A DNA stretch of 64,000 nucleotides from Bigelowiella natans CCMP2755 (Eukaryota; Protista; Cercozoa), in assembly GCA_000320545.1 (NCBI GenBank), contig ADNK01002594.1, positions 7,264 to 71,263 of the forward strand. The letters are read 5' to 3'. The translations under genes were made by a program, and so were the position numbers. Of this stretch, positions 1 to 64,000 are shown piece by piece. Positions within the stretch are counted from its first letter, which is position 1. Every line of letters starts with the position of its first letter. The notes under the pieces are model-generated. The model worked only from the letters and a program-made list of their open reading frames with translations. It was not told where the DNA came from and did not search any database.

Positions 1-562
1 CACGTGCTAGCGTGTCGTGTGTTCACTCTGCTGGCTAGCTGGACGTCTAGCTAGCTAGGCGTGCCAGCGTGGGCGTGTTGGCGACACATGGCTTCCATGA
101 ACAGGTGAACAGATGAACAAGTGAAGCCATTCCAATCTGCAGCTGATCGAAAGGATCACAAGAGGTTCTAACGTGCCCTTTCTCCAAGCAACAAGATCAC
201 CCAGGAAAACGAAGGGATTCTTGAGGTTTGCGAACATTGAACATTGAGCCATTGAAAGAAGCATTGCTAGATTGATTGATGCAAACTGCATGCGAACAAT
301 CGCCTCTGACATGACTGGTTAAGTCACCTACGAAGGCGTGCCCGACTTCAGAAACTTAGCATTTAGATCAAGTTTCATCGATGAAATCACTGAAAAGTAT
401 TTCGTGTACCTAACAAAAATTGTGATTGAATTTCGTCGGGGTAACATCTTAACTGATAAGAAAACATCCGGCAACATCAGACTCCGATTGAAAGAGGAGG
501 AACCCCCAACCCTAGAATTTTCATTGTGCATCCGAAACGGATCTGAGTCCTCATCTAAAAGT

Positions 563-941
563 ATGGCTGACGCTGGGCTGCAAATTAAGGTTTCCTTTTC
601 TCGCGCATACTGTGAAGCATCCGTGCGCATTCATGCGTTAGAACAAACAGAATAGAAGGCGGTGTCGTTTTCAAATTGCGAGGAATAGTCGATAGCTCTC
701 CCGGAGAGTGTTACCCCCCCTTTATTTCTGCAATGACGCCCTATTTTCCCCCACCTTCTCGGTGTAGAATCTAGACCTGACAACTACCTTCGCAAACAAC
801 AGGTCGATATCTTAAGCAGCGAGGAGAAATGCTCAAAGGCCCTTGCTGGCAATATTTTGAAGGTCAACAACAGCAGCATAGCAGCAGTGTGTGACTATAC
901 ACATATACGAGCATGTACAAATAATTTCCTTTGGTAGTATC

Positions 942-997
<56 letters not shown>

Positions 998-2593
998 TGT
1001 GTGTGTGGAAAACCGTGCTTCGCCCCACTTCCATATTTGTTCATCATCTTGATTTGAGGCATCATATCCCTTATTTTTATGTTTGCTTCCTTACATGTAC
1101 AACAGGCTCATAGTGGGGACATTGAGAAGGCCAGGGTAAGCAGGAAGGGAAAGAGGATAATATCATAGCTAGAGATTACTGCCATCCATTACTCGTGGAA
1201 TTTGATGAAGCAAAAAGCCGATACGCATCCATCTTCGCGCAAGCAGCTCTTATTATATATCAGTGAATAAAATCAACCTTCATTGTATTCTTATTTTAAC
1301 GTGGAAAAATCTTTTGAAGGCGTGGATGAAAGACCCTAAGAACAAAGAGAAAGGTGCACAAAAGAATATCAGAAGACATCTTTTTTTCGGAAAATAGAGT
1401 GAATCATTCAAAAGAATGATATTCTCCGCGAATCTAAAGCAGCACTGCACAATAGAAGCCATAGCAATTTACTTTTATTGTGACTAGAGCTGAATATAGT
1501 TGTTTGGTGTTGAGACAGAAGCCATACAGTAAGGAGAATATGAAAGGCCAAATAACAAATAATGATTGCAATATAATGACGATAAAGAGTACCCATTGCT
1601 CCATATTATTTGCTAATTGTTCTTCTGATTATGGCTCAGTCGCCGCGCTGAAACGTGTGCTGCTCGACATCGGTATGCAATGAAGAACCATCACGAATGA
1701 TATCAATGAATACTTCTAATTTGTGGATGTGAAGAAGAAAGTACTCCTGCCTCATTATGCCCCCCCCCCCCCCCCCCCCCTTCGTTTTTTTGTTTTGGTA
1801 ATCAGGACCATCAATTGCGGAGAAATTAAAAAAGCTGAAAGGAGGGTAGACAAAGAAATTACGGGAAGCTTTCCCACATTAATAAGGGTGTGAATAGGTG
1901 GTGAATAGGGGGGCAGCGGCATATATCTATCTCGCGCAGATGTAGTAACTTCCTTTCTTTGTGATGGTTTTTTTGTTACCGTTTGAGTACGCGCTTTAAC
2001 TTGAATTTTTGAATTAGTTGGAGATATTACGATGAATAGTACCGTTGATAACATCGTCCTCAATAACAGGATGGTAGCAGCTGCTGCAAAGAAAAGCTCG
2101 TCATCGAAACCGTCTTCCTCGCCTACTCCTAGCCAAACAGTACACAGACACACTCACAAACAGCCATGAGAACCACAATACATATTACCCAAGTACATCC
2201 AATATCATCCTCCGATAACTGTCAAAAAGAGTTGAGATTGAATCGAATCTAATCCAACATTCATTACGCGGTGGAAGCTGTGCGAAATAAATACATGTGA
2301 ACAATTATTGTACGCACACACGTACATTCCTTTTAAATGCAAACACGTGTGTGTTTGAGAAAGAGAAAGAGAGAGTCAGAGTTTACACTTACTTAAAAGT
2401 TATTCATTCATATATTGATATGATGCTTACACGTACTTCTTTTTGCTCAAAGTCCGTAGTCCCTCCAGGCGCTATAACCCGGGATGGCCGGTTGCGTATG
2501 AGTGGGAGCTGTGTTAAGTACAACACCAAGAAAGGTAGGTAGGTAGGTAGCGTGCCTTCCATATGTGTTGTTCGGATAGCAATAGGGATGATA

Positions 2594-2625
<32 letters not shown>

Positions 2626-2811
2626 GAAGAAGACGAAAGCAGATATGGTGATGTCATTGTATAATTACACGCATTTGCTGATATCTTTACGGTGTGCGAC
2701 TAAAAATTTATGGGGATCTTTCACACAATAGCGTGCGTGTGTGTGTGTGTGTGTGTGTGTGTTTGATGTGTGTGTGTGTGTGTCATATATTCTGATGACA
2801 CTATTCTCTCC

Positions 2812-2854
<43 letters not shown>

Positions 2855-2855
2855 T

Positions 2856-2889
<34 letters not shown>

Positions 2890-3233
2890 GGCAAACACGG
2901 CAACTTACACCCTATCAGGATGGGGATTTATAAAACCAAAAGGGGGCGGAAAGGACATATTCGTCCACCAGGGAAGTATAAAGGTAGGAAAAGAGCAGGA
3001 GGAGGAGGAGAAGAAAGGAACACTTAATCTTTGATATTTTGTGTTGATTTCCATGCTTCTTCCCCCCTTATCCATCTTTCAAGCGTCTATTCGAATGAGT
3101 GTACTTCTTCAGGGCCGTTGTTAGTTATGTCATTCTCTTTACCTGCTTCCTCGATGGTGCTGAGTAGGTCAAGGGCTGGCGAAGTCTCTTAGTTGGCGAG
3201 GAAGTGGAGTTTGAAGTTGTGGACAAGGATGGG

Positions 3234-3270
<37 letters not shown>

Positions 3271-4577
3271 AGTGTTGTTATAGATTACGTGAGGTTAAGA
3301 CATATATCAGAATGAGAAGCTCAACGAGTAGTTGGGATGGACTTTCTTCCTGGCTTTGCTGTACGTAATCATCCATCTATTGCTATAAATTGACAGGAGA
3401 ACGGAAGCTGTCAATGTAACAGGGCCTGGAGGTTGTAGACATTGCTGTTTTGCTTTGATCCCATCTTGGTCTTTCGTCTTAACTCGTTGCGTCGAGATAC
3501 ACAACTCTCCAGGTCATCTAAGATGATTATTTCCTGCTTCTCCTCCTCCTCCTCCTCCTTCTCCTCTAATAAAAACAGGGAAGGATGTCGTAGGCTCTAA
3601 GAAGCCAGAAGAAGGTAGTGACGTTCGACGTTCCTTCCTCTACTGGAAGGAGTAGAAAGGGTCTCATACTCATCTTTCTTCCAATAAATCGTGTCAAAAG
3701 AACATATTCACCCGCACTTGATCAATGAGTCCGTAAACAAGAGCAATGTCCTTCTCTTTCTCTGTCGTTCTCTTTGGCAGAAAAAGTGGATGATGGAATT
3801 GTGACCGCGAAGGAGATCGATACCAAAAAGCTGGTCAAAGACGATTTACTTGCCGAATTATGTGTCCTTACCGCTGTGTTTGTACCTCCTCCTCTACACA
3901 CGCATTATTTGTTTTTTGTATAGTTATCGATATTGACTTTATTGAAGTAATGAGAAGAATCATCGTCATTATCGTAGTCGTTTTCATGTAAATATTGCCA
4001 TCATCATCATCATCATCCAGCCTGCAGCTACGATGTTCATTCCTCGCGGGATGATGAAGAGAAGACCTCAACCTGGGGGAAAGAAGGCAGGTAGTAGCAA
4101 TACATGTGGTATGATACTGCAACTGCTGCTGCTGTAAAAACGAGAGCGTTTTGTCGGAATGACACGCCCAAAAGCTGCGAGGAAAAATCAATTCTTTTCT
4201 CTTTGGCATTTATTCTATGATTATTCGTACAATTAACTTCGAACACAAAATTCTTCTCAATAGATCCTGAAAGTCTACCTAAAATGCCACAGTATCCTTC
4301 CAACAATTGATATCAGAATTAAAACATCATCATCACCACTTGGTAGGATGGATTCGGCCTGGGATGAAGAAGAAAACAGCGTTGGCAGCGACGACAACAA
4401 CGACGACAGGTGATGATGAGAAAGCAAAAGGATTTTGACATGAGCAACCCTGGCTACAACCACGAATAATACAAACACCACTTTTCGCACAACAAATATG
4501 TAGGTGGGACTTCATCAGTGACAAGTAGTGGTGCTCAGCCGAGCGCAAAGAGGCAGAAGAAGAATCGTTGGGGTTAG
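563..4577 (+). CDS. Cold-shock domain (CSD) nucleic-acid-binding protein, multi-exon; 5' end tentative
   Basis: Exons spliced across ~2460-3615 give RMSGSCVKYNTKK|GWGFIKPKGGGKDIFVHQGSIK|VKGWRSLLVGEEVEFEVVDKDG|RTEAVNVTGPGG, with canonical CSD RNP1 (KGWGFI) and RNP2 (DIFVHQ) motifs. The last exon ends PSAKRQKKNRWG* (TAG 4575-4577). Exons upstream of ~2460 and the ATG at 563 are uncertain. Confidence 0.85.
2732..2888. repeat. Compound intronic microsatellite (TG)n-(TC)n-(CA)n, representative of many in the window
   Basis: Directly visible. Similar (TG/CA), (TA), (GA/TC), (GAT), (GAA), (GGA), (CAG) and poly-C/G tracts occur in most introns, e.g. 945-1006, 8208-8245, 30197-30272, 46746-46819, 54771-54815. 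Confidence 0.95.
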
Positions 4578-5349
4578 CGAGGTGGTTGCCATATCAGAAT
4601 CCGGCCCGTCGAAGTAGATAGACATTGTGTACACGAAGCGACGGGTGGTTCGCATCCATTAGTTGCAATTGCATCCAGCCCATGAACTTGTGCCATAAAA
4701 TGCAGCAGGTTTTCAATTCTTGCCAGGGCCATGTTTGCACAACATGCTTTGTATGCTACATGCCTCGCGCACGCACATGCAACTCTCTTTTGTCAACCAC
4801 ATCTGTAAGACGGATGTAATTAAGCATGATCAATTAAATTTGTTCAATGGTCATCCTTACATCTGTAGCATATATGTCTGGATATATTCATCAAAATAAC
4901 GTGGCTATAGTCTACTCTAGTACTGGAGTATGTGCACCGTTACGCAGAAGCACTGTGTCTGACTATCCATCGATGCATTGGGATCAATGCTTCTAGCTAG
5001 CTAGGCGTGTATACATCTCTAGATCTAGAGATCTATAGACTTCTAGACATGTACACATCACAATAATGAAATCCGCACATTGTTTAGCTACATGTGTGGA
5101 CCTTCATTGATGTGCATATCATGTGCTGTCCTTAATGTCCACATGAAATTTGATGAACGGAGCCCTTGCGCAATGCTAGAGTGGGAGATACGTACAGGCA
5201 GATAAAGCAATTACTAGAATTGGACGTGCAGAAGATGCAGCCATGCGCTACTAGTATGTATAATATCAGCTCTCAGAAGTTACACAGCATGTGTAACATT
5301 TTGATCAGTCCAACTATATTTACATACGATGGACATTATTGAATGCACA

Positions 5350-8202
5350 TCAGTCTGCTGCTCCTTTCATGGTAACTTGAACGTCTGAGATGGCGTGTGT
5401 ATCGTTGCCCTCTGGATTCCCTGAATTCGTGGCCTTTGCTTCTGAAGGATCAATAGCATGTTGCTTCCCGTGACTCCGTTTCTGTGGGACCACGGATGTG
5501 CCCCCCACCTTAGAATCTACTTGGCTAGTTCCTGAAGCAACCCTTACATTTGGCGTCGTGCCTGTTGTCTCTAAGGCAGGTGTATTTTGCCGACTAGAAG
5601 CAAGGTCGCCTCCTGCTACAACATTTTGGACTCGAGCGATGCGTCCCAGCGCACCCTTTCGTTGGATGGCAGAAGTCCTGCGGAACATTTTGTTCCCTCC
5701 TCTATTAATACTTCCAAGTCGGCCTCGAGGAAGATTGTGTCCTGGGGCTCCCGAAACGCTCGCCCTGCTACTAGGTGGTACTGCGGCATTATTCGTTGCT
5801 AACTTAGGAATTTGGGCTCTTGAATTAGGGAAGGCGCTTCTAGCTCGAAATGACATACGCGGCTGGGATGCGCCGACGACATTTTCTCTCTGTATTCCAT
5901 GCCCGCTCGTTGCTGGACTATTATTGTCATTTCTAGATCGATGCTGCGTGTTGATTCGCATAATACTCATGATGTTCTTGCTTATCCCTAAAGCCATGTT
6001 TGACCTGCTTTGCCTCACCACAGTCTCTGTATGCATTTTCTTAATGCGTTCCACGTGCCTTTGCACCTCTCCGGCCTCTGCTTTCATCTCCTTTAGCTCA
6101 ACACCCCTCGCAGCCTTCTTTAGGCTCTTTATCTCAAGCCTTTTTTCCAGACGGGATCCGTGCCTATTGCAGAGTATGGCCACGACCCAGTCGAGGCACA
6201 AGATCGCGCTAAGGACACCTACTAGTGCAGGCCAGTTGCTGAGATCGTTCTCGAAGAAGAACCAACCTAGCAAGACGGTAAGTAGCACCGAGGTTATGTG
6301 TAGCTGCATCTTTGGTAGCCGTATGAGGCGGAGATCCTCCTCCGCGTCGCTGCCTTTGACGTTTGTGTACATGCCGGTAGCGAAGAGCTGCACCATGACA
6401 TAATAGTCGCTGATAAACGCAATCAGTCCAAACACTAGGACAATAGGTATGATTGAGCCGAACACCATCAGCTCGATGAGGGACCCCGCCATCTCAGCGT
6501 ACTCGACATCGAAGTCAACCGTCCTCTCCATTGCAACACCGCAGCCTGTGAGCACAACATGGCTCACCTGCTTTGCGAATAAGACCGTTCCGGGGCGGCC
6601 GAAAGCCCGCAGAGCCCACTTGATAGTGATGAAATCGCCGAAGACGTGGACGATTCGCCTCGAGCAAAAGCCTTGACGATATACTGGCGTGCAGACGTCC
6701 TCCTGGGTGAGAAACGTGCTATAGAAGCTTCCAAAGTCGATTGTGGATGGAGCCCCAATGGCTTGCTTCAGTGAGTCTAAATTGATCAACCTTTGAATGG
6801 TGAACATGCTGCTGTTGAGGCACGCGTCCCACACTGTGAGATAGTACTGGAAGCAGCCCTGATCCAGAATGAGGAGGATAATCACCGGCAACAACGTGCT
6901 GGTGATCTGGTAAATCACGAGCAACCGCGATGACTCCTCTGCGTACCCCGTCGCTTCTGCAAACGTGCGCCCAGCTTTGGGAATTAAGAAAGCATTCGTG
7001 AACACGGAAGCCATTACAACAGCAGTCACCTCGAAATTATTTCGAAGTCTAATCCCCAGGGAGTTTTCGGATGGCAAAGCTGCGCTGATTGTGTAGATGA
7101 TCGAAGGTACGGAGAGTGTCGTGCAGACGCAGATCCACAGAGGTACCAAAAGGAACCATGTCAGCTTTGTGCACCAATGCTTTGTCCTGTTCTTTTTCTG
7201 CCCGATCATCTTTCCCAGTTGCTTTTCGTCCTTGAGGTTTCCAACTGCGGGTAGGGGCATGTTGTCGGTTCCAAATTCTGCCTGTGAATATGATGATGGG
7301 CTTGCTTCCCTCGGTGTGCTCCTGCTTCCGGAAATGCCATCTCTTGCATCCTGAGTACTCCTTGGCATGTTTTTCGCAAAACTAATATTTGCGTGCGACA
7401 AGTGGTCAAGCCGTCTCTGCTGCCTCGGAGTTCTCGGTGGGGAATGAGATCTAGACCTAACAGATCCCGTGATATCATGTTCTGCGTTGTCTTCGTGGTG
7501 GTGGTTGCGGCGGCCAATTCTTTGCATATCTGGGGATGCTGGACTTCGAGGTGGGGTTCCCTGCTGATTTTCCTGTGCTGCTGTTGATGCTACCTTTTTG
7601 TTATCCCCTTCATGACCCTCAATCTGCTTGCGGTATGAGGCTACCATTTCCGTTGCGTAGTGGGAAGGTATACCAGTCGTTTCTACTGCGAGGACTTCAT
7701 GAGCGATACGCCTCACGTTTCTGTTGTGGAGGGCACGGCGTTTGGAGTTATCGTGTGTGCGGATCATGCGGAGATGAAAGATAGCGGTGCATCCAATCGC
7801 CGAAAGTGCGTAGACAACAAGGCAGCCGATGGCAGCTTTCTCTGCCTCTTCAGAATCGAGATAGGCCAAAGAAGACTTCGTTAAGTCGTTGATACAGTCG
7901 TAGTACTTAGCTCCTTTCTCAAAAATTGGAACAAGGGAAACCAACGCGACGAAGCAGCAAACTGCAATACACAAGATGGCAATTTGGAAGGCACGGAGAA
8001 AGTCTCTGGCATTGTGCGTGAGACCCAGCGCCTTTATTTGGATGATATGGCGAATATTGAAACGGCCCAGGAACCACATAAGGACGGCGTTAATGACGAA
8101 TAGGAAGAACGTGAACAGCGTAATTTCGATGAGCCGGCGGCCTAAAAGTAACATAGTTTCAGCTCACAATCTCATCAAATGTTGTTAAATATATATTGTT
8201 TA

Positions 8203-8248
<46 letters not shown>

Positions 8249-8452
8249 ATATAAGAGGCACCTTCCTGGCCGTCCGAGTATAGTAAGGTGTTATCTCTTG
8301 TCGATGCAAGCACCCAAGACGGGATGGAATCTAGGAGGGAGAAAACAGAGAACCCATTCAAAAGCACGGCCCCGCTGCGACATGAATGAAAAGTCGGAAA
8401 TAATATAGCGTACCTCTCGAAGCGGTCATCAGGTTACCCATCAGTACAGTCC

Positions 8453-8499
<47 letters not shown>

Positions 8500-10803
8500 A
8501 AAAAACTAAGCGGAGAAGTAGTACTATTTTCACTTTCATCCTGTACCCGGTTGCTGTAGCTCCCTGGGGGAGGTCTGGTATTTTGCAGGAAATGCGGTTA
8601 TTGTGTAGAATCAGGTTATCAGCCTCTGAGGACTCCATCCTCTCAGGCAGCGTCCCTTCGCACATATTATCACCACTACCCGTTAACCATAAAAAATGAC
8701 CTAATATGTCAGTTTAGAGACTTACCTTGGATGCTGTTGTCGTGCATGGTGAGAACTCGAAGCGAAGTGAGATTCTGCAGCAGCGTGTCCGCGGTACCTG
8801 ACAGAGTTGGTGACGAAGGTGTTCTCTTGCTGAAAAACCCAATGATTTCTATTTCCGTGCACATTTAACAACGACGGCAGCAACATAGCGCGATGGTGAT
8901 AGCGACCTGAAATCTTATTTTTGTGCAGTGTGAGAGTCTCGAGCTTATTCCTCGGAAGAGTTGGGAGGCTTCCACTGATGGAGTGAAAGGTGGAGAGGGG
9001 GGGGGGGGGGATAAAATTACATCATCAATTAGCACAACGGGGATGAGGAGGACAATTCATGTACCTTATCAGGTTGTTTGCCAGCTGCAGCTCAGATAGC
9101 GCAGTAAGATTTTGGAATGCTTCTGGTAAAGTACCCTGGAAGGTGATATTGGATGGTGACGAATGTTACGTTAATGCTCCTATGGGCAAACAGGGAGGAT
9201 AAAAAATCCCACAACATGAGGACAACGAGAATATCTCTTATACCGAGATCTTATTTGAATCAATGGTGAACGCTTGAAGGAACGCGAGCTTCCCAATCCA
9301 TTTTCCCAATGTCCCTTCGACAGAATTATTTGACATCTAAGTAGAGATGTAATGGAGGGGGTTAGGGCATGATTAAATGAAAATATAAAGATCCAAATTT
9401 AAACAAACACGGCCCCCAAAAGCATTGAGATTGGAGAAATATAAGCTCACCCGAAGAAATTGTAGGCGAGGATAATTCTTGAGAGCACTAACATCGCCAC
9501 TCAACTTGTTGTTATCAAGAAGGAGTCCAAGTAAAACAGGCTCTGAAACTCCCGGAGTAATCTAGGAATTGTTAAGATCGAATATGAGCGTAAAACTAGA
9601 TTCAGAGTGTGTTGATTGTGAGTCGATCACAGTGTCCGCATGTACAAAGCAGGCATGATTATCATCGTGGCTGTCGTTATCTTACTCTTGGTAAGGTCCC
9701 AGAGCATGAGTTATTACTGTTTGAGGAGGAGAAATAGGAAGAATTTTGAGTCGGTGAGGCTTGCAAGCACACATCACACACATGCCTCCATTGCTTCCCC
9801 CCCCCACACACATGCACATGTACACGTGCATTCATTCATCCTTTCCTACCTTAAAGAGAGGAAACTGATGTTTCTGGAGAGTTGGGGAATCGTGCCGGAG
9901 AACCGATTGCTGTGGGCGACCACAAATCCAGTATTCGCATAATATGAACTTACGGTCCCTGAAAGGCAGTTCTGGTATATGACGACGCTCAAGTCGCTTG
10001 AAGTGGTGTTGAACGAGGCTGGCAATGTTCCGCTGATACATAGCGAGTAGAACCACACCATTGTAAATTCGTGTCCAAACAAACAATACAAATCTTTGAG
10101 GATTGATTATCTTGCACCTGATTCTGTTCTGGCTGAGAATCAAAGAACGGATATGCGGTGACCTGACGAAGGACTCCGGGATCGTTCCAGAAATCAAGTT
10201 ATCTTGCACTAGCACCTCTTGCACTAGAAGAGAGACAATTGAAAGTCAGGTGTTACTAAATGATGATGATGATGATGATGATGGTGATTGTTACTAAATC
10301 CCAGATTCTAATAATCTATTCCTGCGTGTTATCGTTCATGAGCAATGACCGTTACTGCATTCGGGCAGGTAACCGGAGATTCGATTTGAGGATGCAGATA
10401 TTGCTGGATAACTGCGTAATGTTGATGACGAGATGCTTGGAGGAGTGCAACTTCCTGCAGGAAGATATCCTATTGGAAAGATAGACAGAGGTTAACACAC
10501 CCATAATTCCACGAGCGTTTCATTGCTCCTGCTAGCTACAGGCAAGGGTGAACGTACCAGATAGTAAGTTGCTGCTGAGGTCGTAATTGAAAGGGATGCT
10601 TTCTGGAATATACCCGGAAAGGCTATTCTGATCCAATTGAATATTCAATACCGACGAAGTTGCTGTGAACTGTGGAACTGTCCCGCTAATTAGCAGATCA
10701 AAAGATTAGGGGCGCACAGATGAATATTTAATCGTATAGGATTCAGTGTATGTGTATAATATCCTATTGAGGTACTTATTATCTCTCTCTATCTCTCTCT
10801 CTC

Positions 10804-10840
<37 letters not shown>

Positions 10841-12515
10841 ATTATTATTTTTTCTATTTTTTTATTTTTATTTTATTTTTTATTTATTTTTATTCTATGT
10901 GGGTGTGTGTGTGTGTACTCTAATGCTTTCTTTCACCTCAAGCTGCAATTTCGGATGTTTAGTTCCATCAGAGTTGGCATGGTGGCATAGCAGCTCGGGA
11001 TCGTCCCCTCCAAACTTGAGTTTGCAAGTAATAGAGACGTCAGTCTCGTCTGGCAAATGGAGGTTGGAAGCGGTCCTGCATAACGACGGATGAACAAACG
11101 AATGTCTTAAAATGAAGTTTTTTAGAGAAATTCCTTATTTTAATATCCCTTCCCCCCCCCCCCCTTTTTATTGCGAAGTCCGGAGATACACATCCAAACA
11201 CGTTCCCACCTGATATCCCTCGGTTGTTTTGCAAGCTGAGCTGCTGAATCCTTGAAGATGGAGAGAAGTATGGAAGAGACCCGTCGAGATTGTTGTCGTT
11301 TAAGGAAAGAATGTTCGTTCCTGCGAGGTCAATTCCGATGATTTGGAAATTAAGAGAAGTCTACTTGGAGCAGTGTGCGTTGGTGACTATTTAAATCTCT
11401 CTTTTATTCTTCTTCTTTTCTCTTATATACTTTACAAAATAGTAGTACCGTTTGCAAGGTAAAAAGGGATGCTGCCCGATATTGTGTTGTTTTCGAAGCT
11501 AAGCATGGAGGTGAATATATTCATGAGCAAAATGAGGGATCTTCCATTCAACACTACATTTTAATCGTCAAAAGCAATAGTATATGCAACCTGATACTGA
11601 AGGCTTGGAATGACTCCGGGGAAGAAATGTTTGGAAAGGTGCCTGATAACCTGATGATGCCCCACCCCAATAGGGAATATGAGAACCTCATCCATAGAGT
11701 TATAGTAAAGTTGACTTCTGCACCTATTGTGTCTTATAGTAAGCCCAAATGGTGGTGATTCCATCAACCATTGCGGAATGGATCCTGTATGGGGAATTTG
11801 CTTGGTGAGAAAGTAAAAAGCGGAGTAAGTTTATTGCTCTTTTACCAGATATTCGATTGCTTGACAACTCCAGGTCAATTAATTCATCAACTTCTGCATT
11901 CAATACCTAATACATAAATTATTCTCAACATTAGAAAAGATAACCGTAAAATCTATCGCTTATATCCGCGTTCCATACCTCGGGCAAAGTGCCGGAGAAG
12001 CTGTTGCTTGTGAAACTGACAGCAGCTTGGGAGCCTAGCGGCGCAAAATAGCCTTCGGGTATCGTTCCACTTAATTTGTTATCTCTTAGACTTATTATAA
12101 GGGTGCTATTTCGCCCTGAGGGCACGGGCAGTGTGCCTGAGATCCGATTTTCCCACATATTATACCTGATCAAGGCCGGCATCTGAAGGGAGAAGAGGCA
12201 TGCTGGTAGATGCCCTTCAAGTCCCCAGTTTTGAACATTCAACTCCTCGACTTGGCAGTGGAAGTTGCAAGCGATGCCCTGCCAAGCAGCAGAGTATTGT
12301 CCGCTACAAGGGCACCCAACATCCCAGTTGTTGGTTGCCGCGGTTGTCCACTGAGGCCCGTTGGTAGAGTTCCACAACTCCATGAGGCAAGGCTTTTCTT
12401 GAATACATGAGGTTGAACATAGGGGGGACCAAGGGGTGGGTGATGGCGTGCTTGGGCTGGAACCCACGACCGCGATGGTAATCATGAACAACAGCGAGCA
12501 CGGATTTGCCACCAT
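5350..12515 (-). CDS. Signal peptide + plant-type LRR ectodomain + ~11-pass membrane domain + long disordered C-tail (putative receptor-channel)
   Basis: Exon 1 (from 12515) has a signal peptide (MVANPCSLLFMITIAVVG), an LRRNT-like cap (CLMELWNSTNGPQW...W...PC...WQGIAC) and LxxNxLSGTIP repeats. Many small LRR exons follow to ~8550. In-frame linker exons (...ATATG|TVLMGNLMTASR|DSIPSWVLASTRDNTLLYSDGQE|GRRLIE...) join the intronless terminal exon ~8141-5350, which has ~11 hydrophobic segments. Confidence 0.85.
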
Positions 12516-12626
12516 CGTTAATCTGTGTTTTCAGGGGTCACTTTCTCGTTCCTTCTTCCAAATTTGGACAAGAGGTATAAGGTAAGCTGGATAGGTCAAT
12601 AACTTCCTGAGCCACCTAGATACAAC

Positions 12627-12661
<35 letters not shown>

Positions 12662-13213
12662 GGAGAACCAATTGCCACCCTCCGTGGCTGAATGAACCTG
12701 TAAGTTCTCTAGAGTTGGACAAGAGCCGTTTCGATGTGGAAAACAAACCGTATATGTTGAACAAATAAAGGCCATCTTCACATCGCGACAACATTTCAGC
12801 TGCAAAGGAGGAAAAAAAGACCGGGATCTCCGCGGAACAGGAAAAAATGCTATAAACCGCCTGCATTTTTGTGATTTTTAAGCGTCTATTCCGTTCCGAG
12901 ACAGGAATACCAAAGATTATTACCGGTAGTTCCTTCAACTGCTCCCCCCCTCCACGTTTTGATGCGAACGGAGCTCTGAGCAATGTTTGTGCTGCTGCTG
13001 ATGATCGTCCTATTTGGTGATATGAGTTTAATTTTTACTGACTTATCTCTTTCGTTGAGGGGGCGAGGGGCTAGGGGGCACGCGGTCTCTGTCTGAGATG
13101 TCTTTGCCATTCAAAGAAATTTCGGAAGTAAACAAGTTTGAAATAATCTTTTAAAGTAATAGCTTCAATTTTGATTTACGTACGTATTACGCAATGCCAA
13201 GGGCTGGAGATAA

Positions 13214-13568
13214 ATGGAGGAGTTCATCATTCAACTACATTTTGCAGAGAATGGCCACTTTTCTCGGGCGTCCTCTTGTATCTCCCAGTCTGAGGTTGCT
13301 CCAAATAATATTGCAAATATTAAAAATACTTCTGAAATGGCAGAATTTTATTGATTCTCAACATCACCATTTTGATTCCCCCCCTTTTAGGAGCAAACGT
13401 TAGTTGTCAAAGCTTCTTACATATTCCAAATGTTCGATAAGAACGAGGACCAACTTTTCTCTAAGGTGAGGTGAAGACGTCCACACACGCACACACACGG
13501 ACGCGTGGGCGCATATTATTAAAATAAATGTATACACATACATAATTTTTTTCCTGTTGAATATTTGC

Positions 13569-13605
<37 letters not shown>

Positions 13606-15116
13606 TACGTACTCAGTGAAGGATGGGGAAAATCACACAAAAGCTACATTTACTTGCTTAGTCGGAGCTCGAAGCTTTGATTGCTCTAACTACGGATCCA
13701 GCGGATCTACCACGGGAAAACACCTACCGGAATTTTTGCGACTCGTACTTAGATGTCATTTCATCACTCCATGTCTATCTGTCGGCGCATAATGTCAGCA
13801 TTGGTGAGGTTAATTAATGATTAGGGTTGGTGCTGATCTTACGAAAGGCTTGACAATAAAGCAACTTATCGAAGCGTACCGTATTGGCTATGGAGACGTG
13901 GAAGCAGACTGGATGCGTCTTTCTCACGACAAGGGTAGAAGTGATAAAACACTCAAAGAATAACTCGTGAATCAGAATCAGATCGAAGTATTGGTGGATA
14001 ATAATGTGTCCATGTTTGTGAATGGTAGACGGGTCTAAGACGTCCAACTATGAGCTCATAGTAGTGGAGGGGGCTCCTTACTACCAAAGTCTTTTGAACG
14101 GAATCTATGTGAGAACCAAACTAAAAAGTAGACATCCCCCAGTATTTGTCAAGGTGATTAAACTGTATGATTGATTACAATGCATCTGAAACTTCGGATC
14201 GGTTCTTTACTTTATAGCGTGATCATCACAGAAACAGCTCCGCACGGTACCTCTATTGGACGGACGAGTACAATGGGGCCTGGCTGCTAGATGACGACAT
14301 GGATGTAAATATTCACCCTAACCATCTCTACTACTACTTGTGTAAACCACAAATACGCTCATGACAAAGATACGACGATGATACAACATGCAATTATCCA
14401 CTCTTCCTAGCCCTCTAGTTCGAATGGTTTTCTCTCGTCTCCCGGTGGTGGCATGGCTGGGACATGGGAATTGGCCAACAGAAGGTATTCTAGCTTCAAA
14501 GTTCTTCAGCTCCGTAATTCTCGAATCTCTTTCCCCTATCATTCAATATGTTTCTGTTTAAAGAGTTGCAAATGATAAACTTGAGTATATTGTCATTGCA
14601 GCAAACATTGGATAAAAGAGAAAATGGTGTCTCTTACTTGTCTCAAGGAAGGAGAAGAGGCGGCAGTGGCATTCGATAGTGACGGGGCCAGTAGCAATTA
14701 TGGCCTGGACATTAAAGATCATCTCCCTTCCCATGTCAATGAAGCTACAAATAAGGTCAATTATTGCTGCTTTCAACCGGTTTTAGCAAGTAATTAACAA
14801 TCTAATAGCATAGTGTACAATTGATCGACGATTGCTTACTCAGGCTGTCCCCTTCGAGATGGTAATTGGGATCGAAGTAGGAACTAATGTTGTCATCATC
14901 ATCCGAATGCACAAGGCTGCTTTCATCGATGATGGTTACGACATTGAAGCTTCCGTGCCTATAGCACGAAATTTAGAAATGATAAGGTCATGTTGTTGAA
15001 ACTCAAAAATCATGAAGTGGACTCTGGTTAATCTTATGTATGTATGTTGTAACAAATATACCAGGCCCGACAGGGTACTCATCGATACACGAATGACTCT
15101 TCGAGCTGAAATTTAG
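13214..15116 (+). CDS. EF-hand-containing protein, multi-exon; start tentative
   Basis: Spliced exons EQTLVVKASYIFQMFDKNEDQLFSK|SELEALIALTTDPADLPRENTYRNFCDS|VGADLTKGLTIKQLIEAYRIGYGDVEADWMRL give an EF-hand loop (DKNEDQLFSKSE) plus a degenerate partner helix pair. Later exons include IVVEGAPYYQSLLNGIYVR...PVFVK and YLYWTDEYNGAWLLDDD. The gene ends ...MTLRAEI* (TAG 15114-15116). Confidence 0.65.
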
Positions 15117-15899
15117 AGGCCGGATCTGCATCACGCACGTCAAATATTAGCGATACGTAGTAGTAGCCAAAAAATTATTCAAGCAGCAGAGAACTAATCC
15201 AATCTCAGCAGGGCTGAGCTACGCATGTCCGATCTCAGACAAGAAAAAGAAGTCGTTGCTTTATTGATTATGCTTGTCTATACTTGTTGACTATGATGGC
15301 CCGTAGTATATGACGCTGCGGCATGCTAGCATATGAACACAATAAGCTAAGCTATGCACCTCTAGACCTCTGTTATCTTAGCGCTATAGCCGCTGCCTTG
15401 TATAACTACATTTGGATGACTACTCAAAAAATGCGATCATTCCATTGCACCCGTCTCACGACACCTCGCTCCAGCTTTTTTCACAAGCTAGTATATACGT
15501 ATCGTAGGCCGCTGCGTCATGCACAGCTATGTATGTCACATGTGTCTACATCTAGACATGTACATGTACATGCATGTCAATTGTGCGCGGATTATTTCAT
15601 GGTTGGAGGTGATGCAGTTGTTCGGAAGCGGGCGGAGCTCGTTTATTGCGCGCTGCGCCTAGCACTAGGCATGTCGTCATTTGCGTGTTTGTTACGTACA
15701 TGAAAAAATGCATCTAATGTCATGACACAACATGCATGCATTTGCTATTCTTTGAGTCTGTTTAGAAATATTAAATCAATGAACTTTGTTGCCCATTTCG
15801 TGACAGACAAGACATCGCTTTCTTAATTTTTACAAGCTTCGATTACATAAACTAAAATCAGCTAGCTCAAAAATTTTCTGAGACTTATTTATCTTCATT

Positions 15900-17661
15900 T
15901 AGACGTTCCTTATTTCTACCTACACTGCTGCGCATCTGCGTTTCCAATTTATCCTGCACCAGCTCCAAGTCTTCACAGCATGAGACATGTGATATGAAGC
16001 CAGTGAAACACGAGAATTAGTCGATGCTAAGCATCCCTAAAGAAGAGAGATACATATTTACCACCATCAGCACATAGGGATTATGAGCATGATCCATCAT
16101 AATCCACATCGAACTCCACAATGATCATCCCTGATATCCCTCGCTTGCTCTCTGCATGATGAGATGAGACCCCAGAATCAGATGTGTTGTTTGTTTAAGC
16201 AGTAGGAAGTTGTTTGTAGAATTGCAGGTTCTCATTCTAACAGTATGCGTCATCGATACCAGAGAATCACAAGGACTAGGAGCAGCAGAAGAAAGGCCAA
16301 TCCGGCAAGTTGTAACGGAATAGATACTTGAGCAGTCTGCTCACTTGCTTGTTGAGGTAAGGATGCTGCTATCAAAGATGCTGGTTGTCTCTGGGCGCCA
16401 CATGGTGTTCCTTCGTCAGCAGAACGTGATATTGCGTTTAGCATCAAGCCTCTTAACCTCCCTATTACGAGGGTCCTGGAGGAAGTCCTCGCAGTCGAGG
16501 CCATTCTCTCGGCTAGAGACGCACAAACAGAGGCAACTGGAAGAGTTGAGTCGTACATGATATTTGGTTGGGTACCTGCGTAACAACTCAAATTTAGTAA
16601 GAGGGACAAAGAAGTCATATGTTTAAATAAATCATGAGCATTATTTTAACTTGTATGCCCAGCGAAATCTTAATGAGGAACAAAATTTAACTCAAACTTT
16701 TGGCTGAATGAACCTGCGGTACGGAGCCTACTCCTCCATCGCGCAAGGCTGCGGCGCCCCCTGTTCCTGTCGCTTTGTGGTGTGCCATCCCCGGAAGCAT
16801 GTGTATTGTAAGTGTAGAGGGCAAAGGGTTGATCTGACGACGATGAAGAGGAGGAGGAGGAGGAGGAGGATGAGAACATGTTGGGGAGAGGCCCGGAGTG
16901 CGTGGGCGGAGTGATTTCTGGGAGATGAAATCTTGGATCCCGATAGTCCTTTTTAAGCATTGTCAATACTTGATATGAGTTGCATCTGTGAGATACGACT
17001 ACAAAATTATATTGTCGTATATTTAAATAATAGACCAATTTTTTAATATTATCCTTTCCTTTACATATTTCTGGGCTGAGGAATTATCGGCAACAGTCCC
17101 TCCCCCTTGCCGTCGTGACTACTATGCCCACACCCCTCGCTGCCACTTCAACCATACATCAAATTGATTCATCCTCAACATCTACAGCACAATCACGATC
17201 ACTTGCTACACCTGTCACATTTAGAGCACGGCGAAGGCACTCGCACAGCGCAGGTATACGGTTCCAGCATTTGCCAAAAAGACTACAAATCATCCAATTC
17301 TTACGGCTTTGAAATCAGCGGAATTTATTTTTCTCTCAAATCGCGTGCGCTACTTTACACGTTCATGTAATTCCCCTGCAAATTATCATTCATTCATTTT
17401 CCCAGGTGTAGCTTTGCGTTCCGCTTGCAGTGGTGGATGCTCGAGTATCGGTCTCTCGTTGAGAAGAGGAATTCCAGCTGCTTTGTTTCGAAGTAGATTA
17501 ATGCGGCATGCTGTCGCTTTATGCTCATCGAGTCCCAGAATAGCCGGGACAAGCTCGAGCTCCACATCTCGTAATCCTGATGAATACATGCTGGATTCTC
17601 CTTCCATGCAAGGGACGACAACGTGGTCAGTGACTGGACTCAACGTCCTTATTATCAGCAT
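15900..17661 (-). CDS. Hypothetical low-complexity protein, multi-exon; boundaries uncertain
   Basis: In-frame exon join ...SLARWRSRLRTA|GTQPNIMYDSTLPVASVC... (intron ~16713-16577), with coding-like ORFs 17386-17661, 16670-17038 and 16250-16618. No domain recognised. Confidence 0.4.
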
Positions 17662-17923
17662 GTTATTTTTCTTGTTTTTAGTTTTATGGGATAGATAATA
17701 AAGTCAGTCAGTACCTTATGAAATGAATGTATTTGCTTCTACCATTTCGGTAATGAGTAATAATTTAATTGTTAGCAGCCGGGTTAACCTCTTATCTATG
17801 CACACGCGCGTACGTAGCATCGTAGTGAATTATTATTTGCATAGCAGCTAGTTTCATACACATAATGAATGTCTGAAACTGTGTCCTTTAGCGGATCTAC
17901 GATGCAATGTGCGACGATACCAT

Positions 17924-18051
17924 AGTTGTAGCATGCGCACATACATGATTGTAAGTATAGCATATGATAAAGATATGTCAGACGGATCAATGAAGTTGTA
18001 GCATGCGCACGTACATGCTTATTGTGAGCATAATTTATGATAAAGATATGT
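17924..18051. repeat. Imperfect direct repeat, 2 copies, period ~70 bp
   Basis: AGTTGTAGCATGCGCAC at 17924-17940 and 17994-18010; ATGATAAAGATATGT at 17964-17978 and 18037-18051. Confidence 0.8.
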
Positions 18052-19323
18052 GCCTATATAACAAACATAATTTAAGCGCTGTGACCTTTGCTTCTAGCTT
18101 TGCATATAGCTACATTGGAATGACCATTGAAATTTTTAAAGTATTTATTACATCCGTCTCATATATCATAGAGTGCGGGCTGGCTACGCTACGCTGCGCA
18201 ATAAACAAAGAACAACAGGCTGTAATTGCCAAATAGACAGCACTTTACGGTACATGCATGTAATGCAATAATGCTACAGTGCCAGAGCCAGAGCCCCGTA
18301 TCTAGCTATATACTGCAGTATAGGATATAGGGTGGCTCTGCTAGTTCTGGCTAGTCGTGTACAATGTGCATCTTGTAATCTACGCTAAGAACTACACTAT
18401 ATACATACATCTACAAGGCATCATACTAACATGACTTACAGTCGCTATCAGTCACAGAAATAGCAGCTACATCGAGATACCGCTGTAGGTTATCTATTTA
18501 CATCGCCGGGCTGCTAAAGAGCTGGGATGTCATTTGCTGCAAGATGAATCTGCTCAACTCCAACTCGAAATTGTAATTGATCGATGGATACTATAAATGT
18601 CACTGCGTTGTTAAAAAGAAATTGCACTCGCATGGCATTTACAATAAACAACAAAGGGCGCGAGCTCAAACTAACGTAAATATATGATGGCTGAGACATG
18701 AGCACAAGTTGGCCGTTGTTGACCGTCCGCTACAGTCTTCTTTGCTTCCTTTCAAAATCGCCAGTGAGAAAGGTATTACAGGTGGAGTGTGTACATGTTC
18801 ATATTCCGTGTTCCACAGTCCGAGCACACTCACATCGACGTCCCTCAACGCGGATAGAAGCGTGCGGTATATTGCTATCTACAGATTCTCTTCATATGCT
18901 AATGTCCTATACAAGCTGACAGAAAAGTGTCGCTGCAGCAGGGTATTATTCGACTAACAAGAAAGGAAATGGAGGATTTTCAGATCCACAATCAATTCCC
19001 TTTCATTATCTCGATTCTCCATGATCTATCTTCCATGCTTTGTTTGCAGATATACTAGGTCGTTCGAAAGCAGCAGAACGATAGAGTGATATTAGTCTTA
19101 AGCAGTCTCCTTCATCTCAGATTTCTGTATTAGTACGAGCAGCAGTGTCAAGTCATCATCCAGCAACTGCAGCAGCAGCGTTTCAGCTTTACAGCATGAC
19201 GATGTCCAAGAAAATTACACGCACCGTCTCCCTCTCTTTCCCTATCTACCCCTCCCCTTCTCCTCTATGCTACTGTGGTCCTCCTTCCTAGTAGATCATC
19301 ATTGTTGATATAATATATAGAAC

Positions 19324-19357
<34 letters not shown>

Positions 19358-19362
<5 letters not shown>

Positions 19363-20202
19363 ATGTTTGGGACGAAATGCTTGTTACCTGCCCCTCAGCG
19401 CTGTATGCGCTCTCAGCCTCGTAGGATTTTGCCACATCGCGAAGAACTTCGCCTATTTTTGGGAAAGACGACGATGAGGAGGAGGAGGAGGAGTATAAAC
19501 AGCACAAGAGGAAGAAATGATTTTGATACACAGCGCTCTATGCTGTCTGCACCGCTTCCGTGCTAGTTTTTGTAAATGAATTTGGCTTGTCTCAAAATAC
19601 GACTACTTCTACTTCTACTTCTACTACTACTACTACTACCGATTAAATCAATCTCTGGAGAGGATATCTCAAAGTGAGGGGTGAATTTGATCGTGTGTGC
19701 AGCGTTGATTACTCCCAAACCTAAGGAGGAAAGATAAGAAGAAGAAGAAGAAGAAGAAGAAGAGAGGAGATTATGTATTATTTGAAACGTTTGAAGGCAG
19801 AAAAAGCCAAACAAATATTCGTAAAACAGCAACAGCTACGATCATTTCTATTCCTTAACGAAGGGAAAGTCCAGTCGCCGAGAGACGAAAACGGTCAGCA
19901 TTTACAAAAAGAAATAGAAATAATAATCCATGTCTGACGATGCGATCGATTCGGGTATGATCAAAATCCAGGTGGATGTGTCGTGTGAATTTAGTATCTA
20001 TCAATGGTGGCTTCATACCAGACTGCCGGCAGCGGGAGAGAATGCTTTCGGTGCCTGATCGAAGATACATTCCATTCAATTGAAGCAGTATAGGAAAAGA
20101 GCCTTTCATCCCTTACAAACAACGGGTTTTTCTTGCCATCACCACCAGCAATATATTCCTCCCCCCACTCACTCCTCCCCTCCTCTTCCTCGACACTTCC
20201 AT

Positions 20203-20258
<56 letters not shown>

Positions 20259-20391
20259 CATCTCACGAGTGCATCTTGTTGCATTACAATACCTGGGAAG
20301 TTTCCGCCGAACATCTTGATATCATCGTGGAGGTGGATGGCTGTGGGAGGGAATATTTATTACAAAGAGTCTGTTAGAAATACATATATAC

Positions 20392-20428
<37 letters not shown>

Positions 20429-21527
20429 TAAAGGTCTTATCACCTTGGAGGAGCCCAGAGCCTGTTACCCCGACGAATACGTTAGGGTTCTCCTCCGCAA
20501 TCGCCTTGAATTCCTTCTGGAACTCATCACCCCTGAGCATTTAGTAGTTGCAATCATCATGCTGTCAATATCATCACCATGTTGATGATGCTTTCATCGT
20601 CTGTGCATTAGATATCCTAAGTGCATTATTTTTCTCCAGCTTTCCAAGTAGCAGCAGCATTACTTTTGGAGGATGTTGGCTCTGATCTCAGGAGTACACT
20701 TGTTTAGAGTCTCCGTTGCGACATCGAGGGCACGTGGATTAGTTGTCATAGTGTTCCCGTAGAGGCCAGTCACCTGATGGGAGGGGTAGCACAGAGGGGG
20801 GGGGGGGGGAGGATGTAAGAGGACATGGCATGATGAAACTAGAAGGAAATCGAAACATTTGAAGGCGGCAGTAGGCTGTGATGTTTTAATTGTCATCGTC
20901 TCCATCGCAAGGACAAACTTACATAGGTATCTGCGACGTGTTGTTGGACGGCGAGCACCTGATGGAGGGACGGATGGATGGATGTACGTACGTACGTAGT
21001 TAGGAAATGAGATATCGAACAACTGAAAAAGTAAGCATCTTTCTCGATTGTTGTTGTTGTTGTTCTTCTTCTTCTTAAGAGTCAGGTCTTATGAAACATG
21101 GCAAAATCTTTTGGAGGGGCCTTGGGGGGTGCGGAAGAGGGGGAGGGGAGTTGGTGTAATTGTCGGCATTGATCCTCCTCAGTAGTTGTACCGAGAGAGG
21201 GTATTGTCCGGCATTAAGCGCCTTGGAGTAAGTCTCCATATCAGGAGCATCGCAATCCTCGAAGCCTAAAAGATAGTAGATCGAGGAAAGTTAGGTGTGA
21301 ATATTCTATGCATGCCGTCGTCAGCCCTTCTGTAACGATGATATATGTACGTCAATCAGTATTTTTTTGAGTGAAAAACCGCTATGTACGACGGGATCTG
21401 TTGGACTTGCCTGGGTAATCTGAGATCGAGAGAGATCCAGTTGCACGGAGAGACGCCTAAGAACAATATCGAAGAAGAAAAGGGCCAGTCATCGTCAGAC
21501 TACTATTTTCCTAGAAGGGGAACATGC

Positions 21528-21566
<39 letters not shown>

Positions 21567-23835
21567 ATTTACATATATCTTCTCTAAGAAGAGTATAGAA
21601 GTGAAATGGATGAAAATGGAGAGAAGAGGATTGGACAACTGTTAGCGCAACCCAACGCAACCTGAATGGAGTCGATGATGAGGAGCGAATGGTGCTTTTT
21701 GGTAAGCTCCCTAGCCTTGTCATAAAAGTCACGGTTCATGATTTTCCCAGGCTGGCCTTCTCCCATAACCTGCAAACAATGTGTATGTGCAAGTATAAGA
21801 CACAGCAGAGTGATGACTAACAAACTCTGTCGTCCTTCATTAGCTTGGCGCTGGCCTCTTTGCTTACCGGCTCGACGTAAAGCGCCTCGATGTGGATGTT
21901 CTTCTCCTCCGCCATGGCAAATGCGTCTTCCAAAGCCTGCACATTGTTGGGCTCCACAGCGATGGGGGCATGGCACTCAGGGTACCTATCATCATTAATG
22001 TCATCATCCCTTGATTTAGCGGCGGTCGCGGAATGCGTCAGTGAGAGGGGGGGGGGGGGGAACAAAAAATTGGGTTGTTGGTCGATGATGGCTTACTGGA
22101 AGGATGCGAGGTGCTCTCTGTAGACATCACGGCAGCTCTCGGAGAGACGAGCGGGACGATATGTACGACCGTAGAAGCCGCCTGGAAGAGAGGAAAATGT
22201 CAAATTCATTAGATTGCAGCATCTCTCAAATGTCCCGCAAATGTTTCGTTCTTACCTTGCATACACATCATCTGTATCCTCCTTCCCTCGTGAGGCGCTC
22301 CTGGAGCGGTCATGTTCTTCGCATGCACGTCGGTAACCCTGAGATGTTATCATTTTGCAACAACAACAACAACGCTCATGCTTGTGTGACAGACATCAGG
22401 AAATCACTCGTAGAAGCAAGAAACCAACCTAGCTGAGAATTCCACAGCCTCGGAACCACTGTTCATGCACACGAACTTTGCATAAGGACACTCTCCTCCA
22501 CGTGACCAACCGATTTGGGACTTGATAGCGGAAGTGAATCGAAGTTGGCTGGAAGGGTGGTACATATTGTAAGTAAGTCGTTGCCACACCGAAGTATTCA
22601 TCGTGATTATTGCAATACAGTGACAGTGCGGATGGACCTCCGCTTATGTCGAAACGGATCCATAACACAATTTCGTTATCATGGCTACCTGAACGATGGA
22701 GTCATAACGTTGGCCATGCAGTGCTCTCCACCAACAGCAGGCATCAAAAAATCTGGGTTGTGCCCGAAACCAAGCATACCTGCGAATAATCAACTGAGTT
22801 ACGACGGGCCATGAGCTGTAGTAAGGAGAATTGGGTTATTACCGTATCCACCGGAGTCGTGCATCACTGCTCCGTGAAGAGTTACAATCCAGGGACCTTT
22901 TGGGAGATATGGAGACGTGTTAGAGATCGGATTGTGATGTCACTCACGGAATTTCTCTGTGAATGCTCTTCCAGTACACCTTTAGCTGCCAGGGGGACGA
23001 ATGGCATAATAGAATCAGGGTGGTAGAAGTTGACGTATCCTTCTTGGAAACCATTTAGCAACTCTGCCTCATCCTTGAGAATGCTATCGCCGTAGATGGC
23101 TTTCTTTTCCTACGAAAGGCAGACAATTTATGAACAGTTCACGCTGTGGCGGTTCCAATTACATTTTACCTCAAAAACATGCTCAGCGTCTGCAATAGCT
23201 TTCTTAAGATGTTCATCCTCGGCAAATTTTTCGATGATTGAGTCTTTGAGACCAGTGGTGACTCTTTGGAGCTTTGAGGTGTGGGATCGAAGGCGGAGGA
23301 GTTGCTTAATCGCAGACCTGAGTAACACACGAAAAGGACAGACGTTAACTTCATAAGGCGGCTCTATTATCTTATGCCAGCACATCGTATTACCGCATGT
23401 TAACACGGAGAATGAAAAATTATTTTATCTAAAGCCCTAGAACTCTAATCGATTCGTCAAACATCCCATCCAAAGGGGGGGGGTTAATTGAACATGCAGG
23501 TGTCGATATGAATAAGGGGCAAATTCCACACATTTGGTTTTAATCGGAGTGATGCGAGAGTATGTAGGAAACATGCATTTCATGACTACAACGCAATGCA
23601 GGTAGAAAATTGGGGAAGGGGGGGAGGGAAAAGGGAGTTCCAACATAGTCGAAGGCGGGGAGCGAAGAGATTGAGATTTGAAACAGAACTAATTCGCACG
23701 AAGCCTCAAAGACTCCCCAAAAATGCCCTTATTATGCTTGTCAGCGACAAGGAGAATCATGCTGAATTCATCAAAAACCGGAGTCAACCGTTGCCTGTGG
23801 GTGAAATCGCGCGAGAGAAGCTGCGACGTGTCCAT
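19358..23835 (-). CDS. lat: L-lysine 6-aminotransferase-like class-III PLP aminotransferase (Flavobacterium lutescens/Xanthomonas LAT type)
   Basis: Spliced motifs: GYVNFYHPDSIMPFVPLAAK|GPWIVTLHGAVMHDSGGY|GMLGFGHNP...MANVMTPS, CPYAKFVCMNSGSEAV, GFYGRT, EP|VMGEGQPG...LLIIDSIQ, APDMETYSKALNAGQYPLS (PLP lysine), GLYGNTMTTNPRALDVA, GVTGSGLL, IKFTPHFEISSPEIDLI. These match my recollection of the bacterial LAT sequence almost motif for motif. Start and stop are tentative. Confidence 0.88.
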
Positions 23836-24402
23836 TTCCAAATTAGGATGGCAAACTTGCGCGTTGCGGCAGGCAATAAATCATGACTCTGTAACAATTA
23901 AGTCTCCATTTTGACCCTCATCACATCTGTATGCAGATGCTCGTTCTGCTCCGGGCTCTTCGCAAAAAGTTTAAGGTTTGTTTTACATGTGATTTTTACT
24001 GAACGACTGGACCAATCCAAAATGCAGATGTCATGAACCGTAAACAGGTACGATTATTCCCCGCTCCCTGAGAAAGAGAACTAGGCGATTCCACCCAGAA
24101 ATCACAATTCCTGAAATTATTCCCGGAGAATTCCGCGGCAGTTTTGGCAGCCGGCGCAAGTACGAAACCAGCTTGAGATATACACTCGATGTTTTCCGAT
24201 ATAAATATTGGCTCATACGATTGTACAGCAGAACAAAAGCAACAGTTATGCTGTTTTGAAAATCGGTTTTGAGCCTGGTATCCCGTACAGATTTCTGCCA
24301 CGCTGCCACGTGCTCTGCCAGGATCAACGAATACTCTTCTGGAACCCCCCCCAACCTCACGTCGCTGATCCGCATTCAGCGCCAGCGTTTATCTTCGCAA
24401 CT

Positions 24403-26254
24403 ATGCAAAACCTGAGTGAACGAGAAAACATGGTGCCTTGAGAGAGTCAGAGCGAGGAGTTGGGACAGCTCCTAAACAAGTTACTACTATTTGTGTTTCA
24501 GGTTGTAGGAGGTATTTGCGGGCTCATGGAGGTAATACAGTAGATGAAATCCTTCAAATACACATATCTCGTTCTTCCTCAAAATCACAATTGTATTCCC
24601 GTATCGCAGGTTTCCCTCCTACAGGCTACGAACTATTGGAAGAACGCGCGACAACAGGGACTCCCTTTCACATTGGATCCGAGAATAACGTAGACTTTTG
24701 TGCCCATTATCAACGCACAACCAATGATCACCAGATCTTCGCCTTGCTAACTCTATCAGATATCGAGGCTACTTTTCCAACTGCGCCAACTTCGTGTCGT
24801 GTACAGTTTGGCAGGTTCCTACTCCACACATCACGACGCTTTTAATCCCGAGGTCTAACGAGCTGTGTGTTCAACTATTTTCGCCAGTTCACGGTCAATG
24901 GCCGATTGAAAAAAGCAATGCTTAAAGGAGAAATGTCAAGAGAACTCACGTGCGTTGGATTAAACCCGAATTGTAAACGAGCAACGCTCGGCACAATTAA
25001 TGATGTTTCTGAAATACGGATTAGGGCTGGGGAGCAAATCGTGGCAGCGATAGGCGCTGGCGGTACTTCAGCAGTCATAGGAGGGTAGTTTTTGTCTCTT
25101 ATCTTTGGAAAAATGATCCTTTATAGAACATAGATCATTCACATAGCTGGTTTCCTTGCGCCATCTCATATTATTATATTGCCACGCAGACCGCTTGAGC
25201 TGATCATGATACAGCAGCAGAGAAAAGGTTAGGCAAGATCTACAACTTCAAACCCTAAGCAGCATTGTGGTTAAGTGCGTGGCCTCTGATATACTACTGA
25301 TGATTGTATTTCATAGGGGGATCGTTACTTTCTGCAGCAAGCCAGATTTCGTCATATGGCACATCCATGTGGTAGTAGTTAATTCACTACTCTCCAATCT
25401 TATTGAAATGCATCTCACATGCTTCCTATTTTCCATTTCCCCCCTTCCCATACCTTCTTTATGCCATCTGACCTATGGATACAAATGAGCGTGAATATGC
25501 TCGGATAATGACCACATGTCGTTCGTATTTGGTGTTGCTGCTACTGCCTCAAAACAACCCTATCATCCCATCAGGACTAGAGGCCTAACAATGACTGCTC
25601 TCCGTGAGGGAGTTTACACAGGAGGGTTAGTTGACACTGCACGCAAATGCAGCAGCAGCAGCAGCAGCATGCTAAGCTGGCTATACAGCTATCTTTATAT
25701 ATCTCTGTCTCTTTAGACATGATACGAAGAACACCTTGATCTCTGGGGCATCCTTCCAAGCATTTTCTTCTTCGTGTGTTTTTGTCCTCGTATGACCCTG
25801 TTTGTGTGTCGTTGCTGGGCTCCTGAAATAGGTATCTAGGTGTAACTCCTGTGATCCGGGAACTTCTGCAGAAATCGTTTCCATCCTGGTAGTAAGGCTT
25901 GAGACTACCTATGACTCGAGAGGGGGGGGGGGTTGCTTTCATTCAACAGTCGGGGCACTGAATTATGGATAATTATCATAAAAGAAAAGGAATGATCTGT
26001 GTTGTTCGTTCGTTTGGAAGTTTTCATAATTCTCTTCTCATCGTTTTCTTCTGGCAAAACTTATTCGGTCATCATCAGGAACGAAGAGGGATGTCGGGCA
26101 ATAGGCTCTGTTTGCGGTAGTAGTAGCTGTTATAGCAGTACTCTTGGCACCACTAGCTCAATGCTACTTTTATCTCTACCTACTGCGCGAATTCTTCTTT
26201 GTTTCTAGAATATGAAGTTTGAATAATGAGCGATTATTCATTTCTCTCTCTCTC

Positions 26255-26292
<38 letters not shown>

Positions 26293-26543
26293 TCTCTCGC
26301 TGCAAGTGATATCGTTACTACTGAATCTGTTTCATAGGTGGCCTTTTTGCGTGCTACCTTTCGCATCCGTGTGATACGATAAAAACATGTATTCAAGGTA
26401 GTCTTATACTGTTATTCTTCCTATGTGTTCTCTCTCTACCATCCTCCGCGGTGCCTCCCTTTCCTCCCCCCCCCCCCCCTCTCTCTCTGTCTCTCTCTCT
26501 CAGTGTGTATGTGTGTTAAAAAAAATGGAGAGGAAGAGAGGGA

Positions 26544-26585
<42 letters not shown>

Positions 26586-27238
26586 AGCAAGAGCGGGATT
26601 TATACGTGTGCAAGCAAGAGGTTTATCAGGCCTAATTTCAGTTGGAGAATATCCCATGATAGTTGTAGTTCTCAAATCAAGCAAACACAACGCAAATGTA
26701 CATAGGCGACATAGAGGGAGCTAAGTTCAAAACTCACAGGTAGCAAACGAATTTATGTACGTAGTTCATATTCCTACAATCACATCTCTTGACTTATCAA
26801 TCAAAGTTGCAAGTAGCCTCTCACACTTCTTCTTTAATTCTGAAGTTCTACGGTCTCCACACTTTTATCCGAGGGAGGAATCAGCTCCTTTTATCGGGGG
26901 GTAATACGAATTCGTATAGTGTTCACAGGACTGCAATCACTATTAATACCACCACCACCACCATCACCATCACCTATGCTAAACATGTGATTGAATTCGG
27001 ACAACATTAACTGAATTAAAATTTCTAGGCTCCCTGGAGGCTATTCAGGCAAATAATCGGTATTTTCGTTCTTGACAAGGCTCGGTGAGAACAACTAAAT
27101 GGAAGAATCGACGATCACAGCGACGAACACAATGCACACATGCACCTCTCTAATCGCAATAGATTCCTGAACGTTGCCATCTTTTATTTTGATCTTAGGA
27201 TGACAATCTCTCCCATGCTCTTTCCAGATCGCTTCTAA
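24403..27238 (+). CDS. Mitochondrial carrier family (SLC25) protein
   Basis: Exons MQNLSERENM|VVGGICGLME, NYWKNARQQGLPFTLDPRI|YRGYFSNCANF, PLELIMIQQQRK (Px[DE]xx motif), RGLTMTALREGVYTGG, GGLFACYLSHP, GDIEGAKFK, APWRLFRQIIGIFVLDKAR|MTISPMLFPDRF* (TAA 27236-27238). Confidence 0.85.
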
Positions 27239-28130
27239 TTGCGTGTATACATGCACATGTGTATGTACACATATCTAGATATGACGAGCGTGAGAAAAGT
27301 TAATTAATTAAATGACGCCAATCATAATTAAGGCCTAATGGCACCATGGAATGCTTAGCGCGCAGCCTAATCGCTTAAGATGACACAGGGCGCTCACTTT
27401 CAAGCTTTTCAGCAAAGCGTATGCAAATCCGTAGGGGCTGTTGTCATGCTTGCTTCAACATGCGTACAGCATAAGCATGTGCACACCATTGAACACATTT
27501 TCATTTTGTCGCCGGTGTTAGACACTGTTGCACTCTCTATCCAGCACCTTTCTAAGCTTTTCCAATTGTCTTGTCATCGCGATTCTTGATTTTCGCTCAT
27601 TCTTGGCAGTGTTCTCCGTTGCATTCAAGGGAAGAACCTAGCAAATGGCATTCAGCATGCTAGCATGCTCTCTAACTCTGCTAGCTAGCTAGTCTGGTGC
27701 AAAATTCGATTCCCTTTCTGCTGAACCAAGCTAGCAAGTTTGAACAAAATCGCTAGATCGGTGAAAATTTCACGAAGAAACAAAGAGCGAGCTTTCATGT
27801 GATGTTCAAATCGCAATTTGCAGTTGCATGAAAATGGCATCACGCCAGTACTTGATTGTCCATCACGGTCTCTTCGACATTTAGTTCAGTTTTTGCGCGC
27901 AAAAGTGCAAAATTGCCGATGCTTTGCTACGTTACGCGCATTTGTTGTGCGCAAGAAAATGTGACAGTCCGTGACGACGAACGATCTAGATGATATGTAT
28001 GGCTACGATAGATGTTGAACGTTTCAAACATATTAATAGCAGTCAGAAGCAATAGCTGTCTTTGCCCGCTTTGGAGTTTTATGTAATTCTCACACATTTC
28101 TTGATTCCGCCGCCATATGAAATGCTGCTA

Positions 28131-29543
28131 TTACCTATCCGAGTTCAGAAGCGAGTGTATGTTTGCAGGCATATTCGAGTAGCTCTTCGAGGAGTAATGT
28201 CTCAGTTTCTCATTCTGGAGAGTAGATGGAAGAGGGGGGGGGAGGGAGATGCATAGTTTGGTCAGATGAAGAAATAATGATATTGATGAGATTGTTTGGT
28301 GAGGACAAAGAGAGCGCTGTTGGTACCTCTTGTTGCTGGCTCTGCAGCTGCGCCATCACCTATCAGGAGCAGCACAACGACAGGAGAATGAATATGTACC
28401 ATATGGAGAGTATGGGGATCATAGTGAAGAGACAATATAAACGAATTGTACAACACGACGTTCATCATCAGCATCATCATCATCATCCCCGACATCAAGT
28501 CGTCGTCATCATCATCTATCAATCACCTGCAACCGTGCTCGCATCGACTCATAAAACTTGTCCGTATCCTCCTTCACAGGGCACGCTAGATTCTCGTTCA
28601 GAGTGAACCTGACGACAACAACGACCGATGATGATTATGATGATTGTGATGATGATGGTGATGATGATTGTGATGATGATGACGATACTGGAGAGGCGGC
28701 CTCATGTATTCTTAATGCATTCGTTGTTGGAGAGGTTAAAGATGCACTCACAATTTCACGTTCCCAGAAGACGAACCCACAGCAATTTTGCGTCCTAGGA
28801 GAAACGAGCAAATGATCAGCTCATAAGCAGCAGCTGCGAAGATTAGTAAGTAACAGGGGGGGGGTAGATGGTAACAGGTCGCCCTCCATGATCATCATCC
28901 TCGTTATTGAGAAGATATGAAGACATGATGGGTGTGTTCTTGGTGTTTTCTCTCCTTCTTTCTCCCTTACTGATACTATTACTACTCACTCCTCACCGTC
29001 ATTTGAGAATGCTAGTTTGCCAACAGATCGGTCCTGAGCAGTAAAAGTCAGATAACACCGACGATGCCATACGTAAGCGCGAAGAAGAAGAATCAGTGTG
29101 TTTGGCATGAATCGATGATGATGACGAAAATGAGTAATTTATTCATATATCATGATGTAGTAGTAGTAGTTGTTGTAGTAGTAGTGGTAGTAGTAGAAGA
29201 GGGAAGTTTGAGAAAGTAGTTTTTATATTGGGATTGCTCTTTATCCCCACATCCCGCTCCTCCTCCTCTACGACTAAGCTACTTTTCACCAAAAACAAAT
29301 ATCTGATCGAAGGCTTTTTCACCACCCATTGAATTTACTATGGGCGACAACAACTGCACACCGATTGGATCCATCATCATCAATAATGAATGGATATAAT
29401 CTACGCGAAACTAACAGCCAGGAAGCTCATGAAGAACAGCGTCTGGCTGTGCGGTTCCGCGCTTTGACAACAAGCACGCGACACGAAGAAAGGATAGATG
29501 GAGGGGGGGGGTAGGAGGGGGGTAAAGAGTACACCAATGGATT

Positions 29544-29614
<71 letters not shown>

Positions 29615-29799
29615 CCGCCGCACCTTCTCGGTTGCCATGACGCTCTGAGTAGGCAACTCTGTGTCTTTGTTCAAGTTCCAGATGTCCAACATCCCTGATC
29701 AACCAGTGCCACCAGTAACGTGCATCAAGATGTCAAAATAAAAATGATGATTATGATGATGATGATGATGGTATGACTATATAAAGTTGTGCTCAAAGG

Positions 29800-29834
<35 letters not shown>

Positions 29835-30195
29835 GCAGCACCAGGAGGACTCTTTGCTGCTGCATGTGTCCTCTTATCTATTAGCTTCTGTGATAGCACT
29901 ACCATTTCCATCCCCCGTAGCAAAGATGGCTGGGTGTACCGGCGACCACTGAGAGGAGGGGGAGGAGGAGTGTGCGGTGAGGAAGTTATTTGAGAACATA
30001 AGCTATTTATTGTTATTATTATTATTATAATTATTATTACTCTCGTGCTTCCTCAGAATGTGAAAGTTGAAAATACTTCTCATCCATCATCACATCGTTA
30101 CTACTACAACTACTAGAGGCTGTTTGTTATGCAAGCTGAGCACAAGTCCTCAATTACCTTCACATCGTATACGTAATCCCTGCACCTATGGTGGT

Positions 30196-30275
<80 letters not shown>

Positions 30276-30635
30276 ACGCACGACAGACGTATGAGTACAT
30301 GGTAGGAAGTTAGAACAATCGTGAATGGTTTGATCTAAGATACATCATAATAGCAGCAATGTTGTATCACACAAACACTTCGTAGTCATTATCGCCATCC
30401 TCATCATCACCAGCAGCAGCTTTACCTTTCGAATACGTATAGTGGTTTACGAGTCTTTGTGTGCCATAGCTTTGTTGTCCAATCGAAGGAAGAGGTGATA
30501 TACCTACCGGGATAAGGGAAAGGAGGAGGGGAAGGAGGAGGAAGCGACCCAGAGGAAATTATTGCATGATCATCATCATCACCACGGCTTTGCTGGTATT
30601 AATGTGATGTTGTCACTCTTTTTTTATTAATTGAT

Positions 30636-30707
<72 letters not shown>

Positions 30708-32253
30708 TCTTCCTCTCTGTCTTTCGGTCTTATTCTCCTCGTTCTTCGTTGGTGAGTGATATCGTCTCGACGAGGTGGTATTATGTTAAACGTACAGCTC
30801 GGACATCACGGGTGGCAGTCCCTTGATGGGGGGGCGGAATCCCACGTTGGTGATAGGTGCTTTATGAGCTCCACTGATGAATGAGTAGATGCCGCGTGAG
30901 GCGTTTCCATCGTAGATTCGAGCTTTGTAGAGAACGCCTGAGGGAGGCAGTGATGAGGACATGTGTGGTGAGAATAAGAGACCAGAGGAGGGAGGAAGGG
31001 CGAGAGATACGACCTTCATCGGAACCCATCACTAGCGAGTTGGAGTCACGCCCTACAAAGCTGATGTAATTGCCATTATATGAGCATACCAAGCAAATAG
31101 CAACAAAAGCAAATCTCACCGCTGAAACCATCATCATCATCATCATCATCATCATCATTATCATCATAACAGCACCCAAAACACGTCGTTGTGATGTCAC
31201 GCTCCTTCACATCAGCCTTCTTGCCCACAAGCTGCATATCGAGCTCTGTGGAGGGCTCTTCCAAATGGTCAATGTCCTGCCAAATGCACACGTGCCCGTC
31301 GGTGGATACCTGATCATCGTTGTTGTTGTTGTTATTGTTGTTATTGATGATGATCCATCCATTGGCGACACAGACGATCAATATCGCTCATACACATACA
31401 TATTCGGAATAGTTCCGGAGCATTCTTGCTTGGTCTACTACAACTACACATAACCACCCAAAGCAAGAGCAAGCGACACTCGCACACTACTACTCCTTCC
31501 TAAAGACCGACCGAAAGCACGCTGTAGGCCTTATTCACGGCGGGCACACACGCCATAGCGTAAACGGGGTGAGTGTGTCCTTGGCTGAGCGATGTGCGGT
31601 TGACGGGTGTTATCTTTACGCTCATGTCCCATACAATGACCTGCCCTGACTTTGTTCCTGCGATGATGACCTCTGGCTTCGTTGGGTGAAACTGAGCTAC
31701 CAGCACCGCGCTTTGACAGGTCAAAACGTATTCGGGGCGGTCGGGCGTGTGGGTTGACCAAACAAGGACAAGGCCGTCAGGATCCATTGATAGATGCTCA
31801 ATGTGCGGCGCTGCGTATGAAACTAGGAAGAGACTGTCGTGTTTTGGGCTCCAGGTTATTGATGTGATGGGGCGGTTTTGCGTTCGCATGCCTGATCATC
31901 GACAAGGATGAGATGAGGTAATGTCTGTCTGTATATATGTGTGTATATGTGTGTACGTGTGAGTGTGAGTGTAAGTGTGTCACCGTGCGGTTGATGAGAG
32001 TACAGATATTATTCACACAAAAGTGGGTTGGTTGGATCATATCAATATGAAGGCGGATGATGGAGAGGAGGATGTGAACGTAATAATAATACCATAGGAG
32101 AAGTTGGATGTCTCGGACACCTAGGAGGAGGAGGAGGAGGAGGAGGGGGAGGAAGCGAAGAAATATAAGAACAATTCATTCTCAAATGCAATGAATAAGA
32201 ATTTGATAGGAGGATAATGCATTTGTAAAAACAGCAACAATATCTGCCTTATC

Positions 32254-32290
<37 letters not shown>

Positions 32291-32636
32291 CTATGTGTGT
32301 GTGCTTTATGCTATTTTGCAATATAATTGGCCACCACCATAGCTTCTTCCTTCTCATCCATCATATCATCCTTCTTCGCGTAGTCGATCGTCACGTCGAA
32401 TTCCTACCAGTAAAGCTTTCAATCAACGCACGTACGCACACACACGCGCGCACCAGAATAGGCACGAAAAAGGAACCAAGGTTGGGGGGGAATGGAGATG
32501 TTGAAGCAGGGCTCTTAGTAGTAGGTAGGCATTGTCCTGCCTCGCAATACTACCTCGTTTTGTTTTAGAGCTCTTTCAACCACCTGAGCATTTATTATGC
32601 ATAATTTTACACGTCTGTGTGCGTGCGCGTGTGTGT

Positions 32637-32675
<39 letters not shown>

Positions 32676-34663
32676 CGCTCCCATTCCTCATTATTGGCAC
32701 GATACGCATGTCCTGAAAATGGTAAGGAGCACCTTCGAAGATGAGCGGAAAAAATCGAGGAAATGTTCTGTCCGCATGATGCGTTTTCTCTCCGCAAGCG
32801 GTAATAGCTGAGCCTGCAGCATTGAGGGTGGGAGGTGGAAGAGAATGATGAGAATAACCATAGCGACTAAAGAACTCCTCCCCTAGGAGGGGAAGTGAAG
32901 GAATACATATACCTGAAACGCCTTTTCTTCTGCCCTTTCGTCTTCTATACTCTTGACTTCTGTCTTAATCTTTGTAGCGCCCTCAAAGCCAACCGAGCCC
33001 TCCTGGTCATCTATTAGAGTTGATTAATTCATCATCATCACCCTCTTCAGGAGTGCACACCAGACATCCAGCCAACACAGACAATAGTGTGGTTTTTATT
33101 CTGTTTTTCATGTCAAAGTAAGTTGTAAGTAGCCAATACCTGGGCCACACCCAACCGAGTTCTTTAATGCTTTCTGAACATACGAAAGGGGGGGGAAAGC
33201 AAACACTTATGGCTCGGCTAATAAGAGACATCATCTAAGTGTTTCTAATGTGTTTATTTTTCTTATCCAATGCTGCTTCTGTTTCTTTTCAAATGTTTTA
33301 CATCCAGCAGGTACATTCTATCATCTCGCAATCAAGCGTGCATTGGAACAGATATTCATTTTCAAAGATCGTCTTCATTTTCTCCCAGAGAAAGTGTTTC
33401 TGGAATACCTCTAACTCCTCCTTCAACTCTGCTTCCTTTTCCGTCTCTAGTTTGATTTGGATACCCTGCAAGATAAGACAGGAGAGGGAGGAGGAGAAGG
33501 AGGAGAAAGAACAACACGGATAAGCAAGTGACAGAAATGGGCACAAGAGCTGACATACAACTTACTTTATCATAGCAAATGACGCGCGGCGCGGGCTGGA
33601 TGTTGTGCGTAATCTTTGAGCTGAAACCTAATTCCGCCTTCTGGTGGTATTAAAGAGGGGGAATTGGGTAATAAAAGGCCATATGAATGTCAGAATGGAA
33701 GCAATGGTGACGTTGAATCGGCAGCAGCAGCAGGCCATAACATTATCACATTGAAGAAATATCCCCGATCAAGAGTCGAGCCATGAAACGGAAATATCAA
33801 CATTTTCGTTGTGAAAATCACAACTTGAGAAATTTGTAGTATTATGCTATATGATATACTTCCTTCTTTGCAGGGGACACTATGTGGCTGATACTCTTCA
33901 ATACTTCCGATGCTTTCGCTGTGAGATTTACAGATTTTGCAGGGGTTGAAGCACCAGCATTTCCGTCGTTGCTATTCTCTGTTCCCCCACTAGTCGTCAC
34001 TGGAGCTACACCCAAAACGTCAGTACCCGTTCTATTAATAAAAGAAGAAGCGTTGTCAGGTAGACAATCAGATCTAAAAGGAATTGATTTGGGCTATGTA
34101 TGAAGTGCCGCTTGCGCCACAGCAGAGGGTAAATCATAGAGGAAAAATACAATGCCTATTTACTCAATGTCCTCCAACTCTCCAAATCCATCCTCACTTA
34201 TTTGCCAAAAAATTAGGAAGGGGATGATTTTCCATAGAGTTTCCAAGTACCAAGAAACCAATTCAAACACACGCTCCTCAAACATCTTTTTATTAATGAT
34301 ATGGAGTGTAATTAAATCGAACGGCAGCAGCAGCAGCAATACAGTATATTCAAGGAACTGTTTTACAAAGCTTTTACTGCGACAGCGCAACGATTTTTTG
34401 TTTGAATCGGAATCCGATTCAAGATGAAATATTTCTATTTCGATACGTTCTTACTTAACCTGCGTATTGCTCTGAAAATATACGCGAGGGGTGTTTTGTT
34501 TCTCTTACGTTGGGTCTTCGGTCTTCGCTACAGTACTTGCCATTGCTCTTCTTCTAGCCTCTTGCCGTTTCTTACGCTCTTCCTTCATCCTCTTCAGCCT
34601 AGCAAGGCGTTCCTCCTTCTTTTTCAGAAGCGCTTGCATGTCCTCCTTCGTGTACCCGCTCAT
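28131..34663 (-). CDS. DYNC1I: Cytoplasmic dynein 1 intermediate chain (N-terminal coiled coil + WD40 repeats)
   Basis: N-terminus [37 protein letters not shown]40 exon [20 protein letters not shown]...[34 protein letters not shown]...GHTHPVYAM, plus exons [43 protein letters not shown] and [15 protein letters not shown]. 3' end tentative. Confidence 0.9.
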
Positions 34664-35542
34664 CTTTTCCCTTTCTAATTAATCTCCACTGGTAAATGGC
34701 AAGTAATAAAATATTAGAAATCACAGTGTTTCAATCATTCGTGATCATAAATGGGGGTGGAAACTGTTAAATGTATATCATTGCATGTAGAAGGCCACTG
34801 CTCCCTTATCGTTTTAAAGTTTTCTGATTCTGGCATCTCTTTTAAATACAATCAATGCTAAAACCCAGTCAACGACATCCCATCGTTTTTTGGATTTTAA
34901 TCATTTCGCTCCTTCGGCATAAAATAACCTCCCCTCTGGAGCGGTGCAGCAAACGGCAGGGGTGGGGGAGAGGCTGACCTGATTGGGCAACTGGATTGGA
35001 CGAAAAATCTTGACACAAATTGTGTAAAAATACATGTGGTTTTCACCCTACGTCATGGATGAAATGAAGCCTTTTGTGAAAGTGTTTTCTGTTGATCAGA
35101 TGCTCACCTTTAAGCCCTCAGTTGGGACCTCTTCCATGAAAGAACGCCTTAGACGAAAGGTCGGAATTTTTACATGTGCATTGTCGCAGGTTGAAAAATC
35201 ACATTTGTTTGCACTGTTCTTCGTTGATTTGGTTGGATTGTTGGGAGTCTCTGGTCTTGCAGCCTCCAAACCCCCCACTTCAAAATTTGCCTAACAAATT
35301 CTGTGTTCAGTAGGTTGGCCTGTTTCAGGTATTTCTACTATTCATGGAAATCCTGAAATCCGAGCAGGGCAAATCCTAGATCTACTCATAGATCTACGAC
35401 GTAAGAAATTTCCTGAGAAATTGGCGGGACGCTGTTTCATGTGTTGATACTTCCGTCGCATGTAAGCTAAGCTCCCTTTCGCCTTCCATAATTCGTTCTT
35501 CGAGGAGCATAGTAGGCCTAGGTAGACCATAAACCACCATCC

Positions 35543-37112
35543 ATGAAATCATCAACGACGTTGTCAGCAACCGTGCAAGGACAAGAAAAAGAGTTGAAAA
35601 ATGAGGGATGCCGATTATCTGTGAGCGACGAAGTGAATGAGGAAGTTGACGAGAAAGTAAAACCTAATCTTTCTGTCGATCCAATGGCGAAACGTCAAGA
35701 TCAGTCGACACGTCCACAACCAAGAAAACGAAAGCGCAAAGGCAAGGAATATAATAATAAAAAGATCTTTATGAAGCTGAGTGTAATGCTTTGCCGATTA
35801 CCGTATTCTAACATCGTCACCTCTCACAGTTAGTAATATCGAACTATGTCCGGTCAAAACTTTAAGAACTTGGGGAGATCTTTATAGCGCAAACTATCGT
35901 TGGTTTCAATCTGGCTTCAAGAAGTAGTATTCATTATGTGCTAGAGACGAACCCTAATGTCTAAGCATGGCTATAACGCCCAGGTTGGATCTTTTACTTG
36001 GTGGAGGAATAAATACAGGAGAGGTGCTGGAAGTTGTTGGGTCATCATCCATCGGTAAAACGCAGGTAATATTTACAGTTGGTGGCAATTGTGAATCAAG
36101 TTTTTGGAATTTGTGAAATCCTAATCGCATCAATATTTTCATTATTTGGTTTCAATTTACCCTTCAGTTATGCCTGACTGTGGCCTCATATCTTGCCGCT
36201 GTTTCACAAGACTCTATCATTTATGTTGACACGGCAAACACATTTTCTCCAACTCGAGTTCAAACCTTATATCAAGCGTTCACCACAAAGGTATCTAATC
36301 GGAGATTGGAACTTCCTGCATATATGATTTGACATGATTGGTTGAATAGCCGCTGCGACAAGGATTAAAGCAGATCAAAGTGTACAAGGCGGTAAATGCA
36401 TTTGCGTTGAATACGGTCCTTGAAGAAATCAAATCGAAACTTCAAAATAGGGTTATGTTTCTTTCGAACGCTGTTACGTTTAGATTCTAATGTAAAATGT
36501 TTCAGAACGATCCATTCTTTCGGAGATTACGCCTTTTAATCATAGATTCCATTGGAATAATTGCTCCCTTTACCAAAAAATTTAGAGGTAATCTCTGCGA
36601 CTACAAAAACAACATTTTAGAGTTGTATACATCTGTCTTATTCCTACAGGACTTGCTCTAATGGCTGAGACAGGAAGAAGAATTCAAACTTTAGCTCAGA
36701 GATTCAACCTTGCACTTCTGGTTGGTATACGTAAGCTTCGTTTGCACAGTAAATTCGCATTAAATTGATTTATTTTCAACAGGTGATAAACAGCACCGTC
36801 CGAGCTGAAGGACCAACTGCATTGAAACCAGCTTTGGGTCATCTATCCGAGACTTAAGATTATCACAAGTACTAAATTATGTTTTCGCATAGGGGAGACG
36901 TGGAGTCACTTCGCAGATGCTAGAATATCGATGTATTTCAATCCACTGAACAAAAGCGAACGATTGATGGCCTTAGTGAAGTCACATAATATGGTGAGAA
37001 GATCTTCGATTATTTTGTGATACTATCTAAATATTTACACCTAAATATTTTCAAACAGAAACTTGGGTCTTGTATCAAATTTTCGTTTAACGACGTAGGA
37101 CAATTATCGTAG
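35543..37112 (+). CDS. RAD51D: RAD51 paralog, RAD51D-like; possible extra 5' exons from ~35055
   Basis: Spliced: LDLLLGGGINTGEVLEVVGSSSIGKTQ (Walker A)|LCLTVASYLA...IIYVDTANTFSPTRV; LRLLIIDSI (Walker B); GLALMAETGRRIQTLAQRFNLALL|VINSTVR...LKPALG|ETWSHFADARI. GLALM and KPALGxxW are typical of RAD51D. Stop TAG 37110-37112. Confidence 0.85.
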
Positions 37113-37661
37113 TATTAACTATATACGGAGCAGTATTACTACAAAATTTTTCGATCAGAAGTCATTGCTATGTTAAATAATTGGAATAGTAAGCAGAACT
37201 TCACCCTAATCCATTACATCGCTCACATGCAAGTGTGCAAGCTATACCTGGCGAAGATACAGCGCAGTAATAGTAGTCGTACGTTCATGCGCCTTCGACA
37301 CGCCTTTAATAGGCCATGCTAGCATGAGCTTAAATTCATACCCTTGACAGATAATGCGCTCGAGGCGTTCGATAGCCGAATATTCACACTAGCTTGTCCG
37401 CTAATATACGCCTTAAGTACGCAGCATTTATAATTTGCATAATTCGCCAAGAATATTATGCATACAACTTTATAGCTAGTCCGCACATACTTGTATAACG
37501 TGAATACATGAACACACACGAAGCGCATGTACATAGCATATGAATGCACCTGCATGCAAAGAAATGCGTTGCAAGAACAAAAATTGGAGACTCCACATGA
37601 AGTAATGAACGTATTATTTGCGTCACAATCGTATTTGATGTTTTCTCCTTCAAGCGACGTG

Positions 37662-39445
37662 CTATAATCCAGAATTAGATTCCCCAGAGTGAATATTTTC
37701 TAACCCAGGGAGCATCTACAAAAATGAAAATTAATATAATTAAGACTGAAACGGAAACTTGATACCTTCTTCACAATATGATCCGCCCAATTTCTGTAAC
37801 CTGATGAAAACTAAAATTATAATCTTCGTTTATGCTTCCAACCCATTTTTATAATACCCTTTTCACTCGGATGTATTCCATCTATAGCCCAGTCATCCTC
37901 TTTGTAGTGCTCTGGCTCGCGAATGAATTTCACTTCGTTTTCCTTAGCCCAATTATTCGCCAAAACAATTAATTTTGACTATTAAGATTCAGAATTATGC
38001 TTGTACCTCCCCAGAGAGTAAGTGTTTTTGATGGTCCCAAATCTTAGCCACCTAGTGAGATTGATTCAATTAACTATCCTCCAACTCTGTCAGTCTATAA
38101 TAAACCTTGTAAAGTATCTGGTTTAACGGAAATAATGGTTTGAACAATGGTGCGCGATCTATAGGTAGTGCTGGGAGAACGATCTGGAGAGAAGTAAAGA
38201 AGCCATGGCAAGTTTAAGTCTATGATAAATACTCCCAGTCATCTTTTGGTAAATCCACCCGAGCTTGCTCTCCAACGACGATTTTAATCTCTCGAATTAA
38301 TTTCTGTCAGAAGTATATAATTCAGACACGTAGAGGAGAAATAATGATGAAAGTGACAACCCGAAGATCCTCTTTGAAACTGGAAGGCATTCGCCCCTCT
38401 TGGACCAGGCGCTTGTAGTCATTCAGCCCACACATTATCACAACTGCTGTGACCTGCACCAGCATAAACTCAGAATTTGGTGATATTTTTATCCTCTCGA
38501 GTACGTTTATGATTTTATGTTCGTGGATTACTCAAGAAGTAATATAAACCTTTGAGCTATCTTTTCCTACAGTCTCCTCCATCTCCTTTACGAGCTTCTC
38601 GCGCATACTGTTCACATCCCCCCCATCAATTCCAAGAACCTTTTGCAGATTAATTTATATTGTGAGTATATACGACTAGATTCCCTATAATTAATTCTCA
38701 CTCTCCAACACACGCGCTTTTTCAATGCCCGTGCCGCAACTCTCGATATATGACGCGCAAAAACCGGGCCTTCTTGACGATCAGGACACCCAATTCCAAT
38801 CACCTAAGGTTCCAGTGTTCAAGATAACGTACATTTTATCGACGTAGATGAGAAGGGCTGTATATTACCAAGGAATCACCCAAGAAGAGAATCTGGATTT
38901 CTTCGAGGTTCTTTTTGTCTCCGTCTTTGACATCCGGTTCCTGTTTTACGACTGTTCTTAGGCATCGAGCACCTATTCTTCGAAATTGCTACCTCTACTC
39001 CGTATAAAGCTCCCTTAGGAGGTGTTAGAGGAACGTAATCGTTCCGCAAGTGGTAGTATTGCCAGACTGATACCCCCTGCAAAGAACAGAGTAGGGTACT
39101 TGTAGGCAGTGATTGGAGAGTCGACTATCCACTAATGTTAACCTAATGTTAGCCTAACCCTTCCCTTCTCTTTCTACATCTACCCCAAAAAGTGTTGCAG
39201 CTCCTGCGAAGCCTCGGCTCGCTCTTTGCCAGAATGTTGTCTGAACCACACCACTAGATCAGCTGTCCTCCATGGTACTTCATTCGACAGGGAAAAATAG
39301 CCTGTTCTCCCTCTACGACGATTTGGACATAACCTTCCTAGACTGGCCTGGTTTTTGATGGAATGTGCTCATACAACTCTTCTCCTTCCTGGTGATACGC
39401 CTTCGTGTGCTGGATCGCGTCATCGCTCCAGCGGCTCGACGCCAT
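37662..39445 (-). CDS. SGNH/GDSL-family hydrolase (lipase/esterase)
   Basis: Block I ILFLGDSL|VIGIGC, block II VLGIDGGD, block III IMCGLND and block V DWAIDGIHPSEK|GYRNWADHI recovered across short introns. Confidence 0.85.
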
Positions 39446-40208
39446 CGCTGCATTCTCATCGTGCAGACCGATGCAAGAGGATGATTACAAATCCTTTATG
39501 GAATCTGCAGATCATTTAGGATATTATCCCGGTATAATTTGTCCTTAATATTCCGGCGCTGTTTTGTTTCAATCAGCAAAAAGGAACGTTCTGTCCTCCT
39601 CCAGGCGACAAGAGTTTTTGGAAGTCGCAAGTCGAAAAGGCTACTAGCCTCCTCTTCGGGATTGAGATCTTCCTATTTCAGAGTAGCGACAACAATATAT
39701 GCTTGTCGCAGTTCTGAAATAGACAACTGCGGCTGGCGCGTTGCTAGAAGGAGGAGGAGGTACGGCGCCCCTTCCTAACATTTTCCAATTCCAAAACACT
39801 GCATTGACGTGGTAAAAATGTTGGGCACCTTCACAAATACAACATTTTTAATGATTGAATCCACTAGCGAAAAACTTTAGAGTAAATTGATTCGGACAGT
39901 AGAACGATCATCAGCATGGTTCTCTGCTGTCGTTTCGCAGCATTGTGTTGCAAACACATGGTTGCAAAAAATTGCAATGAAAGGACCCCTCAGCACTGTA
40001 AAGGCCTAGAAATAACGGATTGGGAATTTCTAATTGCCCATATGAATAATCTTTCACACTATCTCCTGAAGAACCAGAAACGAAAGGGTGTTTTATGGGA
40101 TGCATTATAGAATAAAGAAATTTATGAAGGGAAAAGGTTGTATGGTGATACGAGCTGAGAATTTTATTTTTTTGTGCTTCACAGTGATTTTTTCGAAGAA
40201 TACTTGCG

Positions 40209-41142
40209 ATGGCAATGACTCCAGCGAAGAGAAGGTTGATGCGCGACTTTCGTCGCCTTCAGCAGGATCCACCTCAAGGCGTAACAGGAGCGCCAGAAGA
40301 ATCAAACATCCTCAAATGGAGTGCAGTTATATTCGGGTAGAAAGTTATGAATGACCACAGTTATATAGTATTTCCATCACACAAAAGAAGCCTTTATTCT
40401 TTAAAAAAACCATTAGTCCCCTGAAACGAATGCAATTGAGAGGTTTACTGTTTCGTAAATCTGCAAAGTTGTTGATCCTATTTATGGTGTAATTGAGCAT
40501 CTGTGTGCTTAACATATGTGAATTTTGATGGAAAATAGACCTGATGACACCCCCTGGGAAGGTGGGACCTTCAAGCTGACCCTAGAGTTCACAGAGGACT
40601 ACCCAAACAAACCTCCAAAAGTCGTCTTCGTTACCAAGATGTTCCACCCAAACAGTAATTAGAATTTCACCCCTTATTGACCAAAAATCAAGTTGAATGT
40701 GATGATCGAACTTGACTTTGTATTCGTTCTTTCTATTTCAGTCTATGCGAACGGACAGATATGCCTTGATATTCTCCAAAATCAATGGAGCCCTATCTAC
40801 GACATTGCTGCTATTCTCACCTCGATACAGTCACTCTTAACCGACCCAAACCCTAATTCTCCGGCAAACGTAGAAGCCGCCAAGCTGTACCAAAGCAACA
40901 GAAGGGAGTATGATAGAAAAGTTATGAAGTTTGTAGAAGATAGCTGGGATGACGATGACGACGAGGATGATGATGAAGATGAGGATGAAGATGATGAAAA
41001 AGAGGCAACAGAAAAAGAGAAGGAAGTAGAGGCGAAAAATGCTGCTACTAGTTCAGCTGATGATCAAAAACAGGCGGAACAAAAGGAAGGAAATAATATG
41101 GCTGAAGAAAAATCTAGTAATACCCCTTCTTCGTCGTCGTGA
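40209..41142 (+). CDS. RAD6: Ubiquitin-conjugating enzyme E2 RAD6/UBC2 with acidic C-terminal tail (3 exons)
   Basis: [29 protein letters not shown]...WSAVIFG|[28 protein letters not shown]...MFHPN|[33 protein letters not shown]..., with the catalytic Cys in ICLDIL and a poly-Asp/Glu tail. Confidence 0.96.
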
Positions 41143-41769
41143 CCCTAGTAGTAGTATCGTAGGAGCTGGCAACCACATAATTACAATTACATGCAAAGGG
41201 TGAAATAGTCACATTAATTCATGAACTTAATAAAAGGCAGCGCTCATGCGTGTGGTGGATTGATGATTGCTCTGAATGTCGTATCATGTAGAGATAACGG
41301 GCGGCAGCACATGTCTAGACATTTATTCACAGCAAAACCCCCTCAACATGCCGAAAGAGTGCAAAATCTTCATGCATGTACAATGCGCTCATCAAAGGAT
41401 GCTAGCGCATGCGTTGATCATGTCAGCTGTACGTCCAACAACTGTTTCTTTCCTATCGCATGCATGCATGTGTATGCTTCCATCAATTTTTGCGTCATGC
41501 GTGATATGTAACTGAGACGTCAACTGCATGGTATCCAGAAGTTAGCACGGTCAATGTCATTTGTGGTAGACTAGCACGCTACACATGATAGGCCCTAGCT
41601 GTGTACATTCCATCCCGGCATATGCTAGATGCGTTGTCGTTCATGAAACGGCAATGGCATCATTCATTGATCGAATCCAACATCTAGACATGACCGTGCC
41701 ATGGCACAGCTGGGCAATTATGCATGAAATTTCTATAATACTTGACCACAGCTACAACTTCGAGCTTTT

Positions 41770-42913
41770 TCAATCGCCATCTTTGACAAATCGATAGAAT
41801 CTGAAATCGGAAAGAAGTGAAGGCCCAATACTGACATGTTAATCATGCTGAATTTTGAGAAGGTTGAGAGTTAGCAGAATGTGGAGCAACACCATCTCAC
41901 CTTCCGCTCGAGTCTTCGAATGGCTTCGATTGGTGTTCGGGATGCACCTCTTCTATCAATCCTAGTTCTCTCAGGAACTCTCCTATCACGAGGCCGTGGG
42001 TTCTGTCTGTTGCCCAACCCGAGCTCAACTATGCAGTAGCAGCAAAGAGATGGAGATAATAATGCACACGTACAGTTGAGATATTTCGCAGGAGGGTTGC
42101 AAAGGGAGAAGGGAAAGGATAAGTTGTTCGTGCACAACGGCTCACTGACCATCCAGTCGCAGAATCCATTTCCCTTAAAGCACTGCTTATGCTTGCCCAA
42201 ATGCATACGTCTAATGAAACCGGTCGATTATAATGAAGAAGTAAGTTAGATCACGAGCACTTCTCCATGATAATCTTGCAATTGTTACTGGCAATCCTTT
42301 ACAACCACCGCTAATCTCCCCCCCGCCCCCTCCCTCCGTTCTCTTTTCCCCACAAAAAAACGGAAGAAACATATAATGGATTGTGGCGTTCACAAAAATT
42401 CGCAACAAACAACCGCACCTTTTCCTGTCGCGGATGTCCAAACCAGTATCCTGAATCAAACCATTTTCCACATTAACACACACTTTAATAAAACGCAGAA
42501 GCTAAAAACAAATTCGCATTTCAAAGACACTGCCTTGACAGATCTCTTTGCTACGGACAGACAATTTGTACAAATTGCAGGCTCAGAAACTAATCGATGA
42601 CAACCTTCGCTGTGAGACTGGCGAGAAGCTCTGGAATCTTGCTCACGGGAAGTGGCAGCGGTGCCGATGACTCAAAGCTGTGGAGGGGGTACGAGAAGCG
42701 AGATGGACAAAAGAAAAAATTGAATAATGAAAAGCAGAGCTCTCTTTGTCATTCATAGAAGAAGAAGATGATGATGAAGAAGAAGGAGGAGGATAGGCTT
42801 ACGCATGTGGGGAACGTGGTCGGACCATAGATCCCTTGGTTGAACGTCTCATCTTTCGGGATAACTAGCATCAAGGGCGACGGGAAGGGAGGAGAAGAAT
42901 AAGAAAGGAAAGG

Positions 42914-42967
<54 letters not shown>

Positions 42968-43214
42968 ATATAAATTAGGAGTGAGAAGAATATTTGCATT
43001 CACATCCTCAAATAAACTCAGGGCGCATATATAAAATGGCAGTACACCTTCGGTGTGCTCGGCGACTTCGAGCCTCTACTACGTCTACTGAAGTCCTTGC
43101 CCAGCTCTGGCCTCCAACTCCTAAAAGGAGGGGAACAGAAGAGAGAAAGAAAGAAACGAGATGGACAAGTTAGATAATATCTAGTTCAAAACTAACGAAT
43201 TCTTTTTGGGCTAG

Positions 43215-43253
<39 letters not shown>

Positions 43254-44299
43254 TTATAAATACAGATAGACGTCTGGTCTGTATTTCATCATTTCCCCTC
43301 CTCTCTCTCATTGTCCTCATCTTCTTCATTTTCTTTTTCTTCTTAATCTTCTTCTTCTCCGACCTGGTGCCTGTGAACATCCTGAAGATCACGTTGGGAG
43401 GCTTTGCACTTGGGGTTTCACCTAATCCGGGAACCTGATATCGACGTTGTCATTTGTTCGTAGAGGAGAAAAAGGCAGAGGGGGAGGGGGAGGAGGAGGA
43501 GGAGGAGGAGGAGGAGGAGTAAATCGCAGAAGGAAGGATCGACGAAGACATACAGACAAGTAAAGAATTTGAGAGACCGTTTCCTCAGCCTTCAACTTGA
43601 TATTATTCACTGCGTATGCGGCCGCGTGCTGGCAGTTCCCCGTGATGTGCTTAAATTGGCCCTAAGAATGATATGCGACGACAATAATAAAAAATAATGA
43701 TGATGATGATGATGATGATTTTAAATGAATGACTTGACTACAAAATATACGAAAGACATGCAATCAATCACCAGAAGATCTGCGCTACCTTTGTCATTTC
43801 AAACATGCTGTCCTTCGTATTAAGCACCCATTTCTGGAGGATTAATGGCATTTGGAAGTAAAAGACCGTATTTATAAGGGAGGAAACATATGGAGAAGAA
43901 GGACTTGTGGTGGCGCAATGCATTGCATTTTCATGCAAAAGCAAACGTCTTATCGTAAAGTAACAAAGGAAGCTCACGTTGTGGATCTCTTCAATCTTCT
44001 TCGCCTCCTCAGAGCCCCTGAGCAATGTTCTCAATTCAGTACACAGCAAAGGAATACAATAAGATACAATAGGTTTTCAGCGATACGGTATTATATAATC
44101 TTTCTTCGCCCCCCCCCCCCCCCCCCCCGGCCCTACTACTCTTTCCTGACCTCCAAACTGCGAATCGGACGGGGGCTTGGTTTCCGTTTGTCATCGTGAT
44201 TCTCCACGGCTTCTTCCCCTCATTGAAGGATATCGTTCTGTAATATGTGATCACCTGCGCAAGTAGAGCGAGAATGATAAAATAAGATATATTAATACA

Positions 44300-44336
<37 letters not shown>

Positions 44337-45156
44337 TGTGTATGTCTTATGTCTGAGACAGCTAGAGTTTGAAGAAATAGTAGCTATACTACTAATACTA
44401 CTACCACTACTACAGTGATGGATGAAACTACTCCGTTGGGAAGTAGGAATGAGTAGGAACCATGGTTTGACCATCTTACACTATACATAAACCTGCTCGC
44501 TGTCATTCCAAACTTCATTGTGATCCTTTTGGCGGTAGTGGCGCACGGCGCACCTGAAACCACGCATATGATATTTGCATACATCACGGTTAATAAACCT
44601 TTCAAGATATATTATATGCAATGCACGCGCGCGCATGTGCGTAAATGTTAGAGGCACATATATTAGATTCAATCGAGTTCCTTCCCCTCCCAATGTATTA
44701 AGACTCACCATGGTTTCGCTTCAACCTCCACAAGATCCACCACGGTTTGGTGTATAATCTAACCATTGGATTGAGGGCAAATCTCAGAAATATGCATGTC
44801 TTATTAGCTTCAGAGAAAAAGAGTATCTTCTTCTTCTTCTTCTTCTTCTTCTTGACAACTACTCTCAGAAGAAGCACGGAGAAAGCGTGGCTATCTACAG
44901 CGTGGAGATTTATCAAGTAGCAATTTGCTGCTCTCTACTACTCGATTGTTGTCCATCATCATCTCGGATTCACATCGATGATATACACATTTCCAAAATT
45001 TTCTGTGAATGCGGTTGCTGCTTGTATTTGAATATCTTCTTCTAGACTATTTAATTCTGCAACTATTATCGTTGTTCTGCTAAAAAGAAGATGATGTTTC
45101 TCAACCTTTCCTTGATCCCGTGTTTCGACCAAAACGCCACTGACACACACACACAC

Positions 45157-45203
<47 letters not shown>

Positions 45204-45574
45204 CTATATATTCACTATGGAGAGCAAAAAGCAGAATCAGCATCTATCTACCATACTATACCTATGTGTTATGAGGCCTGTTTTCCTCACCAGTGGATGC
45301 GTGTACTCAATATTGTCCACCTGCACACACATAGTAGTCATTGCAGACGAATTTCGTTATTGTAGGGGGGTTTAAACGACGTTGTGATTTATGATGTACT
45401 CACTATGCTATTCATGTGTGTTACCTGGCTGATGTAGCACACGGCCATTGTTTCTTTGAAGTTTTCAATCTCCTCTTTGCTGGCCTTATCATCGTATCCG
45501 TCCAACGGCACGACTTTAAGGCCTGAGGAGGTTGGAACGAGATGATGTATTTATGCAAAAACAATTGTAGCACG

Positions 45575-45616
<42 letters not shown>

Positions 45617-45770
45617 CGCGCGCGCACAGAGAAATACAAATACAAATACAAATACAATTATATAGTTTGTGTGTGTGGTTGTGTGCGGCGATGAATCTGC
45701 GAGTAATTACTACCTTTCCACTTCTGTGATGGGTATGGGCTGCTGGGAGAGTCTATCTCGAGGCGTGGCT
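41770..45770 (-). CDS. Protein with putative permuted papain-fold (PPPDE/LRAT-like) domain and C-terminal DEP domain; 5' boundary unresolved
   Basis: C-terminal exons QDTGLDIRDRK|TYAFGKHKQCFKGNGFCDWM|...GLVIGEFLRELGLIEEVHPEHQSKPFEDSSGR|FYRFVKDGD* form a typical DEP domain. Upstream exons give GLITH|SGVLVETRDQGK and FEMTK|GQFKHITGNCQHAAAYAVN (His before Cys, NCQH). Confidence 0.7.
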
Positions 45771-46399
45771 AATAGCACCCCACCGCAACAACAGCCAACA
45801 TAAAACCCACGCAAGAACATATCATGAGTATAAGCAAAATGAAGGCGTGTGAGACTGTGCATCACGATGAAGTCCAAACATGATCATCCTCCTCCTCCTC
45901 CTCATCATCATCAGCGCCGTCGTGAGCGCCACTGTTCTCTCATTGCTTTGTTTTCGCATCATCAATCGCATCTGATCAAATCTCATCTTGGGGGTGTATG
46001 GTGATGTCCAACCGGCTTGTCAAGATCAGGGCCGGATATGCTCTGGATCAAGAGCTAATAGCAGTAGTAGTAGTAGTAGTAGTAGTATCAGGTAATAGTG
46101 AGACAGTCGATGATTCCAATGTGAATAATGATGCCTCCCCTCCCTTTCCCCATATTACTACTGCTACTTCTACTACTACTACTGTAAAACCTGACGGACT
46201 GAGAGAAGCAGCAGGAAACAATGATGACCTGTAACACATCACCATACACATAATGCTTCAATAAATACACAAGCTTTAGTTATTTTGGTCGTATTTACAT
46301 GCACACACACACGCACACACGCACACACGCACACACGCACACACGCACACAATTAAATCAATGTTTGAAGTAATCGCACATACTCGGGAGTCCAGAGAG

Positions 46400-46742
46400 A
46401 AAAGTCGTTTTAAGCATTCTTTGGCCTTTTTTCACCTAAAATCGAAGGGGGATCCCCCAAATGGGGAGATCCCCCCCCCCCCCCCCCCCCCCCCCCTCTC
46501 ATTTATATATATATTAAAAACTCGATCCAAATATCCAAATATTGATCCTGTTTTCTAAGCCTACAACGCACATAGTCGTCCTCCTCCATAGAGACTGCTA
46601 CTTGTAGAGATGATGAAGAAGAACCATTCATAGCAGCGACGGAACCACCCTCTTCTTTATCTTCATCGCCTGTTGATCTTCCTTCCTTTAATTGCTTCTC
46701 CGTGTCCGTTTCCCAAAGGCCTCTCATTTCCTTTTCGAGTCC

Positions 46743-46821
<79 letters not shown>

Positions 46822-49118
46822 TTGCGTACCCACTATCAGATACACTTTCACACCGAAGAGCTTACAAAAAAAGAAGTGGTGATATGTTCATATTTCCGAT
46901 GAGCGAATCTATTGCTAAAAGCTACGATATACTAGTACTATCACCACCACTACTCTACTTCGACTACACAAGCATGCAATTCACACCTCTGATGTCCTCC
47001 TCATCAAGTTTGTAGACCTTCTCTAGGCAAGAAACAAGAACGTCAAACAACCGAATTGCATCGGTAGTTTTGCCGACATTTTCCATATCTCTGCCCTTGC
47101 TCATCTTCTTTGTTCTCTTTTCCTTGTTGATTCCTATTTTCTTTTCCCCAATGTTCTTCCTTCTCTTCTCCCGCTGCTTTTGTGCGCTGAACTCGCCCAA
47201 CCGAACGCACTCTGCAGCCGTCTGTTCAAATCATCGTTTAGAATGTGAAGTAAGGGCGGGAGGTGGGAGTCTGTGTGTCTCTGCTATTGTGTACAAATAC
47301 TACCGCTGCTATGTGAAAGACCATGCGTACAGTTTCATCGCAACATAAATGATAGGACAACTACTGCTATGGATAGTACTTCCACTATTGACAGCTGGCC
47401 ACGATTTCGAACCAATGCCTCTAAGCTGTAAGTATAGTAGGAGGCAGTTGAGTCATAGTAAGATCCGCATGGTTCATGTACCATGATGCAATAGAATTGA
47501 AGGAACACTTGCAAGAAGGGAGAAGTAAATCAAAAATCAAAAATGCAAAAGATAGAGGAGGAAACTTGGAGCAAACAATCGATTCGGACGTAGTCAGAAT
47601 TTTGTCATTATCATCCCAATCCTCCCCATGTTGTCCCCCCCCCCCTCTCCCAGAAAGACCTTAATTCCCTGTCCAGAAAGTCTAAGGGGATGCCAGCGAC
47701 GAAGAGCTAAGAAAAAGGAGAGGGGGTGGACAGAGAAGAATCAGAATGGAAACCAATATTCACAGAAATGAACTCAAGCAGCATATACATGAGAGCAGAG
47801 TCAACATGGGTTAGACATGATTTGCTCCCCAAACAAACGAAAAGGACTCGTTGGCTTATATTTCCACCTTTACGATCTTCGATATTTCGAGCAGTGACTT
47901 CTGTACATTGTCCGAAGACGATGATGGCTAATGTGCAAGAGTAGAAATCAGGCCACCGTAGCGACGCTTGTGTGCGTGCTTTGAACGCACACACACGCAC
48001 ACACGCATACACGTACACAAGGAGAAAGAGAGCGAGAAGAAGAAATAAGGCAGAAAGGACGGCTGCGCCTCACAGCCTAAAATATCTTCCTGAGAACCTC
48101 TTCGTGGCCATCATTTCTAGCTGCTGCTGCTGCTGCTCTCTCGGAGTAATAATATCTCTTAGCTTCCTCTTGAGCAGTCCTTTCCGTATAGCCACACAGC
48201 GACACTAAGACTTTGCTGAGTCTGCACATCTCCAAAGAGCGCTGTTCGTTAGAATACAGGCAAAATAAGTACCATGAAGAAGAAGAAGAAGAAGAAGAAG
48301 AAGAAGAAGAAGAAGAAGAAGGAGTACACACAAAAAGAAACCTTTCCTTCGGGGCTAAAGAAGCGGAAGAGGATGGCGGGCATAGAATTAGCTCCTCTTG
48401 ATTTGTGCCGACGACGAAGAACGTCCTTTTTCTCCTGAGAAGAGGGAAAACAACATCGCTCATCCTCCTCCTCCTCCTCACAACGGAATAGGCCCCTCCC
48501 TCACCAAACACAACTTCTCACTATAAGTCCCACGTTCCATACTCTTCTTTTGTACCATCACCATAGTTGCGTTGTCATCCTAGAAATTGCTCTCTTTCCC
48601 TACAGCAACAACTACTCCTACCACTCCTTTTTCCTAATACTGTTACTACTGCTATTACTACTACTGCTACTACTTCTTTTACCTCCCCAGCATTAGGTTG
48701 GAAGCCATTATTCTCGGAAGTTGATGAGATGGGAAGAGCGAGCCGCATTGGGGTCGTGAGCTTTTGGGATGACGATTTGTTCCGTGCGGAGGAGGAGGTT
48801 GAGGAGAAGGGGGGGGGAATGTCGGTGGAAGAAGATGCGGAAGTGGCTAGTGCAGTTAGGTTGTTCGGGGACAGAGACGGTGAGAAGGGCTGCTGGGAGA
48901 ATTGCCGCCGATTTGATGGTGTTGTGCCTTCTACCGAAGAGGTAGGCGAGTGCAGGGACAAAACCCTTTCAACATCCCTATGCATATGGATGATGGTGGT
49001 GAACGATGGAAAAAGATGGTGGTGGTGGTGGTGGTAGTCGTAGTTGTAGCGCAAAAAGATGTTTAGCAAGAAAGAAGAGACATTCACTCACAGAAATTGT
49101 GCATTGCTATTTCCGGCA

Positions 49119-49158
<40 letters not shown>

Positions 49159-49447
49159 ATAACAGCATTCATGTCGTCACGGCATGGTTTCAGCGCTAAC
49201 CCTCCAAGCTCGCGGAAGGCATCTGCTGCTTGCATCCTAAGTTCTTCTGCCTTCTCCTGTGCCTGAAGAAGAAGAAGAAGAGAAGAAGAAGAAGAAGAAG
49301 ATGATGATGAAAGTGATCGATCAATAACCTCGGACAAAAGTATGCATGTATTGTGGACGGGGGAGAATAGAGCATATAAGCAGCTGTTCATTTTCGTTCA
49401 CACTGTTATCTGCGACGCGAATTGCCAATTTGGTAGGTGCCACACAC

Positions 49448-49490
<43 letters not shown>

Positions 49491-50328
49491 CACGCACACA
49501 CAGGCACTAATTACACGGATTCTTAGCATACACATGTTTAATTTTGATTAGATGACTGATGATCTCTGTCTCTTAGAAGCACGCCGCAGCACCTTTTTCG
49601 CTGCCAAGCGTTGAAGCTTTGCAATTCTAATCTTCTCTAATCGCTCCCTTTCCCTTTCTTCTTCGAAGAATTTAATCCTGGCACACAACATCACACACGA
49701 CGACTCAGCAAACCAAATGACTACTCGTTGTACATATTCTTCTGACGGTAGGATTCATCCCATAATAGAACGATTTACACAATATATGTGTGCCCCTATT
49801 TTGTTGCGCGATCCATTATTTGCGTGCATGCCTATCCTATCTCCCACTTATGTTTCTCACCTTCTCGCGTCTGCGGCAGCACGATCGATATGGCCCTGAC
49901 ACATCATAATCACCATCATCATCATCATCATCGTCATCGTAGCCAGGCAGCACCTGCTTGTAGGTTTCAACCACTTTGTAAGTGTCTTCTTCCTGAACCA
50001 ATGCCCTTCGGAGAGCAATTTCAGCCTGACAACCGACGTTGGAGAGGAGAGGAGAGGAGAGGAGAGGAGAGGAGAGGAAAAGAGGAAAGAGAAGTGAGAA
50101 ATGTGAGGATAATACGGCTTTATATCGTCCCTGCCATGTTGTTATCTATGCATGCAAAGTAGCATCCTGTCTCTTTCTAGCATGCAGCATGAAGGAGCGA
50201 ATGAATGTCATCACCTTTCTAATGGCAGCCTTTTTCTCTATTATCTTCCTCTTCTTGATCATCTCTTTCTGTTTCTGCAACCATTCGAAGCTATTCTTTA
50301 GTGCATATTTTGACACGAGAAAACTATA

Positions 50329-50373
<45 letters not shown>

Positions 50374-51762
50374 ATAGAGTGCTTATCGTCCACCAGAGCA
50401 CCTTTCTTAGGACTTTTTCCGCCGCCGCTCTTCTCGCTTTTACAGCTATTTCTACATTGGGTAGATATTGTCGTTAATATTGAATATGATGATGATAACG
50501 ATGATCATGATGATAAGAGAAAATATAATAACTAGATTAGGCTCGAAACGCATCATCTATATGTAAAGTGGTGGCCTACAGGTACAGAGAATTTGTAAAA
50601 ATCGTTGCTTATTACCCTTCTTCTTCCGTTCTTGTTCGAGTCGCTGTGCCTTCTGCTTAGAGCGGTTCTTCAGTAGCTTCTTCAGAGCTTCAGCCCTCAC
50701 CCTCCTCTCCTCCAGCGCCTTCTCTTTTCTTTTGGTGGGGGGGGGGGGGGATGAGTTTCATTTGATCAATTGATCTAAACTTTCAGAATGACATATACGA
50801 TGTGAGAGATACACTGGATTATTCTTTTCTGATCGCAATGCTTGAAGCATCTTGAAGCATTTCCAAAGCAGCATACGCATGTAATTAAGATATCCACACA
50901 ACCAGTAGATCATGCTATATCATTATGTGTTTATTGTCTGATTTCCGACTTTTCACGTTCCATCTCTGCCTTCTTCTCTAACTTCTTTTTGAATCGAATG
51001 CGCTTCTGTACGCTTAGGGCCCTTTACATGAAATAAACACACATACACACGCATATGCACAAAATCTTGAAACTATAATTTCATATCACTATATAGTATT
51101 TTTAGTTTCGAAAAAGACGAAAAGGAAAAGTTACAAATACTGCTTTCATTTACAGTGTGAAACCCTAAGGAAGAGCTTGTTGCCATCTTTCTTTCCTCCT
51201 CATCACGACTTTTAACTCTCCTCCTTTTCTCCCATCTACTTCTCTCCTTATTCACCTCATCTTAACGCGCTGTTGTACTCTCTCCCTCTCTGCATCGAGT
51301 TCCTCCTTCTTCGCGCCAAGATATATCTGAAGAAGAACAAAGTTGCCAACATTGTGCCAACAGTCTTAAGTATACGGAAATCATGTAAAGAAAGAAGAAA
51401 TGGATTTTGCGCGGTTTTCCCAGCGAGCGTGGAATGGTAGTAAGACCACGGTAGGTCGGTAGAAAAATGACCAAAGCTCTAATATTCTCGGTAGGTGACG
51501 GTTATGAATCGCTTGTAATTGCAAAACGAGAAGAACAATGAAATAGCTTCAGAAGGGGCCATAGAGAAAGAGACCTGCAGCCACGAGTCTGTATCCCCCG
51601 GTAGGAGGACAAGATCTTCACTCTAAATAGCAAGAAAAGGAAGAAACGGGGAGAGGCATTCAGCGTGGTGATTAATAATGTTAGAAAGGAGATATGCTTT
51701 GCTTGTCTACAATTTACCTTGTCTTCACCATCTTCTGTTTCTCCTGATTACCGTAACACACA

Positions 51763-51799
<37 letters not shown>

Positions 51800-53643
51800 T
51801 TATATATACATATATTTTATTTGTATTTTAAATATTTACTATTCGAAGTATGCTTCCACGCACACATACGCACTTATGTTATATATCCATACGAAATCCT
51901 TATGGATGTCTCCATTTCCCCCCTCTTTTCTTCTTTCTTTCTCTCTTTCTTTCTTTGGAATGCCATTGAGTCTGGCATAATGGTTTATACCTTGAACACT
52001 CTGATTGCTACTGCTGCTCTCCTTTTTCCGATGCCGTCGCTTTCCTACAGACGAAAGGCAGAGACGATAATCAAACTTAGCACATCTGAACGACGTAATT
52101 CGAATGTGGTGCGAAATGGCTCCAAAGAGATGGTGACGAGATTCTTGGGTTGTGGAGGGGGAGGGAAGTAAAGAGGAAGAAGAAGAAGAAGATGGTGGAG
52201 GGGGTTAGGGAGAAATCAAGACCTTGATTTCCTCTTCCTCCTTTTGAATTCTTGCTTCTAATACCACGACGATGATGTTGGTGCTGCAAGCCTCTGCTGC
52301 AAGGATTCTTCTGCCCCCCGCGAAGTCTGCTACGCCTCTGCAAGAAGAAGAACTTAGATGGTGGTGATGATGAGTACATGCTAGCACCACTACCACCACC
52401 ACCACTGAGGAGGGGAGGAGGAGGAGGAGGCATTTTTTTGCCTGCTTGCAAGATTATGTGTATCGTTCCAACTGACCGTGGTTGTTTGATGGCTTCGTTC
52501 GGAAAGAGGAGATCCCCGTGACAAGACGTCGTATAGCGTGCTTTTGCGCGGTTGTCTCTTCTTTGTCGCTGACACAGCGGAACCAACTCTCGTCCTCCTT
52601 CTCACCGGCCTAAGCGAGCCAATCTCATATTAGCACCAACGATTTGAATGTATTATTTCATTTCTAGCTTTATTATTTTGTCAGCTTGTACTGCTAGTTA
52701 ATGACGGGGCCGACTAGTGATGCCTCAAAACCTAATTCCTTCACCCATCATCATGCGCCCTCGCCTCACTCCGCTCTCTATATTCTATCTTGAGATTTCT
52801 TACCCTGCGCTCGTCGGTCTTTTTCTCCTTGAAGCATTGTCTGAGCGGGAGAAAAGAGAAGCATCCTTGTTGTGTTTAGGCCGAACAACACCAAAGTTTA
52901 AGCAGATTTGGGAACTTTATGTTGAAATCACGTTGTTTCATTTGTTTTATAAAAAAGGGAGGAAGCACGCACTATTTGCTTTACAGCCCCCCCCCCCCTC
53001 TCTTCAATGTCCCTTCAATTTCTTTTACCTCTTTGCCGACGAGAATTGGAGTTGTTGGGATTATCGTACTTCTTCCTTGCTGCAACGAGTGACGCATGCA
53101 AGTTTTTCTTCACACTTTTATTGCGCCTTTTCCTCTCTGAAGTTGGTCTGCTCTTGGAGACTGTTACCGACCGACGGGCCGAAGACGCACATGAGAACAC
53201 GCATACAATCAGGAGGGAAAAGGAAATCTTGGCCTAGATTTAAGGTACTATACTTTCTATAATGCTGAAGGAGGAAAGGAAATAGAGGAAGGCGTGCATC
53301 ATTGTTCAAAGATACACGCATAAAAGAAGGATACCTCAAATTTTAACATTAAAAAAAAACATGATATTATCATCATCACCATCATCATCGTTAATCATTC
53401 AATAGCTATTACGTCTGGCAGAGAATGGTCCCTTGAACTGGGGGCCAAAATCCTTTTCCAGAAAAAAACAAGAAAATCTTAAAAATGCTGCCACACAAAT
53501 ATAAAGCAGCATCCCGCACAAAAAAAGGAGAAACAGAAACATCTCTGCTCACGGCCAAACAACGCAACATTATCAAAATTATGCATTATTCGTTGGACTT
53601 TGCTTCATTGCATCCGTGGCACTCAAGACAAGGAAAGCGAGAA

Positions 53644-53688
<45 letters not shown>

Positions 53689-53986
53689 CAGAGAGAGGGA
53701 AATGTTTACATCAACGTATTTCACAACACACAAAATTTTCGAGAAGCTGCATGGAAATAATATTGTTGTTCTATCTTCTAAGATAAGAACCCTTGGATCC
53801 CTGCTCAGAGGAGAACTAGATGCCTCCGAGTGGTTGCTCATCAGATTATTGCGAGCGCTGATGATCTCCTGTTCTGCCTCCGAGTCCTCGCCTTCGATTG
53901 CTAACATTGCACGTCTGAGCAACTCGTGGTTCAAGCGAGGAGGCATCATCACACCTGACATAATCACACGTACTTAGGCACAACAT

Positions 53987-54029
<43 letters not shown>

Positions 54030-54766
54030 TTATATAAATATTTTGTTTGTATTAAATGTATTACCAGAGGACGAGGCAGTTTGTAGTTGCTGGAGAGCCG
54101 AATTGATGCCACTACTAGCAGTTTTTCCTCCTATCGCTTATCATCATTCAAGAATCGATCATTAGGTATAATATGGGGAGAGAAAGGGAAGATAGAGAAT
54201 TGTTTCAACCACATGCGATCGATTGCATTCTGCCAGCCATTCTACGATATATCTATCGTTACCATGATCATCCTCCTCCTCCTCCTCCTCCTCCTCCTCC
54301 TCCTCCCAATCTTTCTCATTGTTGTCATCGGTGAAGTCGTTTGGAGATCTATCGAAAACCACACATAATACTCATCACTATAGCGGCGCGGGTGGTTTTT
54401 CATGGACAATAAGGTTGTGCAGCTTAAAAGGAGGAGTAGCATATGTCGTTCTACCTTTGACGATCAGGGGAGCGATCTCTTAGGTAAGATGCAGTACCCG
54501 TATTGACAGCAGAAGAAGTCTTGTTCTCATCTGCAGGGAAATAGGATAGAGCTACATGAGTTAGAAGGTAACGATAACACTTGAGGAGATAGCAAATCGT
54601 CACGGCATATCATTTCATCTTCAACTCTATCATGCGTATTATAATAGGAGCGATTGATTGTTTAGCCACTTTTGGGTTGGGAAAGCAGCGCGCGACTTAG
54701 CTTGGAGGACAACGCCTGATGTGATCCAATAACAGCGTAAGATGGAAAGCAGTGAAGGTGCGATGC

Positions 54767-54819
<53 letters not shown>

Positions 54820-54894
54820 TTATTTATATTAGGAAAATTGAAGATTTGAGGATGGGATTGAGTTGTGGAAATATTATTGTGGCAATATCTAAAG

Positions 54895-54933
<39 letters not shown>

Positions 54934-55984
54934 ATGAATGAAACAACCGAACTGTTAATAGATGATTCTGCTGGCTGCCACTAGCTTATCCCGGGAACAA
55001 ACCACCACTACCTTATCTAAAGTTGATAGCTCTATTGACTCACTGCTTATTATTCGTGTTGGCCTGATAAAACCTACAAAAAGTGTCCAGCAGAGAGAAT
55101 TAGAAGTGCATTACAGCACCCCCCCTCCCCCCGTCCCCCTATCTCCTTCGCTTTCACTATCTGCAGCTGGTGTGTTGCTTCCTTATTTTCTATGGCACCT
55201 ACTGATAGATTACTACGAGATGGTAGTCACATCGTACACCACACACACAATTGACAACATAACACCGGCATGGCCTTCTTGGTCCCTTCCCTCGGCGCGA
55301 GCTGCCTTCTTCTCTGGCTCTTGGAAAAACGACCTTCCATCAAAAAGGAGGATTACAAATACGCTGAGGACCATCATCATCATCATCATTATCATCATCA
55401 CCATCCTCGCATGTTGTCTCAGATTAATACCAATGATGTTCTGGAGTTGCAGAGTAGAGATACCACAGAGCTAATGATTTGTTGGTAAGTACAAGTCCGA
55501 ATTTGTTGATACGTTAGAGCAACTGTGGAGACCACAACCTCATACTTACACGTTCGCGCACGCACACATACAGGTTAGTAAGAATAGATAGATGAATAAG
55601 AAGAAGGGAGCATGCAGAAAGCAGTAGCACCCACTTTGCTCTGTGGTAATGAAGTAGCACTCGAAGCTCGATGTGCCTATTGGGGGGGGGAGGTGGATGC
55701 AGCATGGCAGGTATCAATCATATTTGAGAACAAAACGGATATGAATGTGGAAGTAAATGAAAGAGGAAATCGCTATTATTGTGAATTTGAAGTGGGAGTT
55801 TCGTCGTGTTTTTCCTTCTCTCCATGGCCATTGCTAATAGATGATGAGAACTACTTGGTATTGATAGCGACTGGCTGAGCTTCTTTTTGATCTGCACCGT
55901 TTCCAAATCATCATGAGAGGAGCATTTAGATTTTTTGAGTGCGTTTGTCGTATATCTGGAACAACGAACACGTCGTCGTCATCG

Positions 55985-56018
<34 letters not shown>

Positions 56019-56029
56019 TATCATATGCC

Positions 56030-56060
<31 letters not shown>

Positions 56061-56485
56061 CATTAAAACCAGCTTCGTCGTTACGAGCAATCGCTTGATG
56101 TTATCACGATCCAAAATATCTACATGCAGCGATGTGGAGATATAGATGTAGTGAATAGTCAGAGTAGCACAAATGCAGTGATGATGAAAAAGAACTTTAT
56201 CACTCATTTCTCCTCCGCCCCCCCCCCCTCTCCCAATAATCCATTTGCATCACTCATATGTTAATTTTCGGAAAGATGAAATAAATCATCCATCATTTGT
56301 CCTTTCATCCGAATTTATGAATGTGCAACGGTCATATTAAGCTTTTCCCTTCTCTAACCTCCCTCCCCCCCCCCCCCCCACGGCGTTCTCACACCTATAA
56401 GCTGGTTCATACGATTCTTCTTAGGTTCTGAGTAAATGAACCACATCGCAAATCAACCTCGATGATGAAACTGTAACGAAATCTA

Positions 56486-56539
<54 letters not shown>

Positions 56540-56777
56540 ACAACCAAAAGGATCTCTGCCTATTGAGTATTGGCAGGAAAAAACGTTGCTTCCTTCGATT
56601 GACCACACCACCTAGTGATACGTATCATATCATCATAATGATCGCCAATCTTTCCACAGAGTAGTTTCCGAAATATTACGGTTTTGGAAGTGTGCGTGCG
56701 CATAAGTGTAGCGAGTAGCGTGGTGTGTGTGTGTGTGTGTGTGTGTGTATGATTGTTCAGCGAGGGAGAGCGAGAGC

Positions 56778-56822
<45 letters not shown>

Positions 56823-59036
56823 GCATTAAGACTTGACTCTGAAAACAATACCTTATGTAGAAAGGTGTTCTTTCTCCTCGATAAGCGACTGTCGTGTAAA
56901 TGGTACGGTGCAAATTGGAGCACACCTAGAAGAATTACCAGAATACAATTGATAATGTTAGATCTCATCTTTACTTCGTCCATGGTGCTGGGAAGATATT
57001 GCCAACGAGAATACGGAAGGAATGAGCTTTCTGCTATAATCAGCATCGTCGTGTTGTTGTATCAATTATTTTGTCTCCGCTACATCTTTAGACTAATGCA
57101 AAGGCACCTGGAAATTTAGGTTGCGACGGGTTGCTGTTGTGCTGAAGTAACGTCCTGTAATAAAAAGGTGAAGATACCCAAATACCAGTGTTGTCCAAAA
57201 CAACGTATAAGTAAATGATATCTAGTATGTTTGCATTCACTCACCATCGTGTATGCTACGACACATGTGCTAACGTGCGATAAATCTCTTTCTTTTTTAT
57301 TTTAAGTCGCCATCATCATCCTCCTCCTCCCCTTCTTCTTACTCTAGCTGGAAGATATCAAGTTCAAAGAGAGTGTCTTCCAATACTTCTGTATCCCTAT
57401 TTTGGAAAGATGAGGGGGGTCAGCATTAGCCTAGATAATCAGTAGCTCAACAAAGGAAACTCGTTCTTCATTCCCCCATCCCTTATCCCTACCCCATACG
57501 CCTACCTCAGGATAAAGAGAGCAACGACCGGATTTCTAATATTAAAAGAGAAAAGGAGAATAAGATTGTTTAAGAGGAGTTCATTCACCCTGGCGACGGG
57601 ATGTTTGTATTTATGAAGAGTGTTGTACACCGGCACAACAACTCAACCAATATTTCCTCTTCCCCTCCCTTCGCATGTAAAGGATGCTGCTAAATGTGGC
57701 TACTAGCTGTTCGAAAGTAAGTAGAATGAATAAATGGATGAATTTCTCACTCACTTTTCGATTTCCATCTGATCTATTGAGCTCTTTGATGACGCGCGAT
57801 GATGTCGGCGCGCGATGCTCTCGGGGGAATCGTTCCTACTTATGTGTGTACACGGAAGTATATTTGTAGAAATGATCGAGATGTAAATAAATGGTGACAT
57901 TCATTAACGCATGAATCTCCCTTTATAGTCACTTAACCCACCTCTGGGGAGCAACCGGGATATTCGAGTCCCTCTTCTCGATCAACCGGCTAAATGCCTT
58001 CAAAATCTTCTCCTAAAAATACGCAGGACACAATGTCACCATTTTGGAGAGGTACTGTTAAGAAGTAATTTTAATAAAAACTCAGAATTGGCTTTTGTTG
58101 ATGCAACTGATACCACATCCGCCCCTCCTCCAACACCAATTCTGCTGTCATCGTCGTCGTCATCATCGTCATCATTATCATTCTCGTCATCATAGGTCAT
58201 CGACCATAAATCATTACCATTGTAATGTTTTTCGGGTGGCGTCTCTTGAGTTCCCCAGCCTTCTGATAGTACCTAAGGCGCATAAAATTAGGTCGAGTAT
58301 TTTGGGAGCAAGCAAGAACAAATTTCCGTTAAATAGCTGGGGGGGAGGAGATGTTTTGAATGTAAACACAATGATAAAATTGAATACTAGTCCAAATATA
58401 TATTGAGGCAAATAGGAAGATTTTGAAGGCTCATCCCTCTCTCTTTCTCTTTCCCTTTTGCTACACTACACACCATTCTGGAGGCTTGGACTGAGAGAAG
58501 ACTATTGTGTCGGGAATACTCAACGTCTCGAGTCTAGCAAATTCTTGGGACGGAGCAGGCCCAGAACCCAAATTGCTGAATGATACGCCACATGGTCACA
58601 CACACACACACACACAAACATAATTACGTACATTCACATGGACCCCAGCACCTACATGTATTTTGCAAGACCACATAGAAAGAGAATTTTCATGCCAATA
58701 CTGAATTGGTCACCCTTGTGTGAAAGCTCTGGAAAGATCTTCTTGCAGTTTTCCTAGATTGTTCGCCAGGTAGAAATATGCGTTCCTTAACCAACAGCAA
58801 CAACAACATAAGAAACGTGTACCATACTTTGAATTTTGAAAATCAACATTAACATAAATCGTATCGCCGTTGGGTTAGAACACATACGTCAAAACAGTCT
58901 GTCGGCTCCTTTGAGAAATGCACTTCATTAGCATCTTTCCTTCAGATGCTATCTTCGAATTTGAGTAGTTCATATCCCCGTCTGCCGTCCTCCAGCGAGC
59001 ATCCACATCGCCTATGTGTTTATAACCCGTCTCCAT
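46400..59036 (-). CDS. Large uncharacterised protein: globular N-terminal region, low-complexity middle, extensive K/E/R coiled coil; many exons, boundaries approximate
   Basis: Same-strand GT-AG-bounded exons such as LSIPDTIVFSQSKPPEW, FECYFITTEQ|TLWYLYSA, VMMPPRLNHELLRRAMLAIEGEDSEAEQE, EKALEERRVRAEALKKLLKNRSKQKAQRLEQERKKK, IKFFEEERERERLEKIRIAKLQRLAAKK and AQEKAEELRMQAADAFRELGG. May be more than one gene, or continuous with the DEP gene. Confidence 0.55.
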
Positions 59037-59132
59037 CGTCTTCTCTCTACCCCACCCTGAAAAATAGTTGCAAGAGCCATTCATATTTTTAAAAATTGGG
59101 TGGGGATACAGCAATACACGCACACGCACGCG

Positions 59133-59172
<40 letters not shown>

Positions 59173-59570
59173 AACTTCTAGAAAACAGTCTTTTGATGAC
59201 ACCATTTTTTATCAACTGAATTCGCCATGTTTGAGCTTTACACAATACACCTTCGGGTCTCTGTGCAAGAGTGGGGGGTGAGAGGAGTCCCCGTAACCGT
59301 TGTTAAGGGCTTTCTTTGAGGTCGTACTCGAGAAACAATTAGTAAATTCTCCGATTTTTTCCCTTTGCGACAATAAAATTTACTTGTCTCAGTAAGAAAT
59401 TGCAAACATTTTGGCTTTCGGGATCAGTTAGTTCGGCACACATATTTCGATGTAGCAACCTACGAAATTATAGGAGCTCCGGTAATTCCCCCTGAACAAC
59501 AGGCAACAGTAACAACAACTTTCTCATCCACTGATCTTTTATTTGGAACAAATCCAATCCTGAAATGTCC

Positions 59571-59969
59571 TAGATCTATTGTTCATCATCATTTTCCTGC
59601 CTAGATCTACGGCAACTTCCTAGGACTTCTACTGATAACAAGTTGATCGACAATGATGTAACGAAGTACGAGTAGATCTAGGTCGTAGATGGGAGGAGAC
59701 AAGAACAAGTGGAACGAACGGAAGAAGACATCGATGCTGTCACACAAATTGTCTCACGATGAGACTAAATACCTGTTTAGGTCTAATAAGATCCAGATTT
59801 AAAAAAAAAGGAGCAAATCCTGGATCTATGGAAACTCGTACAAGTAAAGAAACAATGAAACAATGATGAAAAACTACATAAAGAAATAAGATGATTAAGG
59901 ATCTTATTAGTTTCCCAAGAGATGTTCATGGTGAGCGCAAATGTTCATAATTTAAAAGCGGTAGATCTA
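59571..59969. promoter_or_regulatory. Cluster of TAGATCTA palindromes and short hairpins in the divergent intergenic region
   Basis: TAGATCTA at 59571, 59602, 59673 and 59962. Function is inferred only from position between divergent starts at 59036 and 60310. Confidence 0.35.
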
Positions 59970-60309
59970 GATGACATCCATACATTATTATCGCAGAGTC
60001 AAATCGCATCCAATATTTCTTCGGCCGATTTTTTTTCATGACGTAAATTGCCAATTTCCGTCCCCGCCCTATTATTTCTGATCATAACGTCCGCAAAACG
60101 CTCACCATCAAGTTACATCAACAAATAATTGAGTTGGGAGCATTTTCGTTCGAAATCTGCATGTTCAAGTGACTACTGCCAAATTTTGTTGTCGTAGTAT
60201 TGAAAAGGATCCTATTCTTCTCAGCCGCACATTGCCGCATCACCGCAAAGCATCAAAGTTCATCCCCAACATCCCAACCATCAACAGGCGTGATATCAAA
60301 TAAACAATC

Positions 60310-61333
60310 ATGAGTGAGAGCAAGAGCAGTAAGAATTTGGATCAAGTCAGGGATGAAAGCGAGGCTATGAGTCAAGAGGTAAAATGTACGAGTGAGAACA
60401 AGAGCAGTGGGAATGAGGATGAAAGCAACGCTGGAACCCTAGCTCCTATGGACGAAGAGATAAAAGGGACTTGGTTCGGAAGAGAAGTTGGAGAATATAC
60501 GCTGACTGAAAGGTTTTTATCATAATCGCAGTCTCTAGAATCGCAGCCTTAATCGAGACCAACTCGTTTTTACGTGCTTTTCTCCCCCCCCAATCCGTCT
60601 CGCAGGATCGGTAGTGGCGCTAATGGGATTGTGTTTTTGGCTACAAGGAATGGGGAAGTGTAAGAATTATGTTCATATTATCTTCACAAGCTTGATGTTC
60701 ACAAAAGATGACCATCACATTAGAACAGAAAAAATGCGGAAACCAAATCAGAGAGAAGAAATCAGAAAGCAGCGATCGCTAATGTGACAACAGCCTGAAT
60801 CAATAATCTGCCCTTATAGGGTAGCTGTAAAGATACAAAAGAACTTCGAAGGAAAAGAGCTCAGAGAATCGCAGCTTGACGAAAAAGAAGGGTACTTTCT
60901 TAATAGTGAACATCCACTTTATTAGCACACCCAACTTTAAAAAAAAAAAAAACTAATCAGACCAGAGCTGGAATTGATGGTTATGGAAGATTTGAAGGAA
61001 TGCCCTCACACAGTAATGTACCCGAAGAGAGAGACATGTTCTTGTAAAAAGAAATTCTTCACAACAATTAATCAAAACAGGTAAACGTTAGAGACAGAGT
61101 GTTATACCGCAAGTACTTGCACAGAGATGGCACCGAGCCATCTGAGGTGAGAAACAATAAGATCAAACATAATCTTCTCCTGATGCTTAAACGTCGACGT
61201 TGTATAACAGTCAGCAATCTTCCCTTCTCCCGCCTCAACATTTTATGTAGACTTCTGCGATTGTAATGGATTATTGCAGCAGAGGAATGCTTTTTCGTTA
61301 TCTACGTCAATTTAAAAATGAGAGGATTGGGTG

Positions 61334-61367
<34 letters not shown>

Positions 61368-62994
61368 ACTACTACAACTTTGCCATCTGCTCCTCAAGTG
61401 TTTTCTATATTCCACTTCTGCTCCACCACTTTTTTTTTGATTTATCATATAAGCTTTACTTCCCTTCTTTCTACTTCACCTTGTCTACATTTTAGGCTTG
61501 TTCAGTTTTACTTTAAACAGCTTGTCACAGCCCTCGAAGCTATGGAGGAAAAAAAAATCATTCATCGGTAACACGTAAGCTTAAAATATTGCGAAAATGT
61601 CATATATTGGAAATGGGTTCGTAGGTAGAAAAAAATCATCGATCAGATTTATGCATCACCATTGCGTTTTATGAAGCATTTCTTATCTTAGTGGATGCAA
61701 ATAAATGCATCATATATCCAACATACATAAATTCAGGTTTATTATAAACAGAAACAACTCTTCACTCTCTCTCTCGTTCGAAATCTATGGGATTCCATAT
61801 CCCTGACTGATATGTCACATATTTCAGCGATCTGAAGCCAGGAAACATAATGATAGCAGAAAATGGAGAACTCAAAGTCATTGATTTTGGGTAGGTAGCA
61901 GCACTACTATTTCTTTCTTCCGATGTATAGGAGAAGTAGCGCAGAGTTTTTTTAGAATTGTCTGTATCATCCATGAAAATATGTTGTCATCGTCGTCGTC
62001 GAAAAAAAGAACTGTATATTTTACCAAAAGATATGGTAAAACATTACTAATACGATATATGTAGCCGTTAATGCAAGTGCAGGGGCCGCAGTAAAATAGC
62101 GATTTAATTGTAGCCCGAGAGATGATAATCTGGCTGTTTCTGGGTTTTTACAAGTATGTAAGCATGTGGGTTCTTGACGGAAGAGGCCTCTAGAGAATTC
62201 CCTTGCCTACGACATAGAATAGTCTGCCAGTGCTTAAACTCATTGCATATGTGTTTGTGATTGAAAATATATATGTTGAAGAAATTGTGTATATGGTGAA
62301 GAAGCGAAAGGCTCCTGCGGCACTGAAGGGTCCTGTTTTCACTCACTTTGCTAGTGGAATTAGTTAAAAAACATCGGTGATAAAACATTGGTTGTGTGAA
62401 TACAAGAATGAAGAACATAAAACATGATCGCTTTCGTCCTTAGCTATTTAGCCCCAGAAATTTTAAGAGGGGCGCAATACAGCAGCAAAGTTGACATCTA
62501 CAGCGCAGGGGTTGTTGAGTTTATTTAATATTTTGTACCTTCTCATTATTCATCATTGTGATCACATTCGCTACAGCTTCTGAGAGTCTTTTCTCCTCTA
62601 CGAAAGTTGCCTATCTCCTTTAACAATTACGAGATTCTTAGCACAACCTGAACATGAAAAGATGTTACAAACCCACCCATCAGGTTATCCTTTTTGAAAT
62701 GCTATACGGTTTCAATCCAGAACTTGGCACAGAAGGAAAAAGGGTAAATCAGCTTAGCGTTAGCTTCCAAAGTTGTACTATCGTGTGAGTAAGGAAGCGC
62801 TCGTCAAAAGTAGTCGTGGATTTCTAGAATGTTCTAAATTTGTCGTATATATTGTGCAGGATTTCTGGGAGAGAAGCACGCGTTATACTGGATGGTTAAT
62901 TAAAAGAGGAGTTCTGAAACGAGAATTTCCGCAACGAGAAATGGGCAGCGCTCAACAGCTGCTGACGTACCTTGATGGAAGTAATATTCGGTAA
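60310..62994 (+). CDS. Ser/Thr protein kinase; 3' end probably continues downstream of 62994
   Basis: Spliced subdomains: YTLTER|IGSGANGIVFLA (I), VAVKIQK (II), VMDYCSRGMLF (V), IIHR|DLKPGNIMI (VIb), KVIDFG (VII), GSCGTEG|YLAPEIL (VIII), KVDIYSAG|VILFEML (IX). Confidence 0.92.
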
Positions 62995-64000
62995 TGCAGA
63001 TCAATTCAAAAAAACGATTGATGCTGCATGAAACCGAACAGCACAGGAACTCACCTATAAATTTGATCTTGCGACATATCTGGCCGTGTTGTGGAGTTAA
63101 AAACAAATCTCATTTTCATTCTGAATAATTCACGATTTCGTGTCTAAATTTGAATTATTCCTATGGGAGGGGAAAGGAGAGCTGTAATGTTGTTGATAGC
63201 GACTTAATGGCGATACAGATTGCAGCACAACCACAAAAACTAAAATCTTATATTAAATATTCTTTGACATTTAGTGGTCACAATATTAATTTATTTACCG
63301 GTAAGTATTTTCGATCGTTCAGTACTCCATTTATTCTTATCTGGGAAAACGGAAGTGCGACTAAGCGAAAGGCTTGCTACAGCACAGAGTAAGTTGCATG
63401 ATAGCATTTTACAGATTACAGAAAGGAAAGAAGATCAAATATACGAACAGAATTACTGTGATAACGATGACGATAGCGATACATGTGCTCTCTCACATTA
63501 GAGAGAGGGAGGGAGAGAGAGGGGGGGGGGAGAGAATGGGGATTTTGTATTGTGTGATGTGGTCTGCTGTATGTATGCTATACATGTATAATGTATGTAT
63601 CCGAATCAAGATTTGTCTTGTTTACGCTTGTGTTTCTCCTATGTCTGTGTGATATTAGAGAGGCCGTCCGCATTCTTGAGGAAGTAAACTCTATTGGCTT
63701 GAAATTATCCACTTCGCCATCCGTCTTTATTCCTTCTTAAAGAGACCATCGCTCCTCCCTTGAATATATAACATCGACGACGACGACGACGACGACAAAT
63801 GCCACAGCAGCAGCATTCTCCCCCCCCCCCCTCTCTCTCTCTCTTTCTCTCTATTGTGAGAGACCTTATTAACCCCTCCCCTCCCTAAAGGGGATTGCAG
63901 TTTTAAAGATAGGTTGGTGATTCCCGAAAAGATAAACCCCGAACACAGCTATTAACAGCATGGGGTTGTGGTGGGCGTGGTGGGTGTGTGAAGAACTTGG

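What the first reader, a model, noticed from the sequence alone, without database searches (positions are those of the whole stretch)
5350..12515. LRR receptor ectodomain fused to an OSCA/TMEM16/TMC-like multipass domain: candidate ligand-gated channel or scramblase receptor
Seen in sequence: a signal peptide, a Cys-containing LRRNT-like cap and many plant-RLK-type LRRs (LxxNxxSGxxP) splice in frame onto a membrane module instead of a single TM plus kinase. That module has 3 TMs, a ~200-aa polar loop, then ~8 hydrophobic segments and a long disordered tail. Established knowledge: OSCA/TMEM63 channels have this arrangement (TM0-2, large cytosolic loop, TM3-10), and TMEM16 and TMC proteins share the fold. 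Inference: LIPKAGRTFAEATGYAEES resembles the OSCA post-TM4 LP...EG..S.S segment. DFDVEYAEMAGSLIELMVFGSIIPIVLVFGLIAFISDYYV resembles the TM7-TM8 hairpin of the superfamily (F..eY.e......F....Pl...f.l..f...Y.V). I know of no characterised LRR-gated member of this superfamily. It would be a one-component sensor coupling extracellular recognition (pathogen, prey, self/non-self) directly to ion flux or lipid scrambling.
Basis: partly seen in the sequence, partly recalled or inferred. Interest (0 to 1): 0.85.

Follow-up and report, generated by a model that had tools for sequence, protein, structure and literature searches.

The report
LRR receptor fused to OSCA-like channel
This alga makes one spliced messenger RNA for a protein that joins a plant-receptor-like binding arm outside the cell to a membrane domain shaped like OSCA/TMEM63 stretch-activated channels. 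I found no description of this combination, and it may be a channel or lipid scramblase controlled from outside the cell.

Summary

- **One gene:** transcript contigs from three studies show one 21-exon mRNA (20 GT..AG introns, 1669 codons, no internal stop). It links the signal peptide and about 25 plant-type LRRs to the 2.8-kb terminal exon.
- **Independent support:** two homologues elsewhere encode LRR plus the same membrane module in single uninterrupted ORFs.
- **Sequence:** a family profile finds only TMEM63 chains in the PDB (E 6e-6).
- **Membership:** it is not a canonical OSCA. Pfam cut-offs are not met and the folded cytosolic domain is absent. The 190-aa polar loop is a lineage-specific disordered insert.
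- **Family:** at least 193 protist cluster representatives. 44 of the 45 with long N-termini carry LRRs. A conserved cap precedes TM0, and a four-cysteine insert lies between TM5 and TM6.
- **Organism:** Bigelowiella natans (JGI Bigna1 80454). The public gene model is mis-spliced in the LRR part.
- **Untested:** LRR gating of the pore is inference only.

This scan already reported LRR plus OSCA-like genes on other DNA of this genome (s1-724822, s1-729009).

The parts
5197..12656 (-). Approximate extent of the spliced transcript (5' UTR about 140 nt, 3' UTR about 150 nt)
   Evidence: The X1 contig of 5304 nt has record position 38 at 12619 and position 2601 at 7900. The ends are extrapolated from the record length.
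11979..12515 (-). Exon 1. It holds the start codon, a signal-peptide-like leader (hydrophobic SLLFMITIAVVG), a Cys-rich LRRNT-like cap (Cys 33, 37, 43, 68, 70, 83, 87) and the first LRRs.
   Evidence: ORF and translation. Pfam LRR_ComC 6e-5 and LRR_1 2.8e-4. The signal peptide was judged by eye only.
8547..11906 (-). Exons 2-18, the LRR solenoid. With exon 1 it makes about 25 plant-type repeats. Many introns fall at the Gly codon of the xSG motif.
   Evidence: Joints in contigs of X1, X5 and X9. GT..AG check and per-exon translation. Motif count. Pfam LRR_4 and LRR_8 on P0005 572-652.
8262..8655 (-). Conserved C-terminal LRR cap and juxtamembrane linker, in exons 18-20: HNNRISC..TVLMGN..SIPSWVLASTRDNTLLY. 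The cap Cys codon is at 8585-8587.
   Evidence: The motif is found in 36 of 53 eligible family representatives. A Cys lies about 20 residues before the GN in 28 of 29. It aligns to P0001 601-680.
7678..8141 (-). TM0 (module residues 5-33), the IL1 helix, TM1 (49-83), the TM1-TM2 outer loop with conserved Cys89, and TM2 (from residue 104)
   Evidence: AF2 helices. OSCA/TMEM63 alignments start at model residue 6-9. Sub-threshold Pfam RSN1_TM hit on residues 54-128. The profile aligns to TMEM63B 148-324.
7243..7566 (-). Disordered polar insert in the TM2-TM3 cytosolic linker (module residues 199-306)
   Evidence: pLDDT is below 50. Alignment occupancy is 1-4 of 66 sequences. Most relatives have fewer than 40 aa here.
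6865..7233 (-). TM3, TM4 and TM5 (module residues 310-432)
   Evidence: AF2 pLDDT is mostly above 90. Conserved W342, P352, Y356, P363, N366, P394 and G405.
6667..6864 (-). Family-specific extracellular insert between TM5 and TM6 (module residues 433-498). It has four invariant cysteines, W444 and two beta strands.
   Evidence: C436, C447, C490 and C499 are present in 65 of 65 sequences and W444 in 63 of 65. pLDDT 92-96, strands at 455-460 and 478-484.
6151..6666 (-). TM6a/6b with the Pro523 hinge, the TM7-TM8 hairpin, TM9 and TM10 (module residues 499-670)
   Evidence: AF2. R501 in 63 of 65, K514 in 57 of 64, P523 in 62 of 64, G568 in 52 of 54, P572 in 54 of 54. The profile aligns to TMEM63B 589-727.
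5350..6150 (-). Cytosolic extension of the TM10 helix, a disordered tail of about 230 aa rich in Ser, Ala, Arg and Gly, and the stop codon (5350-5352)
   Evidence: Translation, composition, helix 643-712.

Best explanation
This single Bigelowiella natans gene encodes a type-I-like surface protein. A signal peptide and about 25 plant-type LRRs end in a conserved Cys-containing cap. The cap runs straight into TM0 of an 11-helix OSCA/TMEM63-fold module. A long disordered cytosolic tail follows.

The module most likely forms the lipid-facing pore or groove typical of this superfamily and conducts cations and/or scrambles lipids. I propose that the ectodomain is the input. Binding of a ligand, or a pull from something the LRR holds, would displace TM0 and the disulfide-rich TM5-TM6 outer cap. 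These are the elements that border the gate in TMEM63B.

Shown here: one transcript, the fusion, the fold, remote sequence homology, family-wide conservation of the LRR, the cap and the module, and absence of the OSCA cytosolic domain. Inferred only: conduction, plasma-membrane location, and coupling of the LRR to gating.
For: - One mRNA: contigs from three studies join all 21 exons through GT..AG introns.
- Same fusion elsewhere: P0001 and P0007 encode it in single ORFs.
- Fold: AF2 pLDDT 78.6, pTM 0.74. All top 50 Foldseek hits are TMEM63, OSCA or TMEM16.
- Sequence: the family profile against PDB sequences puts only TMEM63A and TMEM63B in its top 8, best E 6.1e-6, in two colinear stretches.
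- ESM Atlas (structure and language-model searches): best structural match is TMEM63Ba (TM-score 0.52), and features point to RSN1_7TM and Anoctamin clusters.
- Family: 193 representatives at E<=1e-3. 44 of the 45 with at least 250 aa upstream carry LRR motifs. The cap is conserved. Pore and gating helices are under strong constraint: R501, K514, the P523 hinge, G568 and P572.
- Literature: in TMEM63B the outer end of TM0 (V44) is part of the hydrophobic gate. V44M makes the protein constitutively active. The open cleft is bounded by TM0, TM4, TM5, TM6 and TM8 (PMC11753361).
Against: - No functional data exist for any family member.
- Pfam RSN1_7TM and RSN1_TM cut-offs are not met.
- The cytosolic domain that canonical OSCA channels carry between TM2 and TM3 is missing, so gating could differ or be lost.
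- The structure is a prediction from 66 sequences.
- The spatial relation between the LRR arm and the module was not modelled.
- The signal peptide and the membrane location were not tested.
- OSCA/TMEM63 proteins are gated by membrane tension without any ectodomain, so the LRR need not be a gate.
Confidence: 0.55

Rival explanations
1. The module is an ordinary tension- or osmotically gated OSCA-like channel or scramblase. The LRR arm only positions it, through adhesion to a surface, prey, mate or matrix, or through sorting to a membrane domain. The arm does not control the gate.
For: Canonical OSCA/TMEM63 proteins gate through the membrane without any ectodomain (PMC11753361; abstracts). Fold similarity is high. 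LRR arrays are common adhesion modules.
Against: The cap and linker between the LRR and TM0 are conserved across distant protists. The family has lost the OSCA cytosolic domain. It has gained an invariant four-Cys outer insert next to TM6. Together these suggest the outside face matters for function.
Confidence: 0.25
2. The membrane module no longer conducts anything. It is a multipass anchor, and signalling runs through the disordered cytosolic loop and tail, for example by phosphorylation-dependent recruitment, as in receptor-like proteins.
For: Long disordered Ser/Arg-rich cytosolic segments are present. There is no significant Pfam match to the channel domains.
Against: The loop is absent from most relatives and the tail is not conserved. 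The best-conserved positions lie in TM3-TM8 and the TM6 hinge, not in the cytosolic parts. That pattern is what one expects of a working pore or groove.
Confidence: 0.12
3. The fusion is an artefact: two neighbouring genes joined by read-through or a chimeric assembly.
For: The public gene model is wrong in the LRR part. The runs are only guessed to be RNA.
Against: Twenty canonical introns are removed in one contig at uniform depth, and the same joints appear in three studies. The frame is open across all junctions. Two homologues are intronless single ORFs. 44 of the 45 long relatives show the same architecture.
Confidence: 0.02

Closest known systems
OSCA/TMEM63 (CSC, TC 1.A.17.5) mechanosensitive channels and scramblases
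   Different: It has no folded PHM7_cyt domain between TM2 and TM3. It falls below Pfam cut-offs. It carries a 740-aa LRR ectodomain in front of TM0 and a 66-aa four-Cys insert between TM5 and TM6. Canonical RSN1_7TM genes exist separately in the same genome.
TMEM16/anoctamin and TMC channels and scramblases
Plant LRR receptor kinases and receptor-like proteins (FLS2 or BRI1 type)
   Same: A signal peptide, a Cys-rich N-cap, a 24-residue LxxLxLxxNxLSGxIP repeat array and many N-glycosylation sequons.
   Different: It has no single TM helix and no kinase. The output is a multipass channel-fold domain. From my own knowledge, in plants an LRR receptor reaches OSCA1.3 through the kinase BIK1. Reviews on this were listed but I did not read them. 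Here the receptor and an OSCA-like module are one chain.
LRR-bearing channels and receptors of other folds: polycystin-1, LGR-type GPCRs, LRRC8/VRAC (from my own knowledge)
   Same: LRR domains attached to a multipass signalling or channel module.
   Different: The membrane folds are unrelated (TRP-like, 7TM, pannexin-like). The LRRC8 LRRs are cytosolic and C-terminal.

Membership tests
OSCA/TMEM63 (CSC) | 11-TM fold with TM0 and an extracellular N-terminus | tested here: met
OSCA/TMEM63 (CSC) | Pfam RSN1_7TM (PF02714) above the gathering score | tested here: not met
   This protein gives no hit at E<=1. Only 3 of 66 relatives hit, best E 2.7e-4.
OSCA/TMEM63 (CSC) | Pfam RSN1_TM (PF13967) above the gathering score | tested here: not met
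   17.2 bits against a cut-off of 27, E 0.004, on the correct region (TM1-TM2).
OSCA/TMEM63 (CSC) | Folded cytosolic domain (PHM7_cyt) between TM2 and TM3 | tested here: not met
   It is not among the 25 (of 37) families listed for the 66 members scanned, and this protein has no hit to it. AF2 shows helices plus disorder and no beta strands at 162-309. The linker is under 40 aa in most relatives.
OSCA/TMEM63 (CSC) | Significant sequence relationship to solved family members | tested here: met
   The profile of 66 sequences against PDB sequences gives TMEM63B at E 6.1e-6, and the top 8 hits are all TMEM63A or TMEM63B. hhalign against a single canonical OSCA ORF was not significant.
OSCA/TMEM63 (CSC) | Mechanically or osmotically activated conductance or scrambling | not testable with these tools
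   This needs electrophysiology or lipid assays.
TMEM16/anoctamin | Pfam Anoctamin domain and a Ca2+ site of acidic residues on TM6-TM8 | tested here: inconclusive
Plant-type LRR receptor (RLK/RLP) | Secreted LRR ectodomain | tested here: met
   Pfam LRR_4 1.1e-8 and LRR_8 2.9e-8. 15 strict repeat matches. The leader was judged by eye only.
Plant-type LRR receptor (RLK/RLP) | Single TM helix followed by a kinase or a short tail | tested here: not met
   There is an 11-TM module and no kinase domain in Pfam.

The most novel reading that the evidence does not exclude
This family is a new class of one-component receptor channels. Ligand binding to, or force on, an extracellular LRR solenoid opens an OSCA/TMEM63-type pore directly through TM0 and a disulfide-stapled outer cap, without kinases or second messengers. 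It is present in several distantly related groups of marine protists: Rhizaria, Telonemia, dinoflagellates and diplonemids.
Probability: 0.3. Interest if true: 0.9.

Novelty: new variant of a known kind. Interest (0 to 1): 0.78.

Why it matters
OSCA/TMEM63, TMEM16 and TMC proteins are known to be gated by membrane tension, Ca2+ or tethers. None is known with a built-in extracellular recognition domain.

A conserved LRR arm attached to TM0, a helix that forms part of the TMEM63B gate, would link surface recognition directly to ion flux or lipid scrambling. Such a link could explain how protists lacking receptor kinases of the plant type sense prey, mates, microbes or surfaces.

It would also offer a natural system for testing how TM0 and the outer face control gating in this superfamily.

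The family escapes Pfam-based censuses of OSCA channels. Surveys of channels and receptors in marine protists therefore probably miss it.

Tried and rejected
- **Single-sequence searches:** they gave almost nothing. phmmer against PDB found only a chance cyclin hit at E 2. Pfam gave only a sub-threshold RSN1_TM hit. The word-indexed protein search found one homologue.
- **hhalign:** the family profile against a single canonical OSCA ORF of the same genome was not significant (probability 1%, E 0.05). It did align the TM7-TM8 proline motif.
- **Raw RNA-seq run X21:** only 12 reads laid from 6% of the run, so it was uninformative.
- **The look-up of encoding contigs for P0014:** nothing on record.
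- **Literature:** searches for an LRR plus OSCA/TMEM63/RSN1_7TM fusion found no description.
- **Rejected readings:** a GPCR, 7TM or any other fold; two separate genes; and the polar loop as the OSCA cytosolic domain.
- **Not done, joined protein:** the joined spliced protein was not sent to any search or folding tool, so the ectodomain was not folded. The exons were joined only inside scripts, to check the frame, to compare with the public model and to count motifs.
- **Not done, other:** no SignalP or DeepTMHMM run, no model of the LRR arm together with the module, no dimer prediction.
Full report
**Gene structure.** The region is eukaryotic and the gene lies on the minus strand. The terminal ORF at 5350-8154 (934 codons) is the only ORF of at least 200 aa in the 64-kb window, apart from its own antisense shadow.

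I laid assembled contigs of public runs on 7900-12650. One contig of run X1 (5304 nt, depth 46.6) runs from 12619 to beyond 7900. It skips intervals that all read CT..AC on the plus strand, which is GT..AG for a minus-strand gene. Run X5 showed 13 of the 15 listed joints and run X9 showed 10, and the three runs come from different studies.

After resolving the ambiguous bases I obtained 21 exons and 20 GT..AG introns. The CDS is 5010 nt (1669 codons), with no internal stop, from ATG 12515 to the stop at 5350-5352. The 662 nt of the X1 contig between exon 11 and the terminal exon equal the summed lengths of my exons 12-20. So the LRR half and the membrane half are on one spliced mRNA.

However, two micro-exons (8451-8414 and 8330-8262) lie between it and the last LRR exon (8655-8547).

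**Organism and public model.** The exhaustive profile search returned P0005. This is EukProt EP00466 Bigelowiella natans P018611, also JGI Bigna1 80454. It is identical to my model from the last LRR exon onwards. In the LRR part it retains introns and uses wrong frames.

Because P0005:735-1447 is an unaltered reference for the membrane module, I used it for searches and folding. I did not send the joined, transcript-based protein to any search or fold tool. I joined the exons only inside scripts, to check the frame, to compare with P0005 and to count motifs. The ectodomain itself was therefore not folded.

**Ectodomain.** Exon 1 encodes a hydrophobic leader, a Cys-rich cap and the first repeats (Pfam LRR_ComC and LRR_1). 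The correctly spliced part of P0005 hits LRR_4 (1.1e-8) and LRR_8 (2.9e-8). The array has 15 strict matches to the plant-type repeat, spaced mostly 23-24 residues apart. That is about 25 repeats over residues 95-700, with 13 N-glycosylation sequons.

**Is the fusion real elsewhere?** P0001 (1419 aa, assembly GCA_977009605.1) and P0007 (1387 aa, metagenome scaffolds of 45 kb) carry LRRs plus the same module. Both are encoded by single uninterrupted ORFs.

The profile search of 1.84 billion representatives found 193 proteins at E<=1e-3 and 52 at E<=1e-10. Of the 45 with at least 250 residues before the module, 44 carry LRR motifs. One of them also carries a CUB domain.

Named members come from Telonema subtile, the dinoflagellate Yihiella yeosuensis and Diplonema japonicum.

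In B. natans the profile detects two loci: this one and C3708. C3708 corresponds to P0017 (Bigna1 66290), has LRR exons upstream, and has its module split by introns.

Earlier notes of this scan (s1-724822, s1-729009) reported LRR plus OSCA-like genes on other pieces of this genome and reached the same reading. I did not check whether either note refers to C3708.

**What the membrane module is.** Single-sequence searches were nearly blank. A 66-sequence alignment of the module (A2) changed that.
- As a profile against all PDB sequences, its eight best hits are all TMEM63B or TMEM63A. The best E is 6.1e-6, in two colinear stretches. The first is the TM1-TM2 region, aligned to TMEM63B 148-324.
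- AlphaFold2 with this alignment gave pLDDT 78.6 and pTM 0.74, with most membrane parts above 90.
- All 50 best Foldseek hits are TMEM63, OSCA or TMEM16.
- OSCA/TMEM63 alignments begin at model residue 6-9, so TM0 is matched. TMEM16 and TMC alignments begin at residue 32-36.
- The ESM Atlas structure and language-model searches agree.

**How it differs from canonical OSCA.**
- Pfam RSN1_7TM and RSN1_TM cut-offs are not met.
- The TM2-TM3 linker here is two helices plus a disordered stretch (module residues 199-306, pLDDT below 50). In the alignment these columns are occupied by 1-4 of 66 sequences, and most relatives have under 40 residues there.
The folded PHM7_cyt domain is missing family-wide.
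- Canonical RSN1_7TM genes exist elsewhere in this genome, on C1850, C800 and C2544.
- The family has its own hallmarks:
  - A cap of the form N-x-h-S-C, then about 20 residues, then h-h-L-x-G-N-x-F..P-x-W..L-L-Y, directly before TM0. It occurs in 36 of 53 eligible members, and the Cys is present in 28 of 29.
  - A conserved Cys89 in the TM1-TM2 outer loop (46 of 48).
  - A 66-residue outer insert between TM5 and TM6 with four invariant cysteines and W444.
  - Near-invariant R501, K514, the Pro523 hinge in TM6, G568 and P572.

**Mechanism.** The topology fits: the OSCA/TMEM63 N-terminus is extracellular. In TMEM63B, V44 at the outer end of TM0 belongs to the hydrophobic gate. V44M makes scrambling constitutive. 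The open cleft is bounded by TM0, TM4, TM5, TM6 and TM8 (PMC11753361).

Here the LRR arm is wired through a conserved cap to that same helix. The family-specific Cys-rich insert sits on TM5 and TM6. The cytosolic domain of canonical OSCA is gone.

I therefore think the outer face is the control surface. Ligand binding or mechanical pull on the LRR arm would shift TM0 and the outer cap and open the pore or groove. This is inference. Conduction, location and coupling are all untested.

The main rival is that the LRR only positions an ordinary tension-gated channel. A non-conducting anchor is less likely, because conservation is concentrated in TM3-TM8 rather than in the cytosolic segments.

**Novelty.** Full-text searches found no description of an LRR plus OSCA/TMEM63 fusion. 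The 2018 survey of the anoctamin superfamily mentions possible fusions only in general terms. I class the finding as a new variant of a known kind: a known fold and a known ectodomain in a new, conserved and phylogenetically broad combination.

Noticed in passing
window 8656-11723; P0005 residues 220-668: The public gene model (JGI Bigna1 80454, also EukProt P018611) is mis-spliced across the LRR region compared with the transcript contigs. It has retained introns and wrong frames, including a 15-aa insert from the intron at 8656-8725.
   Followed up: yes
window 8547-11906: At least nine of the 20 introns interrupt the coding sequence at the same place in the LRR unit, just before or within the Gly codon of the xSG motif. 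This suggests the array grew by exon duplication.
   Followed up: partly
window 5350-8141 versus L009-L012 (G000:C3708:22657-25725): The whole 11-TM module and tail lie in one 2.8-kb exon here. The paralogue on C3708 has the module split into at least four pieces. This points to intron loss here or intron gain there.
   Followed up: partly
window 8585-8587 (cap Cys) and 7894-7896 (module Cys89): The family has six conserved extracellular cysteines: one in the LRR cap, one in the TM1-TM2 loop and four in the TM5-TM6 insert. The cap Cys and Cys89 may form a disulfide stapling the LRR arm to the channel. I did not test this.
   Followed up: partly
window 6472-6510 (module residues 551-563): Acidic positions at the start of TM7 are moderately conserved: D551 in 61%, E553 in 61%, E or D562 in 83%. 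This is reminiscent of the TMEM16 Ca2+ site. Their 3-D positions were not examined.
   Followed up: no
P0037 (3041 aa, ENA contig of 19.9 kb): It holds two LRR-plus-module units in one predicted protein. This is either a tandem gene pair merged by the gene caller or a true double receptor.
   Followed up: no
P0043 residues 378-549: One family member carries a CUB domain and an LRRNT_2 cap ahead of its LRRs, so the ectodomains diversify within the family.
   Followed up: no
window 8189-8253, 8460-8496, 10260-10288, 12627-12665: Microsatellites lie in introns, and one lies upstream of the start codon in the 5' UTR: (AT)34, (AG)18, (ATG)10 and, upstream of the ATG, (GAG)13.
   Followed up: no
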